The notes under the pieces: generated by a model | Seen by the model: the letters and a program-made list of their open reading frames with translations, nothing else | Database searches by the model: none | Told to the model about the DNA's origin: nothing | Assembly: GCF_964213995.1 (NCBI RefSeq) | Contig: NC_135812.1 | Coordinates: 43,834,001 to 43,898,000, forward strand | Origin: Mustelus asterias | Taxonomy: Eukaryota | Direction: 5' to 3' | DNA: 64,000 nucleotides | Program-made: the position numbers and the translations under genes | Shown: positions 1-64,000 of the stretch, piece after piece | How the letters are laid out: the number at the start of each line of letters is the position of its first letter | Numbering within the stretch: the first letter of the stretch is position 1

Positions 1-860
1 ATATCTGTTTTTATATTGAGCTAGCTTACTCTCAATCTGCCTTACTTTTCTTTATAGCTTTTTTCATGGCTTTCTGTTGACCTTATGACTTCCCAATCCT
101 CTAGTTTCCCACTAGTCTTTGCCACTTTGTATGCTTTATTTCCTTAGATATTCCTGGCCGATTATCCCTTTTCCTACAGTCCTTCCTTTTGCTGAGCATT
201 GTGAAAAATTCCTTTGAAAGTCCTCCACTGTTCCTCAATTTTCCCACCATAAAGTATTTGTTCCCAGCCTACCTTAGCCAAATCCTTCCTCATCCCATTG
301 TAGTCTCCTTTGCCCAAGCACAAGACGCTGGTATTGGAATTTACCTTCTCACCCTCCACCTGTATTTTAAACTTCAACCATACTGTAATCACTCCTCCTG
401 AGAGGATCCCTAACTGTGAGATCATTAATTATTTCTGTCTCATTACACAGGACCAGATCTAGGATAGCTTGGTCCCTCGTAGGTCCCATTACATACTGTT
501 CGAGGAAACTATTGCGGATACATTCTATGAATTCTTCCTCAAGGCTGCCTTGACTGACCTTGTTTGACCAATCGACATGTAGATTAAACCCGCCCATGAT
601 AACTGCCGTACAATTTTTACATGCATCAGTTATATCTTTATTTATTGCCCACCCCACAATGTTATTATTTGGTGGCCTATAGACTACGCCTTTGTGACTT
701 GTTCTCCTTACGATTTCGGATTTTCACCCAAATGGATTCAACCTTTTTCTCCATAGAACCTATACCATCTCTTATGACCACCTTGGTGTCATCCTTAAAT
801 ATCAGAGCTACACCACCTCCCTTACCTTCTTGACTGTCCTTCAGATCAGTCGTAACCATC
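1..860 (-). mobile_element. CR1 LINE ORF2 fragment (APE domain)
   Basis: IMGGFNLHVDW...FLEQYVMGPTRDQAILDLVLCN...SDY; GGGVALIFK. Confidence 0.85.
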
Positions 861-1346
861 CTGCAACCATGTCTCTATAATGGCCACTAAATTATACTCC
901 TTCGCGATGATTTGCGCCGTCAACTTATTTACCTTGTTTTTTTTTCCTGTTCCTACACCTCCTTTAGAATTTTACCCTTCGTTTTATATTGCCTTTCCTT
1001 GTTCGTCTTACCAAAATGTACCACTCTACACTTGTGGATTAAATTTCATTTGCCATATGTCCACCCGTTGACCCAATTTATACCCTCTTGCAGTGCATCA
1101 TGATCCTCCTCACCGCTCACAATACTTCAAAATTTGCAACTGATGCAAAACCTGGAAATGGAGCTGTGCACCCCCAAGTCTTGGTTATTACTGTAGATCA
1201 TGAAACACAGTGATCCTAATGCAGACTCCTGGAGAGCCCCACTGTATACCTTCCTTCAGTCCAAAAAAACCCTATTTCCTGTCACTCAGCCAACTTTATA
1301 TCCGTGTTGCCAATGTCCCTTTTATTCCATTGGCTTTAACTTTGCT

Positions 1347-1560
1347 CAGTAAGAGTTTTAATAACACCAGGTTAAAGTCCAACAGGTTTATTTGGTAGCA
1401 AATACCATTAGCTTTCGGAGCGCTGCTCCTTCGTCAGATGGAGTGGAAATCTGCTCTCAAACAGGGCAGAGACACAAAATCAAGTTACAGAATACTGATT
1501 AGAATGCAAAACTCTACAGCCAACCAGGTCTTAAAGATACAGACAATACAGACTCCACAT
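1347..1560 (-). mobile_element. Penelope-like family A fragment with 8-nt inverted terminus
   Basis: Homologous to the 11111 and 57220 arms; TSD TTTAACTTTGCT at 1335-1346 and 1561-1572; ends in CTCCACAT. Confidence 0.85.
1405..1441 (-). ncRNA. Minimal type I hammerhead ribozyme motif (PLE-associated), intact core
   Basis: CCAT-CTGACGA-A-GGAGC-AGC-GCTCC-GAAA-GC-TA-ATGG: stem I CCAT/ATGG, stem II GGAGC/GCTCC, palindromic AGCT at helix III. Confidence 0.75.
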
Positions 1561-3471
1561 TTTAACTTTGCTGACAGGCCTGTTATGTAACACTTCAAAC
1601 ACCTTTTGGATGTCCAGGTACACGGCATCAAGTCTCACTGTTACTTCACTGAAAAGCTCAATCAAATTTGTTATAGATGATTTACTTGCCCTAAACAAAT
1701 CCATGCTGGTTTTCCTCAATTAATCCACTTTTGTCCATGTTAACTTTCTAACTGCTTTCTCACCATTGAGGTCAAACTGACTGGCTTATAGTTGCTGCAG
1801 TTATTCTTGAACCCTCTTTTGAACAAGCAAATAATATTTTCAAGAATTAGGTGGATTAGAAGATATTGACCAATACCTCTGCAATTTCCAATCCTTCTTC
1901 ACTTAGCATCCTCGGCCACATCTGATTCAGTCTTGGTGACTTAAGAGCTAACCTATCTAATACCTCACCTATCAATTTTTAGCCTTTCCAGTATCTCAAA
2001 TATGGAAACATACTGCTAATGTAGAATTTTACCCTGAACACGTCCTCTCACTGCCATTTACACTATTACCACCCCCTCTATATGAAGATAATTAAAGGCT
2101 TAATTATAACTACTCTATAGGATTTACATCTCTCTAATATTCCTGCAAATTTATTCCTCCATATCTTTCCCACTCGAATACATCCAGTAGTATAATGGGT
2201 GTCTGTTATTTCTTAGTTCTAACCAAATAGATTTGATCCCTGACCCCTTATAGAGTGCCCCCCCTCTCTGGGATTGTACTATCTATAATTAATATGGCCA
2301 CCACTCTCCTTTCTTTCCTTCACACCTTGTGTCCAAGAATATTTAGTACCCAGTCCTGTCTTTTGAGCCAGGACTTTGCTATTGCCACAATATCATACTC
2401 CCATACAACTACCTGCACTGGTAGATCACCAATCTTATTTGCCACACTTCAGATATTCACATGCATGCAGTGTAAATCTGATTTAGATGCGAGCAACCTT
2501 GGATCATTCTCCCAGTGGCGCAGGCCCTGATTCTGAGGTCATTAACATAACAAAGGGGAGTGTGGGCACCAATTCAAATCTGGTTACAACATTCATGATC
2601 TTCTTGTGGAAAAATTTTAACAGCAAAATATTGGCACGAATAGCTTAAATTCATGATCCATGCAAAACTGTTTATAGAAACATTTTAGGTCTGTAATAAA
2701 CATGAATAGCAGAGGAAAAAGTTTAACTCATTTGACCCTGAAGAGTAGCACAACACTGACTTTTTAAAACCACTCTGGGATCAATACTGGGGGAGGAAAT
2801 GGTGCCATTTCTGCTTCTATAAAATATACTTGCTGATGTCAACAGATTGGAACTCTTCCAACTGGAAAATCGAGCAGGCTGCTGACTAGTTATGAAAATG
2901 ATAATTTATCATTTCCTTAACAGCTACAGAATATAACAATGTTAGCACTTGGGAATTGTGAAACACTGAAAGCAATTTTAGCACCCTCCAAGATTCTCTG
3001 CTTCTAATCTTATGAGCTATTTAAAAAATCTATATAATGGAAATTAAAGTAATACACATTGTTAAAGTAGCTACGGAATAAGAATGAATAATTAGTGCAT
3101 TATTTTTGTGTTGTACAATACCAAAATTAAACGGACTGGTATTCAATTCCATGCAAATACAATACTGGTATAAGGGAACACAATCTACCGCGAATCTTAG
3201 TCAGCAAGTCCACCCCCAATACAATGTAATTGCTATTTAATTGCCTGATACTGATCCCTATCAAATCACACCTTATAACACACCCACACAATCACAATGC
3301 AAGGATGATACACTACATTTGAAACTTATCATAAAACCTAGACTGTCGCTTTGAATTACAAATCTTTCAAAGATTAAGTGACTAGGGGTAGATGGTAGAG
3401 TAGTGATGTCAATGGACTAGCAATCCAGAAGACAGGCTAAGGCTCTGTGTTAAATTTTAAATGATGTGGAC

Positions 3472-4317
3472 TCCTAGCCTTTGACCTGCTCTGGTAGCCA
3501 CTGTATTTATGTGGCCAGTCCAGTTCAGTTTCTGGTCATTGGTAACCCCGAGGCCAAAAGAGAAAATGCTGCAAAATCTCAGCAGTTCTGGCAGCATCTG
3601 TAAGGAGAGAAAAAAGCTGACGTTTCGAGTCCACATGAACCTTTGTCACTTTGACAAAGTGTCATGTGGACTCGAAACGTCAGCTCTTTTCTCTCCTTAC
3701 AGATGCTGCCAGACTTGCTGAGATTTTCCAGCATTTTCTCTTTTGGTTTCAGATTCCAGCATCCGCAGTAACTTGTTTTTATCCAGTTGTAACCCTGAGG
3801 ATGTTGATATAATTTTAACCACAGGGTCGAAATCCAACACAAACTGGTGAAATTTAAATTCAGTTAATTAATAAATCTGGAATATAAAGCTAGTCTCAGC
3901 GATGGTGACCATGAAATTATCAACTGTTTAACTATCACCACTTGACATTCAATAGCATTACCATTGCTGAATCCCCCAATATCAACATCCTCAGGGTTAC
4001 AACTGGATAAAAACAAGTTACTGCGGATGCTGGAATCTGAAACCAAAAGAGAAAATGCTGGAAAATCTCAGCAAGTCTGGCAGCATCTGTAAGGAGAGAA
4101 AAGAGCTGACGTTTCGAGTCCACATGACACTTTGTCAAAGTGACAAAGGTTCATGTGGACTCGAAAAGTCAGCTTTTTTCTCTCCTTACAGATGCTGCCA
4201 GAACTGCTGAGATTTTGCAGCATTTTCTCTTTTGGCCTCGGGGTTACCAATGACCAGAAACTGAACTGGACTGGCCACATAAATACAGTGGCTACCAGAG
4301 CAGGTCAAAGGCTAGGA
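3472..4317. repeat. 339-bp near-perfect inverted duplication (3472-3810 / 3979-4317), each arm itself containing a palindrome
   Basis: One mismatch seen between arms; identical ORF translations 3509..3721(+) and 4068..4280(-); 168-bp spacer. Confidence 0.95.
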
Positions 4318-4855
4318 ATTCTGTGGCGTCCCAAAGCCTGTCTACAAGGCACAAGTCAGGAGTGTGATGGATTACTCCCCACTTGCCGAGATGAGTGCAG
4401 CTCTAAAAACACTCAAGCAGCTCAACAGCATCCAGAACAGAGCAGCCCGCTTGATTACCACCCCTTCCACAAACATTTAATCCCTCCACACCGATGAACA
4501 TTGGCCAATCGTGTGTGCCATCTATAAGATGCACTGCAGGAAGTCACCAAGGCTCCTTAAACAGCTCCTTCCAGACCCACGACCACTACCATCTAGAAGG
4601 ACAAGAGCAGCAGCTACCTGGGAACACCACCTAACCAAACCACTCACCATCCTGGCTTGGAAATGTATCACCGTTCCTTCACTGTTGCTAGGTCAAAATC
4701 CTGCAACTCCTTCCCTAATGGCACTGAGCGTACCTACACTTCAAGAGACTGCAGCAGTTCATGGCGGCAGCTCACCACCACCTTCTCAAGGGCAACTAGG
4801 AATAGCAATAAATGTTGGTCTAGCCAGCAACGCCCACATCCTGTAAATGAATAAT
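3935..4855 (+). mobile_element. RTEX/Crack-like LINE 3' fragment
   Basis: LGVTNDQKLNWTGHINTVATRAGQRLGIL; tail ccttctcaagggcaa...aataaatg...gccagcaacgcccacatcc; clade assignment tentative. Confidence 0.65.
4001..4235. mobile_element. Penelope-like family B fold-back insertion inside an RTEX-like LINE
   Basis: ~95-bp inverted arms plus ~40-nt unpaired tail; imperfect 12-bp TSD CCTC(A/G)GGGTTAC at 3989-4000 and 4236-4247. Confidence 0.75.
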
Positions 4856-5204
4856 TAAAAAATATAGTTTGCTAATGGCCTTTAAGGAAAGTCGTCTGCC
4901 ATCCTTATCTGATCTGGCTTACATGCGACAGAAACGTGGTTGACACTTAACTGTCTTCTGAAAGAGCCTAAAAAGTCACTCCATTCAAGGGCAATTAGCA
5001 ATGGGCAACAAATGCTGGCCTTGCTAGCAATGCCCACATTCATGAAAAACTGCCATTGTCAAAATAGTGTTTTTAAAGCCAAAAATCACTCTTAACCTCA
5101 ATACCAAACATACAAAACGAGGTGGAACATCTGCCTTTCCACTTTTGCTTCATTACTCAGCAGACATATTTGCAACATATCTGTTGGTTGTAATTCATAA
5201 TGCT

Positions 5205-5929
5205 AAAGTGCAAAGGGACTTGGGAGTCCTAGTCCAGGATTCTCTAAAGGTAAACTTGCAGGTTGAGTCCGTAATTAAGAAAGCAAATGTAATGTTGTCA
5301 TTTATCTCAAGAGGCTTGGAATACAAAAGCAGGGATGTACTTCTGAGGCTTTATAAAGCACTGGTTAGGCCCCATTTGGAGTACTGTGAGCAATTTTGGG
5401 CCCCACACCTCAGGAAGGACATACTGGCACTGGAGCGGGTCCAGCGGAGATTCACACGGATGATCCCAGGAATGGTAGGCCTGACATACGATGAACGTCT
5501 GAGGATCGTGGGATTATATTCATTGGAGTTTAGGAGGTTGAGGGGAGATCTGATAGAAACTTACAAGATAATGAACGGCTTAGATAGGATGGACGTAGGG
5601 AAGTTGTTTCCATTAACAGGGGAGACTAGGACGCGGGGGCACAGCCTTAGAATAAAAGGGAGTCACTTTAGAACAGAGATGAGGAGAAATTTCTTCAGCC
5701 AGAGAGTGGTGGGTCTGTGGAATTCATTGCCACAGAGGGCTGTGGAGGCCGAGACGTTGAGCGTCTTCAAGACAGAAATTGATAAATTCTTGATTTCTCG
5801 AGGAATTAAGGGCTATGGGGAGAGAGCGGGTAAATGGAGTTGAAATCAACCATGATTGAATGGTGGAGTGGACTCGATGGGCCGAATGGCCTTACTTCCG
5901 CTCCTATGTCTTATGGTCTTATGGTCTTT
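5205..5929 (+). mobile_element. Young 5'-truncated CR1 LINE 3' end
   Basis: Open frame QRDLGVLVQDSLK...LYKALVRPHLEYC...RRLRGDLIETYKI...WNSLP; (cttatggt)n tail. Confidence 0.92.
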
Positions 5930-6154
5930 AACAAAGAATCAATTAAATGAAATTAACAGTATTCAAATGATGGAGATTGTTATTTCCCAGAAACTTGATT
6001 AAAACTAAGTGTACGCTTGCTATAAATAGAACCATTTTGGCGAGGTCTTACTTCCCATTACAGAATCTTGGCATCTCTCTGAAGACCGTTAAAACTTCTC
6101 GCAAGGTTTGACCACCCTGTCACTGACATTGCGGTAGCAGTGCTCATTACAAAA

Positions 6155-6498
6155 CATAGATCATAAGATCATAAACCCTACAGTGCAGAAGGAGGCCATT
6201 CGGCCCAACGAGTCCGCACCGACCACAATCCCACCCAGGCCCTGCCCCCACACATTTACCCGCTAATCCCTCTAACCTACGCATCTCAGGACTCTAAGGG
6301 GCAATTTTTAACCTGGCCAATCAACCTAACCCGCACATCTTTGGACTGTGGGAGGAAACCGGAGCACCCGGAGGAAACCCACGCAGACACGAGGAGAATG
6401 TGCAAACTCCACACAGACAGTGACCCGAGCCGGGAATTGAACCCGGGACCCTGGAGCTGTGAAGCAGCAGTGCTAACCACTGTGCTACTGTGCCGCCC
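6155..6498 (-). mobile_element. HE1-type V-SINE
   Basis: tRNA-like head (tggttagcactgc...ggttcaattccc), V domain, CR1-like tail. Confidence 0.88.
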
Positions 6499-6799
6499 AA
6501 TCTGCAATGAAGGCTGATACAGCTTACCACCAGACGGCCCAGGGCGAGCAAAATCAATTAGAATTACCAGCCTTTACTGATAGTTCAACCAGTGGTACTC
6601 ACTTAAGTCAAATGCCAAGGGATCAGTCAATCAGCTCCAGGAACTTACATTACTCAATCCAACTCCCCTACTTTATAACAACGATTACACTGCATAAATA
6701 TTCTGTTGGTTGTAGAGTGCATTGGGATGTCCTGAGGTTGTGAAAGGTCCTGTATAAATTCAGGTACTCTCTTTTCTAGGCAGGACTGAACTCAACATA

Positions 6800-8092
6800 A
6801 GGACTGAGGAAGACCATATGGCCCATCAAGCCAACTCTACCATTCAATAGGATTGCAGCTGATCTTGGGCTTCAACAGCATTTTCCTGTCTGCTCCACTT
6901 ATCCCCCAATTCCCTGAGACCAAAAATCTATCTCACCTTTAAATATGTTCAATGACAGTGCATCCACCATCCTCTGGGGTAGAGAATTCCAAAGATTCAC
7001 AACTCTTTGATCGAAGAAACTTTGGCTCATCTCAAACCCAAATGATCAGCCCCTTGTGCTGAAGCAGTGCCTTCTTTTTCTAGGCACCCTAGCCAGGGGA
7101 AACAACATTTCAATGTTGATCCTGTCAAGCCCCTTCATAATCTCGAATGCTTCAAATAAATCATCTCTCATGCTTCTCAACTCCAGAAAATAGAGACCCT
7201 ATTTTACTCTGCTCTCATCACAAGACAACTCTCACATCCCACCCAAGGACCAACTCGTGAATCTTCACTTGACTGCCTTCAATGAAAGTATATACTGCCC
7301 TTCAAATTAGAGACCAAAATTGCATACAGTATTCCAAGTGTGGCCTCATCAGAGCCCCTTACAATTGTAGCAAGGCTTCTTTATTTTCGAACCAGTTTAC
7401 CTTTGTGATAATGGGATAAAGATGCTGGCTCAGACACTGGACTCTTGGAATCTGAAGTAACAAGTGAGTCATAGAGGTTTACCACATGGAAACAGGCCCT
7501 TCGGCCCAACTTGTTCATGCCGCCCAGTTTTTACCATTAAGCTAGTCCCAATTGTCTGCGTTTGGCCCATATCCCTCTGTACCCATCTAATCCATGTAAC
7601 TGTCTAAAAAGGCTTTTTAAAAGACAATTGTACCTCTACTACTACCTCTAGCAGCTTGTTCCAGACACTCGCCACCCTCTGTGTGAAAGAATTGCCCCTC
7701 TGGATCCTTTTGTATCTCTCCCCTCTCACCTTAAACCCAAGCCCTCTAGTTTTAGACTCTCCTACCTTTGGGGAAAGATGTTGACTATCTACCTTATCTA
7801 TGGCCCTCATTATTTTCTCGACCTCTGTAAGATCACCCCTAAGCCTCCTATGCTGCAGGGAAAAAGGTTCCAGCCTCTCCTTAAAACTCAAACCATCAAG
7901 TCTTGGTAACATCCTAGTAAATCCTTTTTGCACTCTCCAGTTTAATAATATCCTTTCTATGATAGGGTGACCAGAACTGTACACAGTACTTACCAATGTC
8001 TTGTACAGCTTTGACAAGATGTCCCAATTCCTGTATTCAACGTTCTGACAAATGAAACCTAGAATGCTGAATACCTTCTTCACCACCCTGTC
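6800..8092 (-). mobile_element. Two CR1 3' fragments (old ~6800-7410; younger ~7468-8092)
   Basis: RVQKGFTRMLP...RRLRGDLTEV...KTRGLGFKV...WNKL. Confidence 0.82.
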
Positions 8093-8109
8093 ACTGAATT
8101 ATGCCACCA

Positions 8110-9760
8110 TTTAAACTGTCACCACTTCTTTACTGTTGCTGGGTCGAAATCCTGGAACTCGCTCCCTAACAGCACAGTAAATGTACCCACACCTCGTGGA
8201 CTGCAAAGATTCAAGGGGGCAGCTCACCACCACCTTCTCAAGGGCAATGAATGCTGGTCTAGCCAGTGAAACCTAGATCCTTGAATTAATAAAAACCCTA
8301 CTACATCCCCTCAGTTGATGAATTAGTACTCTTCCATGCTGGTCACCACTTGGACGAAGCACTGACGTGGCAAGTGCACAGAGTATAATCTGGGTGGTGG
8401 ATTTCAATGTTCACCACCAATGGTAACTCAGTCGCACCACTACCGACAAATGGCTGAGTCCTAAAGGACATAGCTGCGAGACTGTTCTGCAGCATTTGAT
8501 GAGGGAACTAATAAGAAGGAAAAATCTACTTGACCTCGTTCTTACCAATGTACCTGCCAATGAAACATCTGTCCATGACAGTATTGGTAGGAGTGACAAC
8601 CGCACAGTCCTCATGGAGACGAATTCCTGTCTTCACATTGGCGATGCCACACAACACACTGGAGGGTACTACCACCATATTAAATATGGGATAGACTTCA
8701 AACAGGCCTAGCAACGCAAAACTGAGCATCCATCAGCAGCATAATTATATGCAACCAGTCTGTAACCATATGGCTCGGCATATCCCCTACTTTACCACTG
8801 ACCAGGGCTGATCCCCTGGCTTAATGAAGAGTGCAGGAGCGCATTCCAGGAGCATCATCAGGCATACTAGCCATGCTCAGTTTGGGTTCCACTAGGGCCA
8901 CTCAGCTCTTGACTTAATTTAAGCCTTGGTCCAAATATTGGTTTGGAGTCATGCCAAGCACAAAGAATGATGATTGTGGTTGTTGCAGGTCAATCATCTT
9001 TGTTCCAGGACATCACTGCAGAAGTTTTGCAGGGCAATGCCCGAGGCCCAACCATCTTCAGTTGCTTCATCAACATTCAGTTACAATTACCATTGCTAAA
9101 TCCTCCACTTCCAACCTCCTGGGAGCTACTCTTGACCAGAAATTGAACTGGGCCAGCCATATCAATACTGTGGCTACAAGAACAGGTCAGAGACTAGGAA
9201 TTCTGCAGAGAGTAACTCAGCTCTTAGCTTCCCAAAGCCTGTCCACCATCTATCTACAAGACTCAAGTCAGGGGTGTAATGGAACACTCTCCACTTGCCT
9301 GGATAAATGCAGTTCCAACAACCCTCAAGCTCAACACCAAACTTCAAAAATGATTCAGGACAGCTCACTTATTTGGCACCCCATCCACTACAATCAACAT
9401 TCACTTTCTACACCACTTGTGCACAGTTGCAGCAATGTATTCCATCTGCTCTTTCAACAGCATCTTGCAAACCTGCAACCTCTACTATCTAGAAAGACAT
9501 GGGCAGCAGGTATAGGGGAACACTACCTGCAATTTCCCCTCGGAGTCACACTCCATCTTGACTTGGAAGTACAGCACCTACACTGTGGCTCGGTCAAATT
9601 CCTGTAACTCCTTTACTAGCAGCATTGTGGGTGTTCCAACAACACATGAACTGCAATGGTTCAAGAAGGCAGCACATCACCACTTTCGAGGGCAATTTGG
9701 GATGGTCAATAAATGCTAACCTAGCCAGCAATGCCACATCCCATGAAAGAATTTAAAAAA
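8110..9760 (+). mobile_element. RTEX/Crack-like LINE fragments
   Basis: NLLDLVLTN...SVHDSIGRSDNRTV (APE); DQKLNWASHINTVATRTGQRLGIL; shared 3' tail. Confidence 0.65.
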
Positions 9761-11110
9761 CGCTACCTGTTGAATCAAGGATTAGAATAGCCACTACCAC
9801 TGATTCAATTTCAGAGGCCCTTGGGTATGATAATTAGAGCTTAGCCAATTGTAGGAGATGGAACATGACTTCCTTGTTTACAGAAATCATTTAAAAGTTT
9901 AAGTATGTAATAAATCAGATGTGAATAGACTTTTGTTTGGTTTTATGGGACAAATGTAATTGGATTGCAAGAGCTCCTTCAATATGCGCTATATATTGCA
10001 ACTTAGAACCCGAATGTACACAAATCAAAAAAACAGGCTTAGCATTTATGCTGCCCTTTTCATTGGCAATATATATATTTATCTAAATAGCTCTGTACAA
10101 ACTTTGTCTAGCTTCCCGAGTTCTGCCTTGCAGCAGAGAAAAATCAAGTACAGGAATTTTTGGTCACAGTATCTGTTGAACTATTTACCATTCATACATG
10201 AATTATTAATTTACATTTGTGAATTCACATGCACTGATGAGTGTATAGGCTAGACGAGCTATTACTGATGATCTTCAATCAAAGATCAATTGCTCAACCC
10301 CTTCTCTGAAAGCAAGGCCCCTCAGTGTAAAACAACTTCACATTAAGGCCAGGTTTTTATTTTTGATTTACAATGACCTAAGTGCCACAACAGTTTACAA
10401 TTGTTTTTAATTGACGACATAATAGGCATGGGTTCAAGATGAAACATGCACAGTAGCTCTATGTTGATCATTTCATTATAAGTTACTTAGGAAACTATTC
10501 TGCTCTGCTTCTGAAACAGGAAGAATAATTATTAAATGAATGAAAGGAGTGGATGGGCTAGCTACAATTTTCAATTTCCTCTGTACAAATATATGTACTT
10601 TTTAGTACAGAAACTTAATTTCAACTTAGTTCAACTTATTATAAATGATGCAAATCAGTTTTCCTTAATGTTTATATTAAAAATAAATCCATGTTCAGAT
10701 GTGAAATATATTTTTGAAACTTGCAATTTCAGTGATCAGAAATTGCTTAAACATACACAGGCCATAAAAAGATAATCAGTTGTGTGTACTTGGATATGCT
10801 GCAGAATTGAACAGATTTTTAATACAACATGTCCCATATTTGATGTTAATTAGAATACTTGCATTGTAAATTAAACCCCAGTTTTATTCCTCGAGGCTGT
10901 TGTTAGGTGATGGAGCACTCTAAATTTATTAACCAGAATTTCTTAGTCTATATAAGCTGCAGGAAAAATCTAATTACAGATCATGGAGGGTTCAAAGTGG
11001 TAGATTCAGATACGTTAACATGTGCCTCACTCTTATAACAGCATTCAGAATGACAGAATAAAACTAATTCATTTCATGGGACGTGAACATCGCATGGCCA
11101 GTATTTGTTG

Positions 11111-11331
11111 TAAGAGTTTTAACACCACCAGGTTAAAGTCCAACAGGTTTATTTGGTACCAAATACCATTAGCTTTCTGAGCGCTGCTCCTTCGTCTCCA
11201 CTCCATCTGACGAAGGAGCAGCGCTCCGAAAGCCAATGGTATTTGCTACCAAATAAACCTGTTGGACTTTAACCTGGTGGTGTTAAAACTCTTACTGTGT
11301 TTACCCCAGTCCAACGCCGGCATCTCCACAT
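11111..11331. mobile_element. Short Penelope-like family A fold-back insertion
   Basis: Arms 11110-11196 and 11209-11295 plus ~36-nt unpaired tail; TSD CAGTATTTGTTG at 11099-11110 and 11332-11343; terminus shared with the 57188 element. Confidence 0.88.
11203..11239 (+). ncRNA. Minimal hammerhead motif, U of NUH triplet mutated to C
   Basis: CCAT-CTGACGA-A-GGAGC-AGC-GCTCC-GAAA-GC-CA-ATGG. Confidence 0.6.
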
Positions 11332-11534
11332 CAGTATTTGTTGCCCATCTCTTAATAGCTCTCAAGAAAGTGGTGGAGAATCCCCTTGTTGAACTGCAGC
11401 ACTCCATGTGGTGAGGGAGTTTTAAGATGTAGCAAGATAATCAATGTAATTATACAAATTGCCCCAATTCAGAACCCAATATAATCTACTAAATTGTACT
11501 ACAGTGAGCAAACTTAGTTAAGTGCTCATCCTGA

Positions 11535-11690
11535 AGCAAAATACTGCAGAAGCTGGGAAATCTGAAATAAGAGCACAAAATGCTGGAAATACTCAGCAGA
11601 TCTGACAGTTCTAAAAGATCACCCTGAAACATATACTGTTTCTCTCTCCACAGATGTTGTTAGATCGGCTCAATTACCAGCATTTCTGCA
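11535..11690. mobile_element. Degenerate PLE family B-related fold-back remnant
   Basis: aaaatactgcagaagctgg...aatgctggaaatactcagcag followed by inverted tctctccacagatg...ccagcatttctg. Confidence 0.55.
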
Positions 11691-11691
11691 T

Positions 11692-12166
11692 CCTTTCTGG
11701 TTGTATCACAGCTTGGTATGGCTCCAGCTCTGCCCAAGGCCACAAGGAACTATAAAAGGTCGTGAATGTAGCCCAATCCATCATGCAAACCAGCCTCCCA
11801 TCCATTGACTCCGTCTACACTTCCCGCTGCCTCGGCAAAGAAATCAGCATAATTAAGGACCCCATGCATCCCAGACACTCTCTCTTCCACCTTCTTCCAT
11901 CGGGAAAAAGATACAAAAGTCTGAGGTCACGTACCAACTGACTCAAGAACAGCTTCTTCCCTGCTGCTGTCAGACTTTTGAATGGACTTACCTTGTATTA
12001 AGTTGATCTTTCTCTACACCCTAGCTATGACTATAACATTACATTCTGCACCCTCTCGTTTCCTTCCCTATGTATGTTATGCTTTGTCTGTATAGCGCGC
12101 AAGAAACAATACTTTTCACTGTATGTTAATACATGCAACAATAATAAATCAAATCAAAATCAAATC
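11692..12166 (+). mobile_element. Rex1/Babar LINE 3' end
   Basis: Close match to 18421-18885; aataaatcaaatcaaa tail. Confidence 0.8.
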
Positions 12167-12411
12167 ATTTTTGTTTAAGTTAGCAAGCACTCATTAAATT
12201 TCAATTGTACAGTTGCTTTAACCCTTTGTAAATAAATGGAGGCCTACTCCATTTTTGTTTTCACAAAAATTGCGGCTCTATTTCATGCGCAAGTAAATTA
12301 ATCACTAGTCCTTCAGAAAAAGGGAAGAATGGAAATATAGAATTGAACTCAGAATATGATTTGAAAGAATTTCCACAATTACAATACAATTGTTACATTG
12401 CTGACACTTAC

Positions 12412-13142
12412 CATTTACTCCAGGTCTTGCACACTCTCATACAGATGCATAGGTCCTTATGGCTGAGGTTCCTAAATATTGACAGCCACACCTCCCGTTG
12501 CATCACATGTTCTGAGCCACCAGCCAATGGTAGAGAATCAGGTTCAGGGCTGTCAGGTGGAGGCCGCACCACATGCCGCTCCATTTGAAATGGCTTAGGA
12601 GGAGACTGCACAGGGAGTTTGCTTAGTATCTGAGGACGAGCCAAACTTCCTAGAACCTTGTGACAAAGTTGACTGGATGGCCCATTTTTCTTCTTCAATG
12701 AAACCTCCACAGTCCTAAAGGAGTTTTTTTGAATACTCTCTCCTCGCAGGGAATAATAGTTATTTTCTCGATCCTTTGAGGCCAAAAGTGAATTACTTTT
12801 TATGTTTCTTGCATTCTCTTCATCTTCGTCCTCCTCTTCCTCATCATCTTCCTCACTAAAAATATCATTAGACAGTCTCCTGAGCTTGGACCTTTGATTA
12901 TCTGCCTTTGCAATAGACCTTGGACTAGATCCCCCACTGCTTCCTGCTGATCTCTGTAGGCTGGATTCGGATCCAGAACTTGAATCGGAGCCAGTATCAG
13001 AACTAGAGCTAGAGCTGGTTGCTTCATTTCGGTTGACACGTTTCATCATTTGTCGTATCCGTTCTATTCTTTCTGCATCTTCCGATCTTTCAAGGTGATT
13101 TACTTTTGTGTCTTCTTCAGAATTTGGAGTCGGTTTCCGTTT
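12412..13142 (-). CDS. KDM2B/FBXL19: Large exon: Ser-rich/acidic region plus F-box (731 nt, ends in phase 2)
   Basis: [11 protein letters not shown]...[59 protein letters not shown]; acceptor tttttgtctttag, donor TG|gtaagt; the following LRR exons were not found in 1-12411. Confidence 0.95.
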
Positions 13143-13679
13143 CTAAAGACAAAAATATATTAAACAGCTAAAATTATTAAAAACCTTCAAATGCTAACTG
13201 CATGACATTGTAAAAGGTTTAATAGTTACAGTAAGTCTCAAGTGATAAAACGGTCAATTACTTTCCACTTCCAAAGAGTTGAACTCTGTTATTTAAGTTT
13301 GTTCATTGTGCTAAATGAAAATGGGACAAGTACGAGATAGGTTTGAAAATCAAACCCCTATTTTTGACTAAAGATCACAAATTTGGAATTTGAAATAAGT
13401 GAAGCCACAGTGGATTTTGTTTAATTTATTTTAATGTGAAATTCCTGCCAAAATAAATGTTGACAAATAGCAATCAACACGGGAGCATAAAGCATTGCTT
13501 CCCTCCTGGCTTTATTCCAGTTCCATTTGACATTATTGCTGTTAAATAACATGTCTCAAAGCTTTTCACATACAGTGATGCAACCTGAAATGTAATGACC
13601 AAACAAGTGTGCAACCATTTTTCACATAGCAAGTTACTGCAGACAGCAAAGCACAAATTTTAGTCAGGCTGGTTGAGGA

Positions 13680-15062
13680 AGGAGAGGGGAGAGATACAAA
13701 AGTGTCCAGAGGGGCAATTTTTTCACAGAGGGTGGTGATACTAAGCAAACTCCCAGTGCAGTTTCCTCCTAAGCGTGTCTGGAACAAGCTGCCAGAAGTA
13801 GTAGTAGAGGCGGGTACAATTTTATCTTTTAAAAAGCATTTAGATAGTTACATGGGTACGATGGGTATAGAGGGATATGGGCCAAATGCGGGCAATTGGG
13901 ATTAGTTTAGGGGTTTTAAAAAAAAGGGCGGCATGGACAAGTTGGGCCGAAGGCCAACTGTAAACCTCTGACTCTGACTCTAAGGAAGGTTGAGCAGGGG
14001 GATAACAGGAAAATTCTGTTTTTCATATATGGCCTTGGAACTTATTGCACCTCAGGACAGGATCTCTAGCAATGCAGCATTACAACCGGTTAATATGCAG
14101 GATCAGTTGGCAGTTAGGAAGGCAAACTCAATATTAGCTTTCATTTCTAGAGGGCTAGAATACAAGAGCAGGGATGTACGGTACGGTAGCACAGTGGTTA
14201 GCACTGCTGCTTCACAGCTCCAGGGACCTGGGTTCGATTCCCGGCTTGGGTCACTGTCTGTGTGGAGTTTGCACATTCTCCTCGTGTCTGCGTGGGTTTC
14301 CTCCGGGTGCTCCGGTTTCCTCCCACAGTCCAAAGATGTGTGGGTTAGGTTGATTGGCTATGCTAAAATTGCCCTTAGTGGCCTGGGATGCGTAGGTTAG
14401 AGGGATTAGTGGGTAAATATGTAGGTATATGGGGGTAGGTGGGATTGTGGTTGGTGCAGACTCGATGGGCTGAATGGCCTCTTTCTGTGCTGTAGGGTTT
14501 CTAAGTTTCTAAGTATTGCTGAGGCTGTATAAGGTTCTGGTCATTTGGAATATTTGGGCCCCATATCTAAGGAAGGATGTGCTGGCCTTGGAGGGGGTCC
14601 AGAGGAGGTTCAGAAGAATGATCCCAGGAATGTCATATAAGGAGCGGTTGATGAGTCTGGGTCTATACTTGATGGAGGATGAAGGGGGATCTAATTGAAA
14701 CTTACAGAATACTGAGAGGCCTAGATAGAGTGGACGTGGAGAGGATGTTTCCATTAGTGGGAGAGACTAGAACTCGAGGGCACAACTTCAGAGTGAAGGG
14801 ACAACTCCTTTAAAACTGAAGTGAGGAGGAATTTCTTCAACCAGATGGTGGTGAATCTGTGGAATTCATTGCCACAGAGGGCTGTGGAGGGCAGGTCACT
14901 GAGTGTCTTTAAGACAGAGATAGAGAGGTTCTTGATCAATAAGGAGATTAAGGGGAGAAGGCAGGAGAATGGGGATGAGAATCATATCAGCTACGATTAA
15001 ATGGTGAAGCAGACTCAATGGGCTGAATGGCCTCATCTCCTATATCTTATGGTCTTGTGGTA
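13680..15062 (+). mobile_element. CR1 3' fragments (~13680-13980; ~14090-15062 interrupted by a SINE)
   Basis: AVRKANSILAFISRGLEYKSRDV|LLRLYK split by the SINE. Confidence 0.82.
14179..14512 (+). mobile_element. HE1-type V-SINE inserted in CR1
   Basis: Near-identical to the reverse complement of 6155-6498. Confidence 0.88.
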
Positions 15063-15424
15063 TTATACACAGGATTATCAGCTAAGTATTTCTGTTTAAG
15101 GACTAGTCTGGGAATTCAACTCATTTTTTTGCCACAGCTATCAATTGAACTAAGGTAAATACAATATGAAACAGTTTCAAGAAGGTCTACTTTATTTACT
15201 GGCCCTCAAGGAACAAAAAACTGAATTAAAAAAACTGTTATGTTGGCTTATGTACACCCAGTTGCTCTCTTTCAATTTATTTTATTTTTAAAAGACTGCT
15301 GTAAGGACTAACCTGTAAGACAAGTCCAGACAAGATAGAAATAGAGGACAGACCTTAATTTGCTCCTTTCCGATGGCAAAATTGTTGCACGATACAAACT
15401 GGTGCAGTTTCACTTACTATAGAG

Positions 15425-15780
15425 GAGGCAGTGGTAAAGCGGCATTGTCACTAGACTAATAAATCCAGGGACCCAGGGTAATGCTCTGGATTAATGCATC
15501 CAAATTCAAATCCCACCACAGCAAATGGTGAAATTTGAATTCAATAAGAATCTGGAATTAAAAAAGTCTAATGATGACAATAAAACCATTGTTGGTTGTT
15601 GTAAAAACCCATCTGGTTCACTAATGTCCTTTAGGAAAGAAAATCTGCCACCCTTACCTGGTCTGCCTACATGTGACTCCAGATCCATTGCAATGCCCTC
15701 TAAAAAGTGCTAACAAACTTAGTTCAAGGGCAGTTAAGGATGGGCAATAAGTGCCCACCTAACCAGCGATGCCCGCATTC
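15425..15780 (+). mobile_element. tRNA-derived SINE sharing its 3' tail with the RTEX-like LINE; HE1 3' fragment follows on the minus strand to ~15966
   Basis: ggttcactaatgtcctttagg...ttcaagggcagttaaggatgggcaataa; related copy ~3389-3935 and ~4865-5045. Confidence 0.65.
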
Positions 15781-17109
15781 ATAGAATCATAGAAACCCTA
15801 CAGTGCTGAAAGAAGCCATCTGGCCCATCAAGTCTGCACCGACCACAATCCCAACCAGGCTCTACCTACCCCCATATCCCCTATATATTTTACTCGCTAA
15901 TCCCTCTAACCTACGCATCTCAGGACACTAAGCGGCAATTTTAGTATGGCCAATCAACCTAACCTGAACAAATAGAAAAATCTAAGCAAACACAGTTCAA
16001 GTCTTGAATTCTGGCTTATGGATTGGATGGCAAGGAGTAATGAGGGTACTGACAGAATTAGAAAAACAATTTTACAAACCACTTAATCCAAAATTATGGG
16101 ATTATCAAGTAGGACATAAGAATTTGATGATAGAATCAATGTAATAGTGCCCTGAGCTATATAGCATTTGGGATTATATTGAATGATATCAACTTCCAGG
16201 AGGTGGATCTTCTCACAGCAGCTTCTTTCAAGAGGTGGATCTACTTACAGCTGGTGGATGGCTGGGCAGTGATGTTCTGGGCTGCGGGGATTAGATGGAG
16301 AGGAGAGGCATGAAGAGGTGGGCCGAGTGTGGAGATCTAAAGGGGTGAATGTAGGGAGGATGGGTGTGGCAGGGCAAAGAGAGAGAGATGCTGCAGGATT
16401 ATCAAATTGGTGAGACGGATGGGGTGGGAAGGGTGTTCTGGAATGCTGGCAGGGGTGCAGCTGTGAATGGACATTGTGGGGGGAGGGGTGCAGAGGGAGG
16501 TGTCTGTGCTGTCAATAGATGTTACTTGGGGTCATACTCAAGAAATTGGTGAAAGGAAGGGATGGCGACGGCTAAAGGAGGCAGTGGGAGTCAGTAATAT
16601 GGAAGGATGAGGATCCTGTAATGTTGGGTGAAGGGGCGCTGAGGGTTGTTGGAAGGGAGACTGTAAGAGGGAGTTTAGAATAATTTGGGACTAACAGATC
16701 AGGGTAGATTAATTTAGAGTGAAGTCACAAAGTGCCTGCAATATATTTTACAAAGGTACTGTTTGCATAGAGACACATATAACCACGATTAGAGAATTTA
16801 AACAGGCATTTTTGAAAGTATGTAGTACTTACAATGCTAGGGCCTTGGGGCAGATGAGTGTGAAGGGCAACAGCTCAGCATACATGAGAGACTTCTTGCA
16901 CATATGGCTTGTAAGGGCCCTAGCAAATACCTTGGCTTCCTTGCACATGCATGATTCCGGGGAACATAGACGCAATCTTGGGTGATCCCTGAAGATGGCA
17001 ATGTAGGGTGGGCGGAAAATGGACACTCAGGGACATTGTAAATAAACCACATCAGACCTCGTTAAAATTCAAGTGTACTATATTTACAAAAGTGTCATAA
17101 GATTATCAT

Positions 17110-18885
17110 AGTGCACCCATGCAACAATATGCAAAGCAGCAAATCTGCGTGTTTTCCAACTGGAAACCATGGATGAACAGGGATATCCACTGCTTGCTGA
17201 AGTCTAGGTCTGAGGCATTCGAGTCAGGAGACCCTGGCCTATTCAAGAAAGCCAGATACGATCTAAGGCAATCCATCAAGGATGCCAAAAGACAGTACTG
17301 AACCAAGCTAGAGTCCCAAGGCTAGCCACACAGACCCACGCCGACAATTGAAGACATAACAGGCTACAAGATGAAGGCATGTAAAATCGCCAGCTCCAAT
17401 GCACCCCTCCCTGATGAGCTCAATACATTCTACGTCCGTTTTGAGCAAGAGGTCAGCGAGAGCACACCCTCCACCCCGGAAGCCTCAGATGAACCTGTAT
17501 CTATCTGGGGTCACCATTGCAGGTGGCAGAGCAGCTGTCTTGAAGCGTAAAAACAACTGGCCCAGATGGGGTATCCATCTCAGATCTCAGACAAGCACTC
17601 AGATCCTGCACGTATCGCAGACATCTTCAACCTCTCTTTACAACAATCGGAGGTTCCTAGCTCCTTCAAGAAGACGACCATCATCCCAGTACCAAAGAAA
17701 AGACAAGCAGTGTGGCCTAATGACAATCGTTCAGTGGCTCCGACATCCATCATCATGAAGTGCTTCAAAAGGTTATTCATGGCATGAATCAATTCCAGCC
17801 TCCCGGATTGCCTGGATCCACTACAGTTCGCCTACCGCCGCAACAGGCCAACAGCAGACGCCATCTCCCGGGCCTTGCACTCAACCCTGGAACACTTAAA
17901 TAACAAAGACACTTATATCAGACACCTATTTATTGACGACAGCTCAGCCTTCAACACCATTATTCCTACAAAACTCACCTCCAAACTCCGTGGCCTGGGG
18001 CTCAGCTCCTCCCCATGTGACTGGATCCTGAACTTCCAAACTCACAGACCACAATCAATAAGGATAGGCAACAACATCTCCTCCACGATCATCCCTTTGT
18101 CCCACAAGGCTGTGTTCTCAGCCCCCTACTATACTCCTTATACACCTATGACTGTGTGGCCAAATTCCCCTCCAATTCGATTTTCAAGTTTGCTGATGAC
18201 ACCACCGTAGTGGGTTGGATCTGAAACAACGACGAAATGGAGTACAGGAAAGAGCTTCAAGTTTTTAAATGTCCAGATCACCAATAACCTGTGTTGGTCC
18301 CCCATGCCGACACGATAGTTAAGAATGCCCAGCAACGCCTCTACTTTCTCAGAAGAATAAGGAAATTTGGCATGTCAGCTACGACTCTCAACTTTTACAG
18401 ATGCACCATAGAAAGCTTTCTTTCTGGTTGTATCTCAGCTTGGTATGGCTCCTGCTCTGCCTAAGCCTGCAAGAAACTACAAAGGGTCGTGAATGAAGCC
18501 CAGTCCATCACGCAAGCCTGCCTCCTATCCATTGACTCGGTCTACATTCCTGCTGCCTCGGAAAAGCAGCCAGCATAATTAAGGACCTCACGCACCCCGG
18601 ACATACTTTCTTCCACCTTCCTCCGTGTGGAAAAAGATACAAAACTCTGAAGTCACGTCCAAACTGACTCAAGAACAACTTCTTCCCTGCTGCCATCAGA
18701 CTTTTGAATGGACCTACCTCGCACTAAGCTGATCTTTCTGTGCACCCTAGCTATGACTGTAACACTACATTCTGCACTCTCTTTTCCTTCTCAATGAACG
18801 GTATGCTTTGTCTGTATTGTGCTCAAGAAACAATACTTTTCACTGCATACTAATACGTGACAAAAATAAATCAAATCAAAATCAA
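17110..18885 (+). mobile_element. Rex1/Babar-clade LINE, 5'-truncated and frameshifted
   Basis: FKKTTIIPVPKK...PTSIIMKCFKRL; [11 protein letters not shown]; [28 protein letters not shown]. Confidence 0.88.
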
Positions 18886-18899
18886 TATGAAATCAAACC

Positions 18900-20760
18900 T
18901 TAATATTTTGTTCCATACCTCTTCCTCTAGGTGCTCCCTGCCATCTATAGCAGGGGTGGAGGCAGCCTGCTGACCAGCAGCAATCCTCTGGAGACCTGGG
19001 GTCTGGAGGGCCCTGAATTGCTTTGGCTTTCCTGTTGTGGGGCAGTTGATCCCTCTGTGGTCACAGAGGATGAGGCCGAAGACTATCTGATTCCTGAGTG
19101 GAGGTCCTATGCATGTCCAACTGCTGCTCTGCCTCCCTTTGGGTCCCTGAGGGTTCCTGCCAGACTCAAGGGGAAGGTGCACCTGGAGGGAGGTCCAGGG
19201 AGCCCTGACTCCCTCTCATGTAGCCACTGCGAGGCTCACCCATGGCTACAGCAATGGAATGCAGGTCTGCGCACATATCCAGCAGAACCTGTTGGACTCC
19301 AGTTCTCCATGGCGTTCATCACCCTACCCATGGAGACCTCCATGCGTGCATTGGTCAGAACCACTGCAGAGAGGAGGCGGATAGACTCTGTCGAGGACCT
19401 TAGCCACCTCTGCCTAATGTTCCTGTCTCTTGCTGCCTCACCAGCATTTTGTGAACAGCCAGTCGCAGAGGTTCATCATCAACGTCACAGATGCCTCTGC
19501 CCCTGCAGTCCTCTGAGTGTCAGTGAACACCAAGTTCACCTTCTCCTGCTGTGGACATATGTACATGCAGTGACCACCTTCTTAAACTATATCTAGCGCC
19601 CATATAGTGTGCGCCTCAACACTCATGGAGTGTGCCGGTAACCACTTTCTTCCTGCTCCCAAATGTCCTTTGTGGGCTACTAGTCAGGGATTCATCCACT
19701 TGCCTTCACTTCTTCCTGCTAGCACTCAAGTGTGAGAAAGGAGTAAGTGACTGCATGTGCTGCCTCTAACATGGAAGAATGTATGACCCTTGGGTTTCAA
19801 TGCCACATGCGTGGATCCTTACTGAATGGAGGCTGCCTGCAATCTCTCCATCTCCACAGGATTGGTTATGTTCCTCCCTGACATTGAACTGCCTGCTCCT
19901 TGAAGCTGGTCAAACTCTCCAAGACAGGCAGGCCCCTCCTGTCTTCTCCCTCTCCTATTATTCCTGAACTTTTCCTGCACAGAGAGAGATGAAGAAGTTG
20001 AGAACTATTGGGTTTCCAGGTTTCACGCTCATTTCCACTTTCAGAAATAACCTATTGGATTGCAGCCATGTGATTGATGCACTGCAGGTTGTTCACAATG
20101 GTTTTGGGGCAGCACCCCTCAGAGCAATGAAAAAATGCAAATATAAAAACAAACCTCAGAGGCATATCATTAGCAGTGCTTGCTGGTGTCCTTAATTCCT
20201 GAGCCCCTTTACCACTGCACCCAGTACCAGTGCACATCTTCCCCCCACCTCCACCACCAGGGCAACTACTGATGGGTAATAAATGTGGCCAGCCAGCGAC
20301 ACCCATTACCCAAGAATGAATAAAAGATTATGAGCTCTCTGTGTGGAAGAGCTAGGGACCCAAAGTAGCCTCTCCACCTGCAGACTAGATAGACTGCAGT
20401 GGGATTATGAGGCATCACCTTACCATGTTGCCACTGAAGCCCATGACCCCCACTGCCATTCAGTGAGGTGAATGTATGCAACGGAGTGAGGGTTCACTTG
20501 GCTGGCAGAGCAGATGAGAGCATTCACCTGTTTCCTGCACTGTAGGGCAGTCCTCTGGTGGATGCTGTGGGCACTGATCTACCCTCGAAATTTTCTCTCA
20601 TACTGGATTGGTCTGTCAACTCAGCCTCCTCCTCGCATCTGTTGGGTAGAGGACGCCCCTCCTGGTTTCCACTTCATTCAAAAGGACTCACAGGGTGGCA
20701 TTAAGGAATTTGGGAATGGAGTTCCTGATGATCTGCAGGCCATTGCCTCCTTAAACATTG
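18900..20760 (-). pseudogene. Decayed Harbinger-type Myb/SANT-like gene remnant
   Basis: Minus strand ~20490-20700 reads, with disruptions, LNEVETRRGVLYPTDARRR...SAHSIHQRTALQCRKQVNALI; ~19930-19975 gives an EKFRNNRR..TGG-like motif. Confidence 0.6.
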
Positions 20761-20779
20761 GATAGGTTACTGTCCAGGT

Positions 20780-21245
20780 GCCAGTCCCACCAAGTTCTAC
20801 TTAGTTCTGAAATGAAAAATTCTGCCATAACACACTTGTCTCTGAATCTGGAGGTTGTCAGTTCAAGTGTTACTCCTGATACTCGACTACAAAGTCTGGA
20901 TTGGAACTTTAACGCAGTAATTGAAGGATTGCTGCATGGCTGGAGTGATGTCTTTCAGATGAAATGTTAAACTGAGGCTCTGTCAAGTTCATATCAAATA
21001 TCTCATGGCACTATTTTGAACAGAAAGGTTTAGGAGCAATCAGTTCTCTGGCCAATATTCATTTCCCAACCGACACCCAAAATAATCTGGTCATCATTAA
21101 GCCATTTGTGCGATCTTGCTTTGTGCAAATTAGCAACTGCAATTCCTACTTTACAACAGTAACAATTTCAAAAGTACTTTGTTGGTTATAAAGCTCTCTG
21201 GGACATTGAGGTCATGAAAGATGCAATATAAATGCATGTCTGTTT
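20780..21245 (+). mobile_element. DeuSINE (SacSINE1/AmnSINE-like)
   Basis: catggcactatttt...ctggtcat...gatcttgct...gttataaagc...gggac...atataaatgca; related copies 22085-22536(-), 58975-59340(-), 62720-62907(+). Confidence 0.65.
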
Positions 21246-21764
21246 TATGGATGTAAAGGCCATCGTTCTGAAACCTCTATTTCCAACAAATGTTTTTATT
21301 TCAAACTTACCTACTTTGCTGAAAACTATTTCAAATTTAGATATCAAAGAAGTGGTAAAAAATTGGCTTAAAAGTTGCGTTTTCTTTTTAAGGAAGTAGA
21401 CCTTGCTTTTTGGATGCAACAAAATGACTGTAAAAGTAAAATATGTAAAGAATCACACAATGCAAAAGCAGCAAAGTTGAAGGATAGAATTTTGTTTCAG
21501 TGTAATGGAATATTTGGGACCAAACAGCCTAAACACAAACACAGAAGTATACATTCAAATTGCAATATATTACAGATCAGTTAGGATCCTCATGAACATT
21601 ACTGAGTGACTTATTGAGCACAAAATATAGTACATAATATGGAAAATTTAGATTCCTTTCTCTGGAAACTAAACTGGCAAGTGCTAAAACAGTGACGATA
21701 CTAAAAAGGCATTCAACATTCTTTAAATCTAAGGGCAAAACCGTGCCAAAAAAATGGCAGAGAT

Positions 21765-22050
21765 GGCACGGACCCAGGTTCAATTCCGGCCTTGGCTGAC
21801 TGTCTTTGTGGAGTTTGCACATTCTCCCCATGTCTGTGTGGGTTTCCTCTGAGTGCTCCAGTTTCCTCCCACAGTCCAAAGGTATGCAGGTTAGGTGGAT
21901 TGGCCATGTGTAGGTTAGGGGGATTAGCAGGATAAATACGTGGAATTACAGGTATAGGGCCTGGGTGGGATGCTCTGTCGGGAGAGTCGCTGCAGATTCA
22001 ATGGGCCGAATGGCCTCCTTCTGCACTGTAGGGTTTTGATGATTCTATGA
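21765..22050 (+). mobile_element. HE1-type V-SINE
   Basis: V domain gtggagtttgcacattctcccc...gggtttcctc; tail ctgcactgtagg. Confidence 0.82.
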
Positions 22051-22084
22051 TAAGCTTAAATCAGAATGGATAATAAAGACAGAC

Positions 22085-22536
22085 ATACATTTATATAGCA
22101 CTTTTCACAACCAGACATTTTATAGCACTTTGCAGCCAATGAAATACCACTTAAATGTAATCACTGCACTAATTTAGGAAACATAGAAGCCTATTTGTAC
22201 ACACCAAACTCCCATAAAAAGCAATGTGTCGTAACCAGATAATCTGTTTTTGTGATGTTATTTGAGGGATTAATATTGACCAGAACACTGGGATTAGCTC
22301 CCCTTCTGTTTTTCAAAAAAGTGCCATGGGATTGTTTACATCCACCCAAGCAAGCAGTTGGGACCTTGTTTAACATCTTATTCAAAAGACAGCACCTCAG
22401 ACAGTGCAGTGTTCCCTCATTACTGCACTGGAGTGACAGCCTTGATTTTTATGTTTAAGACCTGGAGTAGGACTTTGAATCACAAGGTTCTGGGTTCCGA
22501 GGTCAAGTGTGCCCACCAACTGAGCCACAGCTGCCA
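22085..22536 (-). mobile_element. DeuSINE copy
   Basis: Reverse-complement similarity to 20780-21245. Confidence 0.65.
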
Positions 22537-22729
22537 TGCAGTGCTCAACAATGTTCATTATTCAGCTAATCAATAGCAGCCATAGTTAAATAATTCTTTG
22601 TTACAAGACTACTCGTAGGTAAGGAAGTCAAATAGACTGAGGCAAAATGTAATACTTTACATATAAAGTGTAATTTTGGATAGCATACAAAGTACTGCAC
22701 ATTATAAATTTCATATTAACCAAGATCAG

Positions 22730-23026
22730 ATTTATTTATTTTATTAATGTCAAAAATGGCTTATATTAACAATGCAATGAAGTTACTGTGAAAATCCCCT
22801 AGTCACCACACTCCAGTGCCCGTTCAGGTACACTGAGGGAAAGTTTAACATGGCCAATGCACCTAACCAGCACTTCTTTCGGACCGTGGGAGGAAAACGG
22901 AGCACCCGGAGGAAACTCACGCAGAATCTGCAGACTCCTCATAGACAGTGACCGAAGCTGGGAATCGAACTTAGGTCCCTGGCGCTGTGAGGCAGCAGTG
23001 CTAACTACTGTGCCACCATGTCACCC
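22730..23026 (-). mobile_element. V-SINE variant with a different 3' tail
   Basis: HE1-like head and V domain; tail differs from the other copies. Confidence 0.65.
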
Positions 23027-24671
23027 AATTGGAGATCAATGGAGCATCACATTAATGATGCCTCCTTCCAAATTAACTGGAGTGTGCCACAAAACAATCA
23101 GGCAGCAACATTACAATTTTGTTAAATGGAAATTTCTTCCCACACAACCCAATTTAAATGCCTCCATGATATTTACTACAGTGGCTTTTGTACACTTCAG
23201 TTCTACTTAAAAGATCATACGAATTCTGTGCAGATGAATAGCAAAAACATTCCCACTGGATAGCCCTAAATTCCTTCCATGTTAATGTATCTTTGTTACC
23301 TCACTCACTCTTGCATAAACACAACAAATAAAAGATACCAACAGGATCATGAATTGTGGCCTAAGTATCCAGGCAAAGCCATTTTCAGCATACAACTCCT
23401 GGACTGGGCATGAACTAATCTACAATGGAAGACAAGTGGCATTGCATCAATCCTTGTACAAACATCTCCAATTTAGAAAGAATGATATTAACTGGACTGC
23501 ACACTGTATAGCTGAGAGAGAAAAGTTTGACTCCAGGTTACCAAGCAGTATGTGTAGAAGTTAATAAGTATCCAGGCTCTGTTTGACTTAGTTAACTCAA
23601 AGACAGCCAGAAATTGGCATCAAAAACCTTAAGGATTTGCTAGACATTGTTTAAAAACTCAAAATCCCAGCAAAACATCCAATTGCCAGATTAGTACTAG
23701 TTTTTCTCCAATAATTATTGTGGCCCGCATTTACTATAGTCCACAAAGTCAAAAACTAAACCCTCATCTTTTGGACTGGATGGTCTTATGTTTAAGAAAT
23801 TGACTGCACAGGTAAATCTGGAGGAACACTCTTTTACAACCAGTATGATCCTAGCTGATGTTGCCAGCATGGTATAAATTGAAAAGTACAAGCTTGTGAA
23901 GGTTTTCCTAAAGAAGTCAGTGTGCTGGAGTTGTCCACCAATTCTCCAGATTCACATCTCCACAAAATGGTTGTGTCATTATCTCATGGATTGTGTAAAC
24001 GCCTAATGTATCTAATAACTAATTCAAAACAACTGAAAACACATATGTGCGCACTCAGTATGAGTATTGCTGGAGGCCAGGAAACTAACCCAGCAACAGA
24101 GTTAGTGCCTTCAGGAGGACAGATAAAAATAAAAGGACGGTGCTTAGCAGCAAAATCATAATTCTCTCCATTCACAAGTCTGATTATGAGGGAACTTTGC
24201 ACTCAGAATTCAATCAGACCAACCTCATTTATAAAATAACTCAACGTAACTCACTGCTAGCTTGGAAGATCTTTGTGTTCAGTATTTAAATTAAACCCAA
24301 ACAAACAAATCAAGATGAAAATTAAATGTGTGCTGCTACATCTTTCTAAATTATTTAACTATTTAAATACTTCCGTTTTCTTAAAATAGCAGCAGCACAC
24401 TCAAATTGAAAGTATAAAGTCAGCATAAAAGGTTACTCAAGAGTGGTGTTCGTTAAATCATTCAGAGTCTGTGCAGTAGCTTACTTTGAAATTAGAAAAT
24501 ACTGAAATGCATACCTGAACGCCTTCAAAACTAAACATAAAATGGTTTAAAAAGATATTTTAATATGAACTTCTAAGTTACATAAATATTTCACAAACTT
24601 CATTATTTTAATGGAGACAACCAAATGAAAATTATGACATGTAACTTCTAAAATACAACATCATTGCCTAC

Positions 24672-24710
24672 CTTCCTCTTTTGAAGTTTGTCATCCTTTC
24701 CTCCTCTTAG
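24672..24710 (-). CDS. KDM2B/FBXL19: 39-nt exon LRGGKDDKLQKRK (absent from ORF track)
   Basis: ttccttttctttag|CTAAGAGGAGGAAAGGATGACAAACTTCAAAAGAGGAAG|gtaggc; phase 0-0; resembles KDM2B LKPGKEDKLFRKK and FBXL19 VKGGRERHLKK as recalled. Confidence 0.88.
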
Positions 24711-24859
24711 CTAAAGAAAAGGAAAGCATACCCATGAAAATACAATTAGGCACTGATTTGTAATAAGAAAGTTTTTGCATAGTGAGTTAAAGGCTTGTGA
24801 AATTCGCATATAAGCATTTTGCTTTGTTATCATTTGTGAGATTTACTAAATTAAGATAT

Positions 24860-25690
24860 TAGAAACAGATGAAGCCTATTTCGCAATGAGATCATGTTTG
24901 ATCTGTGATCTAAACCCAGATAGCTACCGTTAATACATTTGGTTAACAGTCTATCAATCTTGGATTTAAAATTAAACAATTTATCTAGCAACAATTGCGG
25001 CTTGCAAGAGTTCCAACCTTTCAAGTTTCTGAACCACACTCTTGAAAAACTCTCTCTAATTTTTAGGGCAGAGACTCCCCAACCAGTGGAAATAGTTCCT
25101 CCCAAAAGCTACACTATCAGCTCTTCTTAAATTTCTTCAAAATTTTGATAGTCATCAAATAACCATCTAAATTCCAGGGAATATAATCCTAATTTGTGCA
25201 ATCTTGTCTCATAATTTAATCCGGGAGTCCAGGTAATATTCTGGGAAGCCTACGTTGCACTCCCTCCAAGGTCAATTCTTAAGGTGTGGCACCCAATATT
25301 GAATATTGCTCCAGTAAATATTTTATGTATCTGTTCATGACATTTTAATGATCCAAGACCTCCATCGTTTTTATTTTTTCACCCTTTAGAAAGTACTCTG
25401 ACCTAGCCTCTTTTAGGCCCGAAGTGGTTGACTTCACAGTTGCCTACATTGAAATTCATTTGCCACAATTTTCTCCATTCACTTAATCTATATTACAACG
25501 GAGACTACATTCGAAAAAGTGCTTCATTGGCTGTAAAGTGCTTTGACGCATCTGGAAACTTGAGGCTATACAAATACAGTTCTTTCCTTCCTATTAACAT
25601 TTCTCTAATTTTATACTCCCATCCACACTGCTTACAATGCCACCCTACTTTGTGTCATCAGCAAATTTGGATATATGGCTTTCTATGTAT
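24860..25690 (-). mobile_element. Old CR1 fragments with an embedded DeuSINE/L2 tail
   Basis: aaattcatttgcca, tttgtgtcatcagcaaatt (FADDTK antisense). Confidence 0.55.
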
Positions 25691-25699
25691 CATCTTAGG

Positions 25700-26185
25700 G
25701 AGACAGTGGTGTAGTGGTATTAAGAAATGGCGGCATCATATCCGTGCCGGGGTGTGCGTGTGTGCGTGCGCGCCTGCGGGGTGGAGAGTTGGACTGTGCC
25801 GGACAGGACATGCATGGAGGTGGGGGGCAAAATGGTGAGCGATTGGGCCGTGGGGGGAGTAGAGAGCTGGTGTTGCGGGACCGGCCAGTGATTGAGGTGG
25901 CCAGCAAATCGGGAGGCCAGCAGACAGGGGCCACTGCGCACACGCCGATCTCAGCGTTGACAGATTGACACTCGTGCAGTGGCCCACTTAGCGCTATGCT
26001 GCCAGTCTCCCAGGTGGGGATAAGCCCCACCCCCTGAATTCTGGAGTGAATCATGCTAGTGCTGTCTGCAATGCACAGAGTGTGGGAGATTCTCCTCTGA
26101 ACTCCCACTTTAAAAAACCAGCGTGATTTACTCCAGTTTTCACGCAAATTTGACACTTAGAATTTTTTTGGAAGAATCCCACCCT
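25700..26185. mobile_element. GC/CpG-rich non-autonomous DNA transposon (Harbinger-like) end
   Basis: Terminal gacacttagaatttttttggaagaatcccaccc shared with 41468 (inverted) and 57100-57137. Confidence 0.55.
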
Positions 26186-26520
26186 AGGTTTACTTCTCTG
26201 AAGTTTTGCTGTTTTGAGGATGTATCCTTCTCTGGAAACTGCAGTCTTGATCTCTGTCCAGAGGTGTTAAAAATCTAGCATCGTGCAAGCATCTTTGGTT
26301 TCTGTGCTAACTGGTTCTAAAGAAAGGATTTATGTCTGTGGGGGATACTGCTAAATTGGAACTATAAAGATAGCTAGCTGTTAAGAATGACACTTTGTCA
26401 CGTTTAGGTATTTTAATTGGTAAAAGTTATGCTAATTCTTTTTGTTATATTCTAACCGTGTTCTTAAATAAAGTTCGTTTTGATAAAAGCTTCCTAGTGG
26501 GTCACCTGAATCATACCTGG

Positions 26521-27572
26521 TGTCATGAGTGTACCTTAAATTTTTTTTAAAATCATGCAGCTTCTAGCTTCAGCGATGTCACTGGGCGGGGGGGGGGGGG
26601 GGGGGGGGGGGGTGGAGCTAAGCTGTGGCAATCAGGTGATGGGGCTTTCAGTTTTGTTTGTGGCAGTCGGGTGATGGGGGTTTTTGTCTTTGGGCTTTTA
26701 GTTTTGTTTTGGGAAGTTTTGGAAGCAGTTTAGCAGCAAGCTAAGCAGCAGTCTCTTTCTCTCCATTTTGTCCTACCTTAAAGAAGCAGTGTTTTAGGAA
26801 ACAGATTTGACTACAGTCTCTCCTGAGTTTCTTCACAAGGGATTTTCAGCATTCAACCCAGGAGGCAGGATTCCTGTAACAAGTGGGCATTAACCTATGC
26901 TGCAGTGCACTTATTTGGAGGGTTATGTGTATTGGATGTTGGAACACATTAGGGATATTTCCTTAAGAGTTAGAATCATAGAAACCCTACAGTGCAGAAA
27001 GAGGCCATTCGGCCCATCGAGTCTGCACCGACCACACTCCCACCCAGGCCCTATCCCCATATCCCTACATGTTACCCGCTAAACCCTCTAACCTACGCAT
27101 CCCGGGACACTAAGGGGTAATTTAGCATGGCCAATTAACCTAACCCGCACATCTTTGGACTGTGGGAGGAAACCGGGGCACCCGGAGGAAACCCATGCAG
27201 ACACAGGGAGAATGTGCAAACTCCACACAGACAGCGACCCAAGCCAGGAATCGAACCCAGGACCCTGGAGCTGTGAAGCAGCAGTGCTAACCACTGTGCT
27301 ACCGTGCCGCCCAATTATACATATATAGTTATACATTATCATGGTTGTTGTTTCCTGTTTATAATTGTTAAAAGTTCTTGCTAATTGTCTTACTTGACAT
27401 GTCAGCAATATTCTTAATTAAACTTTGTTTTTGATAAAAGCTCCTCGTGGGTCAGTTGAATCACACCTGAAGTGAAACCTCTCATGCTCATCCCAGCCAA
27501 ATTCAATGTAAAACGTTACAGGTCAGGTGAGCTTCATAGAACACCTCAAAGTATCCAACCTGGCTTGTAACA
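26521..27572 (+). mobile_element. Solo LTR (Gypsy-like) nested in a related LTR (~26190-27682)
   Basis: TGTCA...TAACA termini; 4-bp TSD CTGG at 26517-26520 and 27573-27576. Confidence 0.72.
26972..27312 (-). mobile_element. HE1-type V-SINE inside the solo LTR
   Basis: Near-identical to 6155-6498. Confidence 0.88.
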
Positions 27573-28229
27573 CTGGCATGAAACACTTCATATGCTCACC
27601 CTAATGCCAAAATCAGATGTAAAAGTTAGGATCTAGGTTAACTTCATTAAATACCTCGGAGTTTCTAATCTAGCCTTTAACATAGGCAAAATACTTTATA
27701 ATTGTATATTGTACAGAGTAACCTCAAATGTATGCCAGAAATCCAGTCAACATGGAGATATAAAGACTGGATAACTATTGGCAGTATACAGATAAATCAT
27801 ATGAAATCGTGGGAAAAGAATGTAATCAACAAGGAGCTGATGGGTGATCTATTCAACAGTTAATGTGTGGGTGAATTCAAAGCTTCTTAAAAATTTACCT
27901 CCAGAGAATATACTGGCACACTTTAGGATGTAGTATTCATATACAGAAAACACCTTTTATCATACATTGTTGAGGTGGACAATGATGACTGATTAACAGC
28001 AATACTCAGCTAGACACAAAGCCAACAGCTTCACATTAGGAAACTTTATTCGGCTACAAGAAGTAGGACACAGTTCCAAACCTATAGAACTCCCTCAGCC
28101 AAAGTTCTAAAAATAACTTTTAGTGTGCCAGAGGCTTAATTTGAACTTCCAGCTCAGTAACTTGTTAGTGGTGTAAATATTGTGGGAATATTAGAAAAAA
28201 GAATATACTCAAGTAGATTCCCTCTCACA

Positions 28230-28960
28230 CTGCAAGTTCCTTTCCAGCCCCAAGCAGATGGCCTGAACAGTGGCACCTGATAGGCAATACAGCCGTCAGG
28301 ACTCGCGCTCTTTGCTGCAAAGAACAAGTTAACCCCTCCGATTTTAGTATCCCCTAATACCACTACATTCCTTTTTGCCCCCCCCCCCCCACTTGAATGG
28401 CTTCCTGTACCATGGTGCCATGATCAGTTACCTCATCCACCCTGTAGTCCTCACTTTCATCCAAATATATTGAAAATATCTCAAACTCACTGGACAAGGG
28501 TTCTGTGCATCTGCCATCTTGAGTCCTCTTACCTGCCTCCCCTGCAGTCACACACTCATGTCCCTGATCACTGACCAAATCAGTGGTCAGGGACAGTTTG
28601 ATTTATGCATTAAACCGTTCAGGTGTCTGCCTGCTCAGATGGTGCTGAACACCTGTGCTCCATCTTCAGAATTTGCTCAAACTCTTGTTTAATCTGATGC
28701 AATCTTTCCAAATCAGTTGTAAATTATAAGAGGTGTGACTGCCTCCTGGTACAAAAAATCCAGGTAAATTCCCCCTCACTGATATTTTGCAGTGTTTTTA
28801 GTTCAGCCTCCAGTTCAAACTCTGAGCTGAAGCTGCTTGACCTTCAAACATTTCCTGCAGACGTGTTTGTCCTGGATCAAACTGGCATCCAAGAGCTCAC
28901 ACATGCTCCAGCTGTGACACACCTATTCTGTCACCCTTAATGTGTTCCAATTAATTATTT
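28230..28960 (-). mobile_element. Old CR1 ORF1 remnant
   Basis: DHGTMVQEAIQVGG motif; antisense similarity to 33200-33720. Confidence 0.55.
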
Positions 28961-30194
28961 TATTCAACTATATTTTTTACTTTTTCTTTTCCATATTTGA
29001 TTAACCTTACCACCAGTTGAATCTTAGAATAGACTAAAAAAGATCTTATTTTCTGCCATGCCGGTGTTCAATACCTTCTTGCTCCTCAGACATTTACCTA
29101 ATTTCACTTGTTAAACAAGAGTTCATATTTATAGCCTCTGCTGGTGTGCTTGCAAATCTAAATTACATGCAAGTGGATTTCATTGCAAATATTTAAGATT
29201 CAAAATATCAATTTAATTAGCTAAACATTCAGCTATTGAAATTATGTTTTCCCTCTCAAGAAAATCTAGGTTAACTTGGTCATAGAAGTGTTTACATAGA
29301 AAAGTTTGTGTCACAGCATCAAATATTGCTACTTTGACTTCAATGCTGAATTTTGTAAAAGGAGAATATGCAGTATAGAAGCATATTTCTACATTACAAC
29401 AGTAACTACACTTCAGAAGCACATCAATAGCTGTAAAGTGTGTTTGGACATCCTGAGGTTATGAAAGGCATGGTATAAACTCAAGTTTTTTTGTCCTGTG
29501 TTAAGCGCTCAAATGTTATGTAGCTAGTAGGGTATTTTCCCCCAGGGTTGGGGGAAAGAGGATGGAAAAAATTAAAGCTTGAGAATACTTGTGCAAAGAC
29601 TTTTTAAATTCCCTCCAAAATAGTTTAACTGTGCGTAATAATCTTCAACCAACAGATAATTTGCAATGCTCCAGATTGACAGTTAGGATCATGAATAATA
29701 CCAACTCAGGGTATGATTGACTACAAACCCAATTGTCAAAGCTAGCATGGCCGGCTTTACCTCTACCAATTTGCTGACAGGAGTATTGAATAAGCAAGAC
29801 TTTCAATTCCCTTTCCCCCACATTAAAGGAAAATTGCTTAATATTGAATCTGATAAAAGTCCGTTCAAAATAGAAGATCAATAGAAGGGATGTGAAGCGA
29901 GAAACAGAGAAAGGAGAATCTAATAAACAAACAAGAAAACCATTCAACTGCAGTCACGAGGGAAGAGAAGATATTTTGAAACTTTGTAACTAAATTTAGT
30001 CAGAGAATGTTTTGAATCTTTTGGCAATCCAGAATATAATAACCTCAAAAGGCTCTTGGAACAAGAACAGTCCCTGTCTGGCTCAAATGTTGCATTGTTA
30101 CGCAAGTATTTTTAAACTTGTAAAAGATCACCAAGAAGGAAAGGGTAAGGGCTTTAGTCAGTCAGATCATTCTTTATAACAGATAAAATCACAG

Positions 30195-31185
30195 TCATAG
30201 AGGTTTACAGCATGGAAACAGGCCCTTCAGCCCAACTTGTCCATGCCGCCCTTTTTTTTAAAAAACCCGTAAACTAATCCCAATTGCCCGCATTTGGCCC
30301 ATATCCCTCTATACCCATCGTACCCATGTAACTATCTAAATGCTTTTTAAAAGACAAAATTGTACCCACCTCGACTACTACCTCTGGCAGCTTGTTCCAG
30401 ACACTCACCACCCTGCGTGAAAAAATTGCCCCTCTGGACACTTTTGTATCTCTCCCCTCTCACCTTAAACCTATGCCCTCTAGTTTTAGACTCCCCTACC
30501 TTTGGGAAAATATATTGACTATCTAGCTGATCTGTGCACCTCATTATTTTATAAACGTCTATAAGATCATCCCTCAGCCTCCTACGCTCCAGAGAAAAAA
30601 GTTCCAGTCTATCCAGCCTCTCCTTATAACTCAATCCATCAAGTCCCAGTAGCATCCTAGTAAATCCTTTCTGCACTCTTTCTAGTTTAATAATATCCTT
30701 TCGATAATAGGGTGACCAGAATTGCACACAGTATTCCAAGTGTGGCCTTACCAATGCCTTGTACAACTTCAACAAGACATTCCAACTCCTATATTCAATG
30801 TTCTGACCGGTGAAACCAAGCATGCCGAATGTCTTCTTCACTACTCTGTCCACCTATGACTCCACTTTCAAGGAGCTATGAACATGTACCCCTAGATCTC
30901 CTTGTTCTGTAACTCTCCCCAACGCCCTACAATTAACTGAGTAAGTCCTGCTCTGGTTCAATCTAACAAAATGCATCACCTCGCATTTGTCTAAATTAAA
31001 CTCCATCTGCCATTCGCCAGCCCACTGGCCCAATTGATCAAGATCCCGTTGCAATTGGAGATAACTTCCTTCACTGTCCGGTATGCCACCAATCTTAGTG
31101 TCATCTGCAAACTTACTAACCATGCCTCCTACATTCTCATCCAAATCATTAATATAAATGACAAATAACAGTGGACCCAGCACTG
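30195..31185 (-). mobile_element. CR1 RT/3' fragment; a separate plus-strand CR1 tail follows at ~31190-31316
   Basis: LGPLLFVIYINDLD...[11 protein letters not shown]...LVRPHLEYCVQFWSP. Confidence 0.92.
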
Positions 31186-33189
31186 ATAGTCACATGAGCA
31201 GCCTGGGAATGGAGGGATACAAACGATTGGTCTAGTTGGACCAAGGAGCGGCACAGGCTTGGAGGGCCGAAGGGCCTGTTTCCTGTGCTGTACTGTTCTT
31301 TGTTCTTTGTTCTTTGATCCCTGAGGCACACCGCTGTCCTTGTGGCAAGTTATGATTTTTGAACATCCTTATTATGACAGGCAATAGTCCTTCAACATTT
31401 GAATATAATTTACAAATGACTTGGAAAGATTGCACCAGATTAGACAAGAGTTTGAGCAAATTCTGAAGATGGAACACAGGAGTTCAGTAGCATGGAAACT
31501 TTTTCAACCATCTGAGCAGGCAGACACCTGAACAGTTTAATACATAAATCGAAAAGCTTGACTGCTCAGGTGGATGGAAAGGAGCCTATGGTACGGTGTG
31601 AAATAAAGAGCTTTGTGTCCTAGAAAATATTTATTTCTCAAACAAAACTACCATAAACTTTAATAGTTCATTCATTTGTTTGCTACTTTAGGGATCTTGC
31701 TGTGTACATGCTGGTTGCTACAATTGCCTATAAAGAAATGGATGCACTTGTAAAATGCTCTGGGACACCCTGATGAAATAATAAGATGCTCTATAAAAGC
31801 ATTTTTCCTTTCAGAGATTCTATTTGATGAATATATTGCAGAATAAGTGTGCTAAATGCTCATGATTACCAATCATGAAAAGCTAGCATACAGGTCCACA
31901 GCTCAACCAATGATTATTTTGTGATCTATTTACATTTGCAGAATGGGAAGAACATCCTATGGATAAAGAAACATTTGGTGTGAACATTCAAAATTGAGAT
32001 GGAGACTGGTGTATTCGTGTTAATCTTCAATCCTTCATCATTTGCTTTCAGAGTTGTTTGGCATCCTGTCAGCACACTAACACATCAAAACCCTACTTTT
32101 TCAAATGTGATGGACAGAAATGTCAGGGTGACCAACTCTTGCAAAGAACATGTGGGTAGTAGGGTGCACGGTGGTGTCAGAACTGGAGTGGGAGTTGCAA
32201 ATTAAGGGTGGTTGCTCACCATACAGAATGTAGAAAGACAAAAGAGGAACTCTTTCGGTATGCTTTAGAAAACACTAGAGCCCTTTGTGCTGTTGAATAC
32301 AAGTTGTCACACATGGAAAACAGATCCAAACATTTTATAATCATGTGCAGACTTCATCATCAATGCTGCTGCATATTTTCAAATCAAATGCAATTCTGGC
32401 CATGAAAATCCTTCTACAATGAATGTAAAAGAAAACATATTTCCTGAAAATGTGAGAATGCAAATTCAGGACACCACAAAGCAGAACAGTGCAGAATTAC
32501 TTTTCTGAAATCAAATTCTGGCCAAAGTCTTAAATAAATTACTTGACTAATCAGTCTCCTATTTATACTGCACATGGATTTACAGTACTTTAGATTTTAA
32601 AAAAGCACAATACTTCTTCATTCTGTAAATTGTAGGCAAATTTCTAGCCCTTCTCCAAATGTGCTATTTGGGAATTTTTAAAAAAAGAATTAAATGGTGC
32701 ACTTTTGTTTAATGTCCAAATTTGAGATTCACCTATTTATCATATTGTAATCAAGTAATTTAAAAACACTTCTTTTAAATAACGCAATCTTTCAGATACA
32801 ATACCATAGATTAGTTCACCTCCTTCTTTCCTGTTTGGAGTATAAGCAGATTTAACTGAAGATGTTTTCACCCAAGTTAGAATTTATTGTTGTTTGCTGG
32901 TGAATACCATTCACACCTTTAACAAGTCTCACCCATATTCTAATGCCCTTTTATTTTACAGCCCCAACTCTGGTTACAATGCAACCACAGAAATGATGTG
33001 GCTCTATCAGGGGAACCAAGGTCCATTTTAGGTGGTGGTTTCCCAAAAGATCCAACAGATAAGATGCAACGGGTTTTTGTTGCAGTTGCTTTCAGATTAA
33101 AGGTCAAGGATAAATATGTTACAGATCAATAAGCCAAAAACCAATTTTAAGAAACAAAATTAAAAACAAATTAAATTAAATAGGGATGG

Positions 33190-34050
33190 AGGGCTAGGCG
33201 ATGTGTTGTATCTGCATGATGTGGGAGCTGGTGGACCCCATTCTGGTTCCTAGTGAACACATCTGTAGTAAGCGTTAGTTGCTCGACGAACTGCGGCTCA
33301 GATTTGGTGACCTGGGGTCTGAGCTCCAGACACCGACACACCAGGGAGGGGGAAGAGGTATCTAGACGCTGTGTTTTAGAAGGCAGTCACATCCTTTAGA
33401 TTAATCACCTTCAATTCAGCCAGTGGTCAGAGACAGGAGTGTGTGGAACAGGTAGAGAGATCTAGAAGACAGGATTGCAGGAGCCTCAGCCCTTATCCTT
33501 GTTCAACAGGCTTGAGATTCTTGCTCCATGTGAGGACGAAAGTGGGGACTTTTGGGAGGATGAACATATTGACCACAGCACCATGGTGTGGGTGGTGGAA
33601 GAGAAATGTAGTCATAATCGGGGATAGTATAGTTAGGGGCATTGACACTGTTCTGTGACCAGGATTGAGAGTGCCGTAGGTTGTGTTGCCTACCTGGTGC
33701 CAGGGTTCGGCATATCAAAGGAATTTGGGTTGGAGGGTAATCCAGTTGATCACGTAGGTAACAATGACATAGGTGTAACAAGGATAGAGGTTCTGCTGAG
33801 GGAACATGTGCAGCTGGGGACTAACCAAAAAGGTAATAATCTCCTGATTACTGCTTGAACCATGAGCTAATTGGCACAGGATCAATAAGATTCAAGAGGT
33901 AAGTTTTTGGCTCAAAGGTTGGTGTTGGAGAAATGGGTTTGAATTCATGGGATATTGGCAGCAGTACTGGAGAAGGAAGGAGCTTTTCCGATGGGGTGAT
34001 CTTTGCCTGAATCATGCTGGGACCAGAGTCCTAGTGAATCACACGACTAG
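33190..34050 (+). mobile_element. Old CR1 ORF1 remnant, resumes at ~38016-38480
   Basis: VVIIGDSIVRGID...CLPGARV...HVGNNDIG. Confidence 0.7.
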
Positions 34051-37000
34051 TAAAGGTGGCTGAGGGACTTCACTGGTGCATTCTGGGAGAAGTCAGACCA
34101 GCAACATTTACCAAGAAGTGGGAAGCAGCGTCTTGGATGACTATGTCTGCAGGAAGTGAACCCAATTGCAGCTCCTTACAGACTGCATGGATAGGTTGGA
34201 GCAGCAGTTGGATGGACTTAGGAGCATGAAGGAGACGGAAAGAATCACAGATAGGAGCTTTAGAGACATGGTCACACCCAAGGTGTAGGCAGATAGATGG
34301 GTGACCGCCAGAAGGGGCAGGCAGTCAGTGCAGGAATCCCATGTGGTCATCCCCCTAAAAAGTGTACTGTTTTGGATACTGTTGGGGAGATGGCCTATCA
34401 GGGGATAACAACAGCAGCAGCAGCCAAAGCAGTGGCACCACGGCTGGCTCTGTTGTTAAGTAGGGAGGGACAAAGAGCACTAGAGCAATAGTTATAGGGG
34501 ACCCTTATAGTTAAGGGTGCAGATAGGCATTTCCGTGGATGTGAAAGAGACTCCAGGATGGTATGTTGCCTCCCTGGTGCCAGGGTCCAGGATGTCTCTG
34601 AACGGACAGAAAGCATTCTGAAGGGAGAGTGTGAAGAGCCAGAGGTCGTGGTATATATTGGTACTAATGACATAGGCAGGAAGAGTGATGAGGTCCTGCA
34701 GCAGCAGTTTAGGGAGTTAGGTAGAAAGTTAAAAAGCAGGACCTCTAGGATTGTAATTTCAGGATTACTCCCTGCGCCATGTCCTAGTGAGGATCGGAAT
34801 AGGAAGATAATGCAGCTCAACACGTGGCTAAACAGCTGGTGTAGGAGGGAGGGTTTCAGATATCTGGACCATTGGGGTCTCTTCCAGGGCAGATGGGACT
34901 TGTACAAGGAGGACGGGTTGCATCTAAGCTGGAAAGGCATAAATATTCTGGCTGGGAGATTTGCTACTGTCACACGGGAGGATTTAAACTAGTTTGGCAG
35001 GGGGGGTATGAACCAAAGCAAAGGTGGATTAGCTGAAGGAGAACTAGAGAGTAGGGCCAGTAAGACTCAGAGAAACAGCAGGTAGGGTGGGGCTGCTAAT
35101 CAGAGAGGGCCTGGTGGACTGAAGTGCATTTGTTTCAATGCGAGAAGTGTAACAGGTAAGGCAGATGAACTTGGAGCTTGGATTAACACTAGGAACTACG
35201 ATGTTGTTGCCATTACAGAGACTTGGTTAAGGGAAGGACAGGATTGGCAGCTTAACATTCCAAGATACAGGTGTTTCAAGTAGGATAGAGCGGAATGTAA
35301 AAGGGGTGAGGGAGTTGCACTACTGGTTAAGGAGAATATCACAGCTGTACTCTGGGAGGACACCTCGGAGGGCTCACACAGCGAGGCAATATGGGTAGAG
35401 CTCGGGAATAGGAAAGGTAAACTGTGCTGCACTCAGTAATTCCTGTGTCAGACATTGTCAGTCTTTAATCTTCCACAATGTTTGGGGTTTACTATAGGCC
35501 ACCCAACTGCCAGCGGGAGATAGAGGAACAGATATGTAGGCAGATTTTGGCAAGGTGTAAAAGTAACAGGGTTGTTGTGGTGGGAGATTTTAACTTCCCC
35601 TATACTGACTGGGACTCACTTAGTGCTAGGGGTGTGGATGGGGCAGAGTTTGTAAGGAGCATCCAGGAGGGCTTCTTGAAACAGTATGTAGATAATCCAA
35701 CTAAGGAAGGGGCCATACTGGACCTGGTATTGGGGAATGAGCCCAGCCAGGTGGTTGATGTTGCAGTAGGAGAGCAGTTCGGGAACAGTGACCACAATTC
35801 AGTAAGCTTTAAGGTACTGATGGATAAAGATAAGTGTAGTCCTCAAGTTAAGGTGCTAAATTGGGGGAAGGCTAATTACAACAATATTAGGCAGGAACTG
35901 AAGAATGTAGATTGGGGGCAGATGTTTGAGGGCAAATCAACATCTGGCATGTGGGAGGCTTTCAAGTGTAAGTTGATAGGGATTCAGGACTGGCACATTC
36001 CTGTCAGGATGAAGGATAAGTATGGCAAGTTTTGGGAATCTTGGATAACGAGAGATATTGTGAGCCTAGTCAAAGAGAAAAAAGAAGCATTTGTCAAAGC
36101 TAGGAGGCTGGGAACACACGAAGCAAGTGTGGAATACAAGGAAAGTAGAAAGAAACTTAAGCAAGGAGTAAGGAGGGATAAAAGGGGTCACGAAAAAGCA
36201 TTGGCCAACAGGATTAAGGAAAATCCCAAGACTTTTTATACATATATAAAGAGCAAGAGGGTAGCCAAGGAGAGGGTTGACCCACTGAAGGACAAGGGAA
36301 GGAATTTATGCATGGAGCCAGAGGAAATGGGCGAGGTATTAAATGAGTACTTTGTGTCAGTATTCACCAAAGAGAAGGACTTGGTGGATGATGAGTCTGG
36401 GAAAGGATGTGTAGATAGTTTGAGTCATGTTGAGATCAAAAAGCAGGTGGTATTGGGGTTTTTGAAAAACATTAAGGTAGACAAGTCCCCAGGACCTGAT
36501 GGGATATACCCCAGAATACTGAGAGAGGCAAGCGAAGAAACTTCTGGGGCCTTGAGAGAAATCTTTGTTTCCTCACTGGCTACGGGGGAGGTCCCAGAGG
36601 ATTGGAGAATAGCCAAGGTTGTTCCTTTGTTTAAGAAGGGTAGCAAGAATAATCCAGGTAATTACAGGCCGGTGAGCCTTACATCAGTAGTAGGGAAATT
36701 ATTGGAGAGGATTCTTTGAGACAGGATTTATTCCCACTTGGAAATAAGTGGACGTATTAGCGAGGGGCAACATGGTTTTGCGAAGGGGAGGTCGTGTCTC
36801 ACGAACTTGATCGAGTTTTTCAAGAAAGTGACGAAGACGATTGATGAGGGTAGGGCAGTGGATGTTGTCTACATGGACTTCAGTAAGGCCTTTGACAAGG
36901 TCCCTCATGGCAGACTGGTGCAGAAGGTGAAGTCGCATGGGATCAGAGGTGAGCTGGCAAGGTGGATGCTAGCTCGGTCAAAGAAGATAGAGGGTAGCAG

Positions 37001-38015
37001 TGGAAGGATGTGTTTCTGAATGGAGGGCTGTGATAAGTGGCATTCCTCAGGGATCAGTGCTGGGACCTTTGCTGTTTGTAATATATATTTGGAGGAAAAT
37101 GTAACTGGTTTGATTAAGTTTGCGGACGACACAAAGGTTGGTGGATTTGCGGATAGCGATGAGGGCCATCAGAGGATACAGCAGGATATAGATCAGTTGG
37201 AGACTTGGGCGGAGAGATGGCAGATGGAATTTAATCCAGACAAATGTGAGGTAATGCATTTTGGAAGGTCTAATACAGATAGGAAATATACAGTAAATGG
37301 CAGAACCCTTAAGAGTATTGATAGGCAAAGGGATCTGGGTGTATAGGTACACAGGTCACTGAAAGTGGCAATGCAGGTGGAGAAAGTAGTTAAGAAGGCA
37401 TACGGCATGCTTGCCTTCATCAGCCGGGGCATTGAGTTTAAAAATTGGCAAGTCATGTTGCAGCTTTATAGAACCTCAGTTAGGCCACACTTGGAATATT
37501 GTGTTCACACTACCAGGAGAATGTGGGGGCTTTGGAGACAGTATAGAAAAGACTTACCAGGATGTTGCCTGGTATGGAGGGCATTAGCTATGAGGAGAGA
37601 TTGGAGAAACTTGGTTTGTTCTCACTGGAACGACGGAGGTTGAGGGGTGACCTGATAGAAGTCTACAAGATGATGAGAGGCATGGACAGAGTGGATCGCC
37701 AGAAGCTTTTTCCCAGGGTGGAAGAGTCAATTAGGGGGCACAGGTTAAGGTGTGAGGGGCAAGGTTTAAAGGAGATGTACGAGGTAGATTTTGTACACAG
37801 TAGTGGGTGCCTGGAACTTGTTGCCGGGGGAGGTAGTGGAAGTGGATACGGTAGTGACTTTTAAGGGGCGTCTTGACAAATACATGAATAGGATGGGAAT
37901 AGAGGGATATGGTCCCTGGAAGGGTAGAGGGTTTAGTTAAGTCGGGCAGCATGATTGGTGCAGGCTGGGAGGGTCGAAGGGCCAGTTCCTCTGCCGTAAT
38001 TTTCTTTGTTCTTTG
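34050..38015 (+). mobile_element. Near full-length defective CR1 LINE (ORF1 SGNH esterase; ORF2 APE and RT)
   Basis: VCCLPGARVQDV...IGTNDIG...DGLHL; VYYRPPN...GDFNFP...SDHN; NYRPVSLTS; [13 protein letters not shown]; FADDTK; (ttctttg)n tail. Confidence 0.95.
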
Positions 38016-38214
38016 TGCTGTAGATAGGGCTTTAAATTAAGTAGAGGAGAGAGGATTTAGTTGCATGGAAAATTAGAAAATCCAAATTAAAGGAGCAGGT
38101 AAGAGTATAGGTTAGTGATGAGGCAGATTGTTACCAGAAAATAACAAGGAAGAGACAGAACGTGTGAATGTCATTTTGCAATAAAGGAATTATACAAGAG
38201 TAGGGAAATTTGGT

Positions 38215-38240
38215 ATGTGTGTGTGTGTGTGTGTGTGTGT
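38215..38240. repeat. (TG)n microsatellite
   Basis: tatgtgtgtgtgtgtgtgtgtgtgtgt. Confidence 0.9.
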
Positions 38241-38663
38241 CTTTGAAAATCCTTGGTTTAATTAGAGGCATATAGTTCAAAAGTGAGAAAGTTTAAATAG
38301 GAACCCTAGTTAGGTCTCAGCTGAGATTGAATAGCAACTTTCAAAAGAGAATTGGATAAATAACTGAAGCGGGGGTGCGTTGGAACGTGGGATATGGACA
38401 AAGTGGAGCTAATTGGATAGCTTTTTCAAAGGCCTGACATAGGTGTGATGGGCAGAAAGGCCTCCTCTTGAGCTGTATTTAGAATTGAAGCAATAGGTCT
38501 CCTGTACATAAAAAAGCATAAATTCTAAGTCGTAGGGTTTCTGCAAGTGGCACAATTTTCATTTAATCATTTTAATTGCATTTTAGCACCAGTTTCTTGC
38601 TGCCAGATCACTTTCTCCCCTTTTTGGTTATATTTCATCCTTGAAAAATTTGATAAACACATT

Positions 38664-39173
38664 TATTACTGAAAAAAGAGACACGTCAAAGCTTTTGGTC
38701 TTGCACTCATCAGAACACTTCACAAGATTACCAATATAAGGGGAATATAACAATTTACATTATGAGAAGAGTGTGCTCATAGAATCCCTACAGTGCAGAA
38801 GGAGGCCATTTGACCTACTGAGTCTGCACCGACCACAATCCCATCAAGGCCCTATTCCTGTAACCCCACTTGTTTAACCTGCTAATCCCCCTGACACTAC
38901 GGTCAATTTAGCATGGCCAATCAACCTAACCTGCACATCTTTGGATTTTGTGTTTGTGTTGATTGGTTGATGAGTGGATTCTGATTGGTAGAGACATTTC
39001 CATAACATTCGCCATGGCAATGCCTCTACCAATCAGAGCCCTCAGGCCAAACAATCAACAATCTCAGTTCATACAATATAAATTGTTATTTTCCTCTTAT
39101 ATTGGTATTCTCAAAGTGTCCTAATGAGTACAAGACAAAAAGCTTTAACACATCTCTATTTTTTCAGCAATAC
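38664..39173. mobile_element. Old PLE-like family C fold-back element interrupted by a SINE fragment
   Basis: Degenerate inverted arms centred near 39007; hammerhead-like motifs at 38683-38718(-) and 39116-39151(+); SINE 3' part at ~38777-38946. Confidence 0.7.
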
Positions 39174-40768
39174 TTAAGTTCTTTAGTCCCAAATATATTT
39201 ATTGTCAGGCTTGGCTGACAAACTGGATAATACTGCTGTGATTCAAGTTTTAATGAAAAACAGGCTTGTACCCAAAACAGAGAACAACTAACTGCAATTA
39301 AAAAAGGCTCACAGCCAGACCAATCACGCCAAAATAGGGAAAGAATACTACTTGGAGCAAACAGAATAAAATGCAAATTGCATCCAAGCGTGTGCTAATA
39401 TGTTACCAAAGATTTCAGAACAGCTTTTTGTTAAAAACAGAAAGAATCAAAATTTCTTTTGTGGCCGTTTTACCCTGCATAAAAATCCAATTTCGTAAAA
39501 GAACCTTGCATATGCATACCAGATATTTAATGAGCTTCCTAAAGTTGTACGATTCTGGTTGCTCACATACTCATCTGAGGCAGACAACGCACTGGCGTCA
39601 AACACAAAACTAATTTGTCCATTGAATTATTGTAGCCCATCCACTGCCTGACAGAATATCACTCTTGCACAGCTTCTGCTCAGACACAATGCCTATATTA
39701 ATTGATGAGTTTAATATCAATTCAACATGTGCAAGTATATTAATGATAACAATAAATTTGTGTTTGATCTTTGTACATGATGACAACCTAAAACTGAATG
39801 TAAAATTCCTACCAGATTTAAGGTGATTTTTAAAAAAGTTAGTCATTCTTAAGACGTTTTCCTTTGCCACATTCTGCTTTTATAATAAGATCTAAGATTT
39901 TAAGACATCAGTAATGATAGATGGTGCAGTAGCATCAATACTGCAAGGCTTCAAACAAACATTTTCATAGCAAGCCACGTTGCCAGACAGAGTTTGTTTG
40001 TGCAACTAGTTTGATACTTAGCTTCGCAAAAAGGAATGCACAAAAAGACACTGCAGTTAGCACTGACTAAGATCTCGATTCTCAAAACAAATCTTTTTGA
40101 AATCAGAGGTTACATTCCATAGAGCCTTTAAGTTGAAAACTCCCACAGGTTCTAATTTCATTGGATTGAATTAACCAATTCAGTGCCTGAATAAATTGAT
40201 CAGATGTGCCCCGCCTTTACCTGATTTATGAAATATTCAAATCAGAATAGGCCAATACTAAAAGATTAACTGCACAAATGTTTTATACACAAGTGACAGG
40301 AATGTCCAATTATCAACAGATGCTTTTAGCTTTAGTTCAATTTAATAGTTTATCTTCTAATCCCAAAATGAGCATCATCCTGTTTAGGGACTTGCACATT
40401 CTAAAACTCTCAAAATCTTTATGTTCAGCTACTGCAATTCAGAAAATTATTTCTATTGCACATTAATAAATATAAAACGGGAACTTCTTTAGCCTATTTC
40501 CTGTGCCAACCAATAAATTCACATTTACACCAACACACAGGATCTCAGGTTAACAAGTGACAACCTACATAAAATATTTATCTCCCCAAAAACCTATACA
40601 GCCTTGAAACATATTTCAGGTGTGCAAAAGCTTTTGCAAAGCAATGTCCGTACACTACAGAGTTCTTTAAGTTTGTACTTAAATGAATACTTAAGATATG
40701 AAATGTCACCAATTATTAGCCATTTAAATCCCACATCTTTTAACAGAAATGTTTCTAATATTGCATAC

Positions 40769-40984
40769 CTTTTTCCTTGGGCCCAAATCAGTTGGTAGAT
40801 CCTTTTCCTTTCTTCGCTTGAGTCCCAGACCATCGTCAGATTTCCGCCTGTTTGGATGATATTCCTCCATTTTGGGACGTCCGAGATCTTCAGACTTCCG
40901 TCTCCCTCCATCTTCACCTTCTTTAAACTCCTTTAAGAGAGACCCAGGAAGATTGGAGGCGAATTTAAACCCAGGGCCTCTCTT
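40769..40984 (-). CDS. KDM2B/FBXL19: Basic linker exon after PHD (72 codons)
   Basis: KRGPGFKFASNLPGSLLKEFKEGEDGGRRKSEDLG...KRRKEKDLPTDLGPRKK; acceptor tcttcatacag, donor AAG|gtatgc; 216 nt. Confidence 0.93.
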
Positions 40985-41467
40985 CTGTATGAAGATCGGA
41001 AATGGGAATAAACGCACATTACCACCCGCTATTGCAGAGAAGCTTGCGCTGCGCTGCCTGGTGTGGTATGTGGTCTACATGTATTTTACTTTAATCCATT
41101 TGTCCTTTGTGTTTTGCTTATAAGTACAAAGCTACATATGTAGCAATAAAATTTACAAACTCTCATTTCCCAAAAAATCTTGCACCATAAACATGGCTTG
41201 GCTTAATCCCTATTTTTTCTTTTAAATATTGCATAATAATAATGTCCCATTTATCTCCTTAAAACTAATTTGAACTTTGTTATACAGCTGTTCTTTAGCG
41301 TGTTGGTGCATTTACAGTATTCAACATTTTTTTGCAATGCCGTACAAGCATATCCATAAATACAATGCTAATGTAAAGTTTAATTATATGCAGTCAACAT
41401 CCATGTAGTTGAAGTCTGATATGGGGTAACCTGAAATTTTTATTTTGACCATAACTGTATAACATCT

Positions 41468-42228
41468 GGGGCAAAATTCTCCCCCAAAACTTCTAAGTGT
41501 CCCCAGCAGGAAAGCTGGTGAAATTCCCATTTTGGTGCAAATCAGTTCACAATTCACCCACACAGAAATTTATTTTAAGCCTTGGAAATTTTTATTGAAT
41601 TCTTAATTTTTTTTTGTAGTGGGGACCTAAAGATGCCAGCAAGGCCAGTTCCTCGGAGATTGGGTGCCCTTTTTAAAGGGCGCCCCAAACTCCCGACAAC
41701 CCTACACGTCATCCCCCAACCCCCATGCATTGGCAAAGCCATACCATCCCCAGTGAGCGACACCCTGCAACGGGGTCAAAGGCTACCCCCCTCTTCAGGA
41801 GCTCCCCAGCACTGCCAACCTGACACCCTGACAGTGGCAACCCAGCAGTGCCACTGTCAAGTTGGCCCTGCCAGGGTGCCAGGGCATTACCCAGCCAATT
41901 CTCCGATCACCCCGGGGCTTCAATGGCCTCAGAGCCCCCAGTTTGTGGAGACCAGGAGTATTTGCATCAGGTTCACACTGTGGCCAAGGATCAGAGATTC
42001 GCAGTAACTAGGTGAATCTGGCTCTAAACCAACCCTGCATATTTAGATATACTAATCTGGTTCATGCCCTCACTGGGCATGAACCAGATTACATCAGACC
42101 CGCAGAGCTGCAGAATCCCAAAAGGTGTTCTTGCCAGCATTAACTGCACTATGGTCCCTCCCCCATGATTCTCGTTCTCTGGTCCAGCACGATTTGCACT
42201 AGAGCATTGAGGCCAGAGAATCACACCC
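41468..42228. mobile_element. Non-autonomous Harbinger-like DNA transposon
   Basis: Imperfect TIRs ggggcaaaattctc...gagaatcacacccc; GC-rich interior similar to 59930-60420. Confidence 0.55.
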
Positions 42229-43040
42229 CTAATAAAGATCTCAAGCTCCATGCTTTTTCTCACCTCTCATCATCAGTGGAGAGAGAATCAGAGTTAACAT
42301 CGAATCCAACATTCAACTCAAACCGTCAAATCTGCTTCTCTCTTCCTGCACAGAGATATTGTAAGTTGCAGAAGCTTTTCCAAGCCTTGACCACATTATC
42401 CAGTGAGACTTGGCCTGTTGGGTTACTTGGAGACTTGGGGGCTGTCACCCATCGGAGTTCAAAACTCGCAGATCAATAATCAATGTCATGGAATTTTGCA
42501 GAGTTGCCTGGATTGCCTAGTCCATCTGAGCAGACTTGGTTACAATTATTTTTGGTTGGCATTTTTATTGCCAGGCAGGTCACTAAATATTTTTGAAAGT
42601 GGTGCTTTGGTGGTAGAGGGATGGAGATATATTGAAACAGAACTTACTCATCATTGTACTCCAAAACTCTTGAGATAAAGGAGCTTTTAAATTTTGTTTT
42701 ATACCTTTGCATTACTCAAATCTCTTTGCTTTTCCACAGCCACAAGACTGTCAAATTAAGAAAATATTTTGATTTGTCTCAGATCTATAAAGTGAAGGGA
42801 GGGAACAAGATGTTGGTGGGGGGAGGAGGAAGATGAAAGATTCCCTCCATTTTACAACAGATTACACAGGAGAAAATTGGAAGCACATCTGTGTAAGATT
42901 TTGAAACAAGCAGGATTTATTTGTTGTTTAGCTTCAAATAATTCCTCATCAGAGATTAACATGGTCCCCTCAGCTGTGTATATTAGGTTTGGCATTTCTT
43001 TTCAATTGTGTATTTCTTTTCTAAAGAAATCAGTACTTAC

Positions 43041-43127
43041 TTTGCCTGTTTTTCCTTCCTGGTTACACTTTGGACATTCCCAGCAATTTGGCAACTCATC
43101 ATTTATAAGTCCTTCAGACTCTTCCAC
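43041..43127 (-). CDS. KDM2B/FBXL19: Exon encoding C-terminal part of PHD finger (29 codons; absent from ORF track)
   Basis: Hand translation [29 protein letters not shown]; acceptor tttttaatattag, donor AAA|gtaagt; 87 nt. Confidence 0.95.
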
Positions 43128-44139
43128 CTAATATTAAAAAAGTACATATATTATACACACACCTTTTTGGGCAATTAGAGATGAGGAATAAATGCTGGCC
43201 TAGCTGGCAACATTCATACTCATGAATGAATAAATATAAAAAAGACAAGACAAATACAAAACTGTTGCAAATCAAAAAATAGCTAGGTAACTGGAAAAGA
43301 TGTTATCAATATCTGCTATGTAATGTACATCAGACAAATATCTAGCTATGTTACTGTTTTTTTTCCAGAAGAGAACAGGCTGTATTTTGATTGAAAAGTT
43401 GAACAATACACAGCGCAATTTCAGAGTCCAAAGTTAATCTGAAAATTTTGCTATGTTTGCTTGCGATGTTTCAATGTCTGTGTGCAACCTGTTTAATCTC
43501 AAGCAGCATACAAAACTTGCTCACATGACCCTTCTTGACCAGCTGTGACATTCAGAAATCTTAGCTCCTTGGGAATGCCTCAAGTGTCACATGGCAGATA
43601 TGAAAATTAGTCCAAATTTTAACAAAGCATCATTGAACCTTTGTGCACAGTAATGGACTGCAAACTTAATTGAAAGGGGTCAAATGCAAACAAGTTCAGG
43701 GCAGGCTGACTTTCTGCATCCTGGACTGCAGGAGATGGCAAAGTTCCAAGACTCTCTTGTTGACGCAGTGTCAGTGATAAAGACAGATCTCCTCAGCATG
43801 TGCAAGTAGTTCAGGCAGGCTCTAAAGAACTCCCTCCATGGCACATTCGACTGCCTACATCCTAGGTGAACCCCTTGTCCTCTGCGTCCTGGTTGGCAAG
43901 GCCGCAGAGGACAACTCTACTCTACAAGTTTAGGGTGTTTACAGATAGCTTTTAACTTGATTCAATGATAGGAGATGAAAAGGTGGTAAATGTATTTATA
44001 AATAAAAACACCAGACCAAGTTGAATATCAGCAAAAAAACCCTCTCACAAAATAGCCAAACACATCCAGAAAGATGTCATTCTCAAATGCATCCAATTTT
44101 ACACAGGTCTTCTGGGACAAACCACGGAGCAGATGTTTT

Positions 44140-44443
44140 AGCGGCATGATGGCACAATGGTTAGCACTGCTGTCTCACAGCGCCAGGGGTCCGGGTTCAA
44201 TTCCCGGCTTGGGTCACTGTCTATGAGGAGTTTGCACATTCTACCTGTGTCTGTGTGGGTTTCCTCCAGGTTCCTCCCACAGTCCGAAGATGTACAGGTT
44301 AGGCGGATTGACCATGTTAAATTGACCCTTAGTGGACTAGCTAGGGCAAATGCATGGGGTTATGGGGATAGGGCCTGGGTGGGATTGTGGTTAGTGTAGA
44401 CTCAATGGGCCGAATGGCCTCCTTCTGCAATGTAGGATTCTAT
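44140..44443 (+). mobile_element. HE1-type V-SINE
   Basis: Head, V domain and tail present. Confidence 0.85.
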
Positions 44444-45289
44444 GAAAGCACAAATTTTACTTCCACAGTTTTTGAACATTTAATTAGGTTCTCATGTATC
44501 CACAGCAACTATTTCCAAAGGATCTCGGTGCAGCAGTGAGTCCAGCCACAGGATCATTATGTATGGCACAGAGGGGATCGTTTGGTCCAACTGATCCTGC
44601 CTGTTCTCAGTACTGCAATCCAAATCAACCCCATTCTCCTGCAAGTTTATTTCCTCAAATGTCCATCCGATTTTCTTTTGAATCATTCATTGTCTCCACT
44701 TCCACCACCCTGGTAAATTTCCCTGCAGATTTGCTTCTCTATATCTCTCTCACTTATTTGGAGGCCAAGAAAATCTCCCAGTAATGTGGTCATCCCCTTT
44801 TTGCTTCTCAACTCCAACCAATTCTACTGACTCACAACATTTATGAGTCAACCCATTGACAAGCACTATGGCAAAATTTGCCCTTTATTTCTAACACTGC
44901 TCTCCAGAAATGAAACACCTATCAAATGCTGAATCTAAATATAACTGCTTATTGGCAGCTGTGAATTATCCATCATTCTCTGCAAGAAAACCCAAGTTTC
45001 AGCAATGATGGGTATTTAGTAGCACTCCACTCTAGTCTCTGGTCCTGGGAAACCACTAAATTACATGCAGAATAAATATAAGCTATAGGGGTAGTAGTCA
45101 CATTGCAGAGTTATAGTCAGTGGTTGAATGAAGCACTTGTAAGACATAAAACCTACCAATTTAATTTCCATATTTTGTCAGGTTTTCAAAATAGTAATTA
45201 TTTCATGGCAGATTTCTATGATTTACTCATTGCAATGTTCATTATTGTGACAAATTATTATAGCATCATCTTCTGCATGTAATTAATAA

Positions 45290-47340
45290 ACTGGTACTCG
45301 GAGGAGTGGGTCCTGTTGGGAAACAAAATGGTGATATATGCTTAGAGGTACAGGACAAAACTTGATGAGTGCTTTGTATTGAGTATTTACTAAGGAGAAG
45401 GAATCTGAAAAAATAACAGAAGTGGAGACAGTAGAAGTAATGGATAGGATGAAAGCAGAGCTGGGAAGGTGTGGAGGTGCTAGCAAAGCCAGCTATGCTT
45501 AGGGTAGATAAGTCACCTGGTCCAGATGTCTTGCATCCTAGGTTGCTGAAGGAAGTTGGGGTGGAGGTATTTGGAGGGGTTTCCATATCTTCGCTACATT
45601 CCAATCTTCTCTAGACATGGGGGAAACGTCAGAAGATTGGAGAGTGGCAAATGTGACATCCTTGCTCAAGAAAGGATGTCAAGACAATCCTAGCAACTAC
45701 AGTTTATCACAGTGGGTAAGGCTTTAGAAAGAAATCATGGAAAAATAAAATCAGACATTTGGAGAGGATTAAGTTAATAGTCAGCATAGGTTTATGAAAG
45801 GCAGATAAGGCTTGACTAATCTAATTTTGAATAGATAACAGAAAGGGTTGAAGAAAGGATGTGATGGATGTTATCTATATGGATTTTAAGAAAATATTTG
45901 ACCAAGTACCACATAAAAGACTAGTTTTCAAAATTGAGGCTGACAGAATAAGCAGATCAGTATTCAATTTGACAAAAATAATTCACTAAAGGACAGAAAA
46001 CAGTGAGTTGTGGTAAGTGTTTTTTCATATTGTTAGATGTTAAACAGTGGTGTTCCATGGGTCTATACAAGGATCACTTTTTTTGCTATACATAAATGAC
46101 TTGGATCTTGGAATAGAGATTGGAAGTTTAAAAATTTGCCAATGATACAAAACTTGAAGGATTGGCAACAAGATTACTGTAGGTCTTATTACTACAGCTT
46201 TAATTGGGTGGCATGGTGGAAAGCACTGATGTCTCACAACACCAGAGACCTGGGTTCAATTCCTGCCATGGGGGACTGTCTGTGTGGAGTTTGCACGTTT
46301 TCCCAGTGTCTGCATGGGTTTCCTCAGGTGCTCCGGTTTCCTCCAACACTCCAAAAGATGTACGGGTTAGGTTGATTGGCCATGGTAAAATGCCCCTTAG
46401 TGGCAGCAGGATTAGCAAGGTAAATATGTGGTTTTCAGGAATAGGGCCCAGGTGGAATTATAGTCAATGCAGGCTTGATGGGCCAAATGGCCTCCTCCTC
46501 CACTGGAGGGATTTTATGTATATAGGTCGTCTGCAACATTGCATACAGACTAGGAGAATAGGCAGGCAGTGTCAGATGGAATTTAGGCAGGCTGCTGCAA
46601 TTTGAAATAAAACAGATGAGAGAGAATATAGAGTTAATAGCACAGTGCTAACGAATGGTGCAGGGAATAAAGGGACCTGGGAGTGCATGTGAATTAATCT
46701 TTGAAGATGACAGGACATATTCAGAGAATGGTGAGCAAAAAACATTTGGGATTAGGGCTTCATAAATGGAGATGCTGAGTACAAAACCAGGAAAATTGCA
46801 TTGAAACTAAATAAAACTCTGGTTAGAGTATTGCATCCAGTTCTGGTCATCATGTTTAAGATAGGATGTGAGGGATCTTGAGAGGTTGCAGAAAAGATTT
46901 ACCAGAAAAGGTCCAGAGGGGAAGGATTTTAATTACAAGGTTGGGTTGGAAAAACTGGCATTGCTCTCTCTGGTGACTGAGGGGACATTTGATAGATTAC
47001 AAAATTCTGACAGGCTTAGATAAAATAGATAAAGAAAATCCATTCCATGATGGCACAACGATAAGGGACACAGATTTAAGGTTTTGGGCAAAAGATGCAG
47101 GGGAAATGTGAGGAGGAACTTTATTTTATACACAGGGACTGGTAATGACCTGGAACTCTGCCCACAAGCATGGTGGAAGTGTAAGTTTGAAAGATCTCAA
47201 AAGGAAATTGGATGAGCAATTAAGGAAATAAACCTGCAGGGCTCCATGGGGATTGAGCAGGGGGAGTGGGACTGACTAGACTCCGCAGCATGGATTTGAT
47301 AGGCCAAATTGCCGCCTCCTGTGCTGTAAATGACTATGAT
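45290..47340 (+). mobile_element. Old CR1 ORF2 remnant with a V-SINE inserted at ~46206-46519
   Basis: gataagtcacctggtccagatg (KSPGPD), tatatggattttaagaaa (YMDF), decayed 3' end. Confidence 0.75.
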
Positions 47341-47488
47341 CTCTGACACCAATCTATTCACTTAAAACAACCCATTTGCTCTCTCACAACATACACATTA
47401 AGCCTACTGCAAATCCTTCAAATCTGAAAAATGCAAGATTTTAGGAGTTTTAAAATATGACCTGTCAGGTCAACTAGATCAAGAATAC

Positions 47489-47632
47489 CTTTAAACATCC
47501 TGGGTGTAAGATTTCATTGCAGATGGAGCATTCCATTAAGCTAGCATTAAATTTCTCTGCTTCATCCACCACATTGTCTTCCTTTCCTGCCTCACCGCAG
47601 ATCTTGCAGACAGCAGTGTGTGGTAAAACAGG
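47489..47632 (-). CDS. KDM2B/FBXL19: Exon encoding N-terminal part of PHD finger (48 codons)
   Basis: [48 protein letters not shown]; acceptor ttattgcag, donor AAG|gtattc; 144 nt, in phase with neighbours. Confidence 0.96.
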
Positions 47633-48134
47633 CTGCAATAAAGTGTTAGAGGTCAATAAATTCTAGCCTAAAATAATATGCAATGTAAAACACGCCATTT
47701 GTGACACAACCATTCATAGCCTTAACATAAATGTGGCATTTTGGAACTCATGATAAATTTGGTGATGACAGTGCAGGTAGCAGTACCAATGCATTATGCT
47801 ACAAAGTTCCACGAGTACAGGTTTAATCTCACTTTAATCTTCCTAATTTTAGTTTAATTGTTGAGCAGAGGTAAGAAATTTCCTAATGGGAAGGAAAATT
47901 GTATGTCAGGCTACCGTGGTGTACATTAGTTATTGGTGAAAAACAGCACTTTTACACACTTTGGTGATTATACTCGCACCATTCCCAAAGGAAATACTAA
48001 ACCTAGGAAAGGGGAAATTCTTGATGTGAACCTACACACTCTCAGGCCCGTGACATAAAGTGAACCCTGTATTGCTACAGGGCTCATTAGCTCTTATGAA
48101 AGAATGCAAAACTTCATAGCATGGTTAATACCGT

Positions 48135-48275
48135 GCCAAGATAAAAGCAAAATACTGCGGATGCTGGAATTTGAAACAAAAACAGAAAATGCTGGAAAAA
48201 CTCAGCAGGTCTGACCGCATCTGTGGAGAGGGAATAGAGCCAACGTTGTGTCCAGATGACCCTTCATCAGGTTGA
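48135..48275 (-). mobile_element. PLE family B terminal fragment with degenerate hammerhead (CTGATGA core)
   Basis: Homologous to 4005-4140; minus strand CTGATGAAGGGTCATCTGGACAC. Confidence 0.7.
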
Positions 48276-48944
48276 ACATAACCATTCGCAACCTTGTTGT
48301 CAGAGTTGACCACAAGATGAGCTTTCAACCACATATCTGTCCTATCATTACCTCGAAAATCACCCGACTCCCTGCCTTAGCTCTTCTGCTGCTGAAACCC
48401 TAACTGATGCCTTTGGTCTCTCCAAATTTGAAGTTGTGATCGCTTAGCTCCATCTATCAACATACTTCTTCACTGTTTAGCAATTTGTGGTCCTTGTTGT
48501 AGCTTCACTGGATTGGGACCTCATTTTAAAATGTGCTTGGTGCTGCTCCCAACATGCCCTCTTACATCCTCAATGAACTCCACTGGTTCCTTTGCTTGAC
48601 GGAATGGTCAAGTAAACGCAAACTGCAGTGATTCAAGGGGGAGGTTCACCACCACCTTGTCAAGGGTAATTAGGGGTGAGCAACAGATGCTGGCCTTGCC
48701 AGAAATGCTCACATCCCATGGAAAGATAATAAAAAAATTCATTCAAAACTCTATTTAAAATTACATGAAATGTCATTCACCAATCACTTGTGTGCTCTTT
48801 GACCTACACGGGCTCCCAATTTAATAAAATCATTAATAATCTCATCCTCATTTTCAAATCTTTCCATGGCCTGGCCCTTCCCATCTCTGTGATCTCATCC
48901 AACCCTATAAGGCAGAAAGGCAGTTCGAGGGGGATCTGCCTACT

Positions 48945-51555
48945 GAGGGATGAAGTTAGAAATAGGAAAGGAGCGGTCACATTGTTAGGAGTTGTCTATA
49001 GGCCCCCAAATAGTAATAGAGATGTGGAGGAAGAAATTGCAAAGCAGATTATGGATAGGTGTGGAGGTCACAGGGTAGTTGTCATGGGTGACTTTAACTT
49101 TCCAAATATTGATTGGAACCTTTATAGGTCGAATAGTTCGGATGGGGCAGTTTTTGTACAGTGTGTGCAGGAGGGTTTCCTGACACAATATGTGGATAGG
49201 CCGACAAGAGGTGAGGCCACATTGGATTTGGTACTGGGAAATGAACCGGGCCAAGTGTTAGATTTGGTTGTGGGAGAGCACTTTGGAGATAGTGACCACA
49301 ATTCGGTGTCTTTCGTTATTGCAATGGAGAGGGATAGGACCATACGGCAGGGCAAGGTTTATAATTGGGGGAAGGGTAGTTATGATGCGATTAGAAAAGA
49401 ATTAGGGAGCATAAGATGGGAACAGAAACTGTCAGGGAAAGGCACAAATGAAAAGTGGAGCTTGTTCAAGGAATAAATACTGCGTGTCCTTGATAGGTAT
49501 GTCCCTGTCAGGCAGGGAGGAAATGGCCGAGTGAGGGAACCATGGTTCACAAAAGAGGTTGAATGTCTTGTCAAGAGGAAGGAGGAAGCGTATGTAAGGA
49601 TGAGAAAACAAGGTTCAGTTGGGTCCATTGAGGGTTACAAGTTAGCAAGGAATGAGCTGAAAAAAGGGCTTAGGAGACTCGGAGGGGGCATGAGAAGTCC
49701 TTGGCGGGTCGGATCAAGGAAAACCCCAAGGCCTTTTACTCTTATGTGAGGAATAAAAGAATGACCAGGGTGAGGTTAGGGCCGGTCAGGGACAGTAGTG
49801 GGAACTTGTGCATGGAGTCAGAAGAGATAGGAGAGGCGATGAATGAATACTTTTCTTCAGTGTTCACCAAGGAGAGGGGCCATGTTTTTGAGGATGTGTG
49901 AGATACAGGCTGATAGGCTGGAGGAGGCGGACGTTCTGAGGGAAGATGTATTAGCAATTTTGAAAAACCTGAAGGTCGATAAGTCCCCTGGGCCAGAGAG
50001 ATATATCCTAGGATTCTTTGGGAGGCAAGGGATGAGATTGCAGAGCCTTTGGCTTTGATCTTTCGGTCCTCACTGTCCACGGGGATAGTCATGATGTGGA
50101 GACGCCGGGGATAGTAGTGCCAGAGGACTGGAGAGTGGCGAATGTTGAATGTTGTTCCTCTGTTCAAGAAAGGAAATAGGAATGACCCTGGTAATTGTAG
50201 GCCGGTTAGTCTTACTTGGGTGGTCGGCAAGTTAATAGAAAAGGTCCTGAGGGATAGGATTTATGACCATTTGGAAAGATGCAGCTTAATCCGGGATAGT
50301 CAACATGGATTCGTGAAGGGCAAGTCTTGCCTCACAAATTTGATTGAATTTTTTGAGGAGGTAACTAAGTGTGTCGATGAGGGTAGAGCAGTTGATGTCA
50401 TATACATGGATTTTAGAAAGGCGTTTGATAAGGTTCCCCATAGTCGGCTCATGAAGAAAGTAAGGAGGTGTGGGATAGAGGGAAATTTAGCCAATTGGAT
50501 AAGTAACTGGCTATCTCATAGAAGACAGAGGGTGGTGGTGGATGGAAAATTTTCAGACTGGAGACCAGTTACCAGCGGTGTACCACAAGGATCAGTGCTG
50601 GGTCCTCTGCTACTTGTGATTTTTATAAATGACTTGGAGGAAGGGGCTGAAGGGTGGATCAGTAAATTTGCAGATGACACCAAGATTGGTGGAGTAATGG
50701 ATGAGGTGGAGGGCTGTTGTAGGCTGCAAAGAGACATTGATAGGATGCAGAGCTGGGCCGAAAAATGGCAGATGGAGTTTAACCCTGATAAGTGCGAGGT
50801 GATTCATTTTGGTAGGACAAATTTGAATGCGATTACAGGGTCAAACGTAGGGTTCTGAGGAATGTGGAGGAACAGAGAGATCTTGGGGTTCATATCCACA
50901 GATCTCTGAAGGTTGCCACTCAAGTGGATAGAGCCGTGAAGAAGGTCTATAGTGTGTTAGCGTTTATTAACAGGGGGATTGAGTTTAAGAGCCATGGGGT
51001 TATGCTGCAACTGTACAGGACCTTGGTGAGACCATATTTGGAATATTGTGTGCAGTTCTGGTCACCTCACTATAAGAAGGATGTGGAAAGAGTGCAAAGG
51101 AGATTTACCAGGATGCTGCCTGGTTTGGAGGGTAGGTCTTATGAGCAAAGGTTGAGGGAGCTAGGGCTTTTCTCTTTAGAGCGGAGGAGGTTGAGAGGCG
51201 ACTTAATAAAGGTTTATAAAATGATGAGGGGGATAGATAGAGTGGACGTTCAGAGACTATTTCCTCGGGTGGATGTAGCTGTTACTAGGGGGCATAACTA
51301 TGAGGTTCGTGGTGGAAGATATAGGAGGGATGTACGAGGTAGGTTCTTTACTCAGAGTGGTTGGGGTGTGGAATGGACTGCCTGCTGTGATAGTGGAGTC
51401 GGACACTTTAGGAACTTTCAAGCAGTTATTGGACAGGCACATGGAGCACACTAGAATGATAGGGAGTGGGATGGCTTGATCTTGGTTTCGGAAAAGGTCC
51501 GGCACAACATCGTGGGCCGAAGGGCCTGTACTGTGCTGTACTGTTCTATGTTCTA
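48945..51555 (+). mobile_element. 5'-truncated CR1 ORF2 (APE and RT) inserted in an L2-like remnant
   Basis: GVVYRPPNS...GDFNFP...SDHN; [14 protein letters not shown]; [10 protein letters not shown]; FADDTK; tail ttctatgttcta. Confidence 0.95.
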
Positions 51556-53193
51556 TAACCCTCAGATATCTGCACTCCCCTAATTCCAGCTCGGGAACCT
51601 TCCTTATTTTAATCACACCAGCATTGAAGGCAGCGGTCGTCAGCCATCTAAACCCCAAGTTCCGAAATTCCCTCCCTAAACCTCGCCAACTCTCTACCTC
51701 TTTGACCAAGGTTTTAGTAACATGTTGTCATAGCTCCTATGTTGCTTGGTGCCATACTTTGTTTTATAATACTTCTGTAAAGTGGTTTGAAATGCTTTAT
51801 TACATTAAAGGCACTATATAAATTCTAGTTGTTGTTGAAGGGAGTTCAATTAAAAAAGGGAAGGTATTAAATTCAATATTTAAATGTATTCCTTAGGATC
51901 TACCTTACTTTCAAAGGCACTATGTTTTATTGTTTTAAGGTTCATCACAATCAGTACTCAGGTAAAATATATTTGCATGCACAAGTCAAATGAGCTCATG
52001 GTTTAACTGGTTATAGTTGTCTAATGGCCTTGGAAAGGTCCTACTGCCAGGAGTAATGTTGGACCACTGCCATTACAGCACTTGATTATATTTAAACAAC
52101 TAATCTTCATGAGCTTTCATTAAAAGGAAGTACATTTGAAAAGTTTAACCTTTCCTGATCCATGCCTTGAACTTTTATGTTCAGTTAAAGGGTCAAACGA
52201 GCAAACATTTTAAAATGGCAATTATAAATTCATTAGAATGAAACTTTTTATTCAATGTCATTATTTTGGTTAGCCACCTGCATTGGGGATTGTACACCAT
52301 CAACCAGCCTTATTTTTTGCTGTGATTCAAATATGTTCATAGAATCAGATTCCTCTCTACCACTTCTCTCTTCTGTTCCTCTACAATACAACAGTGACTA
52401 CATTTTAAAAATATTTAATTGGCTATAAAGCACTTTGGGACATCCAATGATCATGGAAAAGTGCTGTACAAATGCAAATTCTTTTTATTTATTCTTTGCC
52501 ACTCTTCAATATCTTTCCCCATCTCATCTTCACAATCATGTTGTAAAAACACCTTTCATCCATTCTTTAACACTTCAAAAGTGCAATAGTGGGATTTTGC
52601 AAGTTTTTCTCTGCATCTTCTGACTATAGCAGTTGTTTTATTCTAGCTAGCTCCATTAAAAAGTAATAATTGTCAGTCGCTTGAACATCGTCAGGACTTC
52701 TTATTGGATTGCATGAAATTGCACAATTCATACAAGAAGCCACATCATGCCACTAACAATATACAACAGCTCAAATAAGCAGTTATGGAAAAAGGGCTAG
52801 TGTGCGCAAAACAAGGTCATGTGACATGCTTGATTAGATAATGCACTACTATTTTTCCATTTGAGATCGAAAATGATTGTTTCCATCTCTTAACTATCCC
52901 ATCTTTACATAAAAGATAATAAACTACAGCTCAAGTGTGTATATGAAATGAATTTATCATACAAGGGAATGACCAATTCTATTCATCAGAACATTTAATG
53001 CAATATTTTCCATCAAATAATCAAAATAATGTTGTGACCTTTTACCAACATTTCTCCCCCCCAAAATAAGTTTAGGAATAGAAAGGGCTGCAACATTTCA
53101 AATATAAATTACAGGATAATCCCATTACCACTGAAATTGGCTTCTTCCAGAAATTAGCCAGCATAATTAAACATTCTATGTCCTTGCACTTAC

Positions 53194-53418
53194 AGCAATA
53201 CACTGTCTCTTGATACAGGACTGCTTCATTCTGCCAGGGCCTCCAAATTTCTTCATGTCTTTGCAGAAGTGACATTCGCCACACTCCGAGCGTAAGCAGG
53301 CTTCGCATTTGCGACATCGTGTCCTGCGTCTGCGTGCACCACTTGTTGATTTATGAACAAGTAGTTTAGGTCCCGATGAAGGGGCAGGCCGAGGTTTTAG
53401 TCTTGTTGAGGCCCTGGA
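53194..53418 (-). CDS. KDM2B/FBXL19: Exon encoding CXXC zinc finger of KDM2B/FBXL19-subfamily protein (75 codons, phase 0-0)
   Basis: [75 protein letters not shown]; acceptor ttttttaaacag, donor GCT|gtaagt; 225 nt. Confidence 0.96.
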
Positions 53419-54267
53419 CTGTTTAAAAAAAAAAGCAAACAACCTTATAGAATTGTGCAAAATATAGCATAAAGACAATTACAAAGCCACATTTTTCCAT
53501 CCATTCGCATTCAATGGGAAAAACAAAAAGCTTTTACTGCATACTGAATATCTTTTTTTAAAGACAGGAGAGAGATGAAGGCATTTCTGAACATTTAGCA
53601 CTACCTGGTCTCTTTGCATCACATACATGATGCAATGGACTACCATACTTCAGTTACTCATAATTCTGCGAATGACATAAACTGCAGAACTTGGTGATGT
53701 TTTTTAACCAAATAACAAAAACAGAATGCTTTTACAGAGCCGAACCACCCTTTTACGTACTACAGCTTTGCTTGGTCCACACAGACCTAATGACTTGTTA
53801 TGCAAAGCTGCTAAAGCTCACCCGACTGGTTACTCTTGTAGAATACAGTAAAACTGTGCCATCAGCATTTATAAATGAAACGGGTTTTGAGGATTGGGAA
53901 TGAACATATTAACAGTTATTCAGTGGATTAGCATGGCAGGTAAGACAAGTTGAGTGAACCCACCATCAGCCTCTAAACACAAGAGGCTCAGCACTTTTCA
54001 GAGAATGATCCAAATTAATTGATTAGCTGGCCAAATTGGGGTCTCAATGTATAGTACCTACTTGCTGCTTGTTTGCAATTAAGATTCTCATGAGGCAAAC
54101 GGTGAATGTGAAGTGTGCAGCTGTGATTTGGTGCTAAATAAAGACTATGTACTGGAGATGCAGCAAAGCGGGAAACAAGAATAATGGGAAGTGCCAAAGA
54201 AAGAGGCACTCGTGCCCACCAGTTTAAATGCAACATTGAAAGTCAGACTACTGATTTGCTCTCTTAC

Positions 54268-54282
54268 CCTTGGTGCAATGTA
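54268..54282 (-). CDS. KDM2B/FBXL19: Candidate 15-nt frame-preserving microexon (YIAPR)
   Basis: ccttttttcttcttccctccccag|TACATTGCACCAAGG|gtaaga; strong pyrimidine tract and donor; no transcript evidence. Confidence 0.6.
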
Positions 54283-56756
54283 CTGGGGAGGGAAGAAGAA
54301 AAAAGGTGGCACAGAAATATATTTTGAAAAGATATACTTAAAAATAAAAATAAATAAGATTATCAGATATTACATATACCGAACACAGTATTGGACATTG
54401 TGCCAATTCGCCAGCAAACCCAGATGTGCATTGCACACTCTCATTTCCTCAGTCAAAGGCTTGCCAACTGTGGCTGGGTGCATTCCTGAAAATTTCTTCA
54501 TATGTTCTCCTGCTGTGAAAGATCTCACTCCCACACACCCAACATTAGTCCATTCTACAGGCATATTACCATCCCATATCAATTGGAAACAGAGACATAT
54601 TATTTTGTCACCCAAAGAGATTCATGTTGACTGCCAGTGAAACAGCCTTTTGACCACCCCCATACTTTTGTAACTAAAGTGTTTAAAGAAAATGAAATAG
54701 ATGGTGGTTCAATGCTCCTATGATGTTCCTTTCAGCAGTATCCTGAGAGGCACAAGGACAATTCTGGAGGGTTGACAATCCCCTCAGTCCAGATATTCAG
54801 CTGAATTTCAATAGCACACTTAAGGCAAATCACATCCGCTCCATTAGAGAGATTTCATTAAAGTTGATATTACCAATAGTCATCATGTGTTACATATCTC
54901 CAAATTGTTGCAAAATTACTATTACAGCAATACAAATACATTTGTATTGATGTAATAGTTGACCATTAAAAAGAAATCACTTGAACAACGCTATGCCATT
55001 ATGTCCATCGATCACAGATATCACACATACCCAATGCAGTTTTGGTTGTAGTCAGTATTGGTTGCATTCAAGAGGGCAAATATACATTTTGATAGGAACA
55101 AGATTTCCTGTCAAATTTTCACTGGTTAAATACTGAATTCAAACAAAGTTGAGAAATAGTTACCATTGTAAATGATTATTTCCCTTTTTTTAAACTTTTC
55201 TTTTTAAAGTTTAAAAGTAAAGTTTATTTATTAGTCTTTTTATTCTCCCTCAAATCAAATCTTTTGGCACCTCTCGTCTATTTCTCTTTCTGTACCAGAT
55301 TTAACCCCGATTCACTCATCCTCATTTTCCAACAGTATTTTTGGTACTGCATAACGAACAATAGCAATGATAATTGGTGTGAGAAATGAATGCACAATAG
55401 GTTTTGTCCCCAACATTCATTTTCAGACTGACTGAACTGGTTTAGGTTGCGATGATTAGAAAATAAAATACAAAGATGTGTTTTGTCCAACTTCATTGAA
55501 ACAACCTAGAATGGAATTATTTTGTACCACTCAAGAGCAAAAAAACTGTTTGCTTTTATAAAAAAGGTGAAAGGTAGCAAACTTTACATCATTTCAATGA
55601 CAAAGGATGTTGTCCCTGAATTTGCTGCCAAATGGCTCCTTGTTATTTATATGTAAATTGTCCAACAACTTGCCAATCACAAATTGCTGGATGATTTGCA
55701 TTGCTGCTACACTGTTAACCTCAAAGCTTACCCTCAACTAACTGGCGAGTTTCATGAGGTTGCTGCATTTGCCCATGAATTGTCTAGTTATGGCTAGTAA
55801 TTAATAGGTAAGCACCTTTGTCATGGAGGTTTATATTCTCTGATGCGATCCAACCTCAGTCCAGAATGAGAAAAATTGCATCTGCGGAGTCTCATTCCTA
55901 CAGGTAATAAGTAAATGATTAAACATTTGTAAAAATGTCTATACCTTTATTTTGACTGTTTTTTTTTTAAACTCTTCCTCAATCAAATCTTTTGGTCCCT
56001 CTCTTCTATTTCTGTACCAGAATTAACCACGATTCACCCATCTTCATTTTCCATCAGGCTGTTTATTTCTCAATTCATTAATCACATTGCTTAAGTAGAT
56101 GCACCGTTGATCCCAATTATCATTGTTTCAGATGCCCTGTTGCCCTCACCATGCCATTATCAGGTCATACTGCTAGCAACCTGCCAGCTAAAAATATTTC
56201 AAATTGAAGAGTGAGCGAAAGGTTTAACTGGCACCAAGTGATGCCCTGCTCCAGAAAAATCTGGACCACTGTAACTCTCACATACAGTGTCAAAGATTCG
56301 CAATATACAGAATAGAATGGTTGCACAGCTGATGTGGGCTAAGAACTTAACATCTCTAGTTACAGCATTGTCAAGAGAGAAAGCTGAAAAGGATGAGATT
56401 AGTAATAAAATATATAACGGACTGAGGAGGATACTATAAAAGGCAGCAGGCTTAACTGAGAAGTAATGAAGCCTTTCTGATCATAGTGGGTGTTCATTCA
56501 AGTCTCAGCAATAGCTCATTTGGTAACAAATTTTCTTCTGGCTCAAGATCACGGGTTCAGGTCTCACTCCAGGGCCAGGATTTCCCCACAATGGGAGATT
56601 CAGCAACCCAGCCAAAAGTCTGTTGACTTTTGGTGGAAACAGACGGCCCTGGCAGTGGGTGGAGCAATAATATCCCACTCAAGAGTTTACACACAAAAGT
56701 CAAGGCTGATTGAAAGATACCACGCCTGGCAGTACCAGTTAAGATGTTAAACCAAA

Positions 56757-57137
56757 ACCACGGGGATGATTCTGGCCAGGAAACATATGCCGAGACCATG
56801 TAGCGGGCTCCTCGCTGGGTTCTACGGCCTCTGCACGTCTCTGGCCGCTGGATTTCCGGCGTCGTCAGCTCCATGCCAGAAATTGGCGCGGAGCTGATTA
56901 AAATATTTAAATACCGGTTTTCAATTTTATTAGCGGGCCTGAGACTGGCCCCGACAAATCTGGGAGGCGTGTTGCTGTGCTGGCCAGCAATCGGGAGGCC
57001 TATCCTCTCAGTCGAGAATCGACCCCACTCCCAGATTTTTAACGAGATTCATGTTAGGACGGTCTGTGATGCACAGAGTGTGGGAGATCCATTACGCGAA
57101 TTCGGCACTTAGAATATTTTAGGGAGAATTGCACCCC
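56757..57137. mobile_element. Harbinger-like MITE within a DeuSINE; related short MITEs at ~56570-56680, 58770-58905, 62451-62585
   Basis: Imperfect TIRs, e.g. gggctggaatgctctggc / gccagagaatcccgccc. Confidence 0.5.
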
Positions 57138-57187
57138 ATGTCTGTCCTTCAGGTAGGACATACAGGATCCATGGCACTATTATGAGG

Positions 57188-58302
57188 TGGAGATGCCGGC
57201 GTTGGACTGGGGTAAACACAGTAAGAAGTTTAACAACACCAGGTTAAAGTCCAACAGGTTTATTTGGTAGCAAAAGCCACACAAGCTTTCGGAGCTCTTA
57301 GCCCCTTCTTCAGGTGAGTGGGAATTCTGTTCACAAACAGAGCTTATAAAGACACAGACTCAATTTACATGAATAATGGTTGGAATGCAAATACTTACAA
57401 CTAATCAAGTCTTTAAGAAACGAAACAATGTGAGTGGAGAGAGCATCAAGACAGGCTAAAAAGATGTGTATCGTCTCCAGACAAGACAGCCAGTGAAACT
57501 CTGCAGGTCCACGCAACTGTGGGAGTTACAAATAGTGTGACATGAACCCAATATCCCGGTTGAGGCCGTCCTCGTGTGTGCGGAACTTGGCTATCAGTTT
57601 CTGCTCAGCGACTCTGCGCTGTCGTGTGTCGCGAAGGCCGCCTTGGAGAACGCTTACCCGAATATCAGAGGCCGAATGCCCGTGACCGCTGAAGTGCTCC
57701 CCAACAGGAAGAGAACAGTCTTGCCTGGTTATTGTCGAGCGGTGTTCATTCATCCGTTGACGCTGCGACAACGGATGAATGAACACCGCTCGACAATCAC
57801 CAGGCAAGACTGTTCTCTTCCTGTTGGGGAGCACTTCAGCGGTCACGGGCATGCGGCCTCTGATATTCGGGTAAGCGTTCTCCAAGGCGGCCTTCGCGAC
57901 ACACGACAGCGCAGAGTCGCTGAGCAGAAACTGATAGCCAAGTTCCGCACACACGAGGACGGCCTCAACCGGGATATTGGGTTCATGTCACACTATTTGT
58001 AACTCCCACAGTTGCGTGGACCTGCAGAGTTTCACTGGCTGTCTTGTCTGGAGACAATACACATCTTTTTAGCCTGTCTTGATGCTCTCTCCACTCACAT
58101 TGTTTCGTCTCTTAAAGACTTGATTAGTTGTAAGTATTTGCATTCCAACCATTATTCATGTAAATTGAGTCTGTGTCTTTATAAGCTCTGTTTGTGAACA
58201 GAATTCCCACTCACCTGAAGGGGCTTAGAGCTCCGAAAGCTTGTGTGGCTTTTGCTACCAAATAAACCTGTTGGACTTTAACCTGGTGTTGTTAAACTTC
58301 TT
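57188..58302. mobile_element. Penelope-like element (family A) fold-back insertion, GIY-YIG endonuclease C-terminus in both arms
   Basis: Arms 57220-57759 and 57769-58305, 9-nt loop; LRQRMNEHRS...PVGEHF...RRVAEQKLIAKFRTHEDGLNRD on both strands; 12-bp direct repeat ACTATTATGAGG at 57176-57187 and 58303-58314. Confidence 0.92.
57280..57316 (-). ncRNA. Minimal hammerhead motif, intact core
   Basis: CAC-CTGAAGA-A-GGGGCT-AAG-AGCTCC-GAAA-GC-TT-GTG; the mirror copy near 58212-58245 has a 3-nt core deletion. Confidence 0.7.
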
Positions 58303-60559
58303 ACTATTATGAGGAGCAAGGGGATTATTCCCAGTGTTCTGTTCAATAGTTGTGTCTCAATTAACAATCACAAAAAAAGATTAGCTGGTCACTAGCATAT
58401 TGCTGTTCTTGGGATCTTGCTGTGCACATGTTGGCTGCCATGTTTCCTATATTATCTGTTATCACAGTTGTAATAAAGTACTTCATTGGCTGTAAAGTGC
58501 TTTGGGACATCTCTTGTCGTCAGTGCTATATAAATACACCTTTTGGATTTTTTATTATAGACCGCCAAATAAGACAGAAATTGAACAAGAGACTATCGAC
58601 AGTTCAAAAGAGATTTGTGGAAGTAATAACACAATATGTTATTACTACCCCAAATTACCTTTTAAATGGGGAATTTAAAAAATGGTTATTTAAAATGGGG
58701 AAAGGTCCTTGGAATAGACACAGAACTGTTTCCAAGTACTTTATAAATCCAAAAGGAAAAATATGGACCTGGGCTGGAATGCTCTGGCCATTTACATCCT
58801 GCTGCTGCTGCAGAGACGACAGAATTTGGCGCCCAGTCAAATCTCCATTCACTGCAGTGGGACAGGAGAATCCTGCTGATATGAACAGCCAGAGAATCCC
58901 GCCCCTGGTTTTGGATAATGAACCTGGACAAATTAGAAACTAGGTGGTGGGAAAATATCTTGATTGAAAAATAATTTGCATTTATATAACACCTTTTTCA
59001 TGACCACCAAGCATTTCAATATGCTTTACAGCTAATGAAGTATTTTCGAAGTGTAGTTATTGTTGCAATGTAGGTAACACCAGCAAATTCCCATACATGT
59101 GATAATGGTCAGATAATCTGATGAGGAGTTTGGGATAAATATTGACCAGGATACCAGGGATAATGCCCCTGTTCTTCATAAGGGGCATTATGGGCCTCTC
59201 ATCTCATCTGATCTGAAGGATGGCGGAATGCAACGCTCCCTCTATACTGCACTAATGTGCCTTAATCTTTGTGCTCAAGCCCTGGAGGTGTACTCGAACA
59301 CACAACTTTGACTCAGAAGTCAGAAAGCCGTGGCTGACATACACAAGTGATCACAAATACATATACAATAAGAAAAGCAGAATTAAAAATCAAAAAGTTG
59401 CCAAAGAGCAGATTTGAAACGTTGAAAGGGATCCCTGCTAAAATTAACTGATGAAACAATTGACAAATAAAGGGAGGAATTTTGGCAAAAAAAATTCGAA
59501 GCATCATAAAAGTGGGAAAAAGTGTTCCACGCTGGTCTCATGGGTGAGCTTGGCACCGCAATCTTCTGGCACACAGTTTTTTTAACAGCTGAGAGCTTTG
59601 TGGTGGGTGGGTGGGGGGAGAAAGGAGGAAAGAGAGAGAAAAAGAAAGAGTGGCAGAGCCTAAATACGCTGGGGAAGCTGGCTGCAGGGTGCTCGGGCGC
59701 CACTGCTCGGTTGCCCCGGTCTCCTTCTGAAACAGGAGACTTCCTCCCACTCCACCTCATCCCACAGACTTCAGTTTCCACCCCCACATCATTGGAGGCT
59801 TTGTCATTGCCTCTCCCCTCCCCATCACCAACACAGGTTGCTGGCAGCAGGGCATCAGGACCCTCCTGATGAGTCCATTGGCAGAACCCATTGCACGATC
59901 CTCCCTTCTGACCACTTCCCACACACAAGCTGCCCCGTCATTGGGCATACCCCACTCGTCATAGCCCCACCCGCACACAGGCCACATCACCTTGGCAGTG
60001 CCCTGACACACTTATGGTGCCAACTGGGCTCTCCCAGGGTGTCAACTGTGCATTGCCTGGCTATGCTCTCAGCCAGCTGGGGGCTTCAATGCCCTCCAAT
60101 CCCACCAGCGTGGCCATGGCACCTGGTTTCTGCTACATATTAGTAATTCTGCCAGTGTGACATCATGCCAGCGATTGGAAGAATTGCGAGGGTGAAGCAG
60201 CCGTGCCAGGTAAGTATTTTAAAATTGTTAATGGGCTTTGTATCCTTTGTGGGTGCGAAGCCATTCTCGCCGGCAAAACAAGGCTGGGAGGATAGCAAAT
60301 GGACTCATGTTTTTCTCCCTCGCATGCTATCTTCCTGGCTTGCATTGCTGATCGACTGGCATGGCAAGCCAGCAAGATCACGACTAAAATGTTTGACCAC
60401 CAGTGAGAACAATTTGTAATTGTGATGGGCAAGATCAAATTAAAAGCATTTCAGAATAAGAGTAAAGGGATTGAAGGAAAGGTCAGATTGCCATGGATTT
60501 GAATTTAGGAGGCAAAAGGAGGCATGTGAAAAATTAGTATCAATGAAGTGACAGAATTG

Positions 60560-61510
60560 ACTGCAGAGGCCATTCAGCCCATCATGTCTTTACCAGCTTC
60601 TTTTTTGGATTTCTAAATTGTACCCGCCTCCATCTCACTCTCAGTGCATTCCAGATCTTAATCAGTTAATGCACGAGTGTGTTTGTCCCATATCGTTTTT
60701 GCCAATTTAAATCTGTGCTCTCCCAGACTCATGGTTTTGAATAACCTCTATCAAATCTCGTCTCAGCCTTCTTTCCTCCAAGGAGCACAGTCCTAACTTC
60801 TCCAATCCATTTTCATAAGTGAAGTTCCTCATCTCTGGAACCATTCACATGGATTTTTTTCTGCACTGGACACTAGGAGGATGTGAAGACACTCTCTCCA
60901 AAGTGCAGTGGTTAGAACTGGACACAATAAACTGAGGCCAAAAGACTGTCTGATACAAGTTCTATGTAACCTCCTTGCTCTTGCACTCAATGCCTCTACT
61001 AAAGCAGCTTAGGATTTCTATGCTTTATTAACCACGCTCTCAACCTGTCCTACCATCTTCAATGATTTATGTACATATACATCAAGGTCCCTCTGCTCCT
61101 GCACACCTTTAGACTTATACCTTTCCATGTTCTTACTCCCAAAATGAATCACTTCATGTTTTTCTGCATTGAATGCCATCTGCAACCCGTCCATCCATTC
61201 TACCAACTTGTCTATGCCCTTTTGAAGTTTTACACTATCCTTCTCATAGGTCACAATCCTTTCAATTTTTGTATCATCCACAAATGTGGAAATTGTGCCC
61301 AGTACACCAGAGTCTATGCCTTTAACATATATATCAGGAAAAACAAGGGTCCCAACACATGGCCTGTGGGGGACTCCACTATAAACCTTCCTCCAGACAA
61401 CATCCACTAACCACTATTCTGTTTCTAGTCACTCAGTTAATTTTGTATCCATGTTGCTTTTATTCTATGAGCTATAAAATATTGCTCACCAGTTTGTTGT
61501 GGCACTGCAG
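60560..61510 (-). mobile_element. Old CR1 RT fragment
   Basis: ISTFVDDTKI...AFNAEKHEVIHFG...QRDLDVYVHKSLK. Confidence 0.8.
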
Positions 61511-61659
61511 CACTATAGCAATGCAGAAAGTACTCAGGTGTACCAGCAGCAGTGGAGAAAAGTATTTTTTTTAAAAGTACAGGGGTGAACAAAGTAGCGA
61601 ACAAAAAAACAACAGGTTGATTTTCTAAGCCGAGTTACATTTCTGGTTCCTTTCCTCCT

Positions 61660-62200
61660 GCCTTATTATTTGCGGAAGGATATATTGGCCTTGGAGGGAG
61701 TAGAGAAGGTTCACCAGGTTGATACCGGAGATGAGGGAGTTAGCTTATGAGGAGAGATTGAGTAGATTGGACCTGTACTCGTTGGAGCTTAGAAGGCTGA
61801 GGGGAGATCTTATAGAGACATATAAGATAATGAAGGGGCTAAACAGGGTAGAGGCAGAGAGATTCTTTCCACTTAGAAAGGAAACAAGAACTAGAGGATA
61901 GCCTCAAAATAAGGGGGAGTCGGTTTAGAACAGAGTTGAGGAGGAACTTTTTCTCTCAGAGGGTAGTGAATCTCTGGAATTCTCTGCCCATTGAAGCAGT
62001 GGAGGCTACCTCGTTAAATATGTTTAGGTCACAGGTAGATAGATTTCTGATCAATAAGGGAATTAAGGGTTATGGGGAGCGGGCGGGTAAGTGGAACTAA
62101 ACCACTATCAGATCATCCATGATCTTATTGAATGGCAGGGCAGCCTCGAGGGGCTAGATGGCCTACTCCTGCTCCTATTTCTTATGTTCTTATGTTCTTA
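61660..62200 (+). mobile_element. CR1 3' end
   Basis: YEERLSRLDLYSLELRRLRGDLIETYKI; (ttcttatg)n tail. Confidence 0.88.
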
Positions 62201-62909
62201 TTCCAGATATTCCAGTATCCATTATGCTCAGAAAAATGAATCTCAATTCCTGAGAGAACATCTTCATTGGCACAAAAATCTAACATCCACAAGATAATAA
62301 GACGACTTTATTTTTGCTATCCTTCGCTTTTTTGTGAATTTCCATCATATTTTTGAGAAGCAAGATACATGGAACACCAGACCTTCTTTTAGGCTTTAAT
62401 TGCTGTTTATATTTATCTATAATAAAAATATTACAGTAAAACATACAATGGCCAAAATCTTCTGGCCTCATTTGCGGCTGGGATTTTCCGGTGCCGTTGA
62501 AAGTGAATAGAGGTTGGTCGGAACAGCAAATTTTCCATTCTCGCCTGCAACGGGTCCCACTGTGGACGAGACAGGAGAATCCCATCCAATATTTCTTTTA
62601 ATTGATGTTTATTAGTTTCTTTAATAATTTGCATGTTAAGCATTGCATGTTAAGCATTGCATGGTTATTTTCTTGCATTTTTATCAACTGCAGGAACTTA
62701 CTAGCCTAACATGCTAACTTTGGTTCAGTAGTAACACTGAATCAGAAGGTTGTAAATTCATTTCCTTTCCATAGACTTGAGCACATAACCTTGGCTACCA
62801 CATCAACGCAGTACTGAGATATTGCAGTCAATGATCTAGTTGATTAAACTGAGGCCCAATCTGCCTGCTTGGGCAGATGTAAAAGATCCCATGGCAGCAT
62901 TTCTAAGAT

Positions 62910-63670
62910 AACATAGAAAATAGAACATAGAACATTACAGCGCAGAACAGGCCCTTCGGCCCACGATGTTGCACCGACCAGTTAAAAAAAAACAAAAAAA
63001 AAAAAACTGTGACCCTCCAACCTAAACCAATTTCTTTTCGTCCATGAACCTATCTACGGATCTCTTAAACGCCCCCAAACTAGGCGCATTTACAACTGAT
63101 GCTGGCAGGGCATTCCAATCCCTCACCACCCTCTGGGTAAAGAACCTACCCCTGACATCGGTTCTATAACTACCCCTCCTCAATTTAAAGCCATGCCCCC
63201 TCGTGCTGGATTTCTCCATCAGAGGAAAAAGGCTATCACTATCCACCCTATCTAAACCTCTAATCATCTTATATGTTTCAATAAGATCCCCTCTTAGCCG
63301 CCGCCTTTCCAGCGAAAACAATCCCAAATCCCTCAGCCTCTCCTCATAGGATCTCCCCTCCATACCAGGCAACATCCTGGTAAACCTCCTCTGCACCCTC
63401 TCCAAAGCCTCCACATCCTTCCTGTAATGTGGGGACCAGAACTGCACACAGTACTCCAAGTGCGGCCGCACCAGAGTTGTGTACAGTTGCAACATAACGC
63501 TACGACTCCTAAATTCAATCCCCCTACCAATAAACGCCAAGACACCATATGCCTTCTTAACAACCTTATCTACTTGATTCCCAACTTTCAGGGATCTATG
63601 CACACATACACCTAGATCCCTCTGCTCCTCCACACTATTCAAAGTCCTCCCGTTAGCCCTATACTCAACA
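62910..63670 (-). mobile_element. Young 5'-truncated CR1 3' end
   Basis: Open frame EQRDLGVCVHRSLK...LVRPHLEYCVQFWSP...WNALP; (ttctatg)n tail. Confidence 0.92.
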
Positions 63671-63836
63671 CATACCATCCACCCTCACTGCTTTCCATCT
63701 CCCTCCCAGTGTTGGACAAACATCTCCCACCTTTAGCTTTGACAAAGGGTCACCCCGACCCGAAACATCAGCTCCCCCCCCTCCCCACAGACGCTGCCAG
63801 ACCCGCCGAGACCCTCCAGCACCTTTTCTTTTGGTT
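63671..63836 (+). mobile_element. PLE family B fragment with T>C hypermutation, abutting a CR1 5' truncation
   Basis: 63751-63840 aligns ungapped to 3663-3752. Confidence 0.8.
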
Positions 63837-64000
63837 ACAGCTAAGCAGAACTTCCCATCTTATCAACTGGAGTTCTACATAAAATGCCATACTATCTGCA
63901 AGACATGGCCTAGGAAAAATGTTGAATGCATAGCAAGAGCTTTCCTGCCAGCTTAGTAGGTAAGTGCACCATACTGTGTGGTCTTAAGTCATAGAAACCA

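Follow-up and report, generated by a model that had tools for sequence, protein, structure and literature searches.

A young local inverted duplication with a candidate Penelope stub at its edge in the genome of Mustelus asterias

Analysis of a 64,000-nt stretch of the 3.68-Gb Mustelus asterias genome (hereafter called the window) revealed that an old SINE-like repeat within it carries a real, young insertion produced by locally templated inversion. The left edge of this insertion matches the place where a family of Penelope-like elements (family A) starts its cDNA, and it is fairly probable that the event began with a Penelope cut and the synthesis of a short stub, whichever of two routes then generated the inverted copy. 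The route that we favor, and to which we tentatively give just under an even chance, is an aborted Penelope integration that was filled by extension of the second cut end on a local template. The locus represents one case and not a pathway, and such an outcome looks rare rather than routine.

Anatomy and age of the insertion

Sequence comparison confirmed the structure put forward in the original prediction, namely an 8-bp repeat enclosing a 339-bp reverse-complement copy that has one mismatch and lies 168 bp from its source. The insert (3461–3810, 350 nt) is located between two copies of the direct repeat AATTTTAA (3453–3460 and 3811–3818), which likely constitute the target duplication of the insertion, and is composed of the 11-nt filler ATGATGTGGAC and an inverted copy of positions 3979–4317. 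The two 339-nt arms (3472–3810 and 3979–4317) are separated by a 168-nt spacer and are 99.7% identical, with a single mismatch (3622 G versus 4167). Because the new arm includes the private LINE/family-B junctions of its source, and because the best alternative copies among the fetched loci reach only 95% for the LINE part and 90.5% for the family-B part, the arm was certainly copied locally. There is no microhomology with the source at the right junction (3810/3811 versus 3978). The insert contains no poly(A), and it does not start at a TTTT/AA position, which is the geometry of the LINE-1 endonuclease. RNA folding of the insertion hairpin gives a nearly perfect stem of 339 bp at -716.5 kcal/mol. 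We take the target repeat to be of the SINE class, and the LINE fragment inside it is presumably CR1/L2-like. Overall, the repeats of the window seem typical of a cartilaginous fish. The AT-rich 11-mer at the insertion point is near-palindromic and could have been left by transposon excision or represent an earlier filler.

Two families contribute matches to the filler. Its first 10 nt (ATGATGTGGA, 3461–3470) are found again at 50091, and TGATGTGGA is present at 11325 on the minus strand. The proposed family-A start of about 10 nt would fit these 10 nt, but the filler is 11 nt long and its last C (3471) belongs to neither family A nor the source arm. Positions 3464–3473 (ATGTGGACTC) are an exact match to family B within the arms (4116−, 4153+, 3627−, and 3664+), and this 10-mer has only four other occurrences in 950,990 other bases. 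The family-A and family-B matches overlap by 7 nt.

Table 1. Features of the locus and reference features elsewhere in the window
Feature	Coordinates	Strand	Basis
Old SINE-like repeat, 5′ part (target element)	3385..3449	+	Aligned with 29 genomic copies
AT-rich 11-mer foreign to the SINE; appears to predate the insertion; contains the left target duplication	3450..3460	.	Missing from SINE alignment; contigs of organisms A and B reach 3455 and 3461
Left copy of likely target duplication, 8 bp, AATTTTAA	3453..3460	+	Sequence
10-nt stub matching family-A Penelope cDNA start; plus strand reads as cDNA	3461..3470	-	Polarity from GIY-YIG frame in L178
10-nt exact family-B match overlapping the stub; would account for C at 3471; possible alternative or additional filler source	3464..3473	.	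Sequence comparison
New arm, inverted copy of 3979–4317, 1 mismatch	3472..3810	-	Identity to source and junction contigs
Right copy of likely target duplication, without microhomology to source	3811..3818	+	Sequence
Remainder of the 168-nt spacer: SINE continuation and start of LINE fragment	3819..3978	+	Sequence comparison
High-copy LINE 3′ fragment inside the SINE, left border approximate	3930..4862	+	Sequence comparison
Source arm: LINE fragment broken by family B	3979..4317	+	Sequence comparison
Family-B insertion with two inverted halves (4043–4137, 4141–4235) and 12-bp target duplication 3989–4000/4236–4247 (1 mismatch)	4001..4235	.	Architecture; empty LINE sites
SINE 3′ part	4866..5048	+	Sequence comparison
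Ordinary family-A insertion, inverted partial end, 10-bp target duplication (reference case, L024)	11110..11333	.	Sequence comparison
Host exon ending inside F-box domain, followed by GT donor; locus lies downstream on the minus strand	12411..13142	-	Domain evidence
17-nt family-A micro-insertion between 9-bp direct repeats (reference aborted insertion)	50090..50106	-	Sequence
Host exon with CXXC zinc finger	53179..53478	-	Domain evidence

The nested palindrome of four ~95-bp units in alternating orientation that had been described for this region is indeed present (3554–3648/3652–3746, 94%; 4043–4137/4141–4235, 93%), but it simply reflects the doubling of a family-B insertion that was older and was itself composed of two inverted halves. 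LINE sites empty of family B skip 247–253 nt in contigs. By its architecture, family B would be a Penelope-type element and a non-autonomous candidate, and no ORF linked to it was found. Some copies have a hammerhead-like core motif (5 of 39 aligned stretches on one strand and 1 of 39 on the other); an Rfam scan of 3000–5200 gave no hammerhead, its only matches being sub-threshold microRNA hairpins. Non-autonomous hammerhead repeats have been tied to Penelope pseudo-LTRs (10.64898/2026.07.22.740005), which bears on family B.

Contigs from run X22 contain both junctions of the insertion. One of them is identical to positions 3150–3497, with 0 differences at a depth of 17.2, and covers unique flank, repeat, filler, and 26 nt of the arm, and another is identical to 3760–3880 across the right junction, again with 0 differences, at a depth of 20. 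Note that X22 may be the assembly's own source sample, in which case its support is not independent of the individual, and that in X24, a second sample of the same organism, the unique flank is uncovered, so that no independent individual is available. The near identity of the arms and the missing X24 coverage could be viewed as signs that the left arm was created by a fold-back or by misassembly. Such an artefact is extremely improbable: the possibility of a fold-back had been raised along with the original prediction, and the X22 contigs speak against it by spanning both junctions without differences and at flank depth. Moreover, the combination of a target duplication, an 11-nt filler, and a mismatch is unlike a read fold-back.

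Contigs orthologous to this region in organisms A and B carry 8 and 16 substitutions, respectively, over about 310 nt. They align through 3455 and 3461, after which 69 and 74 letters are unmatched. Both cease to match where the insertion begins, which places the insertion after the splits from organisms A and B, and because they align into the AT-rich motif, this motif appears older than the insertion. A joined empty site is not among the alignment rows listed for these organisms. The expected empty allele would have AATTTTAA and would lack ATGATGTGG.

Initiation sites and aborted insertions of family A

Judged from its sequence, family A is an endonuclease-bearing Penelope-like element with a GIY-YIG domain. 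The GIY-YIG catalytic pattern was recognized by eye in a frame of locus L178, and an atlas search with the family-A frame returned a best match of 0.97 and a cluster that has PF01541 on 23% of its members. A Pfam scan of the frame gave no GIY-YIG match, and no full-length copy was present among the 8 long loci fetched. Because the L178 frame runs opposite to TGATGTGGAG, this motif reads as a cDNA start.

The 21-nt start motif of family A occurs at least 42,663 times in the genome, and copies often continue beyond it into a tail. Ordinary insertions, as seen at 13 loci (e.g., L082, L103, L107, L182, and L283), have a right end that was extended from a second initiation site, resulting in an inverted partial pseudo-LTR. 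These second ends lie 31–40 nt from the first start and have 0–3 nt of microhomology. Because 3 of the 13 have none, a junction without microhomology is normal for family A. The original prediction regarded the motif as a family-A Penelope terminus and, specifically, as the end of the element's own RNA. The assignment to a Penelope-like element holds, and the 10-mer is found in cDNA polarity at the target duplication, but the copies that extend past the motif into a tail and the distant second ends contradict an RNA end. The motif is instead the place where insertions start, an internal initiation site. In a biochemical study, a purified Penelope protein was found to cut both strands and to extend each of them, with a preference for AT-rich ATT sites and with initiation at two internal sites that have no homology to the cut DNA (PMC11167929); the tail and second-end offset of family A, read from genomic copies, would fit two such sites.

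Inverted self arms are present in many of the 30 best full family-A copies, and a non-self inverted arm is present in none of them. Target duplications of the family are slightly AT-rich (0.61 versus 0.56 in flanks). A young family-A insertion at 57220–58305 of the window has a 452-bp inverted repeat (4 mismatches, 9-nt spacer) and ordinary self architecture.

Aborted insertions were sought with a pattern consisting of the family-A start followed by five non-consensus bases, and reversed patterns served as controls. The numbers of matches and control matches were 276 and 21 for 12-nt stubs, 148 and 6 for 13 nt, 151 and 0 for 15 nt, 147 and 0 for 16 nt, and 74 and 0 for 17 nt, where some of the 12- and 13-nt matches belong to other repeats. 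A sample of 182 of the 796 stubs was taken, first in genome order (30, 30, 42, 50, and 30 by length), and includes eight near-identical segmental copies and one overlapping pair. Target duplications were accepted if they comprised at least 10 bp within 1.4 kb, 8 within 60 nt, or 7 within 20 nt. By these rules, a duplication is present for 96 of the 182 stubs, with 33 enclosing the stub only, 33 the stub and more of the element, and 30 the stub and a remainder. The remainders that were inspected proved to be short fillers, element sequence missing from the reference panel, or spurious calls. Duplications range from 7 to 16 bp with a mode of 12–13 bp, and the 8-bp length occurs in 4 of 96, although the rules disfavor short duplications at long distance. 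Because aborted stubs of 12–17 nt inside target duplications are common, the 10-nt stub at our locus is credible. Stubs of this kind are normally produced by family A, whereas long local inversions are the rare outcome. The stub-only insertions (33 of 182) may correspond, for Penelope, to the poly(A)-only insertions of LINE-1, and repeat annotation would miss them.

None of the 182 sampled stubs has an inverted copy of at least 25 nt of non-element flank. The corresponding 95% upper bound on stubs with a local inverted arm is 1.6% (n = 182) or 3.1% (n = 96), and an outcome of 0 of 96 has a probability of 0.56 at the rate of LINE-1 templated insertions. When short inverted fillers were tested, 1 of 11 was clear (L096, an 11-nt copy of adjacent flank, p about 0.02) and two were at ~0.05; the set is not significant. 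Post-stub fillers at L096, L085, L148, L234, and L289 may be short inverted flank copies or repeated stub re-priming, as in iterative end-joining. Other stubs are more complex. At L293 (around 1500–1680), a stub begins an exact 78-nt direct duplication of a host SINE and a second partial stub is present at the joint, which may be one event. At L251 (1500–1890), a 13-bp duplication encloses a 17-nt stub that is followed, in unchanged orientation, by 359 nt from the N-terminal part of a Penelope-like ORF, and assignment by eye makes this a long jump within element RNA. A complex stub with repeated starts is present at L266–L273 (C8, 4.6–5.1 Mb) in eight segmental copies ~50–100 kb apart.

Local inverted copies were also sought irrespective of stubs by an ungapped inverted-repeat scan of about 954 kb of non-redundant loci selected by motif. 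Besides our locus, the scan recovered many element-self inversions and two convincing cases of local inverted copying that have no stub. One is a 435-bp copy in a LINE (L214:1096–1530/2287–2721; 4 mismatches, spacer 756, next-best copy 74%). The other is an exact 74-bp copy at the 5′ junction of a SINE (L118:417–490/962–1035; next-best 93%), the source of which is ~150 bp beyond the 3′ junction of the SINE insertion, and it suggests that local inverted copying can accompany the integration of other retroelements. No duplication of at least 8 bp was found in the inspected stub-less cases. Local inverted copying is not special to Penelope in this genome, and the broader proposal that PLEs generate local palindromes did not survive, given that no sampled stub shows such a structure and that local inverted copies also arise without a stub.

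Several loci were considered as second cases and rejected. L110 and L251 contain the element's own tail and ORF, L118 is a SINE without a stub at its junction, and L227 has a closer copy elsewhere (98.7% versus 97.4%). Young high-copy repeats explain L047, L111, and L186, spurious duplications explain L115 and L156, and L158 consists of G-rich simple repeats.

Candidate routes to the inverted copy

The strand of local transcription constrains the possible templates. The locus lies downstream of a minus-strand host exon and is probably located in an intron of the CXXC/F-box gene, presumably a KDM2/FBXL19-type gene by its domain order. No later host exon was recognized within 42 kb downstream, a range made up of positions 1–12,400 and the next 30 kb. 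A continuous switch from the left end needs plus-sense RNA, and because the host gene is on the minus strand, its pre-mRNA cannot be the template. This argues against the earlier idea of one continuous strand that switches to nascent RNA. In contrast, the right end needs a minus-sense template, for which host pre-mRNA is the right one, with 4317–3979 transcribed just before the cut site.

The evidential value of the 10-mer depends on its position. As a bare sequence, it has 2,785 genomic matches versus 423 for the control and is swamped by a LINE-internal motif and by chance; 1 of 30 inspected matches looks like a family-A start. At the edge of a duplication, arithmetic from genome counts gives a chance of ~2 in a million per position, or at most about 1 in 10,000 if different registers, ends, and families are allowed. 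Its polarity and position are as expected for Penelope, but 7 of its 10 nt are also found in family B within the copied stretch. If the filler was derived from family B, then Penelope adds only ATG (3 nt), possibly a slippage repeat; if it was derived from Penelope, then family B adds the C and two bases of overlap. A genome-wide search for recurrent jumps from family A to family B gave 3 matches versus 1 for the control, and none started with ATGATG. A rough comparison of rates, in which aborted stubs multiplied by a LINE-1-like 0.6% are set against generic events that have a duplication and a secondary filler at the motif, favors Penelope over generic repair by some 2- to 20-fold, with inputs that are guesses. 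Our assessment that a Penelope cut and stub fairly probably started the event is based on this rough advantage.

In the route that we favor, a family-A Penelope ribonucleoprotein would cut both strands of the AT-rich site with an 8-nt stagger, as the duplication suggests. The left 3′ end would be extended from the first internal initiation site and halt after 10 nt, in the manner of the common stubs, and the right 3′ end would be extended on a local template, with a start 168 nt away and a run of 339 nt. This template would be minus-strand and could be nascent pre-mRNA of the host gene or the bottom strand, resected and folded back on itself. Joining of the two extended ends would complete the event. 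More speculatively, a brief re-annealing to family B (8 nt) could provide the C together with 7 nt complementary to the stub, and all 11 filler bases would thereby be accounted for. Second-end extension is favored because the right end is where synthesis of the inverted part usually starts in family A, often without microhomology.

Additional observations agree with this route. The stub adjoins the duplication, as in 96 of the 182 sampled stubs, short stubs are far above reversed-pattern controls, and family A has a GIY-YIG frame. Its second ends show the 31–40-nt offset with little or no microhomology, the minus-strand host gene has a donor upstream of the locus and would supply minus-sense RNA suited to the right end, and a chance 10-mer at the edge is rare. 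Extension of both strands and an AT-rich preference are known for Penelope protein in vitro (PMC11167929). Several points weigh on the other side. Neither the 182 stubs nor the 30 best full copies include a second example; once the match to family B is taken into account, Penelope explains just 3 further nt, which could be slippage; the 8-bp duplication is at the short end for the family; and the AT-richness of family-A duplications is slight. The intronic position is itself inferred, with no downstream exon recognized in the regions inspected, and stub-less local inverted copies exist (L214 and L118).

The same anatomy is predicted if synthesis was continuous from the left. From the left 3′ end, either the Penelope reverse transcriptase or a host polymerase that took up its 10-nt product would proceed onto the top strand at 4317 and copy 339 nt toward the cut, and the new strand would then be joined to the right end. 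The last 7 nt of the stub could anneal to the top strand at 4119–4125 (family B), the landing site at 4316–4321 offers imperfect pairing, and L251 illustrates a jump inside the RNA of the element itself. Dissociation of LINE-1 cDNA and its pairing with nearby DNA have been proposed to give rise to templated insertions of that element (10.1101/2024.08.27.596794). However, the landing site has no exact microhomology, jumps from family A to family B are not recurrent, and family A normally builds the inverted part from the other end. With host pre-mRNA excluded by strand, an RNA template would have to be antisense RNA or a plus-sense transcript from the decayed SINE. We therefore consider a continuous switch unlikely.

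Penelope cDNA might also have played no part, and a staggered break might have been repaired by the host through templated insertion, with fold-back synthesis and end joining. The filler would then be 8 nt from family B and a 3-nt slippage repeat, and the family-A match would be a coincidence aided by the 7 shared nucleotides. Fold-back templated inverted insertions at double-strand breaks can arise by polymerase-theta-type end joining. The family-B match in the copied region is exact over 10 nt, rare elsewhere, and explains C 3471; the scanned loci include young inverted copies of local origin that lack a stub; and the bare 10-mer is common and seldom a family-A start. Nevertheless, the secondary template must hit the one motif in common with family A and, at the edge, a 3-nt match in register. 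In addition, the inspected stub-less cases lack a duplication of at least 8 bp, and position 3979 offers no microhomology from which a fold-back could be primed. Templated inversions of the fold-back type are an established outcome of breaks, but those in yeast mostly measure 5–34 bp, versus 339 bp here (PMC11724301). On balance, we regard repair without Penelope as somewhat unlikely.

Relation to known insertion systems

How Penelope elements finish integration and why inverted structures arise are questions still under study (PMC8557442 and PMC11167929). Host DNA in the inverted part suggests separate priming of the second end, for which any nearby sequence could serve as template. A general version of this idea, in which Penelope enzymes would routinely use nascent host RNA or local DNA as the template for the second cut end and thereby leave local palindromes tagged by a 10–20-nt stub, is improbable. 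If it were true, the more than 40,000 family-A insertions would allow for tens to a few hundred such events (<1.6–3% of stubs), Penelope would give rise to double-stranded RNA hairpins in introns, and its insertions would record two-ended priming in vivo. The hundreds of stubs per length class and the second-end offset provide genomic support for two internal initiation sites and may prove more valuable than the locus on its own. No paper describing a Penelope stub combined with a local inverted copy, or micro-insertions of Penelope, was found in the open-licence literature.

Insertions of endonuclease-bearing Penelope-like elements have an inverted 5′-truncated copy, a 30–40-bp tail, and an 8–10-bp target duplication (PMC8557442, PMC3846280, and PMC11167929). 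Our locus would resemble these canonical insertions in its target duplication, its start at an internal site, and its inverted second part, but the inverted part is host flank rather than the element's own pseudo-LTR. In Adineta vaga, Penelope captured host DNA (an NRPS gene and non-coding sequences) between pseudo-LTRs (PMC3846280). Non-self DNA within a Penelope-made target duplication would be common to both cases, whereas the cargoes there come from other loci within whole pseudo-LTR frames and the copy here is local, inverted, and accompanied by a 10-nt stub. Yeast fold-back templated insertions (PMC11724301) likewise contain an inverted copy of local sequence and a short filler from a secondary template, such as family B may have been here, but they usually measure tens of bases, depend on microhomology for priming, and have neither a retroelement start nor a long target duplication.

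Retroelement chimeras have been attributed to switching or twin priming (PMC13174262). For human LINE-1, published data include three insertions with locally templated DNA and three with reciprocal-end inversions (PMC11702581), as well as 22 templated insertions beside 3,598 truncated somatic insertions, usually <250 bp and within 15 bp (10.1101/2024.08.27.596794). As in these templated insertions, which make up <1% of insertions there, a retroelement 3′ start and a copy of neighboring host DNA would be combined at our locus in one event. Unlike them, the locus would involve a GIY-YIG Penelope and the germline, has an element share of only 10 nt, and has no poly(A), and its template is 339 bp at a distance of 168 bp, a comparison that is drawn from the main texts of those studies. 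The locus works like the LINE-1 type of templated insertion, which is the closest known kind, but it is no LINE-1 event.

Follow-up and report, generated by a model that had tools for sequence, protein, structure and literature searches.

Cellular RNAs fused in sense to a 5'-truncated LINE are a described class of chimeric retrocopy (PMC2104539; PMC6789731; bioRxiv 2025.02.02.635956), and same-sense LINE chimeras that arise through a template switch are known (PMC2104539; bioRxiv 2025.02.02.635956). The main text of a census of L1 chimeras uses neither the word 'editing' nor the word 'ADAR' (bioRxiv 2025.02.02.635956). In avian retroviruses, namely in the U3 region of Rous-associated virus and an inverted repeat of avian leukosis virus, about half of the adenosines were changed to G and the changes recorded in DNA by reverse transcription (PMC12925331). 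Hyperediting of intronic inverted repeats is accompanied by a depletion of G upstream and an enrichment of G downstream of the edited A (PMC4365171). Whether A-to-I edits enter the inherited genome by retrotransposition is an open point, and a 2016 review states that the role that editing by ADAR plays in how Alu elements evolve by mutation was not yet determined (PMC4982230). A survey of APOBEC-edited retrotransposon copies selected G-to-A, not A-to-G, alignments and does not mention 'ADAR' in its main text (PMC4866542).

Here we analyse a locus of the shark Mustelus asterias in the light of these systems. The window (the whole stretch of DNA analysed, 64,000 nucleotides) contains a young CR1 insertion that carries an edited intron copy at its 5' end, and we consider it probable that the two were united when the CR1 reverse transcriptase switched to an ADAR-edited RNA in the course of a single germ-line insertion. 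With an unedited source, its edited copy and an empty site each available for comparison, the direction, strand, duplex and timing of the event can be read directly. An initial annotation, made from the letters of the window, had described the locus as a genomically fixed, hyperedited copy of a Penelope-like element (PLE) transcript fused to a CR1 5' end.

A CR1-type LINE is joined to a copy of a host intron

The insertion has the following parts, in window positions.

62912..63673, minus strand: young, unedited, 5'-truncated CR1-type LINE comprising the end of the reverse transcriptase (RT) frame, the 3' UTR and the tail (762 bp)
62912..62934, minus strand: 3' tail repeats of the CR1-type LINE, a tail shared with 20 of the 20 family copies shown; the left edge of the whole insertion is at 62911/62912
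63673, no strand: CR1-to-intron joint, at which one base (T) is shared and none is added; the stem tip of the source hairpin is 4 nt away
63673..63836, minus strand: hyperedited arm of the source's fold-back Penelope-like repeat, with 28 A>G changes (minus strand) at 63676-63823
63837..63846, no strand: copied target-site duplication of the source element, ACAGCTAAGC, which includes CTAAG
63847..64000, continuing to window-equivalent 64858 (G000:C12:43898858), minus strand: unedited copy of an intron of a C19orf44 homolog, with 0 mismatches to contig C26 up to 2589816

The carrier has a non-LTR RT frame, a short tandem 3' tail and a 5' truncation, and a longer copy of its family encodes RVT_1 (E=1e-24), with jockey-like RTs of chordates as the nearest Atlas cluster. 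The RT frame and tail would make it a CR1-type LINE, a label that we presume to be right from the assignment in the initial annotation and from the familiar type of the tail. A pattern search with a 33-mer from the CR1 5' end found 10,749 exact copies in the genome. The window CR1 is 97.4-98.8% identical to all 20 copies compared and differs from the commonest letter of each column by three substitutions in 764 columns, none of them T>C, and by a longer A run. These 20 copies match the window through 63673 and then diverge, and the match to the source begins at 63673; the joint thus has one shared T and no extra bases.

Comparison of 63671-63845 with the shark's own genome gave one near full-length match, at 84% identity, at locus L002 on contig C26 (40 of 1142 candidates scored). 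This match (G000:C26:2588631) extends beyond the repeat, and all 28 differences from the window segment in 228 nt are T>C. Ungapped alignment continues over 1186 bp, pairing 63673 to window-equivalent 64858 with C26:2588631-2589816 and reaching 858 bp past the window end. The 28 mismatches all fall at 63676-63823, and the following 1035 bp contain none. The span of 63671-63840 assigned to the retrocopy in the initial annotation was therefore too narrow.

The source lies within a gene. A Pfam scan covering 134 of the 179 candidate frames around it identified DUF4614 exons on the minus strand, and the protein encoded beside it is 100% identical to P0001, labelled by NCBI as a C19orf44 homolog of the shark M. 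asterias. On the minus strand, the coding exons of this gene span C26:2596535-2577284, and a 2.35-kb intron between exons ending near C26:2590454 and starting near 2588101 contains the whole of the copied stretch. With the gene on the minus strand, a plus-strand T>C amounts to an A>G in the pre-mRNA, which has the same sense as the CR1. The fusion at the 5' truncation of a minus-strand CR1, and the template polarity proposed for it, are borne out. The template itself was not a PLE transcript, as had been thought, but the host intron in sense, which is Penelope-like only in the first 164 nt of the copied stretch. The window copy is the derived one, because the source has the family T and both copies of its own duplication, whereas in the window a single arm and a single flank are present.

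About 8 kb upstream of the C19orf44 homolog, a 1334-aa frame (L034:4257-8258, G000:C26) shows the Gypsy-like order protease, RT, RNase H, integrase.

The edited arm derives from a fold-back Penelope-like repeat

On C26, the repeat forms a fold-back: this older Penelope-like insertion has two arms in inverted orientation, L002 1233-1406 and 1505-1668, separated by 98 nt, and the 10-bp direct repeat ACAGCTAAGC flanks it at L002 1211 and 1665. The motif CTAAG, which had been offered as a possible target-site duplication of the chimera, is present at 62903-62907 and 63841-63845, but the second occurrence lies inside this 10-bp repeat of the source, and the insert ends about 1 kb further on.

Folding of the source RNA predicts a single long duplex that pairs 26 of the 28 changed adenosines, and within the gene span the hyperedited arm is the sole part of the copied stretch that has an inverted partner. 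With G standing in for I, the duplex energy is -283.1 versus -283.6 kcal/mol, an uninformative difference. An Rfam search of the source hairpin returned sub-threshold hairpin and U2 matches only, with hammerhead absent.

Long copies of the repeat family (family B) run on into RT-like frames (RVT_1 E=2e-4, below the curated cut-off, in one of three pieces), for which the Atlas clusters are DUF8422/RVT_1 at 0.96. In one locus, L124, a stretch with CxxC and YCI-YI (GIY-YIG-like), recognized by eye, lies upstream of the repeat; Pfam gave no match to either of its two pieces. Both orientations of the repeat are present at 18 of 30 unselected family B loci (three locus pairs overlap), and L124 and L127 have a tandem repeat-ORF order. 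A motif resembling the hammerhead core is visible in family B, with what we take to be the U3-A8 variant, and Rfam found no hammerhead match. Partial tandem and inverted 5'-truncated layouts have been described for PLEs (PMC8557442), as have minimal hammerhead motifs (PMC6155905); read from the sequence, the layouts of family B fit Penelope-like elements, and its hammerhead-like core may do so as well.

Two further fold-back structures are present in the window. The family B copy at 3472-4317, which is unedited, is a nested palindrome with 339-nt arms that are 100% complementary and 168 nt apart, each arm containing a 193-nt hairpin and ~80 nt of duplicated flank. At 57220-58305 there is a young 1.09-kb fold-back of another family, 98% self-complementary, that is a strong candidate editing substrate.

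The changes in the arm have the signature of RNA editing

Of the 65 T in the arm, 28 are changed to C, against 0 of 307 elsewhere in the copy (Fisher p=2e-24); at 27 unselected loci with 47 arms, the background of the family amounts to 47 T>C among 1701 T. The changes read as A>G, the host gene and the CR1 all fall on one strand. Measured against the commonest letter of each family column, the strand-specific excess that the initial annotation had proposed to test for is found in the window copy (T>C at 22 of 50 compared sites), and the source keeps the family T throughout (0 of 50). The more distant comparison on which that annotation was built, of 63751-63840 with the family B copy at 3663-3752, was reproduced: the alignment is ungapped, and 19 of its 24 differences are T>C, the others being two G>C and one each of G>A, C>T and T>A.

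Sorted by 5' neighbour, the edited fractions in the window copy are U 5/8, A 15/30, C 3/9 and G 5/18; by 3' neighbour they are G 11/20, U 6/10, A 11/30 and C 0/5. These biases have the ADAR-like direction but are not significant in this copy alone (5' p=0.17; 3' p=0.28), so that the earlier claim of 5'-G avoidance survives as a direction (5/18 against 23/47) and not as a significant effect. Inosine templates C in reverse transcription, and edits in the pre-mRNA thus become T>C on the plus strand. We conclude that this segment was very probably copied from an ADAR-edited RNA template. The core of the initial proposal, ADAR-type hyperediting of a fold-back RNA followed by reverse transcription, is accordingly upheld by the uniformity of the differences from the source and by the predicted pairing of the changed adenosines.

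Could the same pattern have been produced in DNA, by duplication of the C26 stretch and then clustered mutation or conversion from a C-rich subfamily? Polymerase eta favours A after U or A, and U or A precedes 20 of the 28 changed adenosines, a context that would suit this enzyme too. However, all 28 changes are one transition on one strand, end at the edge of the duplex and follow the gene strand, and, the locus itself aside, the closest sequence to the edited form among the candidates scored is its unedited source. A multi-copy C-rich subfamily, which the initial annotation had named as one possible refutation of its reading, is contradicted by a junction that is single-copy in the assembly and by a direct source that is unedited and otherwise identical. 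We regard a DNA-level origin as very improbable.

CR1 and intron copy probably entered as one insertion

Public run X5 comes from a related organism that is 6-8% diverged in the listed pieces. One of its contigs joins 62911 to the equivalent of 64857 with a single letter between them and so represents the empty site, and the run also contains a counterpart of the C26 source. Because the related species has the empty site, CR1 and the intron copy are likely to have come in as one insertion, two nested events at one base being formally possible. At its right end, the intron copy meets the target at 64858 with two shared bases (GG). The event is very recent, given 0 differences in 1035 bp compared with 6-8% to the related species.

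No target-site duplication around the whole insertion is seen at the empty site, as read from a species 6-8% diverged, which also removes CTAAG as a repeat bracketing both parts. Target-site duplications of the CR1 clade peak at 3-5 bp, and blunt and truncated sites occur too (PMC4245944). The missing duplication thus makes the locus a poorer fit to a LINE chimeric retrocopy, although the route is still possible because blunt and truncated sites are known for LINEs.

The read evidence consists of assembled contigs of public runs, of which X1 and X2 are from one sample and X3 and X4 are too shallow for the genotyping of other samples. Contigs of X1 span both outer joints with 0 differences. The X1 depth (16.2 in the left flank, 29.6 in the shared stretch) and a left contig that runs unbroken into the CR1 tail suggest that the insertion is homozygous in this sample, which may be the assembled individual. 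The description of the copy as 'fixed' is supported to the extent of this probable homozygosity in one sample and no further.

Inside the arm, X1/X2 contigs at 92% likeness cover 63680-63709 at depth 8-41 with no other letters, at a place where the unedited source cannot fit, and back the edited letters at 63684-63707. Positions 63775-63823 are not separable from other copies in the X1/X2 contigs. Contigs at 92% likeness stack to depth 600-890 over 63780-63809, which implies that partly C-rich 30-mers exist elsewhere and is a point in favour of the DNA-level origin considered above. X1 has no cover at 63720-63729, and X3 and X4 have none at 63680-63729. The shared contig of X2 begins at 63824, one base past the last edit, as expected of a fork between two versions of the sequence. 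Separately, an X1/X2 contig of ~242 nt with unrelated flanks matches 63781-63822 with three other letters and is possibly another edited copy.

An assembly or base-calling artefact would be compatible with the finding that no read contig in the tables shown spans the whole edited arm, and clustered mismatches of one type can be sequencing error, as seen for G-to-A in trace data (PMC2873906). Such an error would not track the hairpin and the gene strand, however, and the error-free crossing of the outer joints, the X2 fork after the last edit and the empty site in the related species all speak against it. We therefore find an artefact scarcely credible.

Possible routes of joining the edited intron RNA to CR1

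The favoured reading, reverse transcription by the CR1 enzyme with a switch of template, involves the following steps. Pre-mRNA of the C19orf44 homolog would fold into a predicted duplex of ~165 bp, in which ADAR would deaminate 43% of the arm adenosines. Target-primed reverse transcription would start at the CR1 tail and copy 762 nt, after which the CR1 RT may jump, by way of the one shared base, onto the intron RNA at the hairpin tip, where cleavage of the loop may have provided a 3' end. Copying ended 1186 nt on, inside the intron, and the end was joined to the target at two shared bases without duplication. End-to-end jumps of LINE reverse transcriptases are known from work on R2. The source stem ends at L002 1505, which corresponds to window position 63677, and the position of the joint, 4 nt from this stem tip, suggests that cleavage within the loop had produced the RNA end.

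We take a template switch to be the probable joining step, with due reserve: with only one shared base, it is not separable at the joint from ligation. In the latter case, the cut and edited intron fragment would have been ligated to a CR1 RNA fragment before reverse transcription by an RtcB-like activity, as for U6/L1, where ligation comes before formation of the chimera (PMC6789731). A joint without extra bases and a stem-tip position suited to a nuclease-made end agree with this. Ligation of this kind requires a 2',3'-cyclic phosphate and a 5'-OH, neither of which is indicated here, and the one shared base slightly favours a polymerase jump (it would arise in 1 in 4 cases by chance). Ligation of the two RNAs therefore appears unlikely.

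The two sequences might instead have been neighbours from the start, if a CR1 formerly occupied the hairpin loop on C26 in an allele that has been lost or is absent in this individual. An edited read-through pre-mRNA, primed at the internal tail, would then give rise to the insertion by 5' transduction. Such an allele would account for the shared sense, for the clean joint and for an edited upstream arm with no need of a jump, and intronic LINEs that use the host promoter have been described (bioRxiv 2025.02.02.635956). Against it, the C26 source has no CR1 at the cargo locus in this assembly, and a junction probe that allowed edited and unedited letters and two mismatches has the window as its sole match in the assembly. 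In none of the contigs listed from four runs (two of one sample, two shallow) is CR1 joined to the unedited letters. The idea also requires a second young insertion exactly at the stem tip together with priming at an internal tail, and we judge it to have a small chance of being correct.

The absence of a duplication and the short shared bases at both ends would also suit the addition of edited intron RNA or its cDNA during repair of the CR1 5' end, by a host polymerase or a second priming event, and L2/CR1-type insertions often have additional sequence at the 5' end (PMC4245944). The orientation described for second-strand priming is the opposite one (bioRxiv 2025.02.02.635956), whereas here both parts are in sense, and 1186 error-free bases through a long duplex would be more in keeping with a LINE RT. 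Capture during repair is improbable on these grounds. The lost-allele, ligation and repair explanations all retain RNA editing.

Other copies with the signature of editing

Exact matches to an unedited family 30-mer number 10,046 genome-wide. The same 30-mer with seven T>C changes has four at up to two mismatches, namely the window, L003, L045 and L046, and a control probe with seven G>A changes in this 30-mer has none genome-wide. A second T>C probe, for which the control was the reversed pattern only, added L106 and L107. The probe counts are lower bounds, since the second probe missed the window copy and L003. The genome-wide search for A>G-clustered copies that the initial annotation had envisaged thus yielded five further single copies with a one-strand T>C signature.

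L003, G000:C17:16467540-16470650, 1911-1470: fold-back family B copy with its own flanking repeat; same-strand T>C 13/52 and 9/19, and 0/24 in a third short piece
L106, G000:C9, match at 30402299-30402328: fold-back copy within a SINE; T>C 15/34 and 7/18; flanking repeat of 8-12 bp
L107, G000:C18, match at 70986367-70986396: fold-back copy; T>C 13/40 against 0/23 in the other arm; 13-bp flanking repeat
L045, G000:C23:63442050-63445077, about 1365-1590: T>C-rich fold-back copy; T>C 8/38 and 5/14
L046, G000:C26:13725517-13728544: arm rich in T>C, from a related but older family; 10/26, with some T>C in the adjoining SINE

Opposite-strand A>G changes in these five copies number 0-3 per arm, and the probes did not select for their second arms. 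When sites under the probes and the two unedited pieces are excluded, 6 of 70 A preceded by G are changed, compared with 40 of 108 after other neighbours (p=2e-5), the direction described for ADAR (PMC4365171); the bias of the 3' neighbour gives p=0.08. L045 and L046 are more diverged and have a weaker signal than the other edited copies. L045 interrupts a retroelement whose RVT_1 frame is on the opposite strand, where the changes read A>G, and no source for L046 was found among the 40 of 11,309 candidates scored. The asymmetry between the arms of L107 may reflect two RNA templates.

The six edited copies, including that of the window, have favoured sites in common, but their site sets differ and their flanks are unrelated, which argues further against DNA-level duplication and conversion. 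Flanking repeats of 8-13 bp are found on L003, L106 and L107. Because these repeats are their own, the three copies are likely to have moved as Penelope-like elements from edited fold-back RNA. L003 was also considered as a second CR1 chimera and rejected: the neighbouring LINE is only 73% like the window CR1, the repeat carries a duplication of its own, and its 801-bp spacer has no source elsewhere among the 40 of 90 candidates scored.

Implications and comparison with known systems

At this locus, an inherited DNA copy of an unspliced host intron carries the likely editing pattern of a single molecule. The comparison also provides a recipe for a genome-wide count, which is to seek young duplicates that differ from their source by one-strand A>G in inverted repeats alone. 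The animal is probably unaffected, and four edited probe matches against 10,046 unedited ones make for a rate that seems low. We suggest, tentatively and at somewhat less than even confidence, that this shark's genome contains a fossil record of A-to-I editing in the germ line, in which hyperedited hairpin RNAs were written back by more than one reverse transcriptase: by that of CR1 through capture of the intron, and in the self-mobilized fold-back Penelope-like copies that have their own duplications. If this is true, editing of both arms would show that the RNA template can already contain the inverted 5' arm of Penelope insertions, and the stem-tip joint would show that cut, edited hairpins provide 3' ends for template jumps.

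We found no description of a germ-line retrocopy that contains a hyperedited host intron in the literature searched, which lay mostly outside subscription journals and excluded supplements. The shark copy resembles U6/L1 and other mammalian RNA/L1 chimeras, and WEIRD/MGL in Magnaporthe, in which a sense cargo and a truncated LINE likewise form one insertion; it differs from LINE chimeras in its CR1-type carrier, its unspliced-intron cargo, its lack of a target-site duplication and its hyperediting. APOBEC-edited vertebrate retrotransposon copies similarly preserve a deaminase cluster in a single genomic copy (PMC4866542; PMC2873906), but there the changes are G-to-A and come from editing of cDNA. 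Hyperediting of the Alu type shares the intronic inverted repeats and the clustered A>G (PMC4365171) and is known from RNA only, whereas the shark case is in DNA. In the A-to-G hypermutation of avian retroviruses, too, an edited inverted repeat is reverse-transcribed into DNA; the avian case concerns exogenous viral RNA in infected cells, and the shark case an intron of a host pre-mRNA in an assembled genome, where the unedited source is available for comparison. LINE chimeras and A-to-G hypermutation in retroviral DNA are thus both known, and the intron retrocopy is a variant of these known kinds.
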